Positions 1 to 64,000 of a stretch of DNA of 64,000 nt are shown piece by piece. Origin of the DNA: Squalus acanthias (taxonomy: Eukaryota); the NCBI GenBank assembly GCA_030390025.1, contig CM059431.1, positions 100,814,001 through 100,878,000 on the forward strand. The letters are read 5' to 3'. Below the pieces are notes generated by a model. It worked only from the letters and a program-made list of their open reading frames with translations. It ran no database searches and was not told the DNA's origin. Made by a program: the position numbers and the translations under genes. Within the stretch, counting starts at the first letter, position 1; the number at the start of each line of letters is the position of its first letter.

Positions 1-230
1 TGCTGTGAAACTTATGAATGGAAGATGGTGTGCTGCCATTGGCTCTAACTGAGTCACGTGATCCCACAGCTCGCACGAATTCACTACGCCGGTGGGATAC
101 GCAAGCACTGCCCAGCTGATGTCTGGAACATCAAGTTCGTGCGAGCTGGATCTGAAAAAGCACAAGCGAGGTGAGAGATCGCGGGGAAGGCTTACCCCCG
201 CGGGAACAGAGCGAGATCAATTTCTGGGCC
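1..230. mobile_element. Right end of a PIF/Harbinger-type MITE (same family as 29566-30293)
   Basis: Sequence closely matches ~30065-30293 and ends in TIR AATTTCTGGGCC followed by AAT. Confidence 0.7.
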
Positions 231-512
231 AATATTTTTGAAAGCTATACTGACTCTTTTGTTAAAACGGGCATTCTAGTATGCAACAAAGTCACAAGTT
301 ACAAACAGTTTCTAACTTTCTGTTAAGCAGTGTCTAGTTACAAACAAGTTTTTTTTCAACCAAACAGGACTTCTTTTGGAATTGTTTCTTCTAATTAAAA
401 GGCAAAATTAATTGTGCAGGGCATTAAAAAAGTAAATCACACAACCCATTTATAAATCTAACATGCAAAGTAAAAAGAGGATTAAGTTGTAGAGCAATAA
501 TTAGTTACTTAC

Positions 513-581
513 AGCACTGGAGTCCACATCACTGTGAATTGCAACTGTTTTTATGCCCATCTTCTTGCAAGTCTTAATGAT
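513..581 (-). CDS. PCCA: Propionyl-CoA carboxylase alpha chain, coding exon 4 ([23 protein letters not shown])
   Basis: 69-bp exon, acceptor cttctgtag and donor GTAAGT, phase 0. The peptide matches vertebrate PCCA [23 protein letters not shown]. Confidence 0.97.
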
Positions 582-964
582 CTACAGAAGTAACACAAAT
601 ATTACAAAGTAGCTCACTTGTTTGTTTGTATGCTTTTCAACAGAACATTACAAAGCTGTTTGATTCTATTGAATGCTTCCTCCCTTTATTTCTACTTTAC
701 TCTCACTCCAAAACAACTGGGTGACAACATTCACTACTGTGGATGGCATTCCATAAATAAATAAGTGTCAAAAAAGTCCTGACATAGCGTACCAGACCAC
801 CAGTGCCCATTGTCGGAGCAGTGAGGGGTGCAGGATTGATCTCCACGTTGCTGGCTGCCAACCCCTGTAAGTCTTTATGCCAACATGAGCCAGTGACTTC
901 AGGACAGAAGGGGAGAAAATTAAGCAGGGGGGAAAAAGCATACAAAAGGCAAATTGTATTTAAA

Positions 965-1200
965 TCATAAAATCATAGAATCGTACAGCACAGAAGGAGG
1001 CCATTCGGCCCATTGTGTCTGTGCCGGCTCTTTGAAAGAGCTCTCCAATTAGTCCCACTCCCCCTGCTCTTTCCCCGTAGCCCTTCAAATGTCTCCTTTT
1101 CTAGTATTTATCCAATTCCCTTTTGAAAGTTACTATTGAATCTGCTTCCACCGCCCTTTCAGGCAGTGCGTTCCAGATCGTAACACTGCGTGAAAAAATT
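965..1200 (-). mobile_element. CR1 LINE 3' tail fragment
   Basis: Reverse complement of the CR1 3' UTR (gggccgaatggcctccttctgtgctg...ttctatgatt), which recurs many times in the window. Confidence 0.75.
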
Positions 1201-1536
1201 CAGGTTTTTTTTTTAACAACAATGAACAAGGAAAAATGAATTTGTTCCTTTATATTAAATAAAACTCAGTGATGAAAATAGGGTCATCTACATACTATTT
1301 TTTATTGCAGTTTAAATACAACTTTAATAATTATTAACATAAGAAGTGAATTTTCAAAATGTACTATACAGCTTAAATTCAAACATTAAAGTTTCAGTAA
1401 TGTTAGTCATCCCCTATGGCACTGCTCAAAGAGGAAAAAAATCTTGCTTTCTCTCTCCATGTCACTGCTTCCATCCTTGTCATCCACTCTTGAATTGGAG
1501 CGTTTATTGCCCAGGCACGCAAGTGAGATTGTGGAA

Positions 1537-1935
1537 GTGTCTGGATGAGGAAAATCCGGAGGTAAAGCTGGGGCCGGGGCCAAGGCCAAGTTGCACTCAT
1601 CCTGGGCAGGACTGCAGTTCCCTGTGGACCATGTTCCTGGGAAAGGGGAACTATGCTGAGCGTGTGGGTGTCGGAGCCCCGGTCTTTCTGGCTGCTGCGT
1701 TTGAGTATCTTGATCACTGACATCCTGGAGCTGGCTGGCAACACGGCCCGCAACATCAAGAGGACCCGCAACGCCCCCAGACGCCTGCAGCTGGCCATCC
1801 GCATCGAGGAGATCAACAAGCTGCTGGGACAGGAAACCGTCGTCCAGGGCAGGGTTCTGCCTAATATTCAGGACGAAGAAAAACAGCACAAACAGCAAGT
1901 AAAGTGCCCAAGACTGAATCTGATAACCAAAGGCT
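1537..1935 (+). pseudogene. Replication-dependent histone H2A pseudogene
   Basis: H2A-like segments ([59 protein letters not shown]) spread across frames. The start is GTG, TGA is codon 4, there are frameshifts, and TAA falls near 1901. It is followed by CCAAAGGCT. Confidence 0.9.
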
Positions 1936-1986
1936 ACTTAAGGGGAAAAAATGAGGCACTTAGAAGCACTGAGCTCTCGAGTCGAG

Positions 1987-2714
1987 CATGCCCAAGGGCA
2001 TAGAAAACAGAGCAACCCCATGGCCAAGGGCATAGAAAACAGAGCAATCCCATGGCCAAGGACAGAGAAAACAGAGCAACCCCATGGCCAAGGACAGAGA
2101 AAACAGAGCAACCCCATGGCCAAGGGCATAGAAAACAGAGCAATCCCATGGTCAAGGACAGAGAAAACAGAGCAACCCCATGGCCAAGGGCATAGAAAAC
2201 AGAGCAACCCCATGGCCAAGGGCATAGAAAACAGAGCAACCCCATGCCCAAGGGCATAGAAAACAGAGCAATCCCATGGCCAAGGGCATAGAAAACAGAG
2301 CAACCCCATGGCCAAGGGCATAGAAAACAGAGCAACCCCATGCCCAAGGGCATAGAAAACAGAGCAATCCCATGGCCAAGGGCATAGAAAACAGAGCAAC
2401 CCCATGGCCAAGGGCATAGAAAACAGAGCAACCCCATGGCCAAGGGCATAGAAAACAGAGCAACCCCATGCCCAAGGACAGAGAAAACAGAGCAACCCCA
2501 TGCCCAAGGGCATAGAAAACAGAGCAACCCTATGCCCAAGGACAGAGAAAACAGAGCAACCCCATGCCCAAGGGCATAGAAAACAGAGCAACCCCATGCC
2601 CAAGGGCATAGAAAACAGAGCAACCCTATGCCCAAGGACAGAGAAAACAGAGCAACCCCATGCCCAAGGGCATAGAAAACAGAGCAACCCCATGCCCAAG
2701 GGCATAGAAAACAG
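1987..2714. repeat. Minisatellite, 32-bp unit CATG(G/C)CCAAGG(GCAT/ACAG)AGAAAACAGAGCAA(C/T)CC, ~22.7 copies
   Basis: Direct 32-bp periodicity (CATG at 1987, 2019 ... 2691). Confidence 0.97.
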
Positions 2715-2949
2715 TGTAACCCAAGCCCCACCTTAGGGAGCCAAAGCTTGAGGCAGAAAACTGGCCCAAGCCTCCCAGAAGGAAGGGTTGCTTGTGCAGG
2801 AGAAAATTGTTGGTTATATAGTGAGATGTGTGGGGAAGCCATAATGGACACTCAAATGATTTTGGGGAAAAAATTGCAAGGATGTGATTTTTTATGTGAA
2901 TGGAAGTTTTTTGGAGCAATAGTGAAATTTGCATTAATATAACGCCTTT

Positions 2950-3400
2950 AACAACAACTTGTATTTATACAGTGCCTTTAACATAGTAAAACGTCCCGAG
3001 GCACTTCACCGAAGCAATAATCAAACAAAATTTGACACCGAGCCACATAAGGAATTATTAGGACAAGTGACCAAAAGCTTGGTCAAAGAAGCAGGTTTTA
3101 GGAAGCATCTTAAAGGAGGCCAGAGAGGCGGAGAAGTTTAGGTAGGGAATTCCAGAGCTTAGGGCCTAGACGGCTGAAGGCACAGTTGCCAATGGTGGAG
3201 CGATTAAAATCGGGGATGCGCAAGTGGCCAGAATTGGAGGAGTGCAGAGATCTCGGAGGGTTGTAGGGCTGGAGGAGGTCACGGAGATAGGGAGGGGCGA
3301 GGCCATGGAGGGATTTGAAAACAAGGATGAGAATTTTAAAATGGAGGTGTTGCTGGAATGGGAGCCAATGTAGGTTAGCGAGCAATGGGGCGATGGGTTA
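2950..3400 (-). mobile_element. L2-type LINE 3' fragment
   Basis: ORF 3110-3385 LANLHWLP...FKILILVFKSLHGLAPPYL...LWNSLP, with a ...tataaatacaagttgttgtt tail. Confidence 0.85.
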
Positions 3401-4599
3401 AAATAAAGAATGTTCCAAAGTGCTTAACAGGTCGGTGAAACGAAAACGAACACCAAGCCATAAAGGTCTGCAAAGATTTGTTTCCACAACCAGCTAGCAA
3501 ATGTACAGACTGCCGTGGTGCACAAAGAGTTAACGTTAACCATCAGTCAAATATTAGAACCATTTTCTCACAGTTCTCCCAACCAATTCTTTATTGCCGC
3601 TGCTGTTTCATCATTATCGCTATTAATCTTTGATAGTCTTCTCGTATTATCTAATCCGTTTAGGACGTCATACAGTTCAGTTTAACTGAGATTCGCAGTG
3701 GTACATAAACTGGACAATAAAATAGAAGAACATTTAGAACTTTGATCATCTTAATGCTTTTTATTTTAACCTTTACTCTACCAAAAGTCTGAAAAATCCA
3801 TTTGAATATGCAGTAGACACTTGAAAAGTTGCAAACTGAGTTAACTATGAATTTGATAAAACTCTAAGTGTGTCGTGTGGTTGAAGAATAAGGCTACGGC
3901 TTTAGTCATTTGTTCATCTTTTTTCCATCGGATAGAAAATAACTACCTTTAATTTTTATACACCTGCCAAAAAACTGAAAGTATTAAGTCAAAAGAGTTC
4001 AAGTTGGGAACTTCATACAAGATTTTTTTTTTTGCTTATTTTTCTAACCTTCCTGGCAGACTACTGGCCAAGTCCAGAGAAAGTCTAGTTCCACTGGGCT
4101 GACTGGTTTCATAAGTTTACTATAACGCAGACCCAGGATCAGTACAGTGCAATGTGTAGCTGGCAGACTTGAATCAACACTGCACCTCACACTGAGTTTA
4201 TTCACAAAAATATCATGTTCGTACCGGGGCATTTTGAAAAGCATGGCTTTGCACCAGGCTGGAAGCTCAGATGGAATGTGTCTACCACTAGAGAGGGTCT
4301 CATATTTCCAAGCTGCAGAGCGCTTGGGAGTCAGATTGAGACCCAACTCCCAAGTTACACTACCACTTTTGTATTGGCAAGCTTTGGAAATTGCTTAGCA
4401 GGCAAACACCAACATTATTACAGTGATTTTCATCGGTCAAGTACGGACAGAACTCCAGTAACTGTTCTGCGGACTTTATTTAAGGCAAGAACGTGAACCC
4501 TGTTGTTGTGTTTCAGACAGTCCGAGGTTGCTCTTTATTGACGTGCATACTGCAGCTGCGTCATGGCTTGTAGGTTGTGTATGTTATTGGCTAATTCAG

Positions 4600-4835
4600 A
4601 TTTTATTTTATATTTCATTATTAACTTTGAACAAAGCAAATGGAAACTCTGAACTAAACTGTAACATTTTTCTTGGTGTCCATAAAACACTCCAGTCCTT
4701 GCAGTGCCCACAGGTCGCGGAAGGACCCCACGTGCCGGTGGACACTGCGCGCTCCCTCTACAGGGCCGCCCTGGCACGGACAAGACGGAGGAAGAGAGGC
4801 AGGCAGCCAGAGCGACCCTGCCCCACCTCCCCCCC
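4600..4835 (-). mobile_element. Tx1/L1-clade LINE ORF2 C-terminus and 3' tail (degenerate)
   Basis: The minus strand reads GCLPLFLRLVRARAAL*RERAVSTGT, then after a frameshift SFRDLWALQGLECFMDTKKNVTV*. This resembles Tx1 ORF2 C-termini as recalled. Confidence 0.55.
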
Positions 4836-4936
4836 GGGCAGCGTCATCCTGGCAATAATCCTGCTTTAATCGGAAGTCTCTGCTGTAGATTCGTCATAAG
4901 TTCTGTTTGCTGCAGTTCAGAGAGACTCTGAGTAAA

Positions 4937-5099
4937 TAGACTCTGTTCGCTGTAAAATAGACTCTGTTCTCTGTAAAATAGACTCTGTTTGCTGTAAAAT
5001 AGACTCTGTTTGCTGTAAAATAGACTCTGTTTGCTGTAAAATAGACTCTGTTTGCTGTAAAATAGACTCTGTTCGCTGTAAAATAGACTCTGTTTGCTA
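4937..5099. repeat. 21-bp tandem repeat TAGACTCTGTT(T/C)GCTGTAAAA, ~8 copies
   Basis: Direct 21-bp periodicity. Confidence 0.95.
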
Positions 5100-5789
5100 T
5101 AAGTCCTGCTTTAAGTCCCGGCCCGCCTCCAACTCATTGGCTGACACAGCTCACTACTCACTCAATACTCACTCCATTATATATATCCTTCACATATTTT
5201 CTCTCATTGTATCTGTATCTATTTATGTCTAGTTGTTGTTCTCACTCTTTGCCTTTCCTTCTCTCTTTATGCCTCACGTGCCTTTTCTCACTCCTCTCTT
5301 TAGGTCTTTAGTGTTTTCTTTATGATTCCTATTTTGTATTCCTCACATACATTCTCTTCACTCTCTCGCTCTCTGTCTCTCTTAGTCCTCCTCAACCTCA
5401 CAAAGTCCTTGAGCTAGGTCCAGGCTCCAACTCACTGTTAATCATCAATTATGTTTTCTTTCCCTGGAAGCAGAGAGTGGGGGCAGAGGAGAAGAGTTAC
5501 AACATACATCCTCGTTCTGGGTTTGCATGCATCCCCCCCAAGCCATAGCATCCCAACCCTAACACAAAACCTTCCGAATCCCTTCTAACCCAGAGGGCAG
5601 GGAGGGCAGAGCTGGGAGGTTGCAAGCTGAAATGCCAGAAGGGAGCAAGCAGGAGGGCTGGGACTGGGAGATGGCATGCAAGGAGGATGACATGTGCCTG
5701 GGGTCGAGTGGTGGCACTGAAGTATGAGGTTGACGTGCAAGATGTTGTGGGCCCCACTCCACGCCCGAATAAATAGTGAAACCCAATAG

Positions 5790-6400
5790 AATCAAAGACT
5801 GTTACAACTCAAAAAAAGATCATTTGACTCACTAAGTCTGCAAAGCCAATTCCTCCACGAGCCACCTAAGTTATTCCCACTCTCCTGGCTGCTCCCCAAA
5901 CCCTTTAATATTCCTCTTTTTCTAGCAACTATTTGATTCCCTTTCAAAGCAATTTATAGACTCTACTTTAGCAATGGTTTGTGGCAAAGATTTAGCAATG
6001 GTTTGATGCCTTTTAATTCTTTTTGTGATGACCGTAATTTTATGCCCTCGGTGCGTTCTCAATGAAGTGTGAAAACAATCCATCACGACTTACCTTACCT
6101 CCATAATCTTGAATACCTCTATTAGGTCACCCTTTAACTTGGGTCTAGTGAAAAAAAACCTAACTTCTCAAAATTCCCCTCATAACTCATAATACCCCAT
6201 CCCCGGCAACATGCTAATTAATCCATGCTTTACCTTTATAAAGAGGTGCCCAAAACTGTACACAATACTCCAACTAAGGTCAATTTTACCACTTTGTATT
6301 ATAAACCTCCAGGTACAAAATCAAGGATTTTGTTTGCTTTTTTATGGCCTTATCCATTTGTGCTGCCACATTTAATAAATTGTGCATTTTCACACCAAGG
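5790..6400 (-). mobile_element. Old CR1 LINE 3' fragment
   Basis: Degenerate similarity to the CR1 copies at 7925-9560 and 20690-22450. Confidence 0.55.
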
Positions 6401-6519
6401 TCCCTCTAATCCATTAAAAATTTTTATCATGATTTAAGGTGTGTTTCTTTTCCCTACTCTTACTTTCAAAATATATTTCATACTTTTCTACATCTATCAC
6501 CTAGCTTCCCATACTGGTA

Positions 6520-7000
6520 GAAAAGGTAGTGAAAGGGGAAAAGGGAATAGATTTTTGCAGTGTGTACAGGACTCCTCCCTTACCCAGCACATAAGAAGTC
6601 CAAGAAGAGAGAATTCACTGTCGGATCTAGTAATGGGAAGTGAACCAGAGCAACTAAGAGAAGAAAGTGTAAGGAGCATCTAGGTAATAGCGATCACAGC
6701 ATAATATCGTTTAAGATAACGAGACATAAGTAAGACAAAGACTAATGTAATAGATTGGAAAAAGCTAATTATGAGGGGATAAGGATGGATCTAGAGAAGG
6801 TAAACTGGAAAAAAATATTGACAAACAAACAGATAGAACAGCAGTGGGAAATATTTAAAAAGTTGATCAATAGCATTGAGGAGAAATATATTCCATTAAA
6901 AAACAAGAACAAACTAGCCAATGATGAGACACCATGGATGAATAAATAGATAAGGGTAGAATTGAAACTAAAGAAAAAGGCATACACTAAGTACATCATT
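6520..7000 (+). mobile_element. CR1 ORF2 endonuclease-linker fragment
   Basis: ORFs FLQCVQDSSLTQHIRSPRRENSLSDLVMG and KANYEGIRMDLEKVNW...QQWEIFK...PWMNK are typical of CR1 ORF2. Confidence 0.75.
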
Positions 7001-7279
7001 TTTTGTATAACTTACCTATTTATTTGAACCGTAAATAGTTTACTCTATTACTCATCTTTTCTTTAGCATCACTGCTCCCAAGTATTTTGGGAGCAGTGAT
7101 GTTAACTTGTAATAACTTGCCACTTGACCAGCCAAAAAACTAAGTCCAAAGACAGTTTTCGCCCCAGCCAATTAAATGACAAAGATTTCCAAGATTCACA
7201 GGTCAATGTCCAATGTTCACCTCATTGAGCAACGTGTCCTAAACTTGACCAGGTCATTCTTTAACTTCCTAATTTCTCT

Positions 7280-7645
7280 CCACCAACTGTTCTCCCTTCC
7301 CCCTCCTGAAGGTGTCGACTTCCTTGCTGGGTTACAGTTTCAGGAATGCCAGACACCACCACTACCTCATCAAAGTGGGCCTCTGCTCAGTGAGTGTTGG
7401 CAGGCTGCTCAACCACACCAAGGAACATCACATCTGTGCCCGACCTTGTCCTCGCTCAGTGTCAGCAAGCGTGCACCTTCAGCAGAAACTGGATAGGAAG
7501 CCCAGCCAAATTCTGCCCCTTCCAAGTCCAGCGTCACCGAGACCAATTGCGGCAGCCCTTCTATTGCCTTGGTTTAGATCGGCTACCTCAGCACAGACTA
7601 GGGGTAAAATCTGGAATCTTCATCGTCTGTACGGCTCAGCTATTC
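7280..7645 (-). mobile_element. Ancient degenerate SINE-like repeat (family also at ~11080-11300, ~32180-32500, ~44620-44890)
   Basis: Shared degenerate motifs among the four loci (e.g. atcagg.gca.g, ctga.tt..ccc.t, ccaat.g). Family not identified with certainty. Confidence 0.45.
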
Positions 7646-7924
7646 CCTAGACAAAGTGACGGAACCAACAGCAGAGTTGCGTAGCTCAATCTTTGAAAAG
7701 TTCCTCAGCGTCCAAATCAGAAGAGTCTGGCAGCTGGCAAGTGTAACTCACTGGTACCCAGAAATAAACTCAGCTACAGTGAACTAATTAATGAAGTTAT
7801 AAGAGAAGGGCAAAACAAATTATCAGCAGACCCTTGCAATTGTATAACAAGAGCACAAGGAAATGTCAGGATGATTATATGCGCCAAGATGCCAAGATTA
7901 TCTGTACTTTGAAATACATCAGAT

Positions 7925-9560
7925 ATACGGCACAGAAACAGGCCATTTGGCTCAACCTGTCCATGCCGGCGTTTATGCTCCACTCGAGCCTCTTCCCGTC
8001 TTTCCTCATCTAAATCTATCAGCATAACCCTCTATTCCCTTCTCCCTCATATGCTTGTCTAGCCTCCCCTTAAATGCATCTATACTATTCACTTCAACCA
8101 CTCCCTGTGGTAGCGAGTTCCACATTCTCACCACTCTTTGGGTAAAGAGGTTTCTTCCGAATTCCCTATTGGATTTCTTGGTGACTATCTTATATTGATG
8201 GCCTCTAGTTATGCTCTTCCCCACAAGTGGAAACATTCTCTCTGTATCCACTCTATCAAAACCTTTCATAATTTTAAAGACCTCTATTAGTTCACCCCTC
8301 AGCCTTCTTTTTTCAAGAGAAAAGAGACCCAGCCTGTTCATCCTTTCCTGATAGGTATACCCTCACATTTCTGGTATCATCCTTGTAAATCTCCTCTGCA
8401 CCCTCTCCAGTGCCTCTATATCCTTTTTGTAATATGGCGACCAGAACTGTACGCAGTACTCCAAGTGTGGTCTAACCAAGGTTCGATACAGGTTTAGCAT
8501 AACTTCCCTACTTTTCAATTCTATCCCTCTAGAAATAAACCCTAGTGCTTGGTTTGCTTTTTTTATGGCCTTGCTAACCTGTGTCGCAACTTTTAATGAT
8601 TTGTGTAATTGTACTCCGAGATCCCTTTGTTCCTCTACCCCACCCAGACTCCCACCCTCCAAGTAATAAGTGACCTCCCTATTCTTCCTACCAAAATGTA
8701 ATACCTCACATTTATCTGTGTTGAACTTCATTTGCCAATTATATGCCCATTCTGGAAGTTTATTAATGTCCTCCTGTAATTTGTTGCAGTCCTCCTCAGT
8801 ATTGACTATCCACCCCCCCAATTTGGTGTCATCCGCAAATTTAGAAATTGTGTTTTTGATTCCAAAGTCTAAATCGTTAATGTAAATTGTGAACAGCAGT
8901 GGTCCCAGCACTGATCCTTGTGGAACACCACTACCCACCTTCTGCCACTGTGAATAGCTACCCTTTACTCCTACTCTCTGCTTTCTGTCTTGAAGCCAGC
9001 TAACTATCCATTCTGCTACTTGTCCCCTGACTCCGCATTCTCTGACCTTGTTCATCAGTCTATTATGGGGTACCTTATCGAAGGCCTTTTGAAAATCTAG
9101 ACAAATTACATCTACTGCATTACCATTGTCTACTCTCTCTGTTACCTCTTCAAAAAATTCAATGAGGTTGGTCAAGCAACACTTTCCCTTTTGAAATCCA
9201 TGCTGACTATTCCTTATTATATTTTTGGTTTCTAGATGTTCTTTTATTCTCTCCTTTAGTAGGGATTCCATTATTTTTCCTACCACCGATGTTAAGCTGA
9301 CTTGTCTATAATTCCCTGGACATGTTCTATCCCCCTTCTTGAATATAGGTATTACGTTAACTATCCGCCAGTCCTCTGGCACTACACCTTTTTCTAACGA
9401 ATTATTAAATATGTGTAGTAATGCCTCTGCTATCTTTTCCCTAGATTCTTTTAAAATGCGTGGATGCAATCCATCTGGACCAGTGATTTTATCCTCTTTG
9501 AGTTTGATTAGTTTATTTAATATATCTCCTCTTTTTATTTTAAATGCACTTATCTCATCA
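7925..9560 (-). mobile_element. CR1 LINE, 5'-truncated, RT domain largely intact
   Basis: ORF 8363-9469 has QHGF, LDFQKAFDKV, GVPQGSVLGP, FADDTKL and [18 protein letters not shown] 8006-8341 encodes the C-terminus, followed by the CR1 3' UTR. Confidence 0.95.
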
Positions 9561-10169
9561 CTAATCTTATCATGTCCACCTGTTCTATCTCTATAAAACA
9601 GGTGGTTCTATCTCTATAAAAAGAGATTATAATTTTATTACAAAGCAAGCTGTTTTTGGTAACTCCCATAAATTGGATAAGTCTGTGATAATTTAAACAG
9701 AGCCAAATGTGGCTTTGATCTCTTTAATCTCAATCATATAACACACACATGGAACCGATGTTTTACTACTTAAGACATAGTGCAGTGGGGAAATCATTTA
9801 GATGTAGATTTAAGACTTTGCCTTCTCAGATATGCATTGATAACCAAAAAATGAGGAGTACATTTCTGCTTTGTGTGCTGCTGGTGCAAGCCTCACCCAG
9901 CCCAGGGGCATGTATTAGGAAATAGCATGCACACAGCCCCATTAATGGATGGAAAATCCTGGACTGTGTGTGATTTCCGAATGTGCGTCCCCAACTCTCG
10001 AGCCAGTTGGAAATCACATCTCACGCTGTTTGCAACGGTGCTGCTTAAGGAAATTCGCTAATGTTGACAGAACAGCTTAGCAAGGAGAGAGACCCTACAC
10101 CCAGCCACCAACGAAATTGATTTATTTTTCAAAAAAGAAACTTAAGATAGCTATTTTCTTCTTTAATGC

Positions 10170-10802
10170 AGGGTTTTGATAGAGTAAATAAGGAGAAACT
10201 GTTTCCACTGGGACTGGCAGGCGGGTCGCTAACCAGAGGACACAGATTTAAGATTTTTTTTCCATTCACGGGATGTGGGCGTCGCTGGCAAGGCCCAGCA
10301 TTTATTGCCCATCCCTAATTGCCCGTGAGACGGTGGTGGTGAGCCACCTTCTTGAACCGCTGCAGTCCGTGTGGTGAAGGTACTCCCACAATGCTTGTGA
10401 CTTGGAGGTGGACTTGTTCCCCTGCACCTGCTGCCCTTCTCCTTCTAGGTGGAAGAGATCGCGGGTTTAGGACATGCTGTCGAAGAAGCCTTGGCAAGTT
10501 TCTGCAGTGCATCTCGTAGATGGTACACGCTGCATTGACAAAAGAACCAGGGGGGAAAGGAGAAGAAATTTGTTTTACAGAGCGAGTTGTTATGATCTGG
10601 AAGGCACTGCCTGAAAGGATGATGGAAGCGGATTCAATAATAACTTTCAAAAAGGGAATTGGATATAAACTTGAAAAGGAAAAATTTGCAGGGCTATGGG
10701 GAAAGAGCAGGGGAGTGGGACTAATTGGAGAGCTCTTTCAAAGAGCCGGCACAGGCACGATGGGCCGAACGGCCTCCTCCTGTGCTGTAGGATTCTATGA
10801 TT
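10170..10802 (+). mobile_element. CR1 3' tail interrupted (~10255-10535) by a minus-strand 3' fragment of the LINE family at 45316-48577
   Basis: The CR1 tail continues across the insert. The insert encodes AACTIYEMHCRNLPRLLRQH...GLQRFKKVAHHHRLTGN. Confidence 0.75.
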
Positions 10803-10893
10803 CCAAAAAGAGAGTACTTTGAATAAACGTATTCCCCGAACTTTGCTTCTCCTTTAATTAGTAAAGTATACATTGTAATAGAAAATAGCTTAC

Positions 10894-10941
10894 CCGGCAG
10901 GCAATCTCTCCTCTGTTTGCAATAAGGATTTTGTCAAATGT
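10894..10941 (-). CDS. PCCA: PCCA coding exon 3 (TFDKILIANRGEIACR)
   Basis: 48-bp exon, acceptor tctccccctcag and donor GTAAGC. Carries the biotin carboxylase N-terminal motif ANRGEIA. Confidence 0.97.
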
Positions 10942-12734
10942 CTGAGGGGGAGACAAACACCAAAAAAGAAGTAGCTTAATGACGGATGAAGAGTGGTTAT
11001 CAGAGCATTAATTGCTAGGAAGTTAATATCAATATTTAACATGGGAAAATGAATGTGTCATTCCCACCACCTTTGTTAATATTCTCCCATCCTCTCCTGG
11101 CTGTAATAAGTCCTTGCTGAGGCACAGGGCCAGGAGCTACAGCTGCCCTCTAGTACCTGGCCCAAGGGGACATTATTCATGTATAAGCCTTCCACTTATC
11201 ACTAGATAGTAATCAGGCGCATGAGCCTGGCTGATTTTCCCCTCCTTAACCTAAAGGGGTTGACGTAAATGTAATATCCCTACTAATTAACTAACAGAGA
11301 AAACCTGGCCCAACATTTATACCCTATGTGTAAAACCCAGAATCCTATTCATCTTTTATGGTCTTTTCTACCTGCATTCGACCTTTGCAGATCTATGTGT
11401 CTGCACTCCTAGCTCTCTCTGTCCCCCAACGTTAACCCTATTTTATGGGTATATTTCCTTTCATTGTTATTTGCCAAAATATATGACTTCACGTTTCTCT
11501 ATATTGAATTGCATCTGCCATCTATCTCCCCGCTCCACTAACCTGTGTTCTCCATCGATTCTCTATGTTCCTGCTCAATTTGCCATGCCCCTTAATTTGG
11601 TAGCTGCAAATTAAAACATCATTCCTTCTCTGCCTATGACCAAATCATTTTCATAAATGGAAAACAAAAGTCCCAGCACAGATCCCTGGGCACATTAATA
11701 TCCAAAAGACATACATTAACCCCACTGTTTTCATTGTTCTGGCAAGCTCTGTATCCACATGGCAACATTCCCTTTCATGCAATGTGCTTTAATTTTCATA
11801 ACACGTCTCTGATGTGGTACTTTACAAGGCTCTGTAGCTGCATAAATACAAGACCTCTTTTATTAATGATTCCACTCTGCACTCATCAACTTCCTTCAGA
11901 CTGCACACCATCTGTGCACATAACTTCAATTTTTCGCAATCCGATAGCTGAATCACTACATCCAGATCTCCTCCGTGCCCTTTGATTGAAGAATTTAATT
12001 GTCCTAAGATACAGGTTCCTCATGCTTCTCACAAGCCTAAACAACTACCAAATTTACCTTCAATGGCACCAACTTTAGCCCTTCTATTTCTGCTGACATT
12101 CTTGTCCTATCTCCTCTGACGTCAGATACTTCTCCATAACTTCTCCATTGCTAAAGCTGCCTTCAAGAAGCTTGATTTCCTCTTCCCCTCCCCCTCCCTA
12201 CAGCTCTTTAATTGTTCCCCCACCCCTCAAAAGCTCGCTATAAAGCACAAGTGGTTCCAAGACTTGAATACTGCTCCCATTTCTAGAGTCTTCAAATACA
12301 TCTTGCACACTACTTGAAAAAGCTAGCCATTCAACAAATGATCCCACTCTCATTTTCGCCTTCCAACCTTTCTCGTTGGTTTCTTTATTGATACTTGTCA
12401 ACATTTCTCTGAACATTCCTCTCTTGTTGATACAAAACACCATCCTACACACTCTTCCTCCTCATTCCATCCTCACTGTGTTGAAACCAAGGATCATCAC
12501 ATAGCCTCGTACCATAACTCATTCTTTCCCAGTACCTCACTGCAAACTCCTTACTTACCCCCCCAGTCTTTCTTCCATCCAACATTCTTAAAACCCATGC
12601 TTTACATCACCTCATCGCTACTACTTAATTTACCACAGGTTTTTGTTCCACTCTTTTCAACTTTGGTGGTGTCCTGTACTATATGCCATGGCCCTTTTAA
12701 CCTCAGTTTATCAAAATTAAAAAAAACTTCCAAG

Positions 12735-13098
12735 CATAGAATTACATTGAATGTACAGCACAGAAATAAGCCATTTGGCCCAACAGGTCCACACGAGCCT
12801 CCTCCCACCCCTCTTCATCTTATCCTATCGGCATATCCTTCTATTCCTTTCTCCCTCATGTGTTTATCTAGCTTCCCCTTAAATGCATCTCTGCTATTCA
12901 CCTCAACTACTCATTGTGGTGGCGAGTTCCACATTCTCACCACTCTCTGGGTGGAGAAGTTTCTCCTGAATTCCCTATTGGATTTATTAGTAACTATTTT
13001 AAATTGATGGCCCCTAGTTTTGGTCTCCCCATAAGTGGAAACATCTTCTCTACATCTACCCTACTGAACCCTTTAATAATCTTAAAGGCCTCTATCAA
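12735..13098 (-). mobile_element. CR1 3' fragment abutting the PCCA exon 2 donor
   Basis: Similar to the 7925-8290 CR1 tail. Confidence 0.8.
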
Positions 13099-13109
13099 GC
13101 AGAACTTAC

Positions 13110-13187
13110 AGGTTCATTTGGATCATAAACTGTCGAGTACAACACACGAGAGACAGCAAAGCTGCACCTGGAGCGGGATGATGCATG
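13110..13187 (-). CDS. PCCA: PCCA coding exon 2 (HASSRSRCSFAVSRVLYSTVYDPNEP)
   Basis: 78-bp exon (26 codons, as in the human segment [26 protein letters not shown]), acceptor tttttctag and donor GTAAGT, phase 0. Confidence 0.92.
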
Positions 13188-13329
13188 CTAGAAAAACAAA
13201 CATAAATCACATTAGAACTCTGATGTACTGAAATCAGGGCAACATTCAGTGTCACATTCAACAACAACTTGCATTTATATAGCACCTTTAATGTAGCAAA
13301 ATGTCCCAAGGTGCTTCACAGGAGCGATT

Positions 13330-13642
13330 ATGGAGTAGACTAGGCCTATATTCCCTAGAGTTTAGAAGAATGAGAAGTGATCTAATTGAAACATATAAAA
13401 TTCTTAAGGGGCTTGACAGGGTAGATGCTGGGAGGATGTTTCCCCAGGCTGGAGAGTCCAGAACTAGGGGGGGTCATAATCTCAGAATAAGGGGTCGGCC
13501 TTTTAGGACTGAGATGAGGAGAAGTTTCTTCACTCAGAGGGTTGTGACTCTTTGGAATTCTCTACCCCAGAGGGCTGTGGATGCTCAGTCATTGAGTATA
13601 TTCAAGACAGAGATGGATACTAAGGAAACCAAGGGAAATGGG
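13330..13642 (+). mobile_element. CR1 3' fragment, resuming at ~14635-14750 after the Penelope insertion
   Basis: RLGLYSLEFRRMRSDLIETYKILKGLDRVD...FFTQRVVTLWNSLP. Confidence 0.85.
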
Positions 13643-13644
13643 TG

Positions 13645-14628
13645 TCTCCACATTCAACGGATCATCCTCCGCCATTTCCGCCACCTCCAACGTGATCCCA
13701 CCACCAAACGTATCTTCCCCTCACCTCCCCTTTCAGCATTCCGTAGGGACCGCTCCCTCCGAGACACCCTAGTCCACTCCTCTATCACCCCCAGCACCCC
13801 TTCCCCTGGCACCTTCCCGTGCAAGCGCAGGAGATGCAACACCTGCCCTTATACATCCCCCCTTCCCACTCTCCAGGGCCCCAAACACCCCTTCCAGGTG
13901 AAACAGCGATTTACTTGTACTTCTTGCAATCTAGTATACTGTATTCGCTGCTCACGATGTGGTCTCCTCTACATTGGGGAGACCAAACGCAGATTGGGTG
14001 ACCGCTTTGCGGAACACCTCCGTTCAGTCCGGAAGGGTGACCCCGAGCTTCCGGTCGCTTGTCATTTTAATTCACCCCTCCACGCTCACTCAGACCTCAC
14101 CGTCCTCGGCTTCTTGCATTGTTCCACGGAAGCGCAGCGTAAGCTCCAGGAACAGCACCTCATCTTCCGTTTAGGCACTTTACAGCCTTCCGGACTCAAT
14201 ATCGAGTTCAACAATTTCAGATCATAACCCCGGCCCCTACCACATATGTATACATTTTATCCACTCCTTTGGTCCGTGCCTTTTTCCTTTTTTTCTCTCT
14301 CTCCCCCCACGGCAGCTGTCTCTGATTCTGCCAGCATTTCACACCTTACCTTTTGTTTCTCAACCTGTCCCATTACCATCTCGTCTTGCCTTGAGCATCT
14401 CTCAATGTCTCTACTCACTAAAGACCATCCCTTTTGTTCTTTTATTCCTCCCCCCAGCCTCCCCCTTGCATTTTTATCTGTTTATTTCTTGCTCTCTCAG
14501 TTCCGACGAAGGGTTTCGACCTGAAACGTTAACTCTCTTTCTCTCTCCATGGATGTTGCCTGGCCTGCTGAGTTTTTCCAGCATTTTCTGTTGTTATTTC
14601 TGATTTCCAGCATCCGCAGTATTTTGCT
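13645..14628 (+). mobile_element. Penelope-like element (Neptune-type) 3' part: Cys-rich linker, GIY-YIG endonuclease and pLTR
   Basis: CKRRRCNTC, NLVYCIRCSRCGLLYIGETKRRLGDRFAEH...PSGLN, stop at 14227. The downstream pLTR has a hammerhead-like motif at 14499-14534. Confidence 0.92.
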
Positions 14629-15227
14629 ATCGTAATAGTGCAGAAGGTGTAGTTGAGGTAGAAGATCAGCCAATATCTTATTGAATGGCGGAGCAGGCTT
14701 GAAGGGCGGAATGGCCTACTCCTGCTCCTATTTCTTACATTCATATGATTATGAGACAGCATTTGACACCAAGCCATATAAGGAGATATTAGGACAGGTG
14801 ACCAAATGCTTGGTCAAAGAGTTAGGTTTTAAGGAGTGTCTTAAAGGAGGAGAGAGTGAGGTGGAGAGGTTTCAGAACTCAGAACAAACTAAGGAACATA
14901 GGAACAGGATGAGGACATTCAGCCCCTCGAGCCTTTCAATTAGATTATGGCTGATCTGTGTCTTAACTCCATTTACCCGCCTTGGTTCCATAACCCTTAA
15001 TACCCTTACCCAACAAAAATCTATCAATCTCAGTTTTGAAATTTTCAATTGACCCCCGGCCTCAATAGCTTTTTGGGGGAGAGAGTTCCAGATTTCCACT
15101 CCCTTTGTGTGAAGAAGTGCTTCCTGACATCACCCCTGAACGACCTGGCTCTAATTTTAAGGTTATGCCCCCTTGTTCTGGACCCTCCCACCAGAGGAAA
15201 TAATTTTTCTCTGTCTACTCTATCAAC

Positions 15228-15425
15228 ACCAGGTTATAGTCCAACAGGTTTATTTGAAATCACAAGCTTTCGGAGCGGCTGCTCCTTCGTCAGGTGAAGT
15301 GAAGAGGAAGGAGCAGCAGCTCCGAAAGCTTGTGATTTCAAATAAAACTGTTGGACTATAACCTGGTGTTGTGCAACTTCTCACTTTTGTCCACCCCAGT
15401 CCAACACCGGCATCTCCGCATCATG
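15228..15425. mobile_element. Foldback Penelope pLTR mini-element with hammerhead motif
   Basis: Inverted arms. TSD TACTCTATCAAC at 15216-15227 and 15426-15437. Confidence 0.85.
15260..15297 (-). ncRNA. Minimal hammerhead ribozyme motif
   Basis: UCAC-CUGACGA-A-GGAGC(AGCC)GCUCC-GAA-AGCU-U-GUGA. Confidence 0.75.
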
Positions 15426-16107
15426 TACTCTATCAACGCCTTTAATCGTCTTAAACACCTCAATTAGATCACCACAAGGGTCAAATCTGTAATCCTTCTG
15501 GTCTGTATAACTCAAAATGACACTTGGGCCCCAATTTTAACTCCAGGTGGATTCCGAGTTAAAATTACAGTCGGGTCTCAATGATGTCATCGGGCCGCAA
15601 CATGCATATGTAAAGTAGGACCCTGCCGGCTCCGGGCGCCTGTCCTTGCTGCCCGCTCAGGAGAAAATGTTAAAATTGCGGATGTTGCGATCATGGTGGC
15701 TTTCGGACAGGGAAGAGCCAGGGTGATTTTAACTGCCCGCCCGCCAGGTTTCTGCTGAGCGAGTAGGGTTAGGTGTCATACCTACTGAAGAACTGTGGAA
15801 CCAGAGCAGGGGCATTAAGTCACAATGCTGTCGAGAGATGGGGGAGAACACCAATATACAGAACTCAAAAGTAGCCATTCTATGAGTTTAAAACCAACTT
15901 CAATTCAGCAGTTCTGAAGAGAAGGGGGGAACACTGCTACTGTTCAAGGCGTTAAGTAACATCTCCCTCAACTGTCTCACAGCAGTCTCCTGCGATCCAG
16001 AAGTTGCACCTTTTTCATATTCTGCCTTCACAGAAGTGCACCAAGTGAGGTTAAAAAAAAATCACAATTGTTTGTTTCATTTCATCGTAATACACACTGT
16101 TTAAATA

Positions 16108-16538
16108 GTGTCAGCCGTGGCTCAGTGGGTAGCACCCTTGCCTTTGAGTCAGAAGGTTGTGGGTTCAAGTCCCACTCCAGAGACCTGAGCACAAAATCTC
16201 CCAGTGCAGTACTGAGGGAGCGCTGCACTGTCGGAGGTGCCGTCTTTCAGATGAGATGTTAAACCGAGGCTCCGTCTGCCCTCTCAGGTGGACGTAAAAG
16301 ATCCCACGGCACTATTTCGAAGAAGAGCAGGGGAGTTCTCCCCGGTGACCTGGCTAATATTTATCCCTCAACTAACACATAAAAACAGATTATCTGGTCA
16401 TTTATTTCATTGTTGTTTGTGGGAGTTTGCTGTGCGCAAATTGGCTGCCGTATTTCCCACAATATAACAGTGACGAGATTTCAAAAGTACTTAATTTGCT
16501 GTAAAGTGTTTCGGGACATCCTGAGGTCGTGAAAGACA
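16108..16538 (+). mobile_element. tRNA-derived Deu-domain SINE (SacSINE1/AmnSINE-like) with L2-type tail
   Basis: A box TGGCTCAGTGGG, B box GGTTCAAGTCC, and Deu-like core GGAGGTGCCGTCTTTCAGATGAGATGTTAAACCGAGG...AAAAGATCCC. Confidence 0.8.
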
Positions 16539-16699
16539 GCACCTCCGTCAGTGCAGCACTCCCTCAGTACCACAACCTACCACATCTATGAGTAATAAAA
16601 CCCACTGCGCTGCCACCAACAGTTGGGGCATTTAGTACCATCTTCTCCTGTGATCTTTATGCCCTGCAACCCGAAAGTTGTACTCTGTGCTATTAACAG

Positions 16700-17665
16700 T
16701 ATCAACTATTCACAGTATTTAGTAACGACTTAGATGATGGCATAGAAGGTCATATGTCCAAATCTGCCGATGACACAAAGATAGGCAGCATTGTAGGCAG
16801 TGTAGATGGAAGCATAAAATTACAAAGGAATAACGACAGATTAAGTGAATGGGCAAAACTGTGGCAAATGGATTTCAATGTAGGCAAATGTGCGGTCATC
16901 CACTTTGGACCTAAAAAGGATAGAACAGGGTACTTTCTAAATGGTGAAAAGCTAAAAACAGTGGCGGTCCAAAGAGACTTGGGGGTCCAGGTACACAGAT
17001 CATTAAAATGTCACGAACAGGTACAGAAAATAATCAAAAAGGCTAATGGAATGCTGGCCTTTATATCTAGAGGACTAGACTACAAGGGGGTAGAAGTTAT
17101 GCTGCAGCTGTACAAAACCCTGGTTAGACCACACCTGGAGTATTGTGAGCAGTTCTGGGCACCACACCTTAGGAAGGATATATTGGCCTTGGAGGGAGTG
17201 CAGTGTAGGTTTACCAGAATGATACCCGGACTCCAAGGGTTAAGTTACGAGGAGATTACACAAATTAGGGTTGCATTCCCTGGAATTTAGACGGTTAAGG
17301 GGTGATCTGATCGAAGTTTTCAAGATATTAAGGGGAACAGATAGGGTAGATCGAGAGAAACTATTTCCACTTGTTGGGGATTCTAGGACTAGGGGCCATA
17401 GTCTAAATATTAGAGCCAGACCTTTCAGGAGTGAAATTAGGAAACACTTCTACACACAAAGGGTGGTAGAAGTTTGGAACTCTCTTCCACAAACGGCAAT
17501 TGATGCTAGATCAATTGTTAATTTTAAATCAGAGATTGATAGCTTTCTGTTAACCAGAAGTATTAAAGGATATGGACCAAAGGCGGGTACATGGAGTTAG
17601 GTTGCACTGAATGGCAGAGCAAGCTCGAGCGGCTAAGTGGCCTACTCCTGTTCCTATGTTCTTAT
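16700..17665 (+). mobile_element. CR1 LINE 3' part
   Basis: ORFs 16754-17290 (ADDTKIG...LVRPHLEYCEQFWAP) and 17271-17600, followed by the 3' UTR. Confidence 0.92.
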
Positions 17666-17997
17666 GTGCTGTTAGGGAGGGAGTTCCAGGATTTTGACCC
17701 AGCGACAATGAAGGAACGGTGATATATTTCCAAGATGGTGTGTGACTTGGAGGGGAACTTGGAGGTGCTGCTCTCCTGTGCCTGCTGCCCTTGTCCTTGT
17801 CCTTCTAGGTGGTAGAAGTCGCGGGTTTGGGAGGTGCTGTCGAAGACACCTTGGTGAGTTGCTGCAGTGCATCTTGTAGATGGTACACACTGCAGCCATG
17901 GTACGCCGGTGGTGGAGGGAGTGAATGTTTAAGGTGGTGGATGGGGTCCCAATCAAGCGGGCTGCTTTGTCCTGGATGGTGTCGAGCTTCTTGAGTT
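17665..17997 (-). mobile_element. Fragment of the LINE family at 45316-48577
   Basis: IGTPSTTLNIHSLHHRRTMAAVCTIYKMHCSNSPR. Confidence 0.85.
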
Positions 17998-18099
17998 AAC
18001 AGTTTTACTGGAGTTTACAGTTTTATTCTGCACTATCCAATTCTTTTTGAAATGACAAACATGAGCACCCCCCACACACAGCAGAAGCTTAAACACTAA

Positions 18100-18681
18100 G
18101 GGGCGGGTGCGGCGCCGCTAACGCCTCCCGCGAAATTCAGCAGGAGGTTAGCGGCGGTGATAACCGTTCGCGCCCCACAGCGCTGCGCCTCCAGTGATGA
18201 CATCATCGCCGTGCGCTGCGCCCCGGCCGCAATCTTCGGTAGCACCTCCTGACTTACCGCCGGGCGCTACGTCCGACAGGGTCAAGGGGGCCTACCTGCG
18301 GCCGGGGCGGCACAAATTAAAGGGGAGGTGCTGGGCGGCCATTTTTGTTGCTGGCCACCTGCCAGCACCTGCCCCCGTTGCCGTCCCCGGCCTCCTGTGA
18401 AGCGCCCCCCTGCACGGGTGCCGGCTGCGCTCCATGAGCCCGGCACTCCGATCCCTGGTGGCCCAGCTGGGCCCCGGGTCGCGCTGTGCTAGGCCCCTCC
18501 CCTTTAATAAGGGGAGGAAGGCCTGCAGTAGCGCCGCAATATTCACTCACAGCGCCCCAAGAGGGAGGGGGAGTGCTTCCAGTAGCGCCCCGCCTCCCTC
18601 TTGGGGTGCTACCGGTGAATTTCGGGTGCGGGGGTGCTAATTTTTAGCGCCCCAAAGGGGGCGCGACCCAATTTTGCCCCC
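18100..18681. mobile_element. GC-rich Harbinger-like MITE
   Basis: Termini GGGGC / AATTTTGCCCCC, flanked by TAA at 18097-18099 and 18682-18684. Repeated TAGCGCC motifs. Confidence 0.6.
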
Positions 18682-19096
18682 TAAAGCCACTATTATATTT
18701 ATTTACAAATTGTGATATGAAGCACTAGAAGCAGCAAACACTAAATGTACAATACATTTATAAAAACACATTGGGGCAGAAATTCGGCTGTTGTCGGGTG
18801 AGTACGCACTGTGTACTCACCCGTGGACGGAACGAAAGTGCCGGTTTCTTGCATGCACTGCACATGCGCGGGAAACCGGCACTTCCGTTCCCCTGAGGAA
18901 AGGGGTTCAGAGGTCGAACGCGCACGCCGGAGGGCCAGCGCGTTCGCCTTGCACTTCGGGTTTTTTTTTTTACAAGTTCCTCCGTGAGGGTAAACACGGA
19001 GAAGATACACTTTTAAAAAGGATGCGCAAGGCCTTCTTTTAACAAAAATGAGAAGTCGCACAACACCAGGTTATAGTCCAACAGATTTATTTAAAA

Positions 19097-19134
19097 TTAC
19101 AAGCTTTCGGAGCTATCGCCCCTTCTTCAGGTAA
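19097..19134 (-). ncRNA. Minimal hammerhead ribozyme motif
   Basis: UUAC-CUGAAGA-A-GGGGC(GAUA)GCUCC-GAA-AGCU-U-GUAA on the minus strand. Confidence 0.75.
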
Positions 19135-19171
19135 AGTTACAATGGAACTTTACCTGAATCCCATTGTAACT

Positions 19172-19209
19172 TTACCTGAAGAAGGGGCGATAGCTCCGAA
19201 AGCTTGTAA
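19172..19209 (+). ncRNA. Minimal hammerhead ribozyme motif
   Basis: TTAC-CTGAAGA-A-GGGGC-GATA-GCTCC-GAA-AGCT-T-GTAA. Confidence 0.75.
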
Positions 19210-21144
19210 TTTTAAATAAATCTGTTGGACTATAACCTGGTGTTGTGCGACTTCTCATTTTTGTCCACCCCAGTCCAACGCCGGCATCTCCACATCATTC
19301 TTTTAACAAGGTAAGTGTTGATTTTATTAAAATTTTAACATTTTTTTCCACAGATTTATCTTTTTTAATTACTTTAAAGAAAGGTAAGTTTAGTTTTAGC
19401 CCCGTTAAAAAATGTAATTAATTTTTTCAAAAATTAAAATTTTTGTTTAAAAGAGTTAATTAATGTAATTTATAGTTATTTTAAAAATGTGATTTTTAAA
19501 AAAAAGTATTTGTAGTTTAGGGATGTTTTGGGGCCGATCTGTATTCATAGATTTGACAGGTCTCCCTGTCAAATCTATGAATGAAAGATGGTCTGCTGCC
19601 ATTGGCTCTCCATGGCCCACGTGATCCCAGGGGACGCATCGCACTAACTACGCCCCTGGGATACACGAGCACTGCACGCCGGCAGCTGCAGGAGGCCCAG
19701 GACCCGAAGTTCCCGTGGGCCCAGAGGTCAACGGCAGGCGCAGTAGGTAGGTGCGCGCGCGATCCTTGCACCCGCGGGAAGCCAGGGAGCTGAATTTCTG
19801 GCCCATAGAGAATATCCATAATTAGCCGTGAGGAAAAGTGACTACTGATCTGGTTCTGGTAAATTAATCTGTTCATTTGACAAGCAAAAATCGACGCCTT
19901 CCACTGTGACTTCTACCCGTCTCCCCTCCAGCTTCCAGCTTCAAATCTCACTGAGATCTTCACAATCTGCTCTGGCCAACAGCTTTCAAAAGAACTTGTC
20001 TGCTGTCTCAACGCTCCTACTTTAACCGGAGGTATCAAATGCAACACTTCTGGGAACTCTTAGGTGTTGGGCTTCCCCCACATCCTGCACCACCCCCCCC
20101 CCCCCACCGCCCCAAAAGAAAATCAAAGAATACTTCATGCATAAATCCAATTAAAAATGAGATACTTCACAAAGTATATATCTTAATTGATAGAACGTCG
20201 ACCAAGATATAAACAATTCGCGAGTCTGTGCTGAATGTACCAGTCACAACAATGGAATACACCACATTATTTTGATCAAAAGAATCGCCTACTAATTAAA
20301 AACAAACCACTGCGATCTTAGATCAAAGACATCATTTGAACATCAAAGTCACAGTGACAAACAACTCAGACTGTCACAGATACCTTACATGCTAATACAA
20401 AATCCTAAACGTAAAAATAAACCACTAACGGCCCCAGCAATCTCAAATCAAGAGCCACAATCAGTCAGGCCCACTGTCACCATCCCCCCACAGGACTGGC
20501 GTTGCCAACTCTGGATGGACATATTCCAGGAGGCTTTACCACATGTCCTCCCTCCTCCAGCAGCCTTTTCTCCCATCCCCACTGTATTTATAACTAATAA
20601 ACGGAAGTGTTCACACAAAATGAAAAAAAAACCCACTTTTTTTTAATGCCGCTGTGATTTTTCTCCCGGGGTTGCTCGCAGCAGTGTCCATAGAATCGTC
20701 GAATCTTACAGCACAGAAGGAGGCCATTCGCCCCGTCTTGCCTGTGCCAGCTCTTTGAAAGAGCTCTCCAATTAGTCCCACACCCCATCTTTTTCCCCCG
20801 AACCCTGCAAATTAGTTCTCTTCAAGTATATGTCCAATTGCCTTTTGAAAGTTCCTACAAAATCTGATTCCACCACCCTTTCAGGTAGCGTGTCCCAGAT
20901 CTTAACAACTCATTGTGTGAAACATTTCTCATTTCCCCTCTAGTCCTTTTGCCAATTATCTTAAATCTCTGACCTCCGGTTCCCAACCCACTTGCCAGAG
21001 GAAACAGTATCTCCCTACTTGCGCTATCAAAACCCTTCATAATTTTGAATACCTCTATTAGGTCTCCCTTTAACCTTCTCTGCACTAAGGAGAACAAACC
21101 CAGCTTCTCCAGTCTCTACACATAACTGAACTCCCTTATTCCTG

Positions 21145-21758
21145 ATGTGGAGATGCCGGCGTTGGACTGGGGTGGACAAAAATGAGAAGTCGCACAACAC
21201 CAGGTTATAGTCCAACAGATTTATTTAATTTTACAAGCTTTCGGAGCCGTTCGCTCCTTCCTCAGGTAAGTTAGCAGTGAGAGAATCTCCCAGAATTCAC
21301 AATTTAAACACAGACAAAATCTATTCAAATCTTTCCCTACATCAAAGACACACTAAGAGCACAGCCAAGACAATGAGATGTGTCCCAGGGGGTCCAACGT
21401 GTCAAACCACCTGCTGGCTGCATATCCTGTCAATTTGTGTTGGTTCTTGTGTTAGTCTTTTTAAAAAAAAAACACCTGGGAAGACCGGCCATGATGTCAA
21501 GTCACGTTCTGTATCGTGACATGAACCCGATATCGCGATTGAGGCCATCCTCATGAGTGCGGAACTTGGCTATCAGTTTCTGCTCTATGATTTTGCGCTG
21601 TCGTGTATCCCGAAGGCCGCCTTGGAGAACGCTTACCCGCAGATCCGAGGCTGAATGCCCCTGGCTGCTGAAGTGTTCCCCGACTGGGAGGCAACCCTCC
21701 TGCCTGGCGATTGTTGCGCGGTGTCCGTTCATACGTTGTCTCAGTGTCTGCATGGTCT
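21145..21758 (-). mobile_element. 5'-truncated Penelope-like element: GIY-YIG C-terminus and pLTR
   Basis: ORF 21502-21753 TLRQRMNGHR...PVGEHFS..GH...EQKLIAKFRTHEDGLN. TSD CTTATTCCTG at 21135-21144 and 21759-21768. The pLTR is the same family as the foldback mini-elements. Confidence 0.9.
21231..21269 (-). ncRNA. Minimal hammerhead ribozyme motif in Penelope pLTR
   Basis: UUAC-CUGAGGA-A-GGAGC(GAACG)GCUCC-GAA-AGCU-U-GUAA. Confidence 0.75.
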
Positions 21759-22888
21759 CTTATTCCTGGTATCATCCTGGTAAACCTTCTCTGTACACCC
21801 TCCAAGGCCTTGACATCTTTCTTAAAGTGTGGTGACCAGAATTGTACACAATACTCCAGCTGAGGCCTAACCAGTGATTTGTAATGGTTTAGCATGACTT
21901 CCTGGTTTTTGTACAAAATGCCCCCATTTACAAAGTCAAGTATCCCATACGCTTTCTTAACTGCCTTATCAACTTGCCCTGCTACCTTCCAGGATTTGTG
22001 AATATGGACCCCCGGGTCCCTCAGCTCCTGCTCCCGCCTCAAAATAGCCCTACTTAGATTATACTGCCTCTCCATGTTGTTTCTCCCAAAGTGCATCACT
22101 TCACACTTATCCGCATTAAATTGCATCTGCCACGTGTCTGCCCATTTCACCAGTCTGTCTATGTCCTCCTAAGTCTGCTACTATCCTGCTCACTATTTAC
22201 TACGTTGCCAAATTTTGTATCATCCACAAACTTCAAAATTGTATTCCCTGTACCCAAGTCCAGGTCATTTATATATAACTAGAAAAGCAATGGTCCTATT
22301 ACCGGTCCCTGGGGGACCCCACTGCATCCTTCTCTCCAGTCGGGAAAACATCCGTTCACCACTCCTCTCTGCCTCCTATCTCTTAGCCTCTTTCCCTTTA
22401 ATACCATGTGCTTCTATTTTCTGTTACGTGGTACTTTATCAAATCCCTTTTGAAAAAACTAAGCCAAAGAAGCAGTAGTTAATAGCTTGGTCAAAGAGGT
22501 GGGTCCAGGAGATTAATCTTTAATTCCTGACAACTCCAGGACAATCCTGGAGGTTTGGCAACCCTACATGGGACAAAAAGGAAACAGCATTCCAACTGAT
22601 TACTCTAACACTCTGGAATTCCCTCCCTAAAACTCTCCGTCTCTCTACCTCTTTCTCCTCCTTTAAGATCTTCCTTAAATTCCACCTTTTTGACCAAGCA
22701 TCTGGTCACCCCTCCTAAGGAGGTAGGTTTTAAGGAGTGTCTTAAAGGAGGAGAGGTTTAGGGAGGGAATTCCAGAGGTTAGAGCCTACGCAGCTGAACG
22801 CACGGCCGCCAACGGTAGGGAGAATGGAAATCAGGGATGAGCAAGAGGCCACAATTGGAGGAGCTCAGAGATCTCGGAGGGTTGTAGA

Positions 22889-23040
22889 CAATGTTCTCTT
22901 ATTTTTTTTGGGTGCGTGGCCCCTTTAAGGGGCTGCATGGCCCATTCACTGTTTCGCGCATCGCAAAACTTAACATTGAAAAAGCCAGTCCCGGACTGCG
23001 CGTGACCAGCAGTGAGCTGCGTGGCTTATAGAGAACGTTG
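22889..23040. mobile_element. 152-bp hAT-type MITE inserted in an L2 fragment
   Basis: TIRs CAATGTTCTCT / AGAGAACGTTG. 8-bp TSD GTTGTAGA (22881-22888) / GTTGTAGG (23041-23048). Confidence 0.75.
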
Positions 23041-23299
23041 GTTGTAGGATGTTACAGAGATAGGGAGGGGTGACGCCATGGAGGGATTTGAAAAGGTGCT
23101 ATATAAATGCTTGTTTTTTTTTTGAAGTTGTTGCAAACTAGGACAGAAATCAGCATCAGATTGGCATTGTGACAAAAATGATATTTCAAAAGGCATTGCC
23201 TCCGCATGTACGCTATTGTGATGGTCCCCGACCACAAACTCTGTACCCTTGCCACTGATTTCCACTGCCCTCCCCAGTCATTGGCCGAGATTTTGCACA

Positions 23300-25010
23300 C
23301 CTCGGCGAGTCCGGTCGGGGCCCTGCTGCTGGCTCCATCCCGCTGCCTAAAATGAACTTAACTCAATCGGGCTTGTTAAGCCCGCCCAGAGCTTTTCCTG
23401 GCCCAATTAGATGGAACGGGTCTGGTGACGTGATTCATAACGTGTCTTGAGCTAGTTACCTTAAAGGGACCTTGGCCAGCTTACTTTTGTGCTGTCAGTG
23501 TTCTACAGCATTCAAGTGCTGCAAACACTGACAATCACTGCACACAGGTGCAGGGCTGCATCCAGGTTCTCACATGGCTCCCTCCACATGCTTATGGAGG
23601 GAGTCACAGCATGCAGCGAGGTCCTCTTCCCTTCCGATGTGCGGAAGAGACCTCCCCAGGAGACCATGACAGCCTGGTTGCACATTGCAGAGGAGGTCAC
23701 AAGCAGGGAATTCGTCAGGAGGACCAGGCTGCAGTGGCGCAAACCTTCTAATGATCTCATTAGATCAGGAAACGTGAGTGCAAAGCCACACTCAACTTCA
23801 TCCTGCTGTGCCTCTTGTCATATCCCCATCACTCTGCCTTCCCTACCCTACTCCTGCACATCCTTACTCACACCAACCTACCTAGCACCTCCACCCATCC
23901 CTCTCTCTATCTACATCATCACATCCCCATCCTTACCCTCATCCTAGTGCAATCTTACTAACTAACAACACACAAGGGTAGCCACTTGGGTGTTTTATCC
24001 AACGTCCATGTAAAGTTTCTGATAATACGCTGTCAAACATTGAAACTTTTATTTTCAACACTTTGTGTTCTTGGACAGATTTGTGTGCACCTTTGGAAGT
24101 GACTTACTGGGTTGCAGTGAATGGTGAGACATAACGGTGCCCTCCGCAATGGTGATGAGTGTGAAAGGAATGGCTTGGGCATTGTAGGGATGCTTTATGG
24201 TGTTGGTGTGGGGCAGTGCCGACCTGGCGCATCATGTGGCAGCCAGGGCGTACAGCATCAAGTGAAGTAAATCTGGCCATGGTGAGGCCATCACTGGCCA
24301 GCAATGTGCTCGGGTGCTGATGCCCTCTGTCATGTGCATCAGGTGATTGTGGAGAAGGTGGTTGTTGTTGTTGGTGCTGCTGGTGTGCCTGGTGCTGCTG
24401 GTGTTGGGGCTGATCACGGCCGGATTCTGAGGACCAAGGTGAAACAGTATAAACGGTACCCATGCTGATGGAATAGATGGCAGGTGAAGTTCAGATGACA
24501 GAAGCAATCTGTCAATGGTGAGAGAGGTTGTTCCAATGAGGTGACACTGGATGGAGAGAACCTGCATAAAGCTCAATCTCTCTTCCAAATGGAGTAAGCA
24601 ACAGTTTTTTCGCTTGGAAAGTGAACAGTTGTGAGGTGGGAGCTTTTATGATGCATTTCAAGCTGTCAACTACTCAGCTGATTCAATGGCCATTCAACTC
24701 CCGCCTCAGGTTAACAGATGTGGTCAACGAGCAGCGTAGACCCCGTGTGCGAACAGTTAAAGTAAAAAGGTAAGGTTAAAACCATTATTAAGGATCTGTC
24801 AACAAGCCAATAATTGCTTTAATTGGGTCGCCCTCCTCTGCGGGTCAGGTCCGATCCGAGATCACAGACACGCCATTGGGAAAGGCACGTTGCGGCAGAA
24901 TGACAGCGGGATCCCGACTACCCCCCCCCCCCACACTTAACCCCCCCCCCCCACACTTAACCCCCCCCCACTCTCCCGCCCACCCCCCACGCCACCGCCC
25001 CTCGCCCCTT
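23300..25010 (+). mobile_element. Degenerate PIF/Harbinger element with Myb/SANT-like ORF remnant
   Basis: ORF 23489-23947 contains RAASRFS...LMEGV...EVLFP...AWLHIAEEVTSR...RRTRLQWRKPSNDL, the Myb/SANT-like pattern of the Harbinger accessory protein. Confidence 0.65.
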
Positions 25011-25654
25011 TAAATTTTTTAAAAGTTTGTTCATGATATTTCAGCTTCTACCTTATCCCCATGTGAGAGTCCCAATCTTTATTTTGATCTCTGTAACATT
25101 TTTTAAAAGTCTGGATAAAAGCAGTTTCTCATTTCCTGGTTTCCTGTCGGTGAGAATGTTGCAATGTGATTGGCTGCTTCGACAGCCTGTTGACATCACT
25201 GCAGCATCGCACTAGGGATTCCCATTACAGAGCGCTGCAACTGAACATCGAAAAAGGCAAACTTCTTGCCACAGAGATCGCAAATTACGGGCCATTATCA
25301 AGCACTGTAGTACTCACCTCCAAGCTTAGCTTCCTCCACTCTCAGCCCACATCCTCCACATCGAATAGTCAAGTAGTGTGCTTTTTTTTTTAGGCCCAGT
25401 GCTTTTGATATTTTTTTCTAATTTCTCCCCACCTTGCCTTAAAGCGAACTTATTTCCTCGAACAAGAATCTAGATTCATGCAAACTCTGGTTTGGGGAAC
25501 TTAACTCACAAAATAAAAACTCAATGTATAATCATTTCAAGCAACTTTAGGAAAAAGGAATAGTACGAGATGAATTGCTTAAAATGCCTGTGAAACTGAA
25601 GAAAGATGGAGTTAAAATATCAAAAGGTATATTTTCCTGAAGTACTCAAAGGCA

Positions 25655-26222
25655 ATTACACTAGTTAGGCCACAGCTAGAGCACTGCGTACAGTTCTGGT
25701 CACCACACTGCAGGAAAGATGTGATTGCACTAGAGAGGGTACAAAGGAGATTTATGAGGATGTTGCCAGGACTGGAGAATTTCAGCTATGAGGAAAGATT
25801 GGATAGGCTGGGGTTGATTTCTTTGGAATAGAGGAGGCTGAGGGGAGACTTGATTGAGGTGTATAAAATTATGAGGGGCCCAGATAGAGTGGATAGGAAG
25901 GATCTATTTCCCTTAGCAGAGAGGTCAATAACCAGGAGGCACAGATTTAAAGTAATTGGTAGAAGGATTAGAGGGGAGTTGAGGAGAAATTTTTCACCCA
26001 GAGGGTGGTGGGGGTCTGGAACTCACTGCCTGAAAGGGTGGTAGAGGCAGAAACCCTTCATCACATTTAAAAAGTACTTGGATATGCACTTGACGCGCCG
26101 TAACCTACAGGGCTGCAGACCAAGAGCTGGAAAGTGGGATTAGGCTGGATAGCTCTTTGTCAGCCGGCGCGGACATGATGGGCCGAATGGCCTCCTTCTG
26201 TGCCATAAATTTTTATGATTCT
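25655..26222 (+). mobile_element. CR1 3' fragment (a second ~190-bp piece lies at ~26660-26850)
   Basis: [15 protein letters not shown]...IEVYKIMRG, followed by the CR1 3' UTR. Confidence 0.85.
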
Positions 26223-27178
26223 TTGCTAAACATTAACTTGCCTTCCAATTTTAACAGTATACCCAGCATACTAGAGGATTTTGGGGTCACTGTGGCAAAA
26301 GTTCTTGATAACCTAAAAGGACTAACAATTCTCTGAGCCTGATAGTATACATCTGAAGGACACTGGGGAGGAAATGTGCAGAGCACTGGCTATAGGCATG
26401 AAAGAATCATTGTGTAGTGGTGACATTCCAGAACACCGGAAACAAACGTGATACCTTTTCTTTTAAAGAGTGACAAATCCCAGGTAACTGTGGTCCTATT
26501 AACCCAACAACAACAACAGCTTGTATTTATATAGCGCTTTTAATGCAGTAAAACGTCCCAAGGCACCTCACAGGAGTATTATAAGACAAAAATGTTGACA
26601 CCGAGCCACATAAGGAGAAATTAGGGCAGATGACCCAAAGCTTGGTCAAAGAGGTAGGTTGGTAGAAGGATTAGAGGAGAGTTGAGGGGAACTTTGTTCA
26701 CGCAGAGGGTGGTGGGGGTCTGGAACTCACTGCCTGAAAGGGTGGTAGAGGCAGAAACCCTCATCGCATTTAAAAAGTACTTGGATATGCACTTGAAGTG
26801 CCGTAACCTACAGGGCGATGGACCAAGAGCTGGAAAGTGGGATTAGGCTAATGGGAATTGTTCTAAAGGATAAGCTGGAAGAGCTACGGTATAGCAGAAA
26901 AGATCGTAACACCCAACAAATATCACTGACTTCTTTAACGATTAAGTTAACAGCAGAACCCCCAATTGTTTACTTGCACTTTCAGAAAACTTAACAATTT
27001 TCCACATAATACACTAATTAAATTAAAATGCAGGGTAGAATACAGAACTAGATAGGAAGCTGGTTGAAAAGATAGAAAACAGTGTGGTCTTGTTCAATGC
27101 TAGTCATCAGGCACAAAAAATACATAGAGGCATTGGAGAGAGTATGAAGCAGAGTGCCACGACCGATTACCAGTGTAA

Positions 27179-28410
27179 ACAACAACTTGTATTTATATAG
27201 CACCTTTAATGTCCCAAGGCGCTGTACAGGAGTATTTTAAGACAAAAAATTTGACACCGATCCACATAAAGATAAATTAGGGCAGGTGACCAAAAGCTTG
27301 GTCAAAGAGGTAGGTTTTAAGGAGCGTCTTAAAGGAGGAAAGAGAGGTAGCGAGGTGGAGAGGTTTAGGCAGGGAATTCCAGAGCTTAGGGCCTAGGCAA
27401 CAGAAGGCACGGCCACCAAAGGTTGAGCGATTATAATCAGGGATCCTCAAGAGGGCAGAATTAGAGGAGCGCAGATATCTCGGGGGGTTGTGGGGCTGAA
27501 GGAGATTACAGAGATAGGAAGGGGCGAGGCCATGGCGGGATTTGAAAACAAGGATGAGAATTTTGAAATCGAGGCTCTGCTTAATCGGGAGCCAATGTAG
27601 GTCAGCGAGCACAGGGGTGATGGGCGAACGGGACTTGGTGCGAGTTAGGACACGGGCAGCCGAGTTTTGGATGACCTCAAGTAGGGTGGAATGTGGGAGG
27701 CCAGCCAGGAGTGCATTAGAATAGTCAAGTCTGGAGGTAACAAAGGCATGGATGAGGGTTTCAGCAGCAGATGAGCTGAGGCAAGGGCGGAGACGGGCGA
27801 TGTTGCAGAGGTGGAAGTAGGCGGTCTTTGTTATGCTGTGGATATGTGGTCGGAAGCTCATTTCAGGGTCAAATATGACACCAAGGTTGCGAACAGTGTG
27901 GTTCAGCCTCAGACAGATGTTAGGGAAAGGGGTGGAGTCAGTGGCTAGGGAACGGAGTTTGTGGCAGGAACTGAAAACAATGGCTTCGGTCTTCCCAATA
28001 GTTAATTGTAGAAAATTTTTGCTCATCCAGAACTGTATGTCGGACAAGCAGTTTGACAATTTAGAGACCGTGGAGGGGCCGAGAGAAGTGGTGGTGAGGT
28101 AGAGCTGGGTGTCATCAGCGTATATGTGGAACCTGACGCTGTGTTTTTGGATGATGTCGCCAAGGGGCAACATGTAGATGAGAAATAGGAGGGGACCAAG
28201 GATAGATGCTTGGGGGACACCAGAGGTAATTTTGCGGGAGCAGGAAGAGAAGCCATTGCAGGTGATTCTCTGGCTACGATTAGATAGATAAGAATGGAAC
28301 CAGGCGAGTGCAGTCCCACCCAGCTGGACGACGGTGGAGAGGCATTGGAGGAGGATGGAGTGGTCAACCGTGTCAAAGGCTGCAGACAAGTCAAGAAGGA
28401 CAAGGAGGTT
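27179..28410 (-). mobile_element. L2-type LINE, RT to 3' end
   Basis: ORF 27277-28470: [53 protein letters not shown]. Confidence 0.95.
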
Positions 28411-28424
28411 TACCAGTGTAAGCA

Positions 28425-28985
28425 ATAACTTGCATTCATATAGGTCCTTTAACGCAGTAAAACGTCCCAAGGCGCTTCACAGGAGCGTTATCAAACAAAA
28501 TTTGACACCGAGCCACATAACGAGATATTAGGGCAGATAACAGGTAGGTTTTAAGGAGCGCCTTAAAGGAGGAAAGAGAGTTAGAGAGGTGGAGAGATTT
28601 AGGGAGGGAATTCCAGAGCTTAGGGCCCAGATAGCTGAAGGCACGGCCACCAATGGTGGAGCGATTATAATCAGGGATGCTCAAGAGGGCAGAATTAGAG
28701 CACAGATATCTCAGGGGGTTGTGGGGCTGGAGGCGATTACAGAGATAGGATGGGGCGAGGCCATGGAGGGATCTGAAAACAAGGATGAAAAATTTAAAAT
28801 CAAGGTGGTGCTTAACTGGGAGCCAATGTAGGTTAGCGAGTACAGGGGTGATGGGTGAACGGGACCTGGTGCGCGTTAGGATACGGGCAGGAGAGTTTCG
28901 GATGAGCTGAAGTTTAGGGAGGGTGGAAGATGGGAGACCGGCCAGGAGTGCATTGGAATAGTCAAGTCTAGAAGTAACAAAGAAG
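28425..28985 (-). mobile_element. Second L2 3' fragment in tandem
   Basis: Repeats the 3' ~550 bp of 27179-28410. Confidence 0.85.
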
Positions 28986-29565
28986 GTAAGTTGTGAAAGT
29001 CAAGCTCTGTAGTACAGAAAGGAGTTTAAGGCAGCACTTCATTGAGATATAAAACATTAAATGGTGTAGACCAGGTAAATGCCAATTACTTTAAAAGTAT
29101 GTCAGGAGAGAAAGACAAGAGGACATAAATTTTAAATGGGGAAAAGTAACTTCTTTATTAAAAGAGGTAGATAATTGCTTGAAATAATGTCAAGCAGAGT
29201 AGTAAAAAGAAAAAATATAGTGATGTTCAAAGTGCAATTGGACAGCATACTTGGAGAGTTAGAATACTGGAAGAATGAGATCCAATAAATTTTTCTCATC
29301 CTTGACTTTTCTTAAAAATCTCACTGAATTCCTACTCATGCAGTTACAGCAATAGTTGGAAACTATTTTCTTTTGTTTCATAAGTAACCAAGAGGTGTGC
29401 AATATAAACCCTGCCTCCACAAGCTCCAACTCTCAGAACTCAGGAACAGGAGGAGGCCATTCAATCCCTCGAGACTGCTCCATCATTCAATTAGATCATG
29501 GCTGATCTGTATCTCAGTCCTATTTACCCGGCTTTGCTCCATATCCCTTGATACCCTTACATAAT

Positions 29566-30293
29566 GGCCCAAAAATTAGTATCAGTACGCGAGAGTACGC
29601 ACTGTGTACTCTCGCGTATTCTGTCTCCAATTGCCGGTTTCCAGCATGCACTGAAAACCGGCACTTGGTGATTTCAAAAGGGGGCGGTTCCTAGGTGAAC
29701 CGCGTGCGCGCTACAGGCTGCGCGCACGCAGTGCACTTAGTGCTTTGAACGCGCAGGTAAGCATGGAAGATTTTGCACATAAAGAAAGGAGGCGTAAGAC
29801 CCTCTTTTAACAAGGTAAGTAGTTAATTAAGTATTATTTTGAATTTTTTTCAACAGGTATATCTTTTTTAGAGACTTTAAAGAAAGGTAAGTTTATTTTT
29901 AGAACTTTTAAAAAGATTTTAAATTTTTTCAAAAATTTAATTTTTTGTTTAAAGTGGTTAATTTATTTAACTATACTTATTTTATTAATGTGAGGGGTTT
30001 TATTTTTAATTGAGGTTTAGCTGTTCTTTTGGGGGGGTATAGATTCATAGCTTTGACAGCACTTGCTGTGAAAACTATGAATGAAAGATGGTGTGCTGCC
30101 ATTGGCTCAAACTTAATCACGTGATCCCACAGCTCGCACGAATTAACTGCGTCTGTGGGATACGCACACACTGCACAGCTGCAGTCTTGAAACTAAAGTT
30201 CGTGCGAGCTCGGAAGGAAAAGGCAGGCGCGCAGTGAGATATCGCGGGGAAGCCTTACCCCCGCAGGAATGCTCCGTCTTTAATTTCTGGGCC
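29566..30293. mobile_element. PIF/Harbinger-type MITE inserted into a CR1 3' region
   Basis: TIRs GGCCCAAAAATT / AATTTCTGGGCC. 3-bp TSD AAT at 29563-29565 and 30294-30296. CR1 continues on both sides. Confidence 0.85.
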
Positions 30294-30296
30294 AAT

Positions 30297-30985
30297 AAAA
30301 ATCTATCCAACTCAGTCTTGAAAACTTCAATTGTCCCCCAGCATCTACAGCCCTTTGGAGACAGTTCTAGATTTCTACTGCCTTTTGTGCGAAGCAGTGC
30401 TTCCTGATTTCACTCCTGAACGGCCTGGCTCTAATTTTAAGGTGATGCCCCCTTGTTCTGGACTCCCCCACCAGAGAAAATAGTTTCTCTCTCTCTACCC
30501 TATCAACTCCTTCAATCATCTTAAACACCTCTATTAGATCACCCCTCACTCTTCTATACTCAAATGAATACAAGCCACGTTTATGCAACCTGTCCTCACC
30601 AGTTACCCCTTTTAGCCCCGGGATCTTTCTGGTGAAACTGCACTGCACCCCCTCCACGCCCAAGATATCCTTCCTGAGGTGCGGTGCCCAGAACTGAACA
30701 CAGTTACTCCAGATGCAGTCTAACCAGGCTTTTATACAACTGAAGCATAATTTCTTCCCCTTCTGTATCTCAGACCCCTTGAGATAAAGGCCAACATTCC
30801 ATGAGCCTGTTTGTACCTGTCCACTAGTTTTTGTGATTTATGTACGTGGACACCCAAATCTCTCTGCTCCTCCACAGTTCCGAGTTTTTCATCATTTAGA
30901 AAATACTCTGATTTGTCTTTCTTGGCTCCAAAGTGGCTGACCTCACACTTCCCTACATTGAACTGCATCTGCCACAGTTTTACTT
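30297..30985 (-). mobile_element. CR1 3' part (tail at ~29440-29562)
   Basis: ORFs 30732-30989 and 30367-30663 with CR1 C-terminal motifs. Confidence 0.88.
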
Positions 30986-31124
30986 GCAAAACCTGGAAGC
31001 AGTTGTGCTTTCTTGATCAATGTCATGTGTTGGGTAGGTATGATGCATCTCAAATATATCTACGCACAGCACCCCCACCCCTCTCAATTGTTTTGTACGG
31101 AGCCATGAGTTAAATACACTTACG

Positions 31125-32003
31125 TAGGACAAAGGTCCTCTACCAACCTGCCCCCCCGATTATCAAAATCCACGACAAGGCCTTGGACAACGTGGACCAC
31201 TTTCCATACCTCGGGAGCCTACTGTCAACAAGGGCAGACGTCGATGACGAAGTCCACACCGCCTTCAGTGTGCAAGTGCAGCGTTCGGTCGCCTGAGGAA
31301 GAGAATATTTGAAGACCAGGACCTCAAACCCGGCACTAAGCTCATGGTCTACAGAGCAGCAGTGATACCCGCCCTGGTGTATGCCTCAGAGACATGGACC
31401 ATGGACAGCAGGCACCTCAAAGCACTGGAGAGGTACCACCAACGCTGCCTCCGCAAGATCCTGCCAATCCATTGGCAGGATAGGCGCACCAACGTCAGTG
31501 TTCTCGCTCAGGCCAACATCCCCAGCATCGAAGCTTTGACCATGCTCGATCAGCTCCGATGGACGGGTCACATCGTCCGCATGCCCGAAACGAGACTCCC
31601 AAAATAAGCGCTCTACTCGGAGCTCCGACACGGCAAGAGAGCCCCAGGTGGGCAGAAGAAACACTTCAAGGACAGCCTCAAAGCCTCCTTGAAAAAGTGC
31701 AACATCCCCACTGACACCTGGGAATCCCTGGCCCAAGACCGCACAAAGTGGAGGAGAAGCATCTGGGAAGGCGCCGAACACCTCGAGTCTCTTCGCCGGC
31801 AGCAAGCGGAAGCCAAGCGCAAACAGCGAAAGGAGCGCACATCAACCCAAGCAAGCACCCCACCCACCTGCCCCTTCAACCGCCGTCTGCCCCACCTGTG
31901 ACAGAGACTGCAGGTCCCGCATTGGACTCATCAGTCACCTGAGAACTCATTTTTAATGTGGAAGCAAGTTATCCTCGGTTCTGAGGGGCTGCCTAAGAGA
32001 GAG
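31125..32003 (+). mobile_element. RTE-clade LINE 3' part
   Basis: VYRAAVIPALVYASETWT...RCLRKIL.IHWQDRRTN...QLRWTGHIVRMP..RLPK, a C-terminal CxxC...H motif, and a (GA)n tail. Confidence 0.9.
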
Positions 32004-33496
32004 ATACTTACTCCATGCCACAAAATCATTTGAATTCTAAAAGGTCCTATGCATCTGAATCTTCTGACAATTTCACTCATCTGGTCATCAGCAGGCTCAA
32101 AGGGTCATTCAGAAGCTTGGCAACAAAGCCCCTTCCATATTTAAGACCAAAGAATGTCAGTGTCACTGGTTTTCCGCTCTTCTTGTCAATTCTCTCCCCT
32201 CCTAAAGGCATTAACTACCTAGAGTCCCACAGTCTGTGGGCACCCACCGGTGCCATTATTCAAGTGTGAGCCTCAACAGTGACTGCCATTTGACCGTGGG
32301 GGGCAGGGGCAATCACAGTCATCCCCCAATTCTGTCTTGACCCGACACCTGCACCTTATAGCTATCCAATGACAGAAGTCCACTTCCACATGTTGAACAG
32401 CAATTAAGAGCCAGAACGTTTCCTAACCCAGGGACACTGACTTTCACTGGATCATCTCTACTGCCAGGGGAGATCAAGTAACTTGGCACAGAAAACAAAG
32501 CCGGCACGTTCCTGGTCTGTGCGCCTCAGTTAAGCACACGAGTGACTGAAGAACCTTCAAGGTCATTTGCCTGAACTACAAGCAAACCATACTGGCAATC
32601 ATGGGCTGGGCCACGTCTGAAGAGATGACAGGTGTTGAGGCACGTTCAGAGGCACACATCTCGTGGGCAACAGAAGCTAAAGAATTTGGACCTGAACCCT
32701 TATTAAAGTGCAGAGAAGGGATAGACTCTGATAAACAAATCAGACAGAGGCTCCATGGAGGTACTTTGCCAAGATCATCAAGATTCAAGTTTCAAAATAA
32801 ATATTGTTAAGTGTTCCCTCACTTATACAATGATCTGCTACCCCCAATCGTATGCCTTCTGTTGCCTACTTCTATTAATTTGAAAATAAAGACTGAGACA
32901 AAACTATGTTTCTAAACTATCGCATAATGCAGTAGTCAACAACACCCACTTATAGCAAAAATAAACGTGAATTTCAGGATAAGCACCATCGCATCGGTTT
33001 TACAATGGCACTGTCGTCCTTGGCTCAGTAATTATACATCATCAATGCCACAGTACTTTTCAGATAGGAAAAGTATGGATATCACACTTAATTATCCTGC
33101 ATTTATTGTCTATTGGAAAATGAATGTTAACTTAATTGTCATAAGATTACCTTGAGACTGCGTGTCAACTTTCATTCTCCACTCGAAAAAATTTTTTTAA
33201 ATCTGGCATATAAGAAATTGAGACCTTAAATTTTATATGATAAGAAATACATTTTGCCCTGATAAGTGTATACACACATATCAACTTGAGTTTATTCAAT
33301 GTATGGGGTTGACTGCCTATTAAGTACACAACTATGAAGACAGCATCAAAAAAGTATAATAAAATTATCACAGAACGTGTAGGTCAACAAATGTAATCAA
33401 GATCTCGCAGCGCCAGCCAAAGTGTGAGCTGTGACCAACAATAACCAAAATGTCACACGCCCGCTTAAACATATGGAGCTGTTTATGTTTTTCAAG

Positions 33497-34245
33497 AAAG
33501 ACTTGAATTTCTATAGCGCCTTTCACGACCTCAGGACGTCCCAAAGCGCTCAGAGGCGAAAGTACTTTTGAAGTGCAGCCACTGTTGTAATGTAGGAAAC
33601 ACAGCAGCCAGTTTGTGCACAGAGCAAGCTCCCACAAACAGCAATGTGACAATGACCAATTAATCTGTTTTTTTAGTGATATTGATTGAGGGTTAAATAT
33701 TGTCCAGGACACCGGGGAGAACTTCCTTGAAATAGTGGCACTGGGAGCTTTTACATCCACCTGAGAGGACAGACGGGGCCTCGGTTAAACGTCTCATCCA
33801 GAAAGACGGCACCTCCGACAGTGCAGCGCTCCCTCAGTACCGCCCCTCCGACAGTGCGGCACTCCCTCAGTACCGCCCCTCCGACAGTGCAGCGCTCCCT
33901 CAGTACTGCCCCTCCGACAGTGCGGCACTCCCTCAGTACTGCCCCTCCGGTGCGGCGCTCCCTCAGTACTGCCCCTACGACAGTGCGGCGCTCCCTCAGT
34001 ACTGCCCCTCCGACAGTGCGGCGCTCCCTCAGTACTGCCCCTCCGACAGTGCGGCACTCCCTCAGTACCGCCCCTCCGACAGTGCAGCGCTCCCTCAGTA
34101 CTGCCCCTCCGACAGTGCGGCACTCCCTCAGTACCGCACTGGAGTGTCAACCTAGATTTTGTGCTCAGGTCTCTGGAGCGGGACTTGAACCCACAACTTT
34201 CTGATTCAGAGGCGAGAGAGTGCTGCCCACTGAGCCGCAGCTGAC
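33497..34245 (-). mobile_element. Deu-domain tRNA SINE with internal minisatellite expansion
   Basis: Reverse complement of the 16108-16538 SINE, with head at ~34180-34245. Confidence 0.85.
33811..34139. repeat. 33-bp tandem repeat (CCCCTCCGACAGTGC(A/G)GC(G/A)CTCCCTCAGTAC(C/T)G), ~10 copies, inside the SINE
   Basis: Direct periodicity. The unit equals a single-copy segment of the SINE body. Confidence 0.92.
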
Positions 34246-34329
34246 AACATGATGATGACACCTCAAGTGACAAGTCATAAAAGAAGTTAAATTTTTAATC
34301 AAGAGTCAGTGTTAATGAACTGAAGGTCA

Positions 34330-34580
34330 TAATCCCGGGCCGGTTAACCCGCGAACGGGCCTCACACAAACCGGGCCTTTTTATTTCCTCAACGAGCCAC
34401 TGTGTAAGGAAAGCTCGCACTCGGCTGTCGCATTTGTTTTTGTGAAGTGGGTTTTTGGAGTCGCTCACCTTCAGCGCCAGGATCGCCCGCCGCCCGGCAA
34501 CACTCAGTCTGCGCGCCGCCATTGCTGCCTCCCTGACCTCCCACCCCGCGGGCCCGGCCAATCAGCGCCCGCACAGGCAG
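34330..34580 (-). promoter_or_regulatory. PCCA CpG-island promoter region with CCAAT box
   Basis: High CpG density. GGCCAATCAG at ~34557-34566, about 40 bp upstream of the ATG. Confidence 0.6.
34469..34522 (-). CDS. PCCA: PCCA coding exon 1 (MAARRLSVAGRRAILALK), mitochondrial targeting peptide
   Basis: GCAGCAATGG Kozak context, an Arg/Ala/Leu-rich peptide with no acidic residues, donor AAG|GTGAGC at phase 0 in frame with exon 2, inside a CpG island. Confidence 0.85.
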
Positions 34581-35087
34581 GGAGGGAGAGAGAGAGAGAG
34601 GGAGAGAAAAGGAGAGAGAGAGAGAGGGGGAGAGAGAGGGAGAGNNNNNNNNNNNNNNNNNNNNNNNNNNNNNNNNNNNNNNNNNNNNNNNNNNNNNNNN
34701 NNNNNNNNNNNNNNNNNNNNNNNNNNNNNNNNNNNNNNNNNNNNNNNNNNNNNNNNNNNNNNNNNNNNNNNNNNNNNNNNNNNNNNNNNNNNNNNNNNNN
34801 NNNNNNNNNNNNNNNNNNNNNNNNNNNNNNNNNNNNNNNNNNNNAGAGAGAGTGTGAGTGAGAGTGAGTGTGAGAGAGTGTGAGTGTGTGTGTGAGAGTG
34901 AGAGTGTGTGAGTGAGTGTGTGTGAGTGTGAGTGAGAGAGAGTGTGAGTGAGTGTGTGTGAGAGTGTGAGTGAGTGTGAGTGAGAGAGAGAGTGTGAGTG
35001 AGAGAGAGTGTGAGTGTGAGTGAGTGTGAGTGAGAGTGAGAGTTTGAGTGAGAGAGAGTGTGAGTGTGAGTGTGTGTGAGTGAGAGT
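34581..35087. repeat. Compound (GA)n/(GT)n microsatellite containing an assembly gap
   Basis: GA and GAGTGT runs on both sides of the N run. Confidence 0.95.
34645..34844. other. Assembly gap (200 N)
   Basis: Run of N. Confidence 1.
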
Positions 35088-35746
35088 ACGAGGGATCAAT
35101 TACAATTACTGAACAGGTGGTTTATAAAACCGGGGAAAGTATTTCCACCGAAACGAGAGCTGAGACCCAGACAGCAGCAAAGCTTGTGAAATGCCGACCG
35201 CCCGCTCTCACTTTTTGCAGCCTGTGCCGACCCCGGTCACTCTGAGCTCAGCTGTTTGGGGTCAGTGGCAAAATCCATTTGGCCCGCTACCTTGCTGAAA
35301 CAAAACAGCGTCTCTGTGTTGGGCGCGGGCTGTCTGTGTGTTTCCGGGCGATGCCCAGAAGATGCGAGACTCATGTCGGAGCTTTCTCCCGGGGCTCCCT
35401 CGCAAGCTCGCTCTGCCTGGGCAGGCACTGGAACTCGGGGTGTTCATCGATAAAGTGCGACTGTGGGAGTCGAGAATTCCCTAATCGTTTGCACTGTTAG
35501 TAGATAGAGCAGGTGGTTCTTAAATTCGAATGGCTATTTTTTTTTAATCTTAAGAGTGAGAGTAATCTGCAACGGATGGTTGACACTCACCTTTCGAGCC
35601 ACAGGTATGCAGAATTCTGAGAGCTCAGAAACTCTCCCCCTCCTTTCCATATGACACCCTGTCTGAGGACAGGTGACCGCTTCCAGTATTTCCAATGTGA
35701 GAAGTCGCACTACACCAGGTTATAGTCCAACAGCTTTATTTGAAAT

Positions 35747-35781
35747 CACAAGCTTTCGGAGCGCTGCTCCTTCATCAGATG
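35747..35781 (-). ncRNA. Minimal hammerhead ribozyme motif (short stem I)
   Basis: CAU-CUGAUGA-A-GGAGC(AGC)GCUCC-GAA-AGCU-U-GUG. Confidence 0.6.
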
Positions 35782-35796
35782 CTCCTTCACCTGACT

Positions 35797-35834
35797 TCAC
35801 CTGACGAAGGAGCAGCCGCTCCGAAAGCTTGTGA
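35797..35834 (+). ncRNA. Minimal hammerhead ribozyme motif
   Basis: TCAC-CTGACGA-A-GGAGC-AGCC-GCTCC-GAA-AGCT-T-GTGA. Confidence 0.75.
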
Positions 35835-36706
35835 TTTCAAATAAAGCTGTTGGACTATAACCTGGTGTTGTGCGACTTCTCACATTTGTCCACCCAGTCC
35901 AACACCGGCATCTCCACATCACAGTATTTCCAATGATTTATGGCAATCCACATCGGGGCAATAGAGGTGGAAAGGTGGCGTTTTACAGCGGAATTGGAAA
36001 CAGTTCCAGGTTGAAATATATGAGATTAGCAGAGAAATTCGGTTGGAAGACAATGATTGTTCCAGTTATCACTGGGGCACATCCTGCATTTATGCATAAA
36101 TCGTTGGGCTCCTTTCTATTTGACATGGCAGGGAAGCAAATTCTAAAGGTGTGCAGGAACTGATCAAAGTTTGTGTGTATCTGTTACTAGAAATAGCGCG
36201 CTTGCAACCAGGCTGATTTTAATCTGCATGGAGTTATTAACACAAATGGCAATATTTGAGACTTTCACACATTAACAGCGTTTGTCCTTCCAACATTTCC
36301 ACAGATTTGCATCTGCAGTTTAAACAAAAAAGCCTTACGACCCAAACCCCGCGAACGGTGTAAAATTAATACTTTGCATAAATTCATAATTTAATTTATA
36401 ATACGATCAAGGGGCTGTTGTAAAGTCCAATCATTCAATTAGATAAAAGATTGACAATGGCGGGGGAGGGGGGGACTGCACTGCTCGCTGTACTGAGCGA
36501 AATGGTATCTTTCTGAATGGATTTAGCAGTAGGAATAGACAGTCACCAAAGCAACTCTTCCCCATTCTGTATCATTGCTCCTGCTCTCTTCACATAATGA
36601 CACCTGTGGTGGTTTTACAATTAATTTTGAAGGGCCCAATTACACTTTATGTTGATAGAATTTAAATCCGAAATCAAATCTCACTGTTTATTATGGCAGT
36701 AATTAA

Positions 36707-37313
36707 ATAACAACTTGCATTTATATAGCGCCTTTAACATAGTAAAATGTCCCAAGGCACTTCACAGGTGTATTATAAGACCAAAAAATTTGACACCAAG
36801 CCACATTAGGAGATATTAGGGCAGGTGACCAAAAGCTTGGTCAAAGAGGTAGGTTTTAAGGAGCGTCTTAAAGGAGGAAAGAGAGGTAGCGAGGCGGAGA
36901 GGTTTAGGCAGGGAATTCCAGAGCTCAGGGCCTAGGCAACAGAAGGCACAGCCACCAATGATTGAGTGATTATAATCAGGGATCCTCAAGAGGCCAGAAT
37001 TAGAGGAACGCAGAGATCTCGGGGGGTTGTGAGGCTGAAGGAGATTACAGAGATAGGGAGGGGGCGAGGCCACGGAGGGATTTGAAACCAAGGCTGAGAA
37101 TTTTGAAATCGAGGCATTGCTGGACCGGGAGCCAATGTAGGTCAGCGAGCACAGGGGAGATGGGTGAACGGGACTTGGTGCAAGTTAGGACATGGAGCAG
37201 CAGAGTTTTGGATGAGCTCAAGTTTACGAAGGGTAGAATGTGGGAGGCCGGCCAGGAGAGCATTGGAATAGTCAAGTCTAGAGGTAACAAAGGCATGGAC
37301 GAGGGTTTCAGCA
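36707..37313 (-). mobile_element. L2 3' fragment
   Basis: LADLHWLP...LWNSLPKPLRL...FKTLLKTYLFDQAF. Confidence 0.88.
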
Positions 37314-37764
37314 ATTTGGGCTCACTTTGTACCTGACCCATAATTGTGAAAATAAAAGTCTTCAGTATGCAACAACTGCCGAACTGCCAGTTAAATATAC
37401 ACATGATTTTAGCTATATATATCAACGTGTATAAAACACTGCGCGTGAGAAATCCAGCAAAATAAATCCATTATGCAAAAAATTTGCAATAACATAGAAT
37501 AAACTGTGTCCCACCAAGAACAATGCATGCAAAACGTGAACATATCTGGGCATGTTCAACACTACCCCTCTGTTATTGCGCAGGACCCATTTCCAAGGTA
37601 TCTGCCACCTGATCTACCCATCACTGATCATTCCGATTCACTCTCTCCTTCCCTACGCTGCACTAGACGATGACCCCTTGTTGACACTTAACTGTCCGGT
37701 GTTTAGTGACAGTGTCAACACCGCACATGTGTTTGAACGCAGGGAAGGCATTGCTTTGGGTTGT

Positions 37765-38428
37765 CTTTTTTTTTAATTTGTTTATGGGATGTGGGCGTCG
37801 CTGGCAAGGCCAGCATTTATTGCCCATCCCTAGTTGCCCTTGAGAAGGTGGTGGTAAGCCGCCTTCTTGAACCGCTGCAGTCCATGTGGTGAAGGTACTC
37901 CCACAGTGCTGTTAAGTAGGGAGTTCCAGGATTTTGACCCAGCGACGATGAAGGATCGGCGATATACTTCTAAGTCAGAATGGTTTGTGACTTGGAGGGG
38001 AACTTGGAGCTGGTGGTGTTCCCATGCGCCTGCTGTCCTTGTCCTTCTAGGTGGAAGAGGTCGCGGGTTTGGGAGGTGCTGTCGAAGAAGCCTTGGCGAG
38101 TTGCTGCAGTGCATCTTGTAGATGGTACACACTGCAGCCACGGTACGCCGGTGGTGGAGGGAGTGAATTTTTAAGGTGGTAGATGGGGTGTCAATCAAGC
38201 GGGCTGCTTTGTCTTGGTGTTGTTGGAGCTGCACTCATCCAGACAAGTGGAGAGTATTCCATCACACTCCTTGTAGATGGTAGAAAGGCTTTGGGGAGTC
38301 AGGAGGTGAGACACTCACCGCAGAATACCTAGCCTCTGACCTGCTCTTGTTGCCACAGTATTTATGTGGCTGATCCAGTTAAGTTTCTGGTCCATGGTGA
38401 CCCCCAGGATGTTGATGGTGGGGGATTA
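37765..38428 (-). mobile_element. 3' fragment of the LINE family at 45316-48577
   Basis: ORF 37830-38234 QDKAARLI...GLQRFKKAAYHHLLKGN, followed by the 3' tail. Confidence 0.88.
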
Positions 38429-38767
38429 AGCTACAGGTAACTTTAACACTGAAAAGTTTGGCGAGAAAGTGCTCAATACTTTCAGGATCTCTCGCATCCT
38501 AAAAATGATTAGTTTTGGCACAAGAGCACCCCAAGAGAGATGGTAGAAAGACATACTGCTGCACTGATCCCCCACACAGCGGTCAGTGGATATGTTAAAC
38601 ATACATACGTCCTAATATGGTTAGTACACTGGGCAATTACTGCCGACGGTAAAGTGGAATAAAAGATATTTTAAAACCCTGAAATGTGTGGGTATAAATG
38701 ACCTAAAATGTTGGCAACGATTGTGTCTGGTCCATCAAAACAAGTGGCTAGAAATTAAACTCGCCAC

Positions 38768-39311
38768 ACAACAAGAAGTATTTATATAGCGCCTTTAAAA
38801 TAGTAAAATGTCCCAAGGCGCTTCACAGGAATATTATAAGACAAAAAATTTGACACCAAGCCACATAAGGAGAAATTAGGGCAGATGGCCAAAAGCTTGG
38901 TCAAAGAGGTAGGTTTTAAGGAGCATCTTCAAGGAGGAGAGAGAGGTAGCGAGGCGGAGAGGTTTAGGCAGGGAACTCCAGAGCCCAGACAGCTGAAGGC
39001 ACGGCCACCAATGGTTGAGCGATTATAATCAGGGATGCTCAAGAGGGCAGAATTAGAGGAGCGCAGATATCTCAGGGGGTTGTGGGGCTGAAGGAGATTA
39101 CAGGGATAGGGAGGGGCGAGGACATGGAGGGATTTGAAAACAATTATGAGAATTTTGAAATCGAGGGGCTGCTTAACCGGGAGCCAATGTAGGTCAGCGA
39201 GCACAGGGGAGATGGGCGAACGGGACTTGGTGCGAGTTAGGACACGGGCAGCCGAGTTTTGGATCACCTCAACTTTACTTCGGGTGGAATGTGGGAGGCC
39301 AGCCAGGAGTG
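38768..39311 (-). mobile_element. L2 3' fragment
   Basis: ORF 38929-39267. Confidence 0.88.
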
Positions 39312-39371
39312 TTCCCCTCCCCTTTGCTCTAATAGATTTATAAACCAGCTACAAAATAAACCAGTAACACA

Positions 39372-39505
39372 AAAGCAAAATACTGCGGATGCTGGAAATC
39401 TGAAATACAAACAGAAAATGCTGAAAATACTCAGCGGGTCAGGCAGCATCTGCGGAGAGAGAAAAACAGAGTTAACGTTTCAAGTCGATGATCCTTCCTC
39501 TGAAC
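39372..39505 (-). mobile_element. Solo Penelope pLTR fragment with degenerate hammerhead
   Basis: Reverse complement of ~14500-14628. The core reads CAGAGGA instead of CTGANGA. Confidence 0.75.
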
Positions 39506-41595
39506 AGTTTTGGACAAAATAAACCAAGATTGCTTCCTTTAAATTTCTCTAATTAGATTATCTTTTTCATTTCTCATTTCTTTTCTTTGCCATGATCAGT
39601 AAAAGTCGGATTAAAGTTCCGCTTTCCCATTGCCTATTGATCAGTGAACTCAGAAAACGAGGCGGAATTTGAGAAATAGATTATTACCAAAAAAAAGGAC
39701 ACAATTCATTTACAGGAGACTCTGCGGAAACTCGGCCCAGTACAGCGCACGGCTGTTGCTCATCATGGCAGGTGTGGAAAATGTTTTTTTGTTATTATAA
39801 ATGTCTAAAACATTTCGTTAAAGCGCACAAATTAAATGTTACCACGAACATCTCGGTAACTTCTGGTTCCAGTTTAAGTTGGCTCACTGTCAGGGAAACT
39901 TTTTTTTGTTGATAAGTCACAGGGGGGACAACCCGAACTCTGGAAGCTCCCGATCTCCCCTTGCCTCCTACCCTGTGGTTTTCAATGTTCCCTCGCCAGC
40001 TTCACAATCCTGACACACCTCCAAACCAGCTTCCCATTTGTGGCTGGGCATCTCCGGATCTAAATGCAACGTGAGCAATGAAAGCTCCCGTACCTCACCC
40101 ACTGGGGCATCAAGGGGAAACACAATGACAGCAACAGGCAATCGTGAATGGCGGTTGATTCACTTACCGCCTCCCAAGTAATTAATCGGCCATACCGTGT
40201 GTTAAAATAATTGTGAATATTTTCATATGCTCACCAGAGCAGTGAATGTGCGGGTACTTCTCAAAATGTGAGGTCCCTGTTTGACATTTGTATCCATTTA
40301 CTTGACTTTAATTTCAATAAAGTGCAGCTTTAACCCCCAAATTTCGCAGCAGTGGAATGGCAATTGATTGAATCTCTCGCTCTCTCTCTGTGTTTCTTTC
40401 CCCATCTTCTCGACGTAAATTACTTGAATCAGTGGAATTTCGGCGCGTAGTTGAAGACATACATTTAGATAAATCTTCACAAAGGTGCCCAGTAATGCAC
40501 CCACCGACACCGGTGAATTAAGATCATTAACATTGAAAATGCCATCGAGGATTATCACTGTCGAATGTAGGCGTTAAGGTTGAGCAGGAAATTTCCGTCG
40601 CGGGAGAAACGCGTTTGGGTCCAATCAGCTGACAAAATTCCCCACTTTACGTGTCTTACTTGGTTCAGATTTTTGGAAATCCTTTTGGATAAACAGACGC
40701 TTCCACCTAAATACCCCCACTGGCCAAGGAAACAGTTCCCCCGCCTCCCTTCTAATTATGATGGAACGCTTTTTCCAATGTAAACTCTTGCAGTTTTGCT
40801 TCTTGCTGTGGTTTGGCAGGTGATGGAGATGAAATTAACAACAAGTTGCATTTTCATTGCGCCTTTCGTGCGGTAAGATGTCCCCAGGCGCAGTGAGAAG
40901 ACAGGCAGCAGCTTTTTCTATCATTCCGCCAGCTTTGTAAAGCGTTATTTAACTGACCTATTCGGTTGAGAAAAAAAACTGTATTTTTCATTTTTTGTTT
41001 GCAAATAGTCACTCGGCGGGTGTTTGGTTCTGTGGCCCGGGTCTTACCTTCTCACTGACGTAATTAATGACAGTGACTGAATTATCGATTTCAAACCTTA
41101 TCGGAGACTGAAGTCGGACCAAATAATTCACAAGCCCAAAACGGTTCTTATCTCAGCACATCTCACTGCTACCATGTCAGTTACTCTTTTTATACCGTTA
41201 CCACATAGTCATGTGAGATATAGATTTGCTGGATTATTGCAGATGCTTGCAAATTACTAGCAGAAATATTTCTTTCCAAATCTACTTCTGTTATTTCTGT
41301 GGTGGTGTGATCCTGAGATGTAGGTCAAAGATTTGCACCTTTAGCCAGACTGTTGCTGTAACAGTGGATGGTTTCTTTGTGTGACGTTTAATGTGGTGAT
41401 AAATCCTAGTCAGGGCACAACACAGCTCCCGGTGAAATCCGTCCATGTCTGACAGAAAGGGTGAGTAGATTAAAAAAGGGTTGAGTTTATTGAGAAATCG
41501 GGACTCAGAAAGTAGTGTAGGAAGATTACAAATAACTTCAGTTCACAAGGCTATGAATGCAATTGATATTCTCACTTTCTTGAGCAACATTATAC

Positions 41596-42108
41596 AACAA
41601 CAACAACTTGTATTTATATAGCGCCTTTAATGTAGTAAAACGTCCCAAGGCGCTGCACAGGAGTATTATAAGACAAAAAATTTGACACCGATCCACATAA
41701 GGATAAATTAGGGCAGATGACCAAAAGCTTGGTCAAAGAGGTAGGTTTTAAGGAGCGTCTTAAAGGAGAAGAGAGGTAGCGAGGCGGAGAGGTTTAGGGA
41801 GGGAATTCCAGAGCTTAGGGCCCAGGCAACAGAAGGCACGGCCACCATTGAGCGATTATAATCGGGGATGCTCAAGAGGGCAGAATTAGAGGAGCGCAGA
41901 TATCTCGGGGGGTTGTGGGGCTGGAGGAGATTACAGAAATAGGGAGTGGCGAGGACATGGAAGGATTTGAAAACAAGGATGAGAATTTTGAAATCGAGGC
42001 GTTGCTTAACCGGGAGCCAATGTAGGTCAGCGAGCACAGGGGTGATGGGCGAACGGGACTTGGTGCGAGTTAGGACACGGGCAGCCGAGTTTTGGACGAG
42101 TTCAAGTT
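41596..42108 (-). mobile_element. L2 3' fragment
   Basis: ORF 41708-42037. Confidence 0.88.
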
Positions 42109-42260
42109 ATAAACTATAATAGAAAGAACTTGCATTTATATAGCGCCTTACACAACCTCAGGATGTCCCAAAGCACTTTACAGACAATTAAGTACTTTTG
42201 AAGTGTGGTCACTGTTGTAATATAGGGAAACGCACACAGCAAGGTCCCACAAACAACAAT

Positions 42261-43674
42261 GGCCCGGAATTTGCGATCCCGATGACGGCGTAAGCTCGTA
42301 AGCCTTCCGAAAGGCTCCGGGTTTCCGCGTGTGCTATGCATGTGCAAAAACCCGGAACTTGCGCTCTGATAATGTTCGCCTTGACAGATCTACCGAGTCG
42401 ACTAGAAATTCACTTTTGCCGGCGCAGAGTTGGGCTGTTTGGCCAACTACTGCCCAGCAAATGCCCACCAAACTCTTACAGCTGGTAAAAGCAGGCTAGG
42501 GGCCTGCTTCCACTAGAGTAAGTGTTAACATAAATCTTAAATTAAAAATGTAAAAATAAAAAATGATGCACAAACACAAAGGGCTGGATTTTGTCTTGGG
42601 GTCGGGTTGGGGTCGTGTAATCCGCATTTCGTGTTTCCCCCCCGACTCCAGATTAATGTGGATGCCTGATGCAATTTTCACTTAATTGGGCAATTGAGTT
42701 GCAGCATGTGGGAACCCATGAACTAATTAGTGGTTTCAGTCTGAAAGCCGCCTCTGATGATGTCATCATTGCTGACTGCCTGCTCTCAGAGATTGTCTGG
42801 CTACTGGTGAGAGAGGACCTGTCTGCATTGCTTCTGATGTGAGTGGGTGCAAATGAGAGAGAGAGAGAGAGAGAGAGATTGAGATTTTTTGCATCCAAGT
42901 CCTCTTACACCAAATGCCATGACATTGAATGTAGCAGTATCACAGGCGACTTTTCATCACATCTCCGTTGTAATAGTGGACTTGCACCCGATAGTCAGCT
43001 ATCCATTTGTGCTCCCGCCAGGTTTCACTGGAGTGTTTCACACCAGGCGTGCTTCAGGTCAGAAAAGGGTTAAACTAGCTACAACGTTTCAAAATAGCAT
43101 TACAGACCCAATTTAGGGCTTGTTAAGGGCTTTAATGGCCTCTCCCGCCTCCAAGAGGCGGGAGAGAGTCGGGAACCCCGCGACTGATTTTGTCAAAATT
43201 GCGTGGAGGCGGGATGGAGTCGGGATGGGGTCGGAAACCCCGACCCCGCAAATTTAACCCCCCACACGCCTCCAAACCCGACTCCATGGGTCATTCAAAA
43301 TCCAGCCCTTAGAATTAGTTGATGCAAATTTTGGCCCAGATTAAAATGTTCAAAATTATTTTTCAAAAAATTTGATTTTGATTGTATTTGCTGTATTGAA
43401 GGGACTTTTAATTAAATTTGAAAATGAGAGCATTTATTATTATGGGGATTCCGTTTGTAAATGGAATCCTCCTTCCTGATTGGAGGACCTGGCCCACATG
43501 ATCCCAGGGACACTCCTGAACCGCCTGCGTCCCTGGGATCCGTGGGCCTTTATGCAGGCGCACGTGCAGGCCCAGGACCCGAACTCTCCGCAGGTGCCAG
43601 GAGGTAAGTTCGGAAATACTTCGCGGGTCGCTGGCGTACACCGGAGGTACACCTCCAACCACAAATTCAGGGCC
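42261..43674. mobile_element. PIF/Harbinger-type MITE (outer)
   Basis: TIRs GGCCCGGAATTTG / CAAATTCAGGGCC. TSD AAT at 42258-42260 and 43675-43677. Confidence 0.8.
42581..43308. mobile_element. MITE (inner, nested)
   Basis: Perfect 13-bp TIR GGGCTGGATTTTG / CAAAATCCAGCCC. No matching TSD seen. Confidence 0.7.
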
Positions 43675-43812
43675 AATATTTTAGTGATGTTGGTAGAGGG
43701 ATAAATATTTGCCAGGACACCAGGGAGAACTCTCCTGCTTTTCTTCAAAATAGTGGCCACGGGATCTTTTACGTCCATCTGAGAGAGCAGATGGGTCCTT
43801 GGTTTAACGTCT

Positions 43813-44189
43813 CAAACCCCTCCATGGCCTCGCCCCTGCCTATCTCTGTAACTTCCTCCAGCCCCACAACCCTCTGAGATCTCTGCTCTCCTCCAATTTG
43901 GCCTCTTGCACATTCCCGATTTTAATCGCTCCACTATTGGCGGCCGTGCCTTCAGCTGCCTCGGCCCTAAGCTCTGGAATTCCCTGCCTAAACCACTCCA
44001 CCTCTCTACCTCTCTCTCCTCCTTTAAGATGCTCATTAAAACCTACCTCTTTGACCAAACTTTTGGTCACCTGTCCTGATATCTCCTTGTGTGGCACGTT
44101 GTCAAATTTTGTTTGATAATCGCTCCTGTGAAGCACCTTGGGACGTTTTACTATGTTAAAGGCACTTTATAAATGCAAGTTGTTGTTGT
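43813..44189 (+). mobile_element. L2 3' fragment
   Basis: Same tail as the other L2 copies (tataaatgcaagttgttgttg). Confidence 0.85.
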
Positions 44190-44929
44190 ACAAGAGCTTA
44201 ACTATAAAGAAGCCCTTATCACAAAATAGGATATAAGCTGCTTATGATTTTCCATCTATTCGTTTTAATGGGTGAACAATCTTGAGCTGAATGCGACCAA
44301 TTTTGCCATTAGATCTTCCACCCCGTCAATCTTATACTATGCTGATGAGGAAAATCCAATCCCATGTGTTTTAACCAAACGATACACATCTGTATTCGTG
44401 TAGCCAAACTTGCTAAAGTTCTAGACTAAAGGCTGCTCCACTCTTTCAATGATTAACTTTGTTATATTATCTACTCTTTTCTCCATCTACTTAATGTTTA
44501 TTATTATGCTTGCCAGTGTATGTAGCGCTCATTTATTTAGGTAACGTGGGTTGCTATCACATTTTCATCGCTAAAAATTATAGGAGAATAACTTTTAGAT
44601 TTATCGAATACATTTTTTCACCTGTCTTGAAGATGCAGACCTAAGGTGCGTTATAGCTTCCTGGCTGCAGGCATCCCTCCAGCATCTGATCAAAGGCATC
44701 TTCAACAAGGATCACTCGATGGCAATCAGGAGCAGGGGCTCTGCTGAATCTTTGCACCTTCCAAGTACTGGGGTTCTAAAGTCCAATGTTAGAATACCCA
44801 ATGCCTCCCGAGCTGTGATCATCTAACTTAGTGCAATGTGCCGATGGTACCTGGGGTCTACATAATCAGACTGATTGAATACCACACTGGGTATTGGATT
44901 TGTCCACAAAACTTTCAATGGTCAAACTG

Positions 44930-45315
44930 CATCTCTCGAAAAGAGAAGGCTGAGGGGATGTCCTTGATAGAGGTCTTTAAGATTATGAAAGAGTTTGATA
45001 GGGGAAACATGGAGAAAATATTTCCACTTGTGGGGGAGTCCAAAACTAGGGGTCATAAATATAAAATAGTCACTAATAAATCTAATAAGGAATTCAGGAG
45101 AAACTTATTTACCCTGCTACTGATTGCTATCGAGTGACCCTTGTTTACCCAGAGAGTGGTTAGAATGGGGAACTCGCTACCACAAGGAGTAGTTGAGGCG
45201 AATAGCATACATTTAAGGGGAAGCTAGATATGTACATGAGGGAGAAAGGAATAGAAGGATATGTTGATAGGGTGAGATAAAGAGGGGTGGGAGGAGGCTG
45301 GTGTGGGGCATAAAC
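44930..45315 (+). mobile_element. CR1 3' fragment whose terminus resumes at ~48583-48630
   Basis: LIEVFKIMKEFDR...FPLVGESKTRGHKYKI. The tail is split by the 3.3-kb LINE. Confidence 0.82.
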
Positions 45316-48300
45316 GGTAGCATAGTGGTGATGTCACTGGGCTAGTAATCCAGAGGCCTGGACTAATGATCCAGAGACGCGAGTTCAAATCCCACCACGA
45401 CAGCTGGGGAATTTAAATTCAGTTAATTAAATAAATCTGGAATAAAAAGCTAGTATAAGTAATGGTGATCATGAAACTACCAGATTGTCGTAAAAACCCA
45501 TATGGTTCACTAATGCCCTTTTAGGGAAGGAAATCTGCTGTCCTTACCTGGTCTGGCCTATATGTGACATTGACAGCAATGTGGTTGACTCTTAACTACC
45601 CTCTGAAATAGCCTAGCAAGCCACTCAGTTGTACACAACCATTACGAAAAACAATAATAAGAATAAAACCGGACGGACCACCCGGCATCGACCTCGGCAC
45701 TGGCTTCGGACACAACAACGGCACACCTAGCCCGGTCGACCCTGCAAAGTCCTTCTCACTAACATCTGGGAACTTGTGCCACAATTGGGAGAGCTGTCCC
45801 ACAGACTAGTCAAGCAACAGCCTGACATAGTCATACTCACAGAATCATACCTTTCAGCCAATGTCCCAGATTCCTCCATCACCATCACGATCCCTGGGTA
45901 TGTCCTATCCCACCAGCAGGACAGACCCACCAGGGGTGGTGGCACAGTGATATACAGTTGGGAGGGAGTGGCCCTGGGAGTCCTCAACATTGACTCTGGA
46001 CCCCATGCAGTCTCATGGCTTCAGGTCAAGCATGGGCAAGGAAACCTCCTGCTGATTACCACCTACTGCCCTCCCTCAGCTGATGAATCAGTCCTCCTCC
46101 ATGTTGAACACCACTTGGAAGAAGCAGTGAGAGTAGCAAGGGCACAGAATGTACTCTGGGTGGGGGGACTTCAATGTCCATCATCAAGTGGCTCGGTAGC
46201 ACCACTACTGACTGAGCTGGCCGAGTCCCTAAGGAAATAGTTACCAGACTAGGACTGCGGCAGGTGGTGAGAGAATCAACACGAGGGAAATACCTACCTG
46301 ACCTCATCCTCACCAATCTACCTGTCGCAGATGCATCTGTCCATGTCAGCATTGGTAGCAGTGACCACCGCACAGTCCTTGTGGAGATGAAGTCCCGTCT
46401 TCACACTGAGGACACCCTCCATCGTGTTGTGTGGCACTACCACTGTGCTAAATGGGATAGATTCCGAACAGATCTAGCAGCTCAAAACTGGGCATCCATG
46501 AGGCGCTGTGGGCCATCAGCAGCAGCAGAATTGTATTCCACCGCAATCTGTAAACTCATAGCCCGGCATATCCCTCACTCTACCATTACCATCAAGCCAG
46601 GGGACCAACCCTGGTTCAATGAAGTGTGCAGGAGCAGCACCAGGCGTACATAAAGATGAAGTGCCAACCTGGGGAAACTGCAACACAGGACTACATGCAT
46701 GCTAAACAGCGGAAGCAGCATGCTATAGACAGAGCTAAGTGATCCCACAATCAACGGATCAGATCAAAGCTCTGCAGTCCTGCCACATCCAGTCGTGAAT
46801 GGTGGTGGACAGTTAAACAACTAGGGGAGGAGGAGGCTCCATGAATATCCCCATCCTCAATGATGACGGAGCCCAGCACGTGAGTGCAAAAGACAAGGCT
46901 GAAGCATTTGCAACCATCTTCAGCCAGAAGTGTCGAGTGGATGATCCATATCGGCCTCCTCCTGAGGTCCCCACCATCACAGAAGTCAGTCTTCAGCCAA
47001 TTCGATTCACTCCACGTGATATCAAGTAACAGCTGAGCACACTGGATACAGCAAAGGCTATGGGCCCTGACAACAGCCCGGCTGTCATGCTGAAGACTTG
47101 TGCTCCAGAACTAGCCGTGCCTCTAGCCAAGCTGTTCCAGTACAGCTACAACACTGGCATCTACCCAACAATGTGGAAAACTGCCCAGGTATGTCCTGTC
47201 CACAAAAAGCAGGATGAATGCAACCTGGCCAATTACAACCCCTTCAGTCTACTCTCAGTCATCAGCAAAGTGATGGAAGATGTCATTGACAGTGTTATCA
47301 AGCGGCACTTACTCACCAATAACCTGCTCACTGATGGTCAGCCAAGACCACTTGGCTCCCGACCTCATTACAGCCTTGGTCCATGGACAAAGGAGCTGAA
47401 TTCCAGAGGTGAGGTGAGAGTGACTGCCCTTGATATCAAGGCAGCATTTGACCGAGTGTGGCATCAAGGAGCCCTAGTAAAACTGAAGTCAATGGGAATT
47501 GGGGGGGGAAATCTCCACTGGCTGGAGTCATACCTAGCACAAAGGAAGATGTTTGTGGTTATTGGAGGTCAATCATCTCAGCCCCAGGACATCGCTGCAG
47601 GAGTTCATCAGGGCAGTGTCCTAGGCCCAACCATCTTCAGCTGCTTCATCAATGACCTTCCCTCCATCATAAGGTCAGAACTGGGGATGTGCGCTGATGA
47701 TTGCACAGTGTTCAGTTCCACTCTCAACTCCTCAGATAATGAAGCAGTCCATGCCCGCATGCAGCAAGACCTGGACGACATTCAGGCTTGGTGGCAAGTA
47801 ACATTCACGCCACACAAGTGCCAGGCAATGACTATCTCCAACAAGCGAGAGTCCAATCACCGCCCCTTGACATTCAATGGCATTACCATTGCCGAATCCC
47901 CCACCATCAACATCCTAGGGGTCACCATTGATCAGAAACTTAACTGGACCAGCCACATAAATACTGTGGCAACAAGAGCAGGTCAGAGGCTAGGTATTCT
48001 GCAGCGAGTGTCTCACCTCCTGACTCCCCAAAGCCTTTCCACCATCTACAAGGCACAAGTCAGGAGTGTGATGGAATATTCTCCACTTGCCTGGATGAGT
48101 GCAGCTCCAACAACACTCAAGAAGCTCAACACCATCCAAGACAAAGCAGCCCGCTTGATTGGCACCCCATCCACCACCTTAAACATTCACTCCCTCCACC
48201 ACGGGTGCACCGTGGCTGCAGTGTGTACCATCTACAAGATGCACTGCAGCAACTCGCCAAGGCTTCTTTGGCAGCACCTCCCAAACCCATGACCTCTCCC

Positions 48301-48577
48301 ACCTAGAAGGACAAGGGCAGCAGGCGCATGGGAACACCAATACCTCCAAGTTCCCCTCCAAGTTACACACCATCCTGACTTGGAAATATATCACCATTCC
48401 TTCATCGTCACTGGGTCAGAATCCTGGAACTCCCTCCCGAACAGTACTGTGGGAGTACCTTCACCACAAGGACTGCAACGGTTCAAGAAGGCGGCTCACC
48501 ACCACCTTCTCGAGGGAAATTAGGGATGGGCTGGCCTTGCCAGCGACGCTCACATCCCAGGAACGAATTTTTAAAAA
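45316..48577 (+). mobile_element. Near full-length CR1-group LINE (APE endonuclease + RT, decayed) with tRNA-like 5' head
   Basis: EN motifs PDIVILTES, DRPTRGGG, DLILTN and SDH. RT motifs LDIKAAFDRVWH, GVHQGSVLGP and CADD. A-box-like TAGCATAGTGG and B box GAGTTCAAATCC at the 5' end. A-rich 3' end. Confidence 0.9.
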
Positions 48578-49065
48578 TGATCACCGTCATAGACCAGTTG
48601 GGCCGGATGGCCTGTTTCTGTGCTGTACACGCAATGTAACGCAATGTACATCAGAGTGCATTACTTAACTGAAAATTATGTCAAGAGGTCACAAGGACGA
48701 GAAATCCATTGTGACATAATCTATCCACAATTTGTCATTGCAAAGTATGCAATCTACGGAGTTTACATAGCGCTATTAGTACCATTGTGATACAAGTGCA
48801 GTCCCAAATTCTTCAGCAGTTCATGTAGATGGCACTGAGCTATATTACCTAATTGCACTGTTTTGGAGTCGGAGAAAGCAGACCTCAGTATTGTGTTCTT
48901 AAACACATGCCCACACACAGCTCTGCAATAATCTCTCTAAATTCTCATGGGTTTTTTTAAAGCAAGAAAAGGGCTAACCATCCCATTGGCTCATTGCTTT
49001 TATTAGAAACTTCGTTTGCAGTTATACTACATTTAGTCCTTTTAAGTTGTGTGTCAGTCATGGCT

Positions 49066-49374
49066 CATAGAAACATAGAAAAATAAGTAGGCCATTCGGC
49101 CCTTCGAGCCTGCTCCGCCATTCAATATGATCATGGCTGATCCTCTATCTCAATACCATATTCCCGCTCTCTCCCCATACGCCTTGATGCCTTTTGTGTC
49201 TAGAAATCTATCTATCTCCCTCTTAAATATATTCAGTGACTTGGCCTCCACAGCCTTCTGTGGTAGAGAATTCCACAGGTTCACCACCCTCTGAGTGAAG
49301 AAATTTCTCCTCATCTCAGTCCTAAATGTCCTACCCCGTATCCTGAGACTGTGACCCCTCGTTCTAGACCCCCC
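49066..49374 (-). mobile_element. CR1 3' fragment inserted into a SINE head
   Basis: ORF 49150-49386. The SINE head gtcagtcatggctc|agtgggtagcac is split around it. Confidence 0.85.
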
Positions 49375-49822
49375 AGTGGGTAGCACTCTAACCTCTGCAT
49401 TAGGAAAGTCACGAGTTCAAGTCCCCACTCCAGAGACTTGAGCACATAATCTAGGCTGACACTCCCAGTGCAGTACTGAAGGAATGCTGCACTGTCAGAG
49501 GTGCCGTCTTTTGGATGAGATGCTAAAACGAGGCCCCATCTGCTCTCTCAGGTGGACATGAAAGATCCCATGGCCACTATTTCAAAGAAGAGCAGGGGCG
49601 TTATCCCCGGTGTCCTGGGGCCAATATTTATTCCTCAACCAACATCATTAAAACAGATTATCTGGTCATTATCACATTGCTCTTTGTGGGAGCTTGCTGT
49701 GTGCAAATTGGCTGCCACGTTTCCTGCATTACAACAGTGACTACACTTCAAAAAGTGCTTCATTGGTTGTGAAGCTTTTTGGGACGTCCTGAGGTTGTGA
49801 AAGGCACTATGTAAATTTTTCT
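49375..49822 (+). mobile_element. Deu-domain tRNA SINE
   Basis: Matches 16108-16538. Confidence 0.82.
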
Positions 49823-50444
49823 TTAAAATTGGTAGATGTTTGAATGTATACTGATGGAATTATACTGCATCACCACTCAGATCAATTTGTTGCACTCGGA
49901 AAACTGTTCTTGGTTTCCTGGATATTGATATATTATTGGCACTGGCATGGTGATACATGCATATATAAACATTCATGTGCACAGTAACCCTCCAAACTGT
50001 GATGGGAAGTGGAGTGAATAAAAGTAAGTTTGCAATAAATGTTCCTCTCCCACGATGAGCTTGGTTCCTGGTGTCACGGTGTAGCAATGGTCCTCTGGCA
50101 TTCGGCTCTGCATCGGAACACAGGTAGTGTAGAATGACCTTACGGCCCGGGTGCAGCAAAAGGGGATGTGAAACAATCTCTTGGGAGAGGAGTTTACTCA
50201 GCCAGCTACAATGTGCTAAAGATTTACAGTGCTTTACCAAAGTTATCTGAATTCTAAACTCTCCTCTAATGTTTGTACGGTTATGGTCTATTAGCAGTTA
50301 AGCAGGTCTTACCAACAAAAGGAACATGTGTTCAGTGCAAGATTTTCCAAAAATTCTGAACTTTCTATTCCATTTGACAATTCAATTACTTTGCATCTAG
50401 TGGTAAAGATCCCTTAAGCCATTAGCTCTTCGGTAATGTAACCC

Positions 50445-50850
50445 ATTTAGGAACCTAGGAACAGGAGGAGGACATTGAGCCTCTCAAGCCTGTTCCGCCA
50501 TTCAATTAGATCACAGCTGATCTGTATCTTAACTCCATTTACCCACCTTGGTTCCGTAACCCTTAATACCCTTACCCAACAAAAATCGTTTTGGGGGAGA
50601 GTGTTCCAGATTTCCACCACCCTTTGTGTGAAGAAGTGCTTCCTGACATCACCCCTGAACGGCCTGGCTCTAATTTTAAGGTGATGCCCCCTTGTTCTGG
50701 ACTCCCCCCCCACCAGAGGAAGTAGTTTCTCTCTCTCTACCCTATCGAATCCTTTAATCATCTTAAACACCTCAATTAGATCACCCCTTAATCTTCTATA
50801 TTCAAGAGAATACAAGACTAGTCTATGCAACCTGTCCTCATAATTTAACC
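50445..50850 (-). mobile_element. CR1 3' fragment
   Basis: YEDRLHRLVLYSLEYRRLRGDLIEVFK...FFTQRVVEIWNTLP. Confidence 0.88.
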
Positions 50851-51309
50851 ATTGCAAAATCTTCATTTGCACTAATGTTGATGGTAGTAGCATGGCAACC
50901 ATAAAACTTAGGAACAACCGCAGTTATCTCCTCAGCTGTATTTTATGTAATATTACACTTCACGTTGGTTTCAGTTAAAACCAATGAGAAACCAAGAGAC
51001 AGGTGGTCCTACATTGCTTGAAAAATATCAAATTGATATGAGTTTGAGAGAGTTAAACTTCACTTGTATTGTTCGAATTGTTTTTGCGAAACTCAAACAG
51101 TAGTAGGACCTGCCCCATAAGTGAGCCACAATAACTCTGAGAAACAATAAACCAGTGAGGAACATTCGGAGTAATTAAATAGGAAGGTAATAAATTATGC
51201 TCAGAGAACAGCCAGACCCAGTAAGGCTGCATTTACACAACAGCAGCAACAGCACAAAGTGGTTTCGCTTCACAGCCATGTCAAAGTTTTGTACTGCAGA
51301 TCTGAAGAT

Positions 51310-52070
51310 ATAGAATCCTCCAGCACAGTGGGAGGCCATTCGGCCCATCGTGCCTGTGCCGGCTCTTTGAAAGAGCTCTCCAATTAGTCCCACTCCCCCC
51401 CTGCTCTTTCCCCATACCCCTGCAATTTTTTCCTTTTCAAGTATTTATCCAATTCCCTTTTGAAAGTTACTATTGACTCTGCTTCCACCGCCCTTTCAGG
51501 CAACGCATTCCAGATCACAACAACTCGCTGAGTAAAAAAAATTCTCCTCATCTCCCCTCTGGTTCTTTTGCCAATTATCTTAATTCTGTGTCCTCTGGTT
51601 ACCGACACCCACCTGCCACTGGAAACAGTTTCTCCTTAATTACTCTATCAAAACTCTTCAGAATTTTGAACACCTATTAAATCTCCCCTTAGCAGTCTCT
51701 GCTCTGAGGAGAACAATCCCAGCTTCTCCAGTCTCTCCAAATAACTGAAGTCCCTCATCCCTGGTACCATTCCAGTAAATCTCCTCTGCAACCCTCTCCA
51801 AGGCTTTGACATCCTTCCTAAAGTGTGGTGCCCAGAATTGGACACAATACTCCAGCTGAGGCCTAAAGCTTTAGCATTGCTTCCTTGCTTTTGTACTCTA
51901 TGCCTCTATTTATAAAGCCAGGATCCCGTAGGTTTTTTTTTTAAAAACAGCCTTATCAACTCGTCCTGCCACCTTCAAAGATTTGTGCATGTGAACCCCC
52001 AGGTCTCTCTGTTCCTTCACCCCCTTTAAAATTGTACCATTTAGTTTATATTGCCTCTCTTCATTCTTCC
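51310..52070 (-). mobile_element. CR1 3' fragment
   Basis: ORFs 51384-51608 and 51648-51845, followed by the 3' UTR. Confidence 0.85.
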
Positions 52071-53162
52071 TTCTTGCTGCTATCATGTTGGGCCCAGATT
52101 CGTATTATAATTTTAGCCTTTGTGTGGCGGAGAAACACTTTGCATGACCCTACCACTGTTGTGTAAATTCACCATAACATACCAAAAAGTACGTCGGAGG
52201 TGATAAATTGCTGTAAATATTTAAACACATATGAGCATTAAGAGGGAAGCATTAGAAGGAATATTCTTAATTAAAGGTTAGTAGAATATAGGATGCTTTA
52301 CTGCAAATGACAATGAAAGCAGAGTCAACCACAACATTTAAGAGGGAATTAGATTAACAACTGGGGGAAGAAAAATATTAAAAGGGACAGGAAGCCATGA
52401 GAGAAATGGGACTGCAGTAGATAGTTCTGGTGAAGAATCTAACAGCAGCAGCACAGGGATGAATGGCCTTCTATTGTGAAATTTGTAGGACTCTGTAAGC
52501 CAAACTGAATGTATTTAGAGTAAGCAAATCGAATAACTTAAAATATAGCAGTAATTTACATATTTTGACGAAAGCCAGGATAAGTTAAGATAGAAACATC
52601 AAAGAAGAAAATAATTCATAAATGAGTTAATAAATATACATCAGATAAAAACAGTGTTTTAATCTCCTAAAGCAGTATTTTGGTCGTTTTGAACCGCAGC
52701 TGTAATTTTAGTGATTCCTGGAAGTCAGTAATTGACAAATTTTCAATAACTTTGTGAAGCAAATGATAGCATGCTACGATCCTAACAAGCTATTAATTGA
52801 ACTACTTTATTTTTAATTTCATCTTCCGGATTTAATCAAAACTTTTGATTGTATTTTATGTGAGGTCGAAGGCTTTGTGGTTTTATACATCTTCCATCTG
52901 CAACTGTGGGGGAAAAAATTACATTTGTGTAAATTTGAATAATTCAACACAATTTAATAATAAATTGGAAAGAAATGGAAAATGGCATGAATCCTTGAAG
53001 AATAATTAAAAGCATTGTGTATGGCTCACTGAATCACTGCCTTGGCTGAAAACTGACTATTGGATTTAAAAAAAACATGAACCATCCTGGGTAACCGGTA
53101 TTTTTCTCTTATTTTTACTCCTCCTTCCCATCAAGTTGTAAAAAATCAATCTTTTTTGAGTT

Positions 53163-53577
53163 TTCAACGCCTCGATTTCAAAATTCTCATCCTTGTTTTC
53201 AAATCCCTCCATATCCTCGCCCCTCCCTATCTCTGTAATCTCCTCCAGCCCCACAACCCCCCGAGATATCTGCGCTCCTCCAATTCTGCCCTCTTGAGCA
53301 TCCCTGATTATAATCGCTCCACCATTGGCAGCCGTGCCTTCTGTTGCCTGGGCCCTAAGCTCTGGAATTCCCTCCCTAAACCTCTCCGCCTCTCCACCTC
53401 TCTCTCCTCCTTTAAAAAAGCTCCTTAAAACCTACCTCAATGACCAAGCTTTTGGTCTCCTGTCCTAGTTTCTCCTTATGTGGCTCAGTGTCAAATTTTT
53501 TGTCTTACAATACTCCTGTGCAGCACCTTGGGACATTTTACTAAGTTAAAGGCGCTATATAAATACAAGTTGTTGTC
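53163..53577 (+). mobile_element. L2 3' fragment
   Basis: ORF 53156-53428. Confidence 0.88.
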
Positions 53578-55911
53578 TGCAACAAAAAAATTCTCTATAT
53601 TTAGGACTTTTCTACCAATGCCACTCTTTGAAAACACCCCTAGTTTGGTGTGTTGTTGGGATTCTGTCTCACATTTGAACTCATGACACCTCACTCTTCT
53701 TTAAACCATACCAGTTATCAGCTCAAACCCTGCCTTGACTATCGATCTGTTCTCACTGAGTACTTGGTTCTAACAGTAGTTACCCCAGATAGTGCAGCAG
53801 GGAGATTGGTTGGTCTGGTCTGGAAGGTCTGGGACCACCTGGGGTGTCTCCCAATGGCCAGGCGCCATGATAGAAGTGACACCAGCCTTGCCCAAGATCT
53901 CCCCACCCTCGGATGTGAGTGACGTGTCTCGGGGGAGTGTCAGCAGCTCTGCTACACAAACAGCTCGCTGACATTTAACCCGGCGATTTAACGATGATAA
54001 TGGAACTTATCAATCATACATTCACAATCTCACAGCACCACACACAAACACAAACCCAGAGCAAAGAACAACAATGGGAGCAAGGACAATTGTCGGCATT
54101 TTATTCCACTAATAGTTACTTTAAAGTTTACCTTATTTATTCCTTAATGAAAATATCACTTTACAGATTTTCAATTAAATTTCCCGAATCAACGAAAATC
54201 CTCTGTTGGTTTCCATCGCATACCAAACTAGAAGTGTAATTAACTCAGGAGAGATAACAGAGTATAAAGTGAAGCTTGTACCAGTCCTATACAGAAACAC
54301 CCCTTAAAAAAATTATACAGTAATTGTCAACCTAATTCGATTCACAATATATTACATAATAAACAAATTTATAGTGAATTTCCTTTGATGTGAAAATTTC
54401 ACCTGGTAAATATCCTGCAGTTAATTGCACTATTTACTGTGTAACATGCATTTCTAATCTGACATCCTGAATAACCTCTTTCTCTATTACTGTGTATTGT
54501 ACATCAGCACGAAAGAAATGTATTTGCAAATCTTTTCTCACCAAAGGCAGGTTAGGTGGGCGGTATGTTAATTTTGACTCACTTACATTAAGGAAATAGA
54601 TAAATGCGTGCACTAATGTGCAGGCACTCTGTTTCCATTAGAATCTCCCTCCCTCCAATTCTGCCTACAATGACGTGACATGTTTCTCTTAAACTTCTTG
54701 GTAAGAAATAACAACTTGCATTTATATAGCGCCTTAACTAGTGGAACGTCCCGTGGCGCTTAAAAAAAATCCCACAAACATAACTCACAACCGCCACAGC
54801 AAGAACACAACCAGATCTGCGCCAGAAATTCCTCAACCTAGAAGAAAGTGTAACCGCGGCGTGTTGATGAAAGTGACAAGGTTGCAACACTTTTCCTAAA
54901 TGGCCGCAATTTTAGAAGTGACTGGGCTGTCTCTCCCTTTAATAGTGAAATGATTTGTGGTCCAGATTTACTGCTTCTGTCTGCACGAATTGTGTAAATC
55001 CTAATCGGCGGCCTGTTAGTTTGCCTGCCATCACCGGATTACATTCAGGGCGCAAGCCTGTATTCATTTCAAATACAAGAGAATCAGTAATAAATGGACC
55101 TTAGAAAGGTCTTGCCTCCCTTTCTCTGTGTGCTTTTTTTTTGGCGAGCATCAGTCGGGAAACTTCAGAGGAGAAGGCGCTTGCGCGGTTCAAGGAGGGA
55201 CCGTTTCCAGAAAGTGTTGGCTGGTTCCTGCATCTTGTGCGAAAACGAGACTCGGTATAAAGTTCAAGGCCGCAAATAGGCAACCTGAAGAGCCACTAAA
55301 ATAAACCGCAAGAACCGGCGACATGTCCCGATGACCCAGTGAATAAATGCACCAAGAACTACACAAGGGATAAACAATTCTAATACAATTCTGAAATCCA
55401 GACAGAACAGACGAGATGTTCAAGCAACCAACATGTATCCATCGACCTTATTGTGGGATCCCAAGTACCATGCAAAACCCAACAAGCTCTCCCCACCCCG
55501 AACCCAGAGACAGTCAACTCTCTCCACTTATTCAAAATTGCAAAAACAGAAGCAGTACCATCAACATCAAACGATCTAAACAAGAACACAATAGACCACA
55601 CACAACTAACTACCTCATCAAAATACAATCAGACGAGCCATCACAATAACCAAAACAAACACACAGCCAATCCAACAAGAGCAAAACCGGAACACATCCA
55701 ACACAGCCACTCACAGCCAAAGCACGCTGTCCGCCCAACGGGAACACAATCCGAACACACGAAACAAGCTCAACAATATCGCGCATGCAGCCATCCCAAC
55801 CAGAGGACAACCTCAACCCGCACACCCATCCCAATAAGAACAAAACTGGAACAGTCACATAACCCCAGCAGTGAGACACCAACTAAAGCAAGCCAAAGGT
55901 AAAGCAGCCTG

Positions 55912-56523
55912 AACACACAACCATCTCCACAGGAACACACCAAACACACAACCGTCTCCACAAGGTCACACCAAACAAAGGACCATCTCCACAAGGTCAC
56001 ACCAAACACGGAACCATCTCCACAGGAACACACCAAACACACAACCATCTCCACAAGGTCACACCAAACAAAGGACCATCTCCACAAGGTCACAACAAAC
56101 AAAGGACCATCTCCACAAGGTCACAACAAACACACAACCATCTCCACAAGGTCACACCAAACACACAACCATCTCCACAAGGTCACACCAAACACGGAAC
56201 CATCTCCACAAGGTCACAGCAACCACACAACCATCTCCACAAGGTCACACCAAACACACAACCATCTCCACAAGGTCACACCAAACACGGAACCATCTCC
56301 ATAGGAACACCAAACACGGAACTATCTCCACAAGGTCACACCAAACACGGAACCATCTCCACAGGAACACCAAACACGGAACCATCTCCACAGGAACACC
56401 AAACACGGAACCATCTCCACAGGAACACCAAACACGGAACCATCTCCACAGGAACACCAAACACGGAACCATTTCCACAGGAACACCAAACACGGAACCA
56501 TCTCCACAGGAACACCAAACACA
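55912..56523. repeat. Minisatellite, 29/31-bp units (CCAAACACGGAACCATCTCCACAGGAACA / ...CACAAGGTCACA), ~20 copies
   Basis: Direct periodicity with two unit types. Confidence 0.93.
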
Positions 56524-56614
56524 GAGCTAGCTCAACCAAAGATTCTGTTAAATTAACATTCTGTCCCCGTTTAAGTTTTAACACGTATTTTGAATTAATA
56601 GTCCACACGCAATA

Positions 56615-56782
56615 TTCACAGAATCCCACAATGCAGATAGAGGCCATTTCGGCCCATCGAGCCTGCACCGACACATATCCCACCCTATCCCCGTAACCCC
56701 ACGTATTTAATCCCCCTAATCCCCCTAACACTAAGGGTCAATTTATCATAGCCAAATCAACCTAACCCGCACATCTTTGGAC
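56615..56782 (-). mobile_element. HE1-type (V-SINE) 3' fragment
   Basis: The minus strand reads agtccaaagatgtgcgggttagg...ctcgatgggccgaaatggcct, a CR1-like tail. Confidence 0.7.
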
Positions 56783-59700
56783 TTATTAATTGAAAGGTAC
56801 TTTTAATTGAATGTTATACACTTTGAAAAGACATTTGATTGAGAGCAAGTCTGTAAAGCTTAGCTGTGTAAATTGCGTGTGCATGCTTATTTTTCAGTTT
56901 GCAGATATTTAATATATAGGCCTGGAATGTACGGGACATAATCTGTTGGTGGTATAAACATACTGAAAACCAAACAAGAACGCAGTTGGAAGACTTGATG
57001 CTTCCAGCAAGATCCCAAGCAGGACCTCCGCACATTCCCCTAAAGATATGAACAGGACACACCAGCACACCCAGACGGAAACATATGAGCCCTCCTCCCC
57101 CTAAAAAAATCCCTCAAACACAATAAGAACACAACCAGAACCACAGAAACTCCTCAAACTGGGAGCGACATTGGCTTTGCCCCGAATCTGCAACCGTTCC
57201 TTTATCTTTCTCGCAGACTAAACACTTGTGCCGAACATTGAATAAAAATCGAACTTCATTACTAATCACCAGACAATATTTCAAAGTGCGGTAAAAAGTT
57301 GATATTGGTTCTAATTTTCAGAAATTCGGTATTTTTTTAGGGTTCATTCTAATTGCTTTAAAAAAAATAGGAGAATCTATCAGAAAATCTTGGTTTCTGC
57401 CAATCGAGGGCCGGGGAAGGAGAGGGGAGATCATGCAGTTTTAAACGACAGGTTATCTTTTGTGTTTGTCCACTCAAATTTGAATTTATAATGAGCAAAA
57501 AATATATAATTTTTACAACGATCCGTGTGTTTCGCAAATTGAAAATAAGCAAAAAATAAGGAAGCCGCGCGTTTCGGACACTCCTGAGAGATTTGATAGT
57601 TCAATATATCAAAAAGAAAGGATCGCGGCAGATCAGTATAATTTACAGTATCTCTCATCTTCAACCCAATTTAGCGCAGTTATCTGAAAGACAATTACAG
57701 GACTGCGATAAGCAAATGGGAACCTAGCGCGCGATTGTGACTTGTCTTACTGTTGAAGACACGAGATAAACAAGAGTGACACTTGCTTTATTCGGTTATA
57801 TTATTTGTTTGTTTTACTTAATGTTGAACTAAAATCTCACTTTGCAAAAGTCACACCTAGCAAAGCGTTGTGATTGTCCGTGTGCAGTGTAAATTATAAT
57901 TAAATCCAATTAAGTGCGGAGAGTGCGAAGGGTGTATCCACAAGCAATAATTCTCAGGGCTGTTTATCGATTTTTTTTTAACCTCCCTCCCCCCCCAACT
58001 CCAAGTTTTGATCAATAGGCAAACGGAACAAAACCTATTGTCAAATGGAGCAAGAGTTTGTGTTCGAATCAAAGAAACATGTTCAGAGCGATGCTTGCCA
58101 ACCTGTAATGACAACGATCTGATTCTCACAAAATAGATGTTACTTTAAATCTTGAATATTTGCCTAAAAGTGCACTGGCTCCGTTATTTACTTGTGGAAA
58201 CTCTGCACCGATGCGCAGATTGGAGAGGATGACTGAGATCACTCCTCCCAGTACTCTGACTGATAATAATCTCGAAAGTTTTCGTTAATCGCAGTAACAT
58301 GGCTGTCGAGGACAGCAGCGTTATTCGATATACCCAGAAACGGTTATAGATTGAATTAAAGAACGTGTATGTAAGACATATTGAATCTCAATTATCGCAA
58401 TATTCTATACAATTCCGTTTTATAACGATTGGTGCTAGCAGCTTCATGTTTCGCTTTCCTATATCTATCTAAAGGGGTTATTTTTTTTTCAGGAGGTGGG
58501 GGGGGGGGACTTTGTATTAAACAATACAAATCTCGAATAAAAATACAAAAATGAGAAACGGTTGAATCTTTATAACCAGTCGCTCCCAGGCCCTTCCTAA
58601 CGGATGCATAGAGGGGTTCGGATCACTCACAATGTATCAATACTGGAGATTGCACCGGCGTGCAAATAAATAATAATTAATATTTCAATTGATTTTAAAA
58701 TAAATCCATTTATGAAACGTGTTGAGAAGTGGGAGATTGTTTTTTTTTGGTGTAGATCGATTTTTACTTTTATATCGGGATGGTTTGGGGAATAGAGACC
58801 AAACAAGACAATGTGGCTTTAAAAAAGTTCCCTGGCCTCAGACACAGCGCCAGCCGCAGGTGCACGGGTTTTTGGAAATATAGTAAGAAATGGAAAAAAA
58901 AAAGTTGGTTAGACAATTGTCACACTGTAACGCGTCTGATTAACATGCCCGTGACACTTTTTCCTTGTAGATTGGAATCCTAGCAACAGCAGACAAAGGC
59001 CGGAGCGGCTTTAGTGGGGTCCGCTGGGAGACACTGATGTCTTTGATCTGGCGCTATTAAACACAGAAAGAGAGAAGAGAAAAAAAAAAGTCAGAACCAT
59101 TAACCCGGGCCAGAACAGAGCCGGGGCACGGCACTCCAATCCGCACACTTCAAACTTAATAACCAGCTTCCAAAGAAAGAGGATTACCTTTCAGTGAAAT
59201 AGACAGCGACATCTTCCTTTAGCGGGAGTGGAAATGACATTGAATTGAGAAACTTGCACTAGTTTTTTGGGGTAAAAGTTAAAAGGCTATGTCACATTTA
59301 TTTGGGAGTGTTTACCTTGTATTTTTGCCTGTTTTGATGCTACCGTCTTGGCGCAACACAGTTTGGCTCTCAGCTCACTGCTGAAAATTCCCCTTGGCAA
59401 ATTTGTTTTTAAAAATGGACGCGCAAAGCCAGATATCACAATTATTGAAGATAAAATAATATGCACGGTTTAAAATGTATAATATTTAAACTGCAGGTGA
59501 GGATTATTCCACGCAATCGTTGCAGCGATGGGCTGAAGATAATGATAGCTTCTACCTTTAAAAAGCTGATAATTTATTAACAATTTAGACTTGCCGGAAA
59601 GTCACTAACTATATAGGAATCTTTCGTTTGGCTGCTGCTAGTCTGTAGATTATGGTGATTTTAGGCTAAGTCTTTGAAGACTTGTCTCTTTCATTTATTT

Positions 59701-62020
59701 TGACTGCCCCACAAAGCACTCATGTTTGAGCTGTTATATGTGCTCGCTATAGCGGAAAGAACACGGCCATCCCAACAAAAAAAAAAGTGAGGCTGCACTA
59801 CCTCTGCCACGTCAGCTTTATCCTTCCTGTTCAAAAAAAAAAGCTCCTGAAATGTTCTGCTTCTCAACACATTTGCACCAGAACTCTCCAAACACCCCCC
59901 CCCCCAGTCCCCCTAGAATTGCCGGTACCGAATCTCGGACCATCCGCATCAACACAGCCTCGGCTTCTCTCCCCACAACCCTAACGCTTCACTCAAATTC
60001 TCCCAAATCAGTCAGAGGGTGCGAGCAGTTTGTAAAACCCGAGGGAAACTCCAAAATGTTAACTGCAATTGCTAAAAAAAAATTGTCCAGAATTTTTGCT
60101 CAAACCTACCACGATTTAGAATGTATTTTATAAAATGGTAATCAGTGCATTAAATATGGCACAAACCCCGTACGAATTATGTCAAGCGTTTGTTTATCAT
60201 TGAGTTTTATTTGATTGAAATATGGGGAATAGGCACGCGCGCCTTACTTGCAAATCGTTTCAAGAGCTGGCGGTTTAAAAGCTCCATTTTACCCATTCAA
60301 ACCATTTGCCGAAATTGCTGCGTTTAATTGATCTTTTAACTTTTAATTTACGGGATTATATTAGAAATTAGCGACTTGTTATTAGCGGCAACATCACCCA
60401 ATCTGAATAGGAAGTGAACAAAAAAATCAATCAGGAAACATGACTCTGGTGAAGCTCTGGGTGGAATCGGGTTTATCAGACGGGTTTGACACGGAGGGAG
60501 AAATCTTGGAGCTCAGTGTGGATTGCCTGATCTTAGAAAGTCAGGATTTCAAAAAGCATTTTATTCAGCGTCATTTGGGTTTTCGATTATGATATTAACA
60601 CCAATAAAAGGTAGATATTTCCCTTAAATAGAAAAGGTTCGACTGAATTCTTTCTCTGGCTATTATGGCGACCCTCAGTTGCATTTTCAAACTTGCTTTC
60701 ATATCATGTTCATAAAATCGGAAGTACATTACCTCCAGTGCTGCTGTAATTTTTTAAAATAAAATTATTAGCCACGGATTACATTCATTGCATCAATTTA
60801 CTTTTGCACCCCTCCCTGCAAAAATAAAGGAGCCAGCGCTCCATAAAGGCGATGTTAATGGAAAGAGTTAAATATGGAAAGGGGATTGCGCCCGTGTTGT
60901 TGGTTGCAGAGAGCAGAAAAATCAAACTGTTTCCCAAAACCGAAAGAGCAATCTCTTGCACAAGTCTAACCGAGCAGCAGCACACTTCGGGCCCCGAAAT
61001 TATAGGTAAAAATAATGCTTTACTTTCGTCGAAACAAACTACACCTGGCACTTAAATACACCCTGCTGACCTTTGAGCGTTTTTTTTTGAGAACTTACAT
61101 GACAAGTTTTATTGTCCCCAGATAAATATTACATATCCTGGACGCCTGAAATAAATACAACGGGAAAATTGGGTTACTTAAAAAAAAAAGACAAGTGAAT
61201 ATTCAAATGATATTTTTTTTTAAAACCACAAATCTTTCGGGTTTAAAATATGGTGGGTAGGTGTAAGGCAGAATTAGTGTATCAGACCGGAAAAGGCAGT
61301 CTCCTCCCCTAAACTAATAAAACCCATTAAAACTGAGTAAAATCATACGGTTACAGTCAAACTCATTCGCCGCAAATTCTATCCTACTGTCATTTTACGA
61401 GCAATCAATTTGACAGGAGCTGGACATTTTAGTTTAACAAATTGCTTCGGAGAGAACTTTTTACAATAGTTTTTTTTTTCTCTTTCCTTGATCCAGTTCC
61501 CATCGAAAAAAAAAACCCAAGCAGTCCTTTCCAATATTTACTACACCTGCTATTTCATGATTCGACTGCTTAAAAAAAAGTGATCTGTGCAGCAACTAGA
61601 ATTCGGATATTATAATTTCCCATTTACAGACATTCAATTACCAGGGAATTTCTTTTTTAAAAAATCTCTCCTTGCTTAAATCAGCGACAGATCCTTTATT
61701 GAAGGCAAATCGGCCCTTTTATTCATTTAAAAAAAAATGCTTAGCAACAATCGGGCGAACACTTGATTCGTTTAATGGCACGGATTATTTCAGATAAAAC
61801 TGGATTTAAAAAAAACTTCACCGATTGCACCGGGCTCCTGCAAAGTAAAGTGGGAATTCCACGCGTGAAATTCGTTCATTTTTCGATCCCAAGACTGGTA
61901 TAATGTTCCAAAAATAATAAATTAAACAAAAGCCCCAACCAGTAATTAAAGTTAATTTCCCACCCTGGAAGTCTTTGAGAGATTAAATTATTAAAAATGT
62001 AATTTTCAGACTCAGAACGG

Positions 62021-62046
62021 CGTGTGTGTGTGTGTGTGTGTGTGTG
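62021..62046. repeat. (GT)n microsatellite
   Basis: Direct. Confidence 0.9.
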
Positions 62047-62832
62047 ATTCAAACTTTTTTTTCCAATCTAGCAGCGATTTCTATTTAATTTCCCTCCTTT
62101 CTTGGCAAGTGAAGCAACAACAGTTGACAGAGGTTTTTAAAGATTTAAATCTGGAGAACTGGTAATTGCTTTTTTTTACACACTCTTCTCCCGAGTTCCG
62201 GTGTAAAATATCTGCAGGCGGTCCATCTCCACACAAAGCAACCTGCTCCACTCCGGCGCACAAGATCTACAATTACAAATGCAGTATTCGCACTTCGGGT
62301 TCATTAATATGCACAAAATCCCACCGCTAATCTTATAATCCGTTTTGTTTCATTAATTGCCTTTCTAACACAGGCGGGAAAAGAAAGAGAGAGAAAAAAA
62401 AGCAGAAATGAAAACACATCCAACCCTTCTGCTTTGCCACTCAATACTTTGTTTTTTTTTAAAAAGAGGAGAGTACAGACACATTTACACGTTCCTCCAG
62501 GGATACCAACACGTTTCGACATCTGGCATCACCCCCACCCAGAAACAGGATCTGAAACTTTCCGACACATTAACAAGCCAACAACCAACACTTAAAAAAA
62601 ATATACTAAACAACACAATTAAACAGATTAAATTGCCCCTTCGTCACGTTTAAAACTCATTGACGAATTTCGCACCATTTCAAAAAGCAGGGCAAATTCC
62701 AATTTTCCTGTCTAATTTACTCGCCCAATAACAAACTTTGCTGTTTTCTCAATTAACGTTTATCACTTAACACAATAGAACTTTGGCAGACGCACACACA
62801 AAGTGCAAAAAAACTGCAACAAATACACTAAC

Positions 62833-63225
62833 ATTTCAAATCCCTCCATGGTCCTCGCCCCCCCCCCCCCCACCTCCCCTCCCTATCTCTGTAATCTCCT
62901 CCAGCCCCACAAACCCATCCCCCTCCCCCCGAGATCTCTGCGCTCCTCCAATTCTACCCTCTTGTGCATCCCCGATTTTCATCGCTCCACCATTGGCGGC
63001 CGTGCCTTCAGCTGCCTGGGCCCTAAGCCCTGGAATTCCCTCCCTAAACCTCTCCGCCTCTCTCTCCTCCTTTAAGACGCTCCTTAAAACCTACCTCTGT
63101 GACCAACCTGTCCTAATATCTACTTATGCGGCTCGGTGTCAAATTTTGTTTGATAATTGCTCCTGCAAAGCGCCTTGGGACGTTTTACTATGCTAAAGGC
63201 ACTATATCAATACAAGGTGTTGTTG
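62833..63225 (+). mobile_element. L2 3' fragment
   Basis: PPYLCNLLQPH...GGRAFSCLGPKPWNSLPKPLRL. Confidence 0.85.
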
Positions 63226-64000
63226 AATAAATTGGGCGAGCCCATGATCAATGTTAAAAATTAACGCAAAGATCTGAATAATGAATACTTGAGAGGAGTT
63301 CAAGGATATCACTCCAAAATTGGGGTTCAAACGAGGGCCTACACTCAAGGGACAGAAGTTGGAGAAAATTAAAAATGTTCCCCCATCGCCACTTTGAGAT
63401 GAAGCAGTAGCCTTTCACTTTGAGGTGTCCATAATGATATCTGCCACATGTAAGACTAGGGTATGGATTATCTTAGACAATATACCTGAAGTAAATCAAT
63501 CTGGAGTATTGCCAATATTATACTGCATGTAAAATGTAACGCATGCTGGGGTATTGATTTACAAAATCATATATATGTGTTTTTCCCTTGAATAAAATAA
63601 ACTAATGAAGGGAAACCTGTTTCCTGTTGGCCAAAAACCAACTGAGTAAGGATCAGGTGACTGACAGAAGGCTATTACAACCCTTTGTGAGGTCATCACG
63701 AAGGATTACAGCAAGGATTGACTTGCCACTGAACTGTTACATAAAGAGCAATAGATTCATGGCAGTTGTTACAAGGGCGGGATATTCAAAAGGGTCAAGT
63801 GACCTCACCAAACCCAAAGATTCCAACATCGCTTGCAATTTCTTCCAAAGTTAACCCTTAGTTCACACAAGTGTGAAGAGTAGAGCGATGGCACAGAGCA
63901 TTTACCCTTCAAGCTCCAACACACGGTGTCATCAAGTGATAGAACATTGATTCACACCGGTGACTTCCCACACAACAAATTCTTGATCTCAATTGGGCCA

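What the first reader, a model, noticed from the sequence alone, without database searches (positions are those of the whole stretch)
19034..19309. Perfect 104-bp palindrome with two back-to-back hammerhead ribozyme motifs: ORF-less Penelope-derived mobile unit
Seen: arms 19042-19145 and 19161-19264 appear exactly complementary around a 15-nt spacer that itself recopies the arm end, with a 12-bp TSD. The related MITE at ~29800 shows the empty site (CTTTTAACAAGGTAAG). Each arm has a full minimal hammerhead, so either strand's transcript contains one. Across copies, stem I covaries (TTAC/GTAA here and at 21.2 kb, TCAC/GTGA at 15.3 and 35.8 kb) and the stem II loop varies freely (GATA, AGCC, GAACG, AGC) while the core is fixed, which suggests selection on the RNA fold. 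Known: PLE pLTRs carry minimal hammerheads and PLE insertions often have inverted 5' ends. Inference: three such ~210-255 bp insertions in 21 kb suggest an abundant, recently active, ribozyme-bearing non-coding retroelement class in this shark.
Basis: partly seen in the sequence, partly recalled or inferred. Interest (0 to 1): 0.7.

Follow-up and report, generated by a model that had tools for sequence, protein, structure and literature searches.

The report
Truncated Penelope retrotransposon hairpin insertion
The perfect hairpin is the broken-off end of an ordinary protein-coding Penelope-type jumping gene, copied in twice head-to-head when it landed, not a new self-contained ribozyme element.

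Summary
The sequence description is right: exact 104-bp arms, 12-bp target duplication, empty-site paralogue and a minimal type I hammerhead in each arm. The reading as an ORF-less mobile class is not supported. The copy at 21.2 kb is really 614 bp long and joins the same hammerhead end to the endonuclease C-terminus of a Neptune-type Penelope-like element (PLE), 93% identical to a shark RT-containing protein. The insert has the published PLE layout: inverted pLTR, direct pLTR, 33-nt tail on one side, TSD. The three palindromic copies have three different centres, so the mirror half is most likely built at each insertion. In a read-through transcript of either strand the hammerhead is predicted to be locked in the hairpin (about 69-71 kcal/mol). 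Covariation is one subfamily-level change. Remaining lead: all 3 inverted arms overlap the TSD by 4 nt, and all 6 arm ends cluster at the hammerhead's 5' edge, which bears on how PLE inversions form. This scan noted the same pattern in two other genomes.

The parts
19034..19045 (.). Left target-site duplication TTCTTTTAACAA; its last 4 nt (ACAA) also belong to the inverted arm
19042..19145 (-). Inverted, tail-less copy of the PLE 3' end (pLTR), 104 nt
19097..19134 (-). Minimal type I hammerhead motif in the inverted arm (C3 at 19130)
   Evidence: mirror of 19172-19209
19146..19160 (.). Inversion junction: 13-nt re-copy of 19168-19180, plus TC
19161..19264 (+). Direct, 5'-truncated PLE 3' end (pLTR), starting 15 nt upstream of hammerhead C3
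19172..19209 (+). Minimal type I hammerhead: stem I TTAC/GTAA, CUGAAGA, extra A, stem II 19184-19188/19193-19197, GAAA-GC-UU; no stem III; palindromic AAGCUU; predicted cut 19205/19206
   Evidence: features as in PMC4209133
19265..19297 (+). 33-nt PLE 'tail', present on one side only, ending at CACATCA next to a putative ATG
   Evidence: PMC8557442 and PMC3846280
19298..19309 (.). Right target-site duplication
21145..21758 (-). Copy D: 614-bp 5'-truncated PLE of a sister subfamily (ORF end, 3' UTR, hammerhead, tail), no inversion, 10-bp TSD 21135-21144/21759-21768, inside a CR1-type LINE; 86 nt identical to the tailed arm of the finding
21502..21759 (-). C-terminal 85 codons plus stop of the PLE GIY-YIG endonuclease; stop lies 237 nt upstream of hammerhead C3
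15216..15437 (+). Copy B: palindromic insertion, 12-bp TSD, inverted arm lacks 54-58 nt of the 3' end, own junction, arms differ at 3 of 68
35684..35935 (+). Copy C: palindromic insertion, 14-bp TSD, inverted arm lacks 35-39 nt, own junction, arms differ at 3 of 88 plus 1 gap
29803..29820 (+). Empty-site paralogue of the target in a related host repeat

Best explanation
It is a 252-bp, severely 5'-truncated insertion of an endonuclease-containing Penelope-like retrotransposon of the Neptune type, in the known layout TSD - inverted pLTR - direct pLTR - tail - TSD. SHOWN: the layout; the link of this end to a PLE coding sequence; a different centre in each copy; 4-nt overlap between inverted arm and TSD in 3 of 3; both arms span the hammerhead cut site, so the template RNA was uncut there. 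INFERRED: the PLE protein nicks the target 12 bp apart. One 3' end primes reverse transcription at the outer start site, giving the tailed arm. The other anneals by 4 nt about 35 nt further in and primes a second cDNA, giving the tail-less inverted arm. Both stop about 15 nt past the hammerhead and are joined head-to-head by end joining, leaving the 13-nt re-copy. I put this two-primer route at about 0.5 and fold-back of a single cDNA at about 0.35. The hammerheads are passengers from the parent's pLTR, where they would work as dimers through AAGCUU; in the palindrome they are predicted to be folded shut, so the copy is most likely dead on arrival.
For:: copy D continues 490 bp past the hammerhead into an ORF end and has its own TSD in a CR1; that 85-aa fragment hits 38 of 71 candidate proteins, best 93% to a 643-aa shark protein that carries RVT_1 (E 5e-9); its relatives have DKG, a CX4CxxC linker and LIRCxxxCxxAWYIG, the Neptune/Nematis diagnostics in PMC8557442; 15,375, 18,989, 2,968 and 3,521 contigs from 4 runs lie on copy D, with depth in all 30 bins including the coding part; 31 contigs (X1) and 4 (X6) run on upstream with letters that translate to KFCPGAWYIG; 113 contigs (X1) leave the element at the tail end into unrelated flanks (agreement 0.38); papers describe an inverted 5'-truncated copy, a 30-40-bp tail on one end, 8-10-bp TSDs and an inverted pLTR 37 bp shorter than the direct one; three palindromes, three different junctions; overlap 4, 4, 4 nt; chance 0.017 per junction; hammerhead fold costs 69-71 kcal/mol in the whole element, 0.8 in the single arm.
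Against: The direct parent of copy A was not seen: A and D differ upstream of stem I and in loop II (131 identities in 137 aligned columns plus 5 gap positions), so the coding link is through a sister subfamily. All 6 arm ends of the 3 palindromes fall within about 20 nt upstream to 5 nt downstream of C3, which random truncation would not predict and which needs an extra assumption (an RNA 5' end or an RT stop there). Pfam found no family in the 85-aa fragment itself (it lacks the GIY and YIG motifs). In vitro work on an Anolis PLE found RT starting without homology to the cut DNA (PMC11167929), unlike the 4-nt overlap here. Only 4 copies were examined, and no strand-change joint was among the 15 of 29 joints shown.
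Confidence: 0.8

Rival explanations
1. A dedicated short non-coding pLTR RNA (about 150 nt, 5' end just upstream of hammerhead stem I) from a non-autonomous, SINE-like master is the template. The PLE protein mobilises it in trans and the palindrome is still built at insertion.
For: All 6 arm ends cluster at the hammerhead's 5' edge. Summed contig depth over the last 85 nt is higher than over the coding part (X1: 1.8-7.2 million versus 0.6-2.1 million), though the tool warns this is no copy number and inverted arms count twice. Non-autonomous PLE derivatives are known (PMC8557442; bioRxiv 10.64898/2026.07.22.740005).
Against: The same cluster follows if RT starts in the 5' pLTR of a full-length RNA and runs off its 5' end, or stalls at the ribozyme. 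Copy D shows the same end on a coding template. B and C have sequence upstream of stem I that differs from A, so at least two such masters would be needed.
Confidence: 0.13
2. Alternative for the inversion step only (probability given the PLE-insertion reading): one cDNA folds back at its 3' end, copies itself, and anneals by 4 nt to the other target end.
For: A's arms are 104 of 104 identical, including variants that B, C and D lack. The minus strand can pair across the junction, leaving a 7-nt loop. PMC3846280 reads junction palindromes as self-priming. The 4-nt overlap fits this route too.
Against: The arms of B differ at 3 sites, all 3 among the 12 of 67 columns that vary between the other copies; in C, 2 of 2 differences in the scored columns are of that kind, but 2 more just outside them are not. 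That leans to two templates. Four of those five sites are in or next to a CpG and may simply mutate fast.
Confidence: 0.35
3. One reading: the palindrome itself is a mobile, ORF-less unit whose two hammerheads are functional and selected, cutting transcripts of either strand.
For: Both arms of A hold a complete motif; three palindromes lie within 21 kb; stems are paired in 98% of cells.
Against: Three copies have three centres, and one arm each in B and C lacks hammerhead parts. The ribozyme fold has probability 0.00 in whole-element folds of A (both strands), B and C. Cutting at the two sites would not release a unit that includes the tail or both ends. No tandem array of this unit in 14.5-36.5 kb. 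Published minimal hammerheads did not cut as monomers (PMC4209133).
Confidence: 0.05
4. The perfect palindrome is a sequencing or assembly artefact.
For: 100% identical arms; no reads were laid across this locus.
Against: Exact TSD, one-sided tail, empty-site paralogue, and two older imperfect palindromes of the same plan in the window.
Confidence: 0.02

Closest known systems
EN+ PLE insertions with inverted pLTR and tail (PMC3846280 Fig. 2a-c, passages read; PMC8557442 Fig. 2 legend and text, passages read)
   Same: Head-to-head inverted 5'-truncated copy, tail of 30-40 bp on one end only, inverted copy shorter by the tail (37 bp there; 33-37 and 35-39 here in A and C), short TSD.
   Different: Here nothing but the terminal 105-140 nt was copied, so the whole insert is a hairpin; TSDs are 10-14 bp against 8-10 bp in the rotifer examples; copy B lacks 54-58 nt.
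Minimal hammerheads of metazoan PLE pLTRs (PMC4209133, parts 1-2 of 4 read)
   Same: [quoted passage not shown]
   Different: Helix II is 5 bp (7-8 bp in Schistosoma); the two cores here are 46 nt apart; no shark example was found in the 2 supplement files searched (1 file and all figures not seen).
Neptune-clade PLEs (diagnostics from PMC8557442)
   Same: C-terminal GIY-YIG with two cysteines between the motifs, CX2-5CxxC linker and DKG motif in the close protein relatives.
   Different: No RT tree was built, so Neptune versus Nematis is not formally settled; the family name, if any, is unknown.
Non-LTR retrozymes (bioRxiv 10.64898/2026.07.22.740005, parts 1-3 of 5 read)
   Same: Non-coding, pLTR-derived, type I hammerhead; reported in the one chondrichthyan sampled.
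   Different: Retrozymes are head-to-tail tandem units bounded by the ribozyme; these are head-to-head, carry a TSD and tail, and the unit is not bounded by the cut site.
L1 twin priming and dual priming (PMC2837659, passages read)
   Same: TSD-bounded inverted fragments with microhomology where the second primer anneals.
   Different: In L1 twin priming the two fragments come from different parts of one RNA. Here both copy the same stretch, so they need two pLTRs on one RNA, two RNAs (the hypothetical 'dual priming'), or fold-back.
Anolis Poseidon PAc in vitro (PMC11167929, parts 1-2 of 4 read)
   Same: Two internal RT start sites define the tail; both strands are cut and extended; uncut RNA is the main template; AT-rich targets.
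   Different: PAc starts lie 111-118 nt into the ORF and lack target homology; here the tail ends next to a putative ATG and the inner junction has 4-nt homology.

Membership tests
EN+ Penelope-like element insertion | End sequence linked to a PLE RT/GIY-YIG ORF | tested here: met
   Via sister copy D, 86 nt identical to the tailed arm; not shown for A's own parent
EN+ Penelope-like element insertion | Minimal hammerhead in the pLTR | tested here: met
EN+ Penelope-like element insertion | 30-40-bp tail on one end only | tested here: met
   33-37 nt in A, 35-39 in C; 54-58 in B falls outside the range
EN+ Penelope-like element insertion | Inverted 5'-truncated copy, head-to-head, within a variable-length TSD | tested here: met
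   3 of 4 copies inverted; TSD 12, 12, 14, 10 bp
EN+ Penelope-like element insertion | Full-length pLTR-ORF-pLTR parent in the same genome | not testable with these tools
   No genome held; contigs show only that copies continue upstream
Neptune clade | CX2-5CxxC linker and CCHH-type cysteines, C-terminal EN | tested here: met
   In relatives P0002, P0005, P0016, P0022 (66-92% identical to the window fragment); the window fragment is cut before these motifs
Neptune clade | RT phylogeny groups with Neptune rather than Nematis | not tested
   No reference PLE set on hand
Minimal type I hammerhead | Core C3U4G5A6N7G8A9, G12A13A14A15.1, U16.1-H17, helices I and II, extra nt at 9/10.1, G10.1-C11.1, palindromic 15.2-16.2 | tested here: met
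Minimal type I hammerhead | Self-cleavage (as dimer or protein-assisted) | not testable with these tools
   Only a predicted AAGCUU duplex between two copies, -6.5 kcal/mol
Non-LTR retrozyme | Head-to-tail tandem units, each with a hammerhead | tested here: not met
   No such array in 14.5-36.5 kb; the arms are head-to-head
Non-autonomous family moving as a fixed palindromic unit | Independent copies share the same internal junction and ends | tested here: not met
   0 of 3 pairs among A, B, C share a junction; n is small and A belongs to another subfamily than B and C
MITE (class II) | Terminal inverted repeats at both ends and a fixed TSD length | tested here: not met
   33 nt lie outside the inverted repeat on one side; TSD 10-14 bp

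The most novel reading that the evidence does not exclude
Shark Neptune-type PLEs make an abundant short pLTR RNA whose 5' end lies just upstream of the hammerhead. A PLE protein dimer primes two separate RNA molecules from the two ends of one staggered cut, so each insertion is a hairpin whose arms can come from different master copies. That would be direct genomic evidence for dual priming, so far only hypothesised for L1, and would explain how PLE inverted ends form, with many natural events to count in shark assemblies.
Probability: 0.15. Interest if true: 0.55.

Novelty: new member of a known kind. Interest (0 to 1): 0.2.

Why it matters
As a thing, little: it is a stump of a known retrotransposon class in a known insertion layout. 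Its use is as material. How PLEs make inverted ends and tails is stated as open in PMC8557442 and PMC3846280, and short young hairpin insertions record both priming junctions and the centre in 250 bp. The 4-nt overlap at the tail-less end (3 of 3), the clustering of arm ends at the hammerhead and the arm-to-arm differences make a genome-wide test of two-primer versus fold-back models cheap. It also warns motif scans: opposite-strand hammerhead pairs in such hairpins are probably unfoldable and should not be counted as active ribozymes.

Tried and rejected
No whole genome is held for this window, so copy number and junction sharing could not be counted. Rfam at gathering score: 0 matches. Exact pattern scans for the conserved pLTR stretch: 0 loci in viral contigs, metagenome contigs and GTDB genomes; none is an animal-genome collection, so this says little. 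Pfam on the 85-aa fragment: 0 families. Earlier-finding look-ups by sequence and by place: nothing. Laying contigs used 4 of the 20 runs listed, on copy D rather than on the palindrome; it showed 15 of 29 joints, none a strand change, so the genome-wide spread of inversion centres was not obtained; its skip joints between the CR1 flanks can come from CR1 paralogues and do not show polymorphism; run X8 is only guessed to be RNA, so expression is not shown; depths are not copy numbers. Covariation as evidence of selection on the palindromes: rejected (controls 29/500 to 480/500, and the rows include both arms of the same copies). Paper searches: 'Neptune + Penelope + elasmobranch' 0 papers; 'Penelope + twin priming + inverted' 2 papers, seen as listings only and not on this subject; searches listed no paper on this shark family. 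The library lacks most subscription papers and Repbase/Dfam were not available, so the family may already be named. One supplement file of PMC4209133 was not searchable, its figures were not seen, and the bioRxiv supplementary tables (retrozyme consensus per species) were not read; they may bear on novelty.

Full report
Observation. The arms 19042-19145 and 19161-19264 are exact reverse complements over 104 nt and cannot be extended. They are the best of 18 inverted pairs within 400 nt in the window, followed by two related pairs at 35.7 kb and 15.2 kb. The insert is bounded by TTCTTTTAACAA at 19034-19045 and 19298-19309. With the insert removed, the flanks align to a related repeat near 29.8 kb that has the site once (118 identities in 145 columns). 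Each arm holds CUGAAGA-A-stem II-GAAA-GC-UU with a 4-bp stem I; H17 is at 19205. Rfam reports nothing at gathering score. The description is confirmed.

The family in the window. BLAST finds four copies: A (the finding, 252 bp), B (15228-15425, 198 bp), C (35698-35921, 224 bp) and D. TSDs are 12, 12, 14 and 10 bp. Its minus strand ends an ORF, ETMQTLRQRMNGH...GLNRDIGFMSRYRT-stop, 237 nt upstream of the hammerhead. The last 86 nt of A's tailed arm are identical to D; upstream of that they differ in loop II and before stem I, so they are sister subfamilies.

What the parent is. The 85-aa fragment has no Pfam hit by itself but matches 38 of 71 candidate longer proteins, the best at 93% to a 643-aa Heptranchias perlo protein, with further hits in Scyliorhinus, Mustelus and Chiloscyllium. 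That protein and an 881-aa relative carry RVT_1. The alignment shows DKG, YIDD, a CX4CxxC linker and LIRCxxxCxxAWYIG just before the fragment, which PMC8557442 gives as marks of Neptune or Nematis PLEs (passages). Public contigs agree: 15,375, 18,989, 2,968 and 3,521 contigs of runs X1, X4, X8, X6 (4 of 20 runs listed) lie on D with depth in all 30 bins; 31 contigs of X1 and 4 of X6 run on past D's 5' end with letters that translate to KFCPGAWYIG; 113 contigs of X1 leave at the tail end into unrelated flanks (24 of 1,062 loose-end rows were shown). So the end belongs to an abundant coding PLE family in sharks. The species of the window was not determined.

The layout is published. PMC8557442 describes heavy 5' truncation, an inverted truncated copy next to the 5' end and a 30-40-bp tail at one end (passages). 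PMC3846280 describes an inverted pLTR 37 bp shorter than the direct one, a 31-bp tail, 8-10-bp TSDs and palindromes at the inverted junction (passages). PMC11167929 shows in vitro that two internal RT start sites define the tail, that both strands are cut and extended, and that uncut RNA is the main template (parts 1-2 of 4). Here the inverted arm lacks 33-37 nt in A, 35-39 in C and 54-58 in B. PMC4209133 lists the minimal-hammerhead traits seen here and already mentions motif pairs on opposite strands 100-700 bp apart (parts 1-2 of 4).

The palindrome is most likely not the mobile unit. A, B and C have three different centres, and one arm each in B and C lacks parts of the ribozyme. With three copies from two subfamilies this is suggestive, not a census. 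On either strand of A the antisense arm comes first. Predicted pair probabilities for stems I and II are 0.00 in whole-element folds of A (both strands), B and C; forcing the hammerhead costs 68.8 and 70.6 kcal/mol in A, against 0.8 for the single arm, where the stems form at 0.78-0.98. Covariation is thin: 1 of 9 pairs changes on both sides, once, between subfamilies (253 of 500 shuffles match that count, 29 of 500 match the paired fraction). In the contigs, the variants shown within D's hammerhead fall on loop II, N7 and stem I (the outer pair, and one insertion in a single contig), none on the fixed core (40 substitution rows shown, 18 not). That fits conservation in parent elements and says nothing about the hairpin copies.

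How it formed. Shown: all arms run past the cut site, so the template was not cut there; the tail-less arm overlaps the TSD by exactly 4 nt in A, B and C (ACAA, CAAC, AATG), against 0.017 expected per random junction; at the tailed end the overlap is 0-2 nt as read. Inferred: a staggered cut gives two 3' ends; one primes at the outer start, the other anneals about 35 nt further in; the two cDNAs are joined head-to-head. This resembles L1 twin or dual priming (PMC2837659, passages), except that both arms copy the same stretch, which needs the two pLTRs of one RNA or two RNAs. The rival is fold-back of one cDNA, which fits A's identical arms and the 7-nt loop possible on the minus strand. Arm-to-arm differences lean the other way: in B 3 of 3 lie among the 12 of 67 columns that vary in other copies; in C 2 of 2 in the scored columns do, but two more just outside do not, and most of these sites touch a CpG. 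I give two primers about 0.5 and fold-back about 0.35. Unexplained: all six arm ends stop within about 20 nt upstream to 5 nt downstream of C3. That could mark the RNA's 5' end, an RT stop, or a short non-autonomous master RNA, the most novel reading left open.

Novelty and limits. It works like, and meets the tested features of, an EN+ PLE insertion; it fails the tandem criterion for retrozymes and the terminal-repeat criterion for MITEs. No genome was available; pattern scans of viral, metagenome and prokaryote collections were empty. My paper searches listed no description of this shark family, but Repbase, Dfam, most subscription papers, one supplement file of PMC4209133 and the bioRxiv supplements were not seen. 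Two earlier notes of this scan on other genomes reach a similar reading; I had recorded mine before seeing them, and they are not independent support. Verdict: real, ordinary in kind, a new member of a known class; interest 0.2.

Noticed in passing
window 13643-14640 (+): 3' fragment of a second, distant Neptune-type PLE family (GIY-YIG, Pfam E 9e-5; 38% identical to the copy D fragment), followed by a hammerhead-like stretch near 14504 with a changed core (CCGACGA).
   Followed up: partly
window 18773-19804: The insertion sits in a MITE-like host repeat with ends GGGGCAGAAATT / AATTTCTGGCCC and several internal palindromes; a 75% identical relative lies at about 29.6-30.2 kb.
   Followed up: partly
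window 15420-15425, 19292-19298, 21143-21148, 35916-35921: The tail ends at CATCA in A, C, D and at CATCATG in B; loose-end consensus at D's tail end continues as ATGA. This may be the ORF start codon, which would put the outer RT start at the ATG.
   Followed up: partly
one search hits P0003, P0011, P0017, P0020, P0028, P0033: The PLE C-terminal fragment appears inside annotated isoforms of unrelated shark genes (XRCC5, PPP1R12A-like, FAM210B, septin 5a, follistatin-related 5, IQCK): either exonised copies or annotation run-on into PLE insertions.
   Followed up: no
window 15216-15437 and 21135-21768: Copies B and D both interrupt LINE-like repeats whose paralogues in the window (30292-30543, 50457-50785) run through B's site.
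   Followed up: partly
window 1343-2003 (+): Two frames resemble a decayed histone H2A sequence (recognised from memory in the translations; not searched).
   Followed up: no
window 33812-34134 and about 34645-34845: A 33-bp unit in 9.9 tandem copies; nearby a run of N between GA-rich repeats marks an assembly gap.
   Followed up: no
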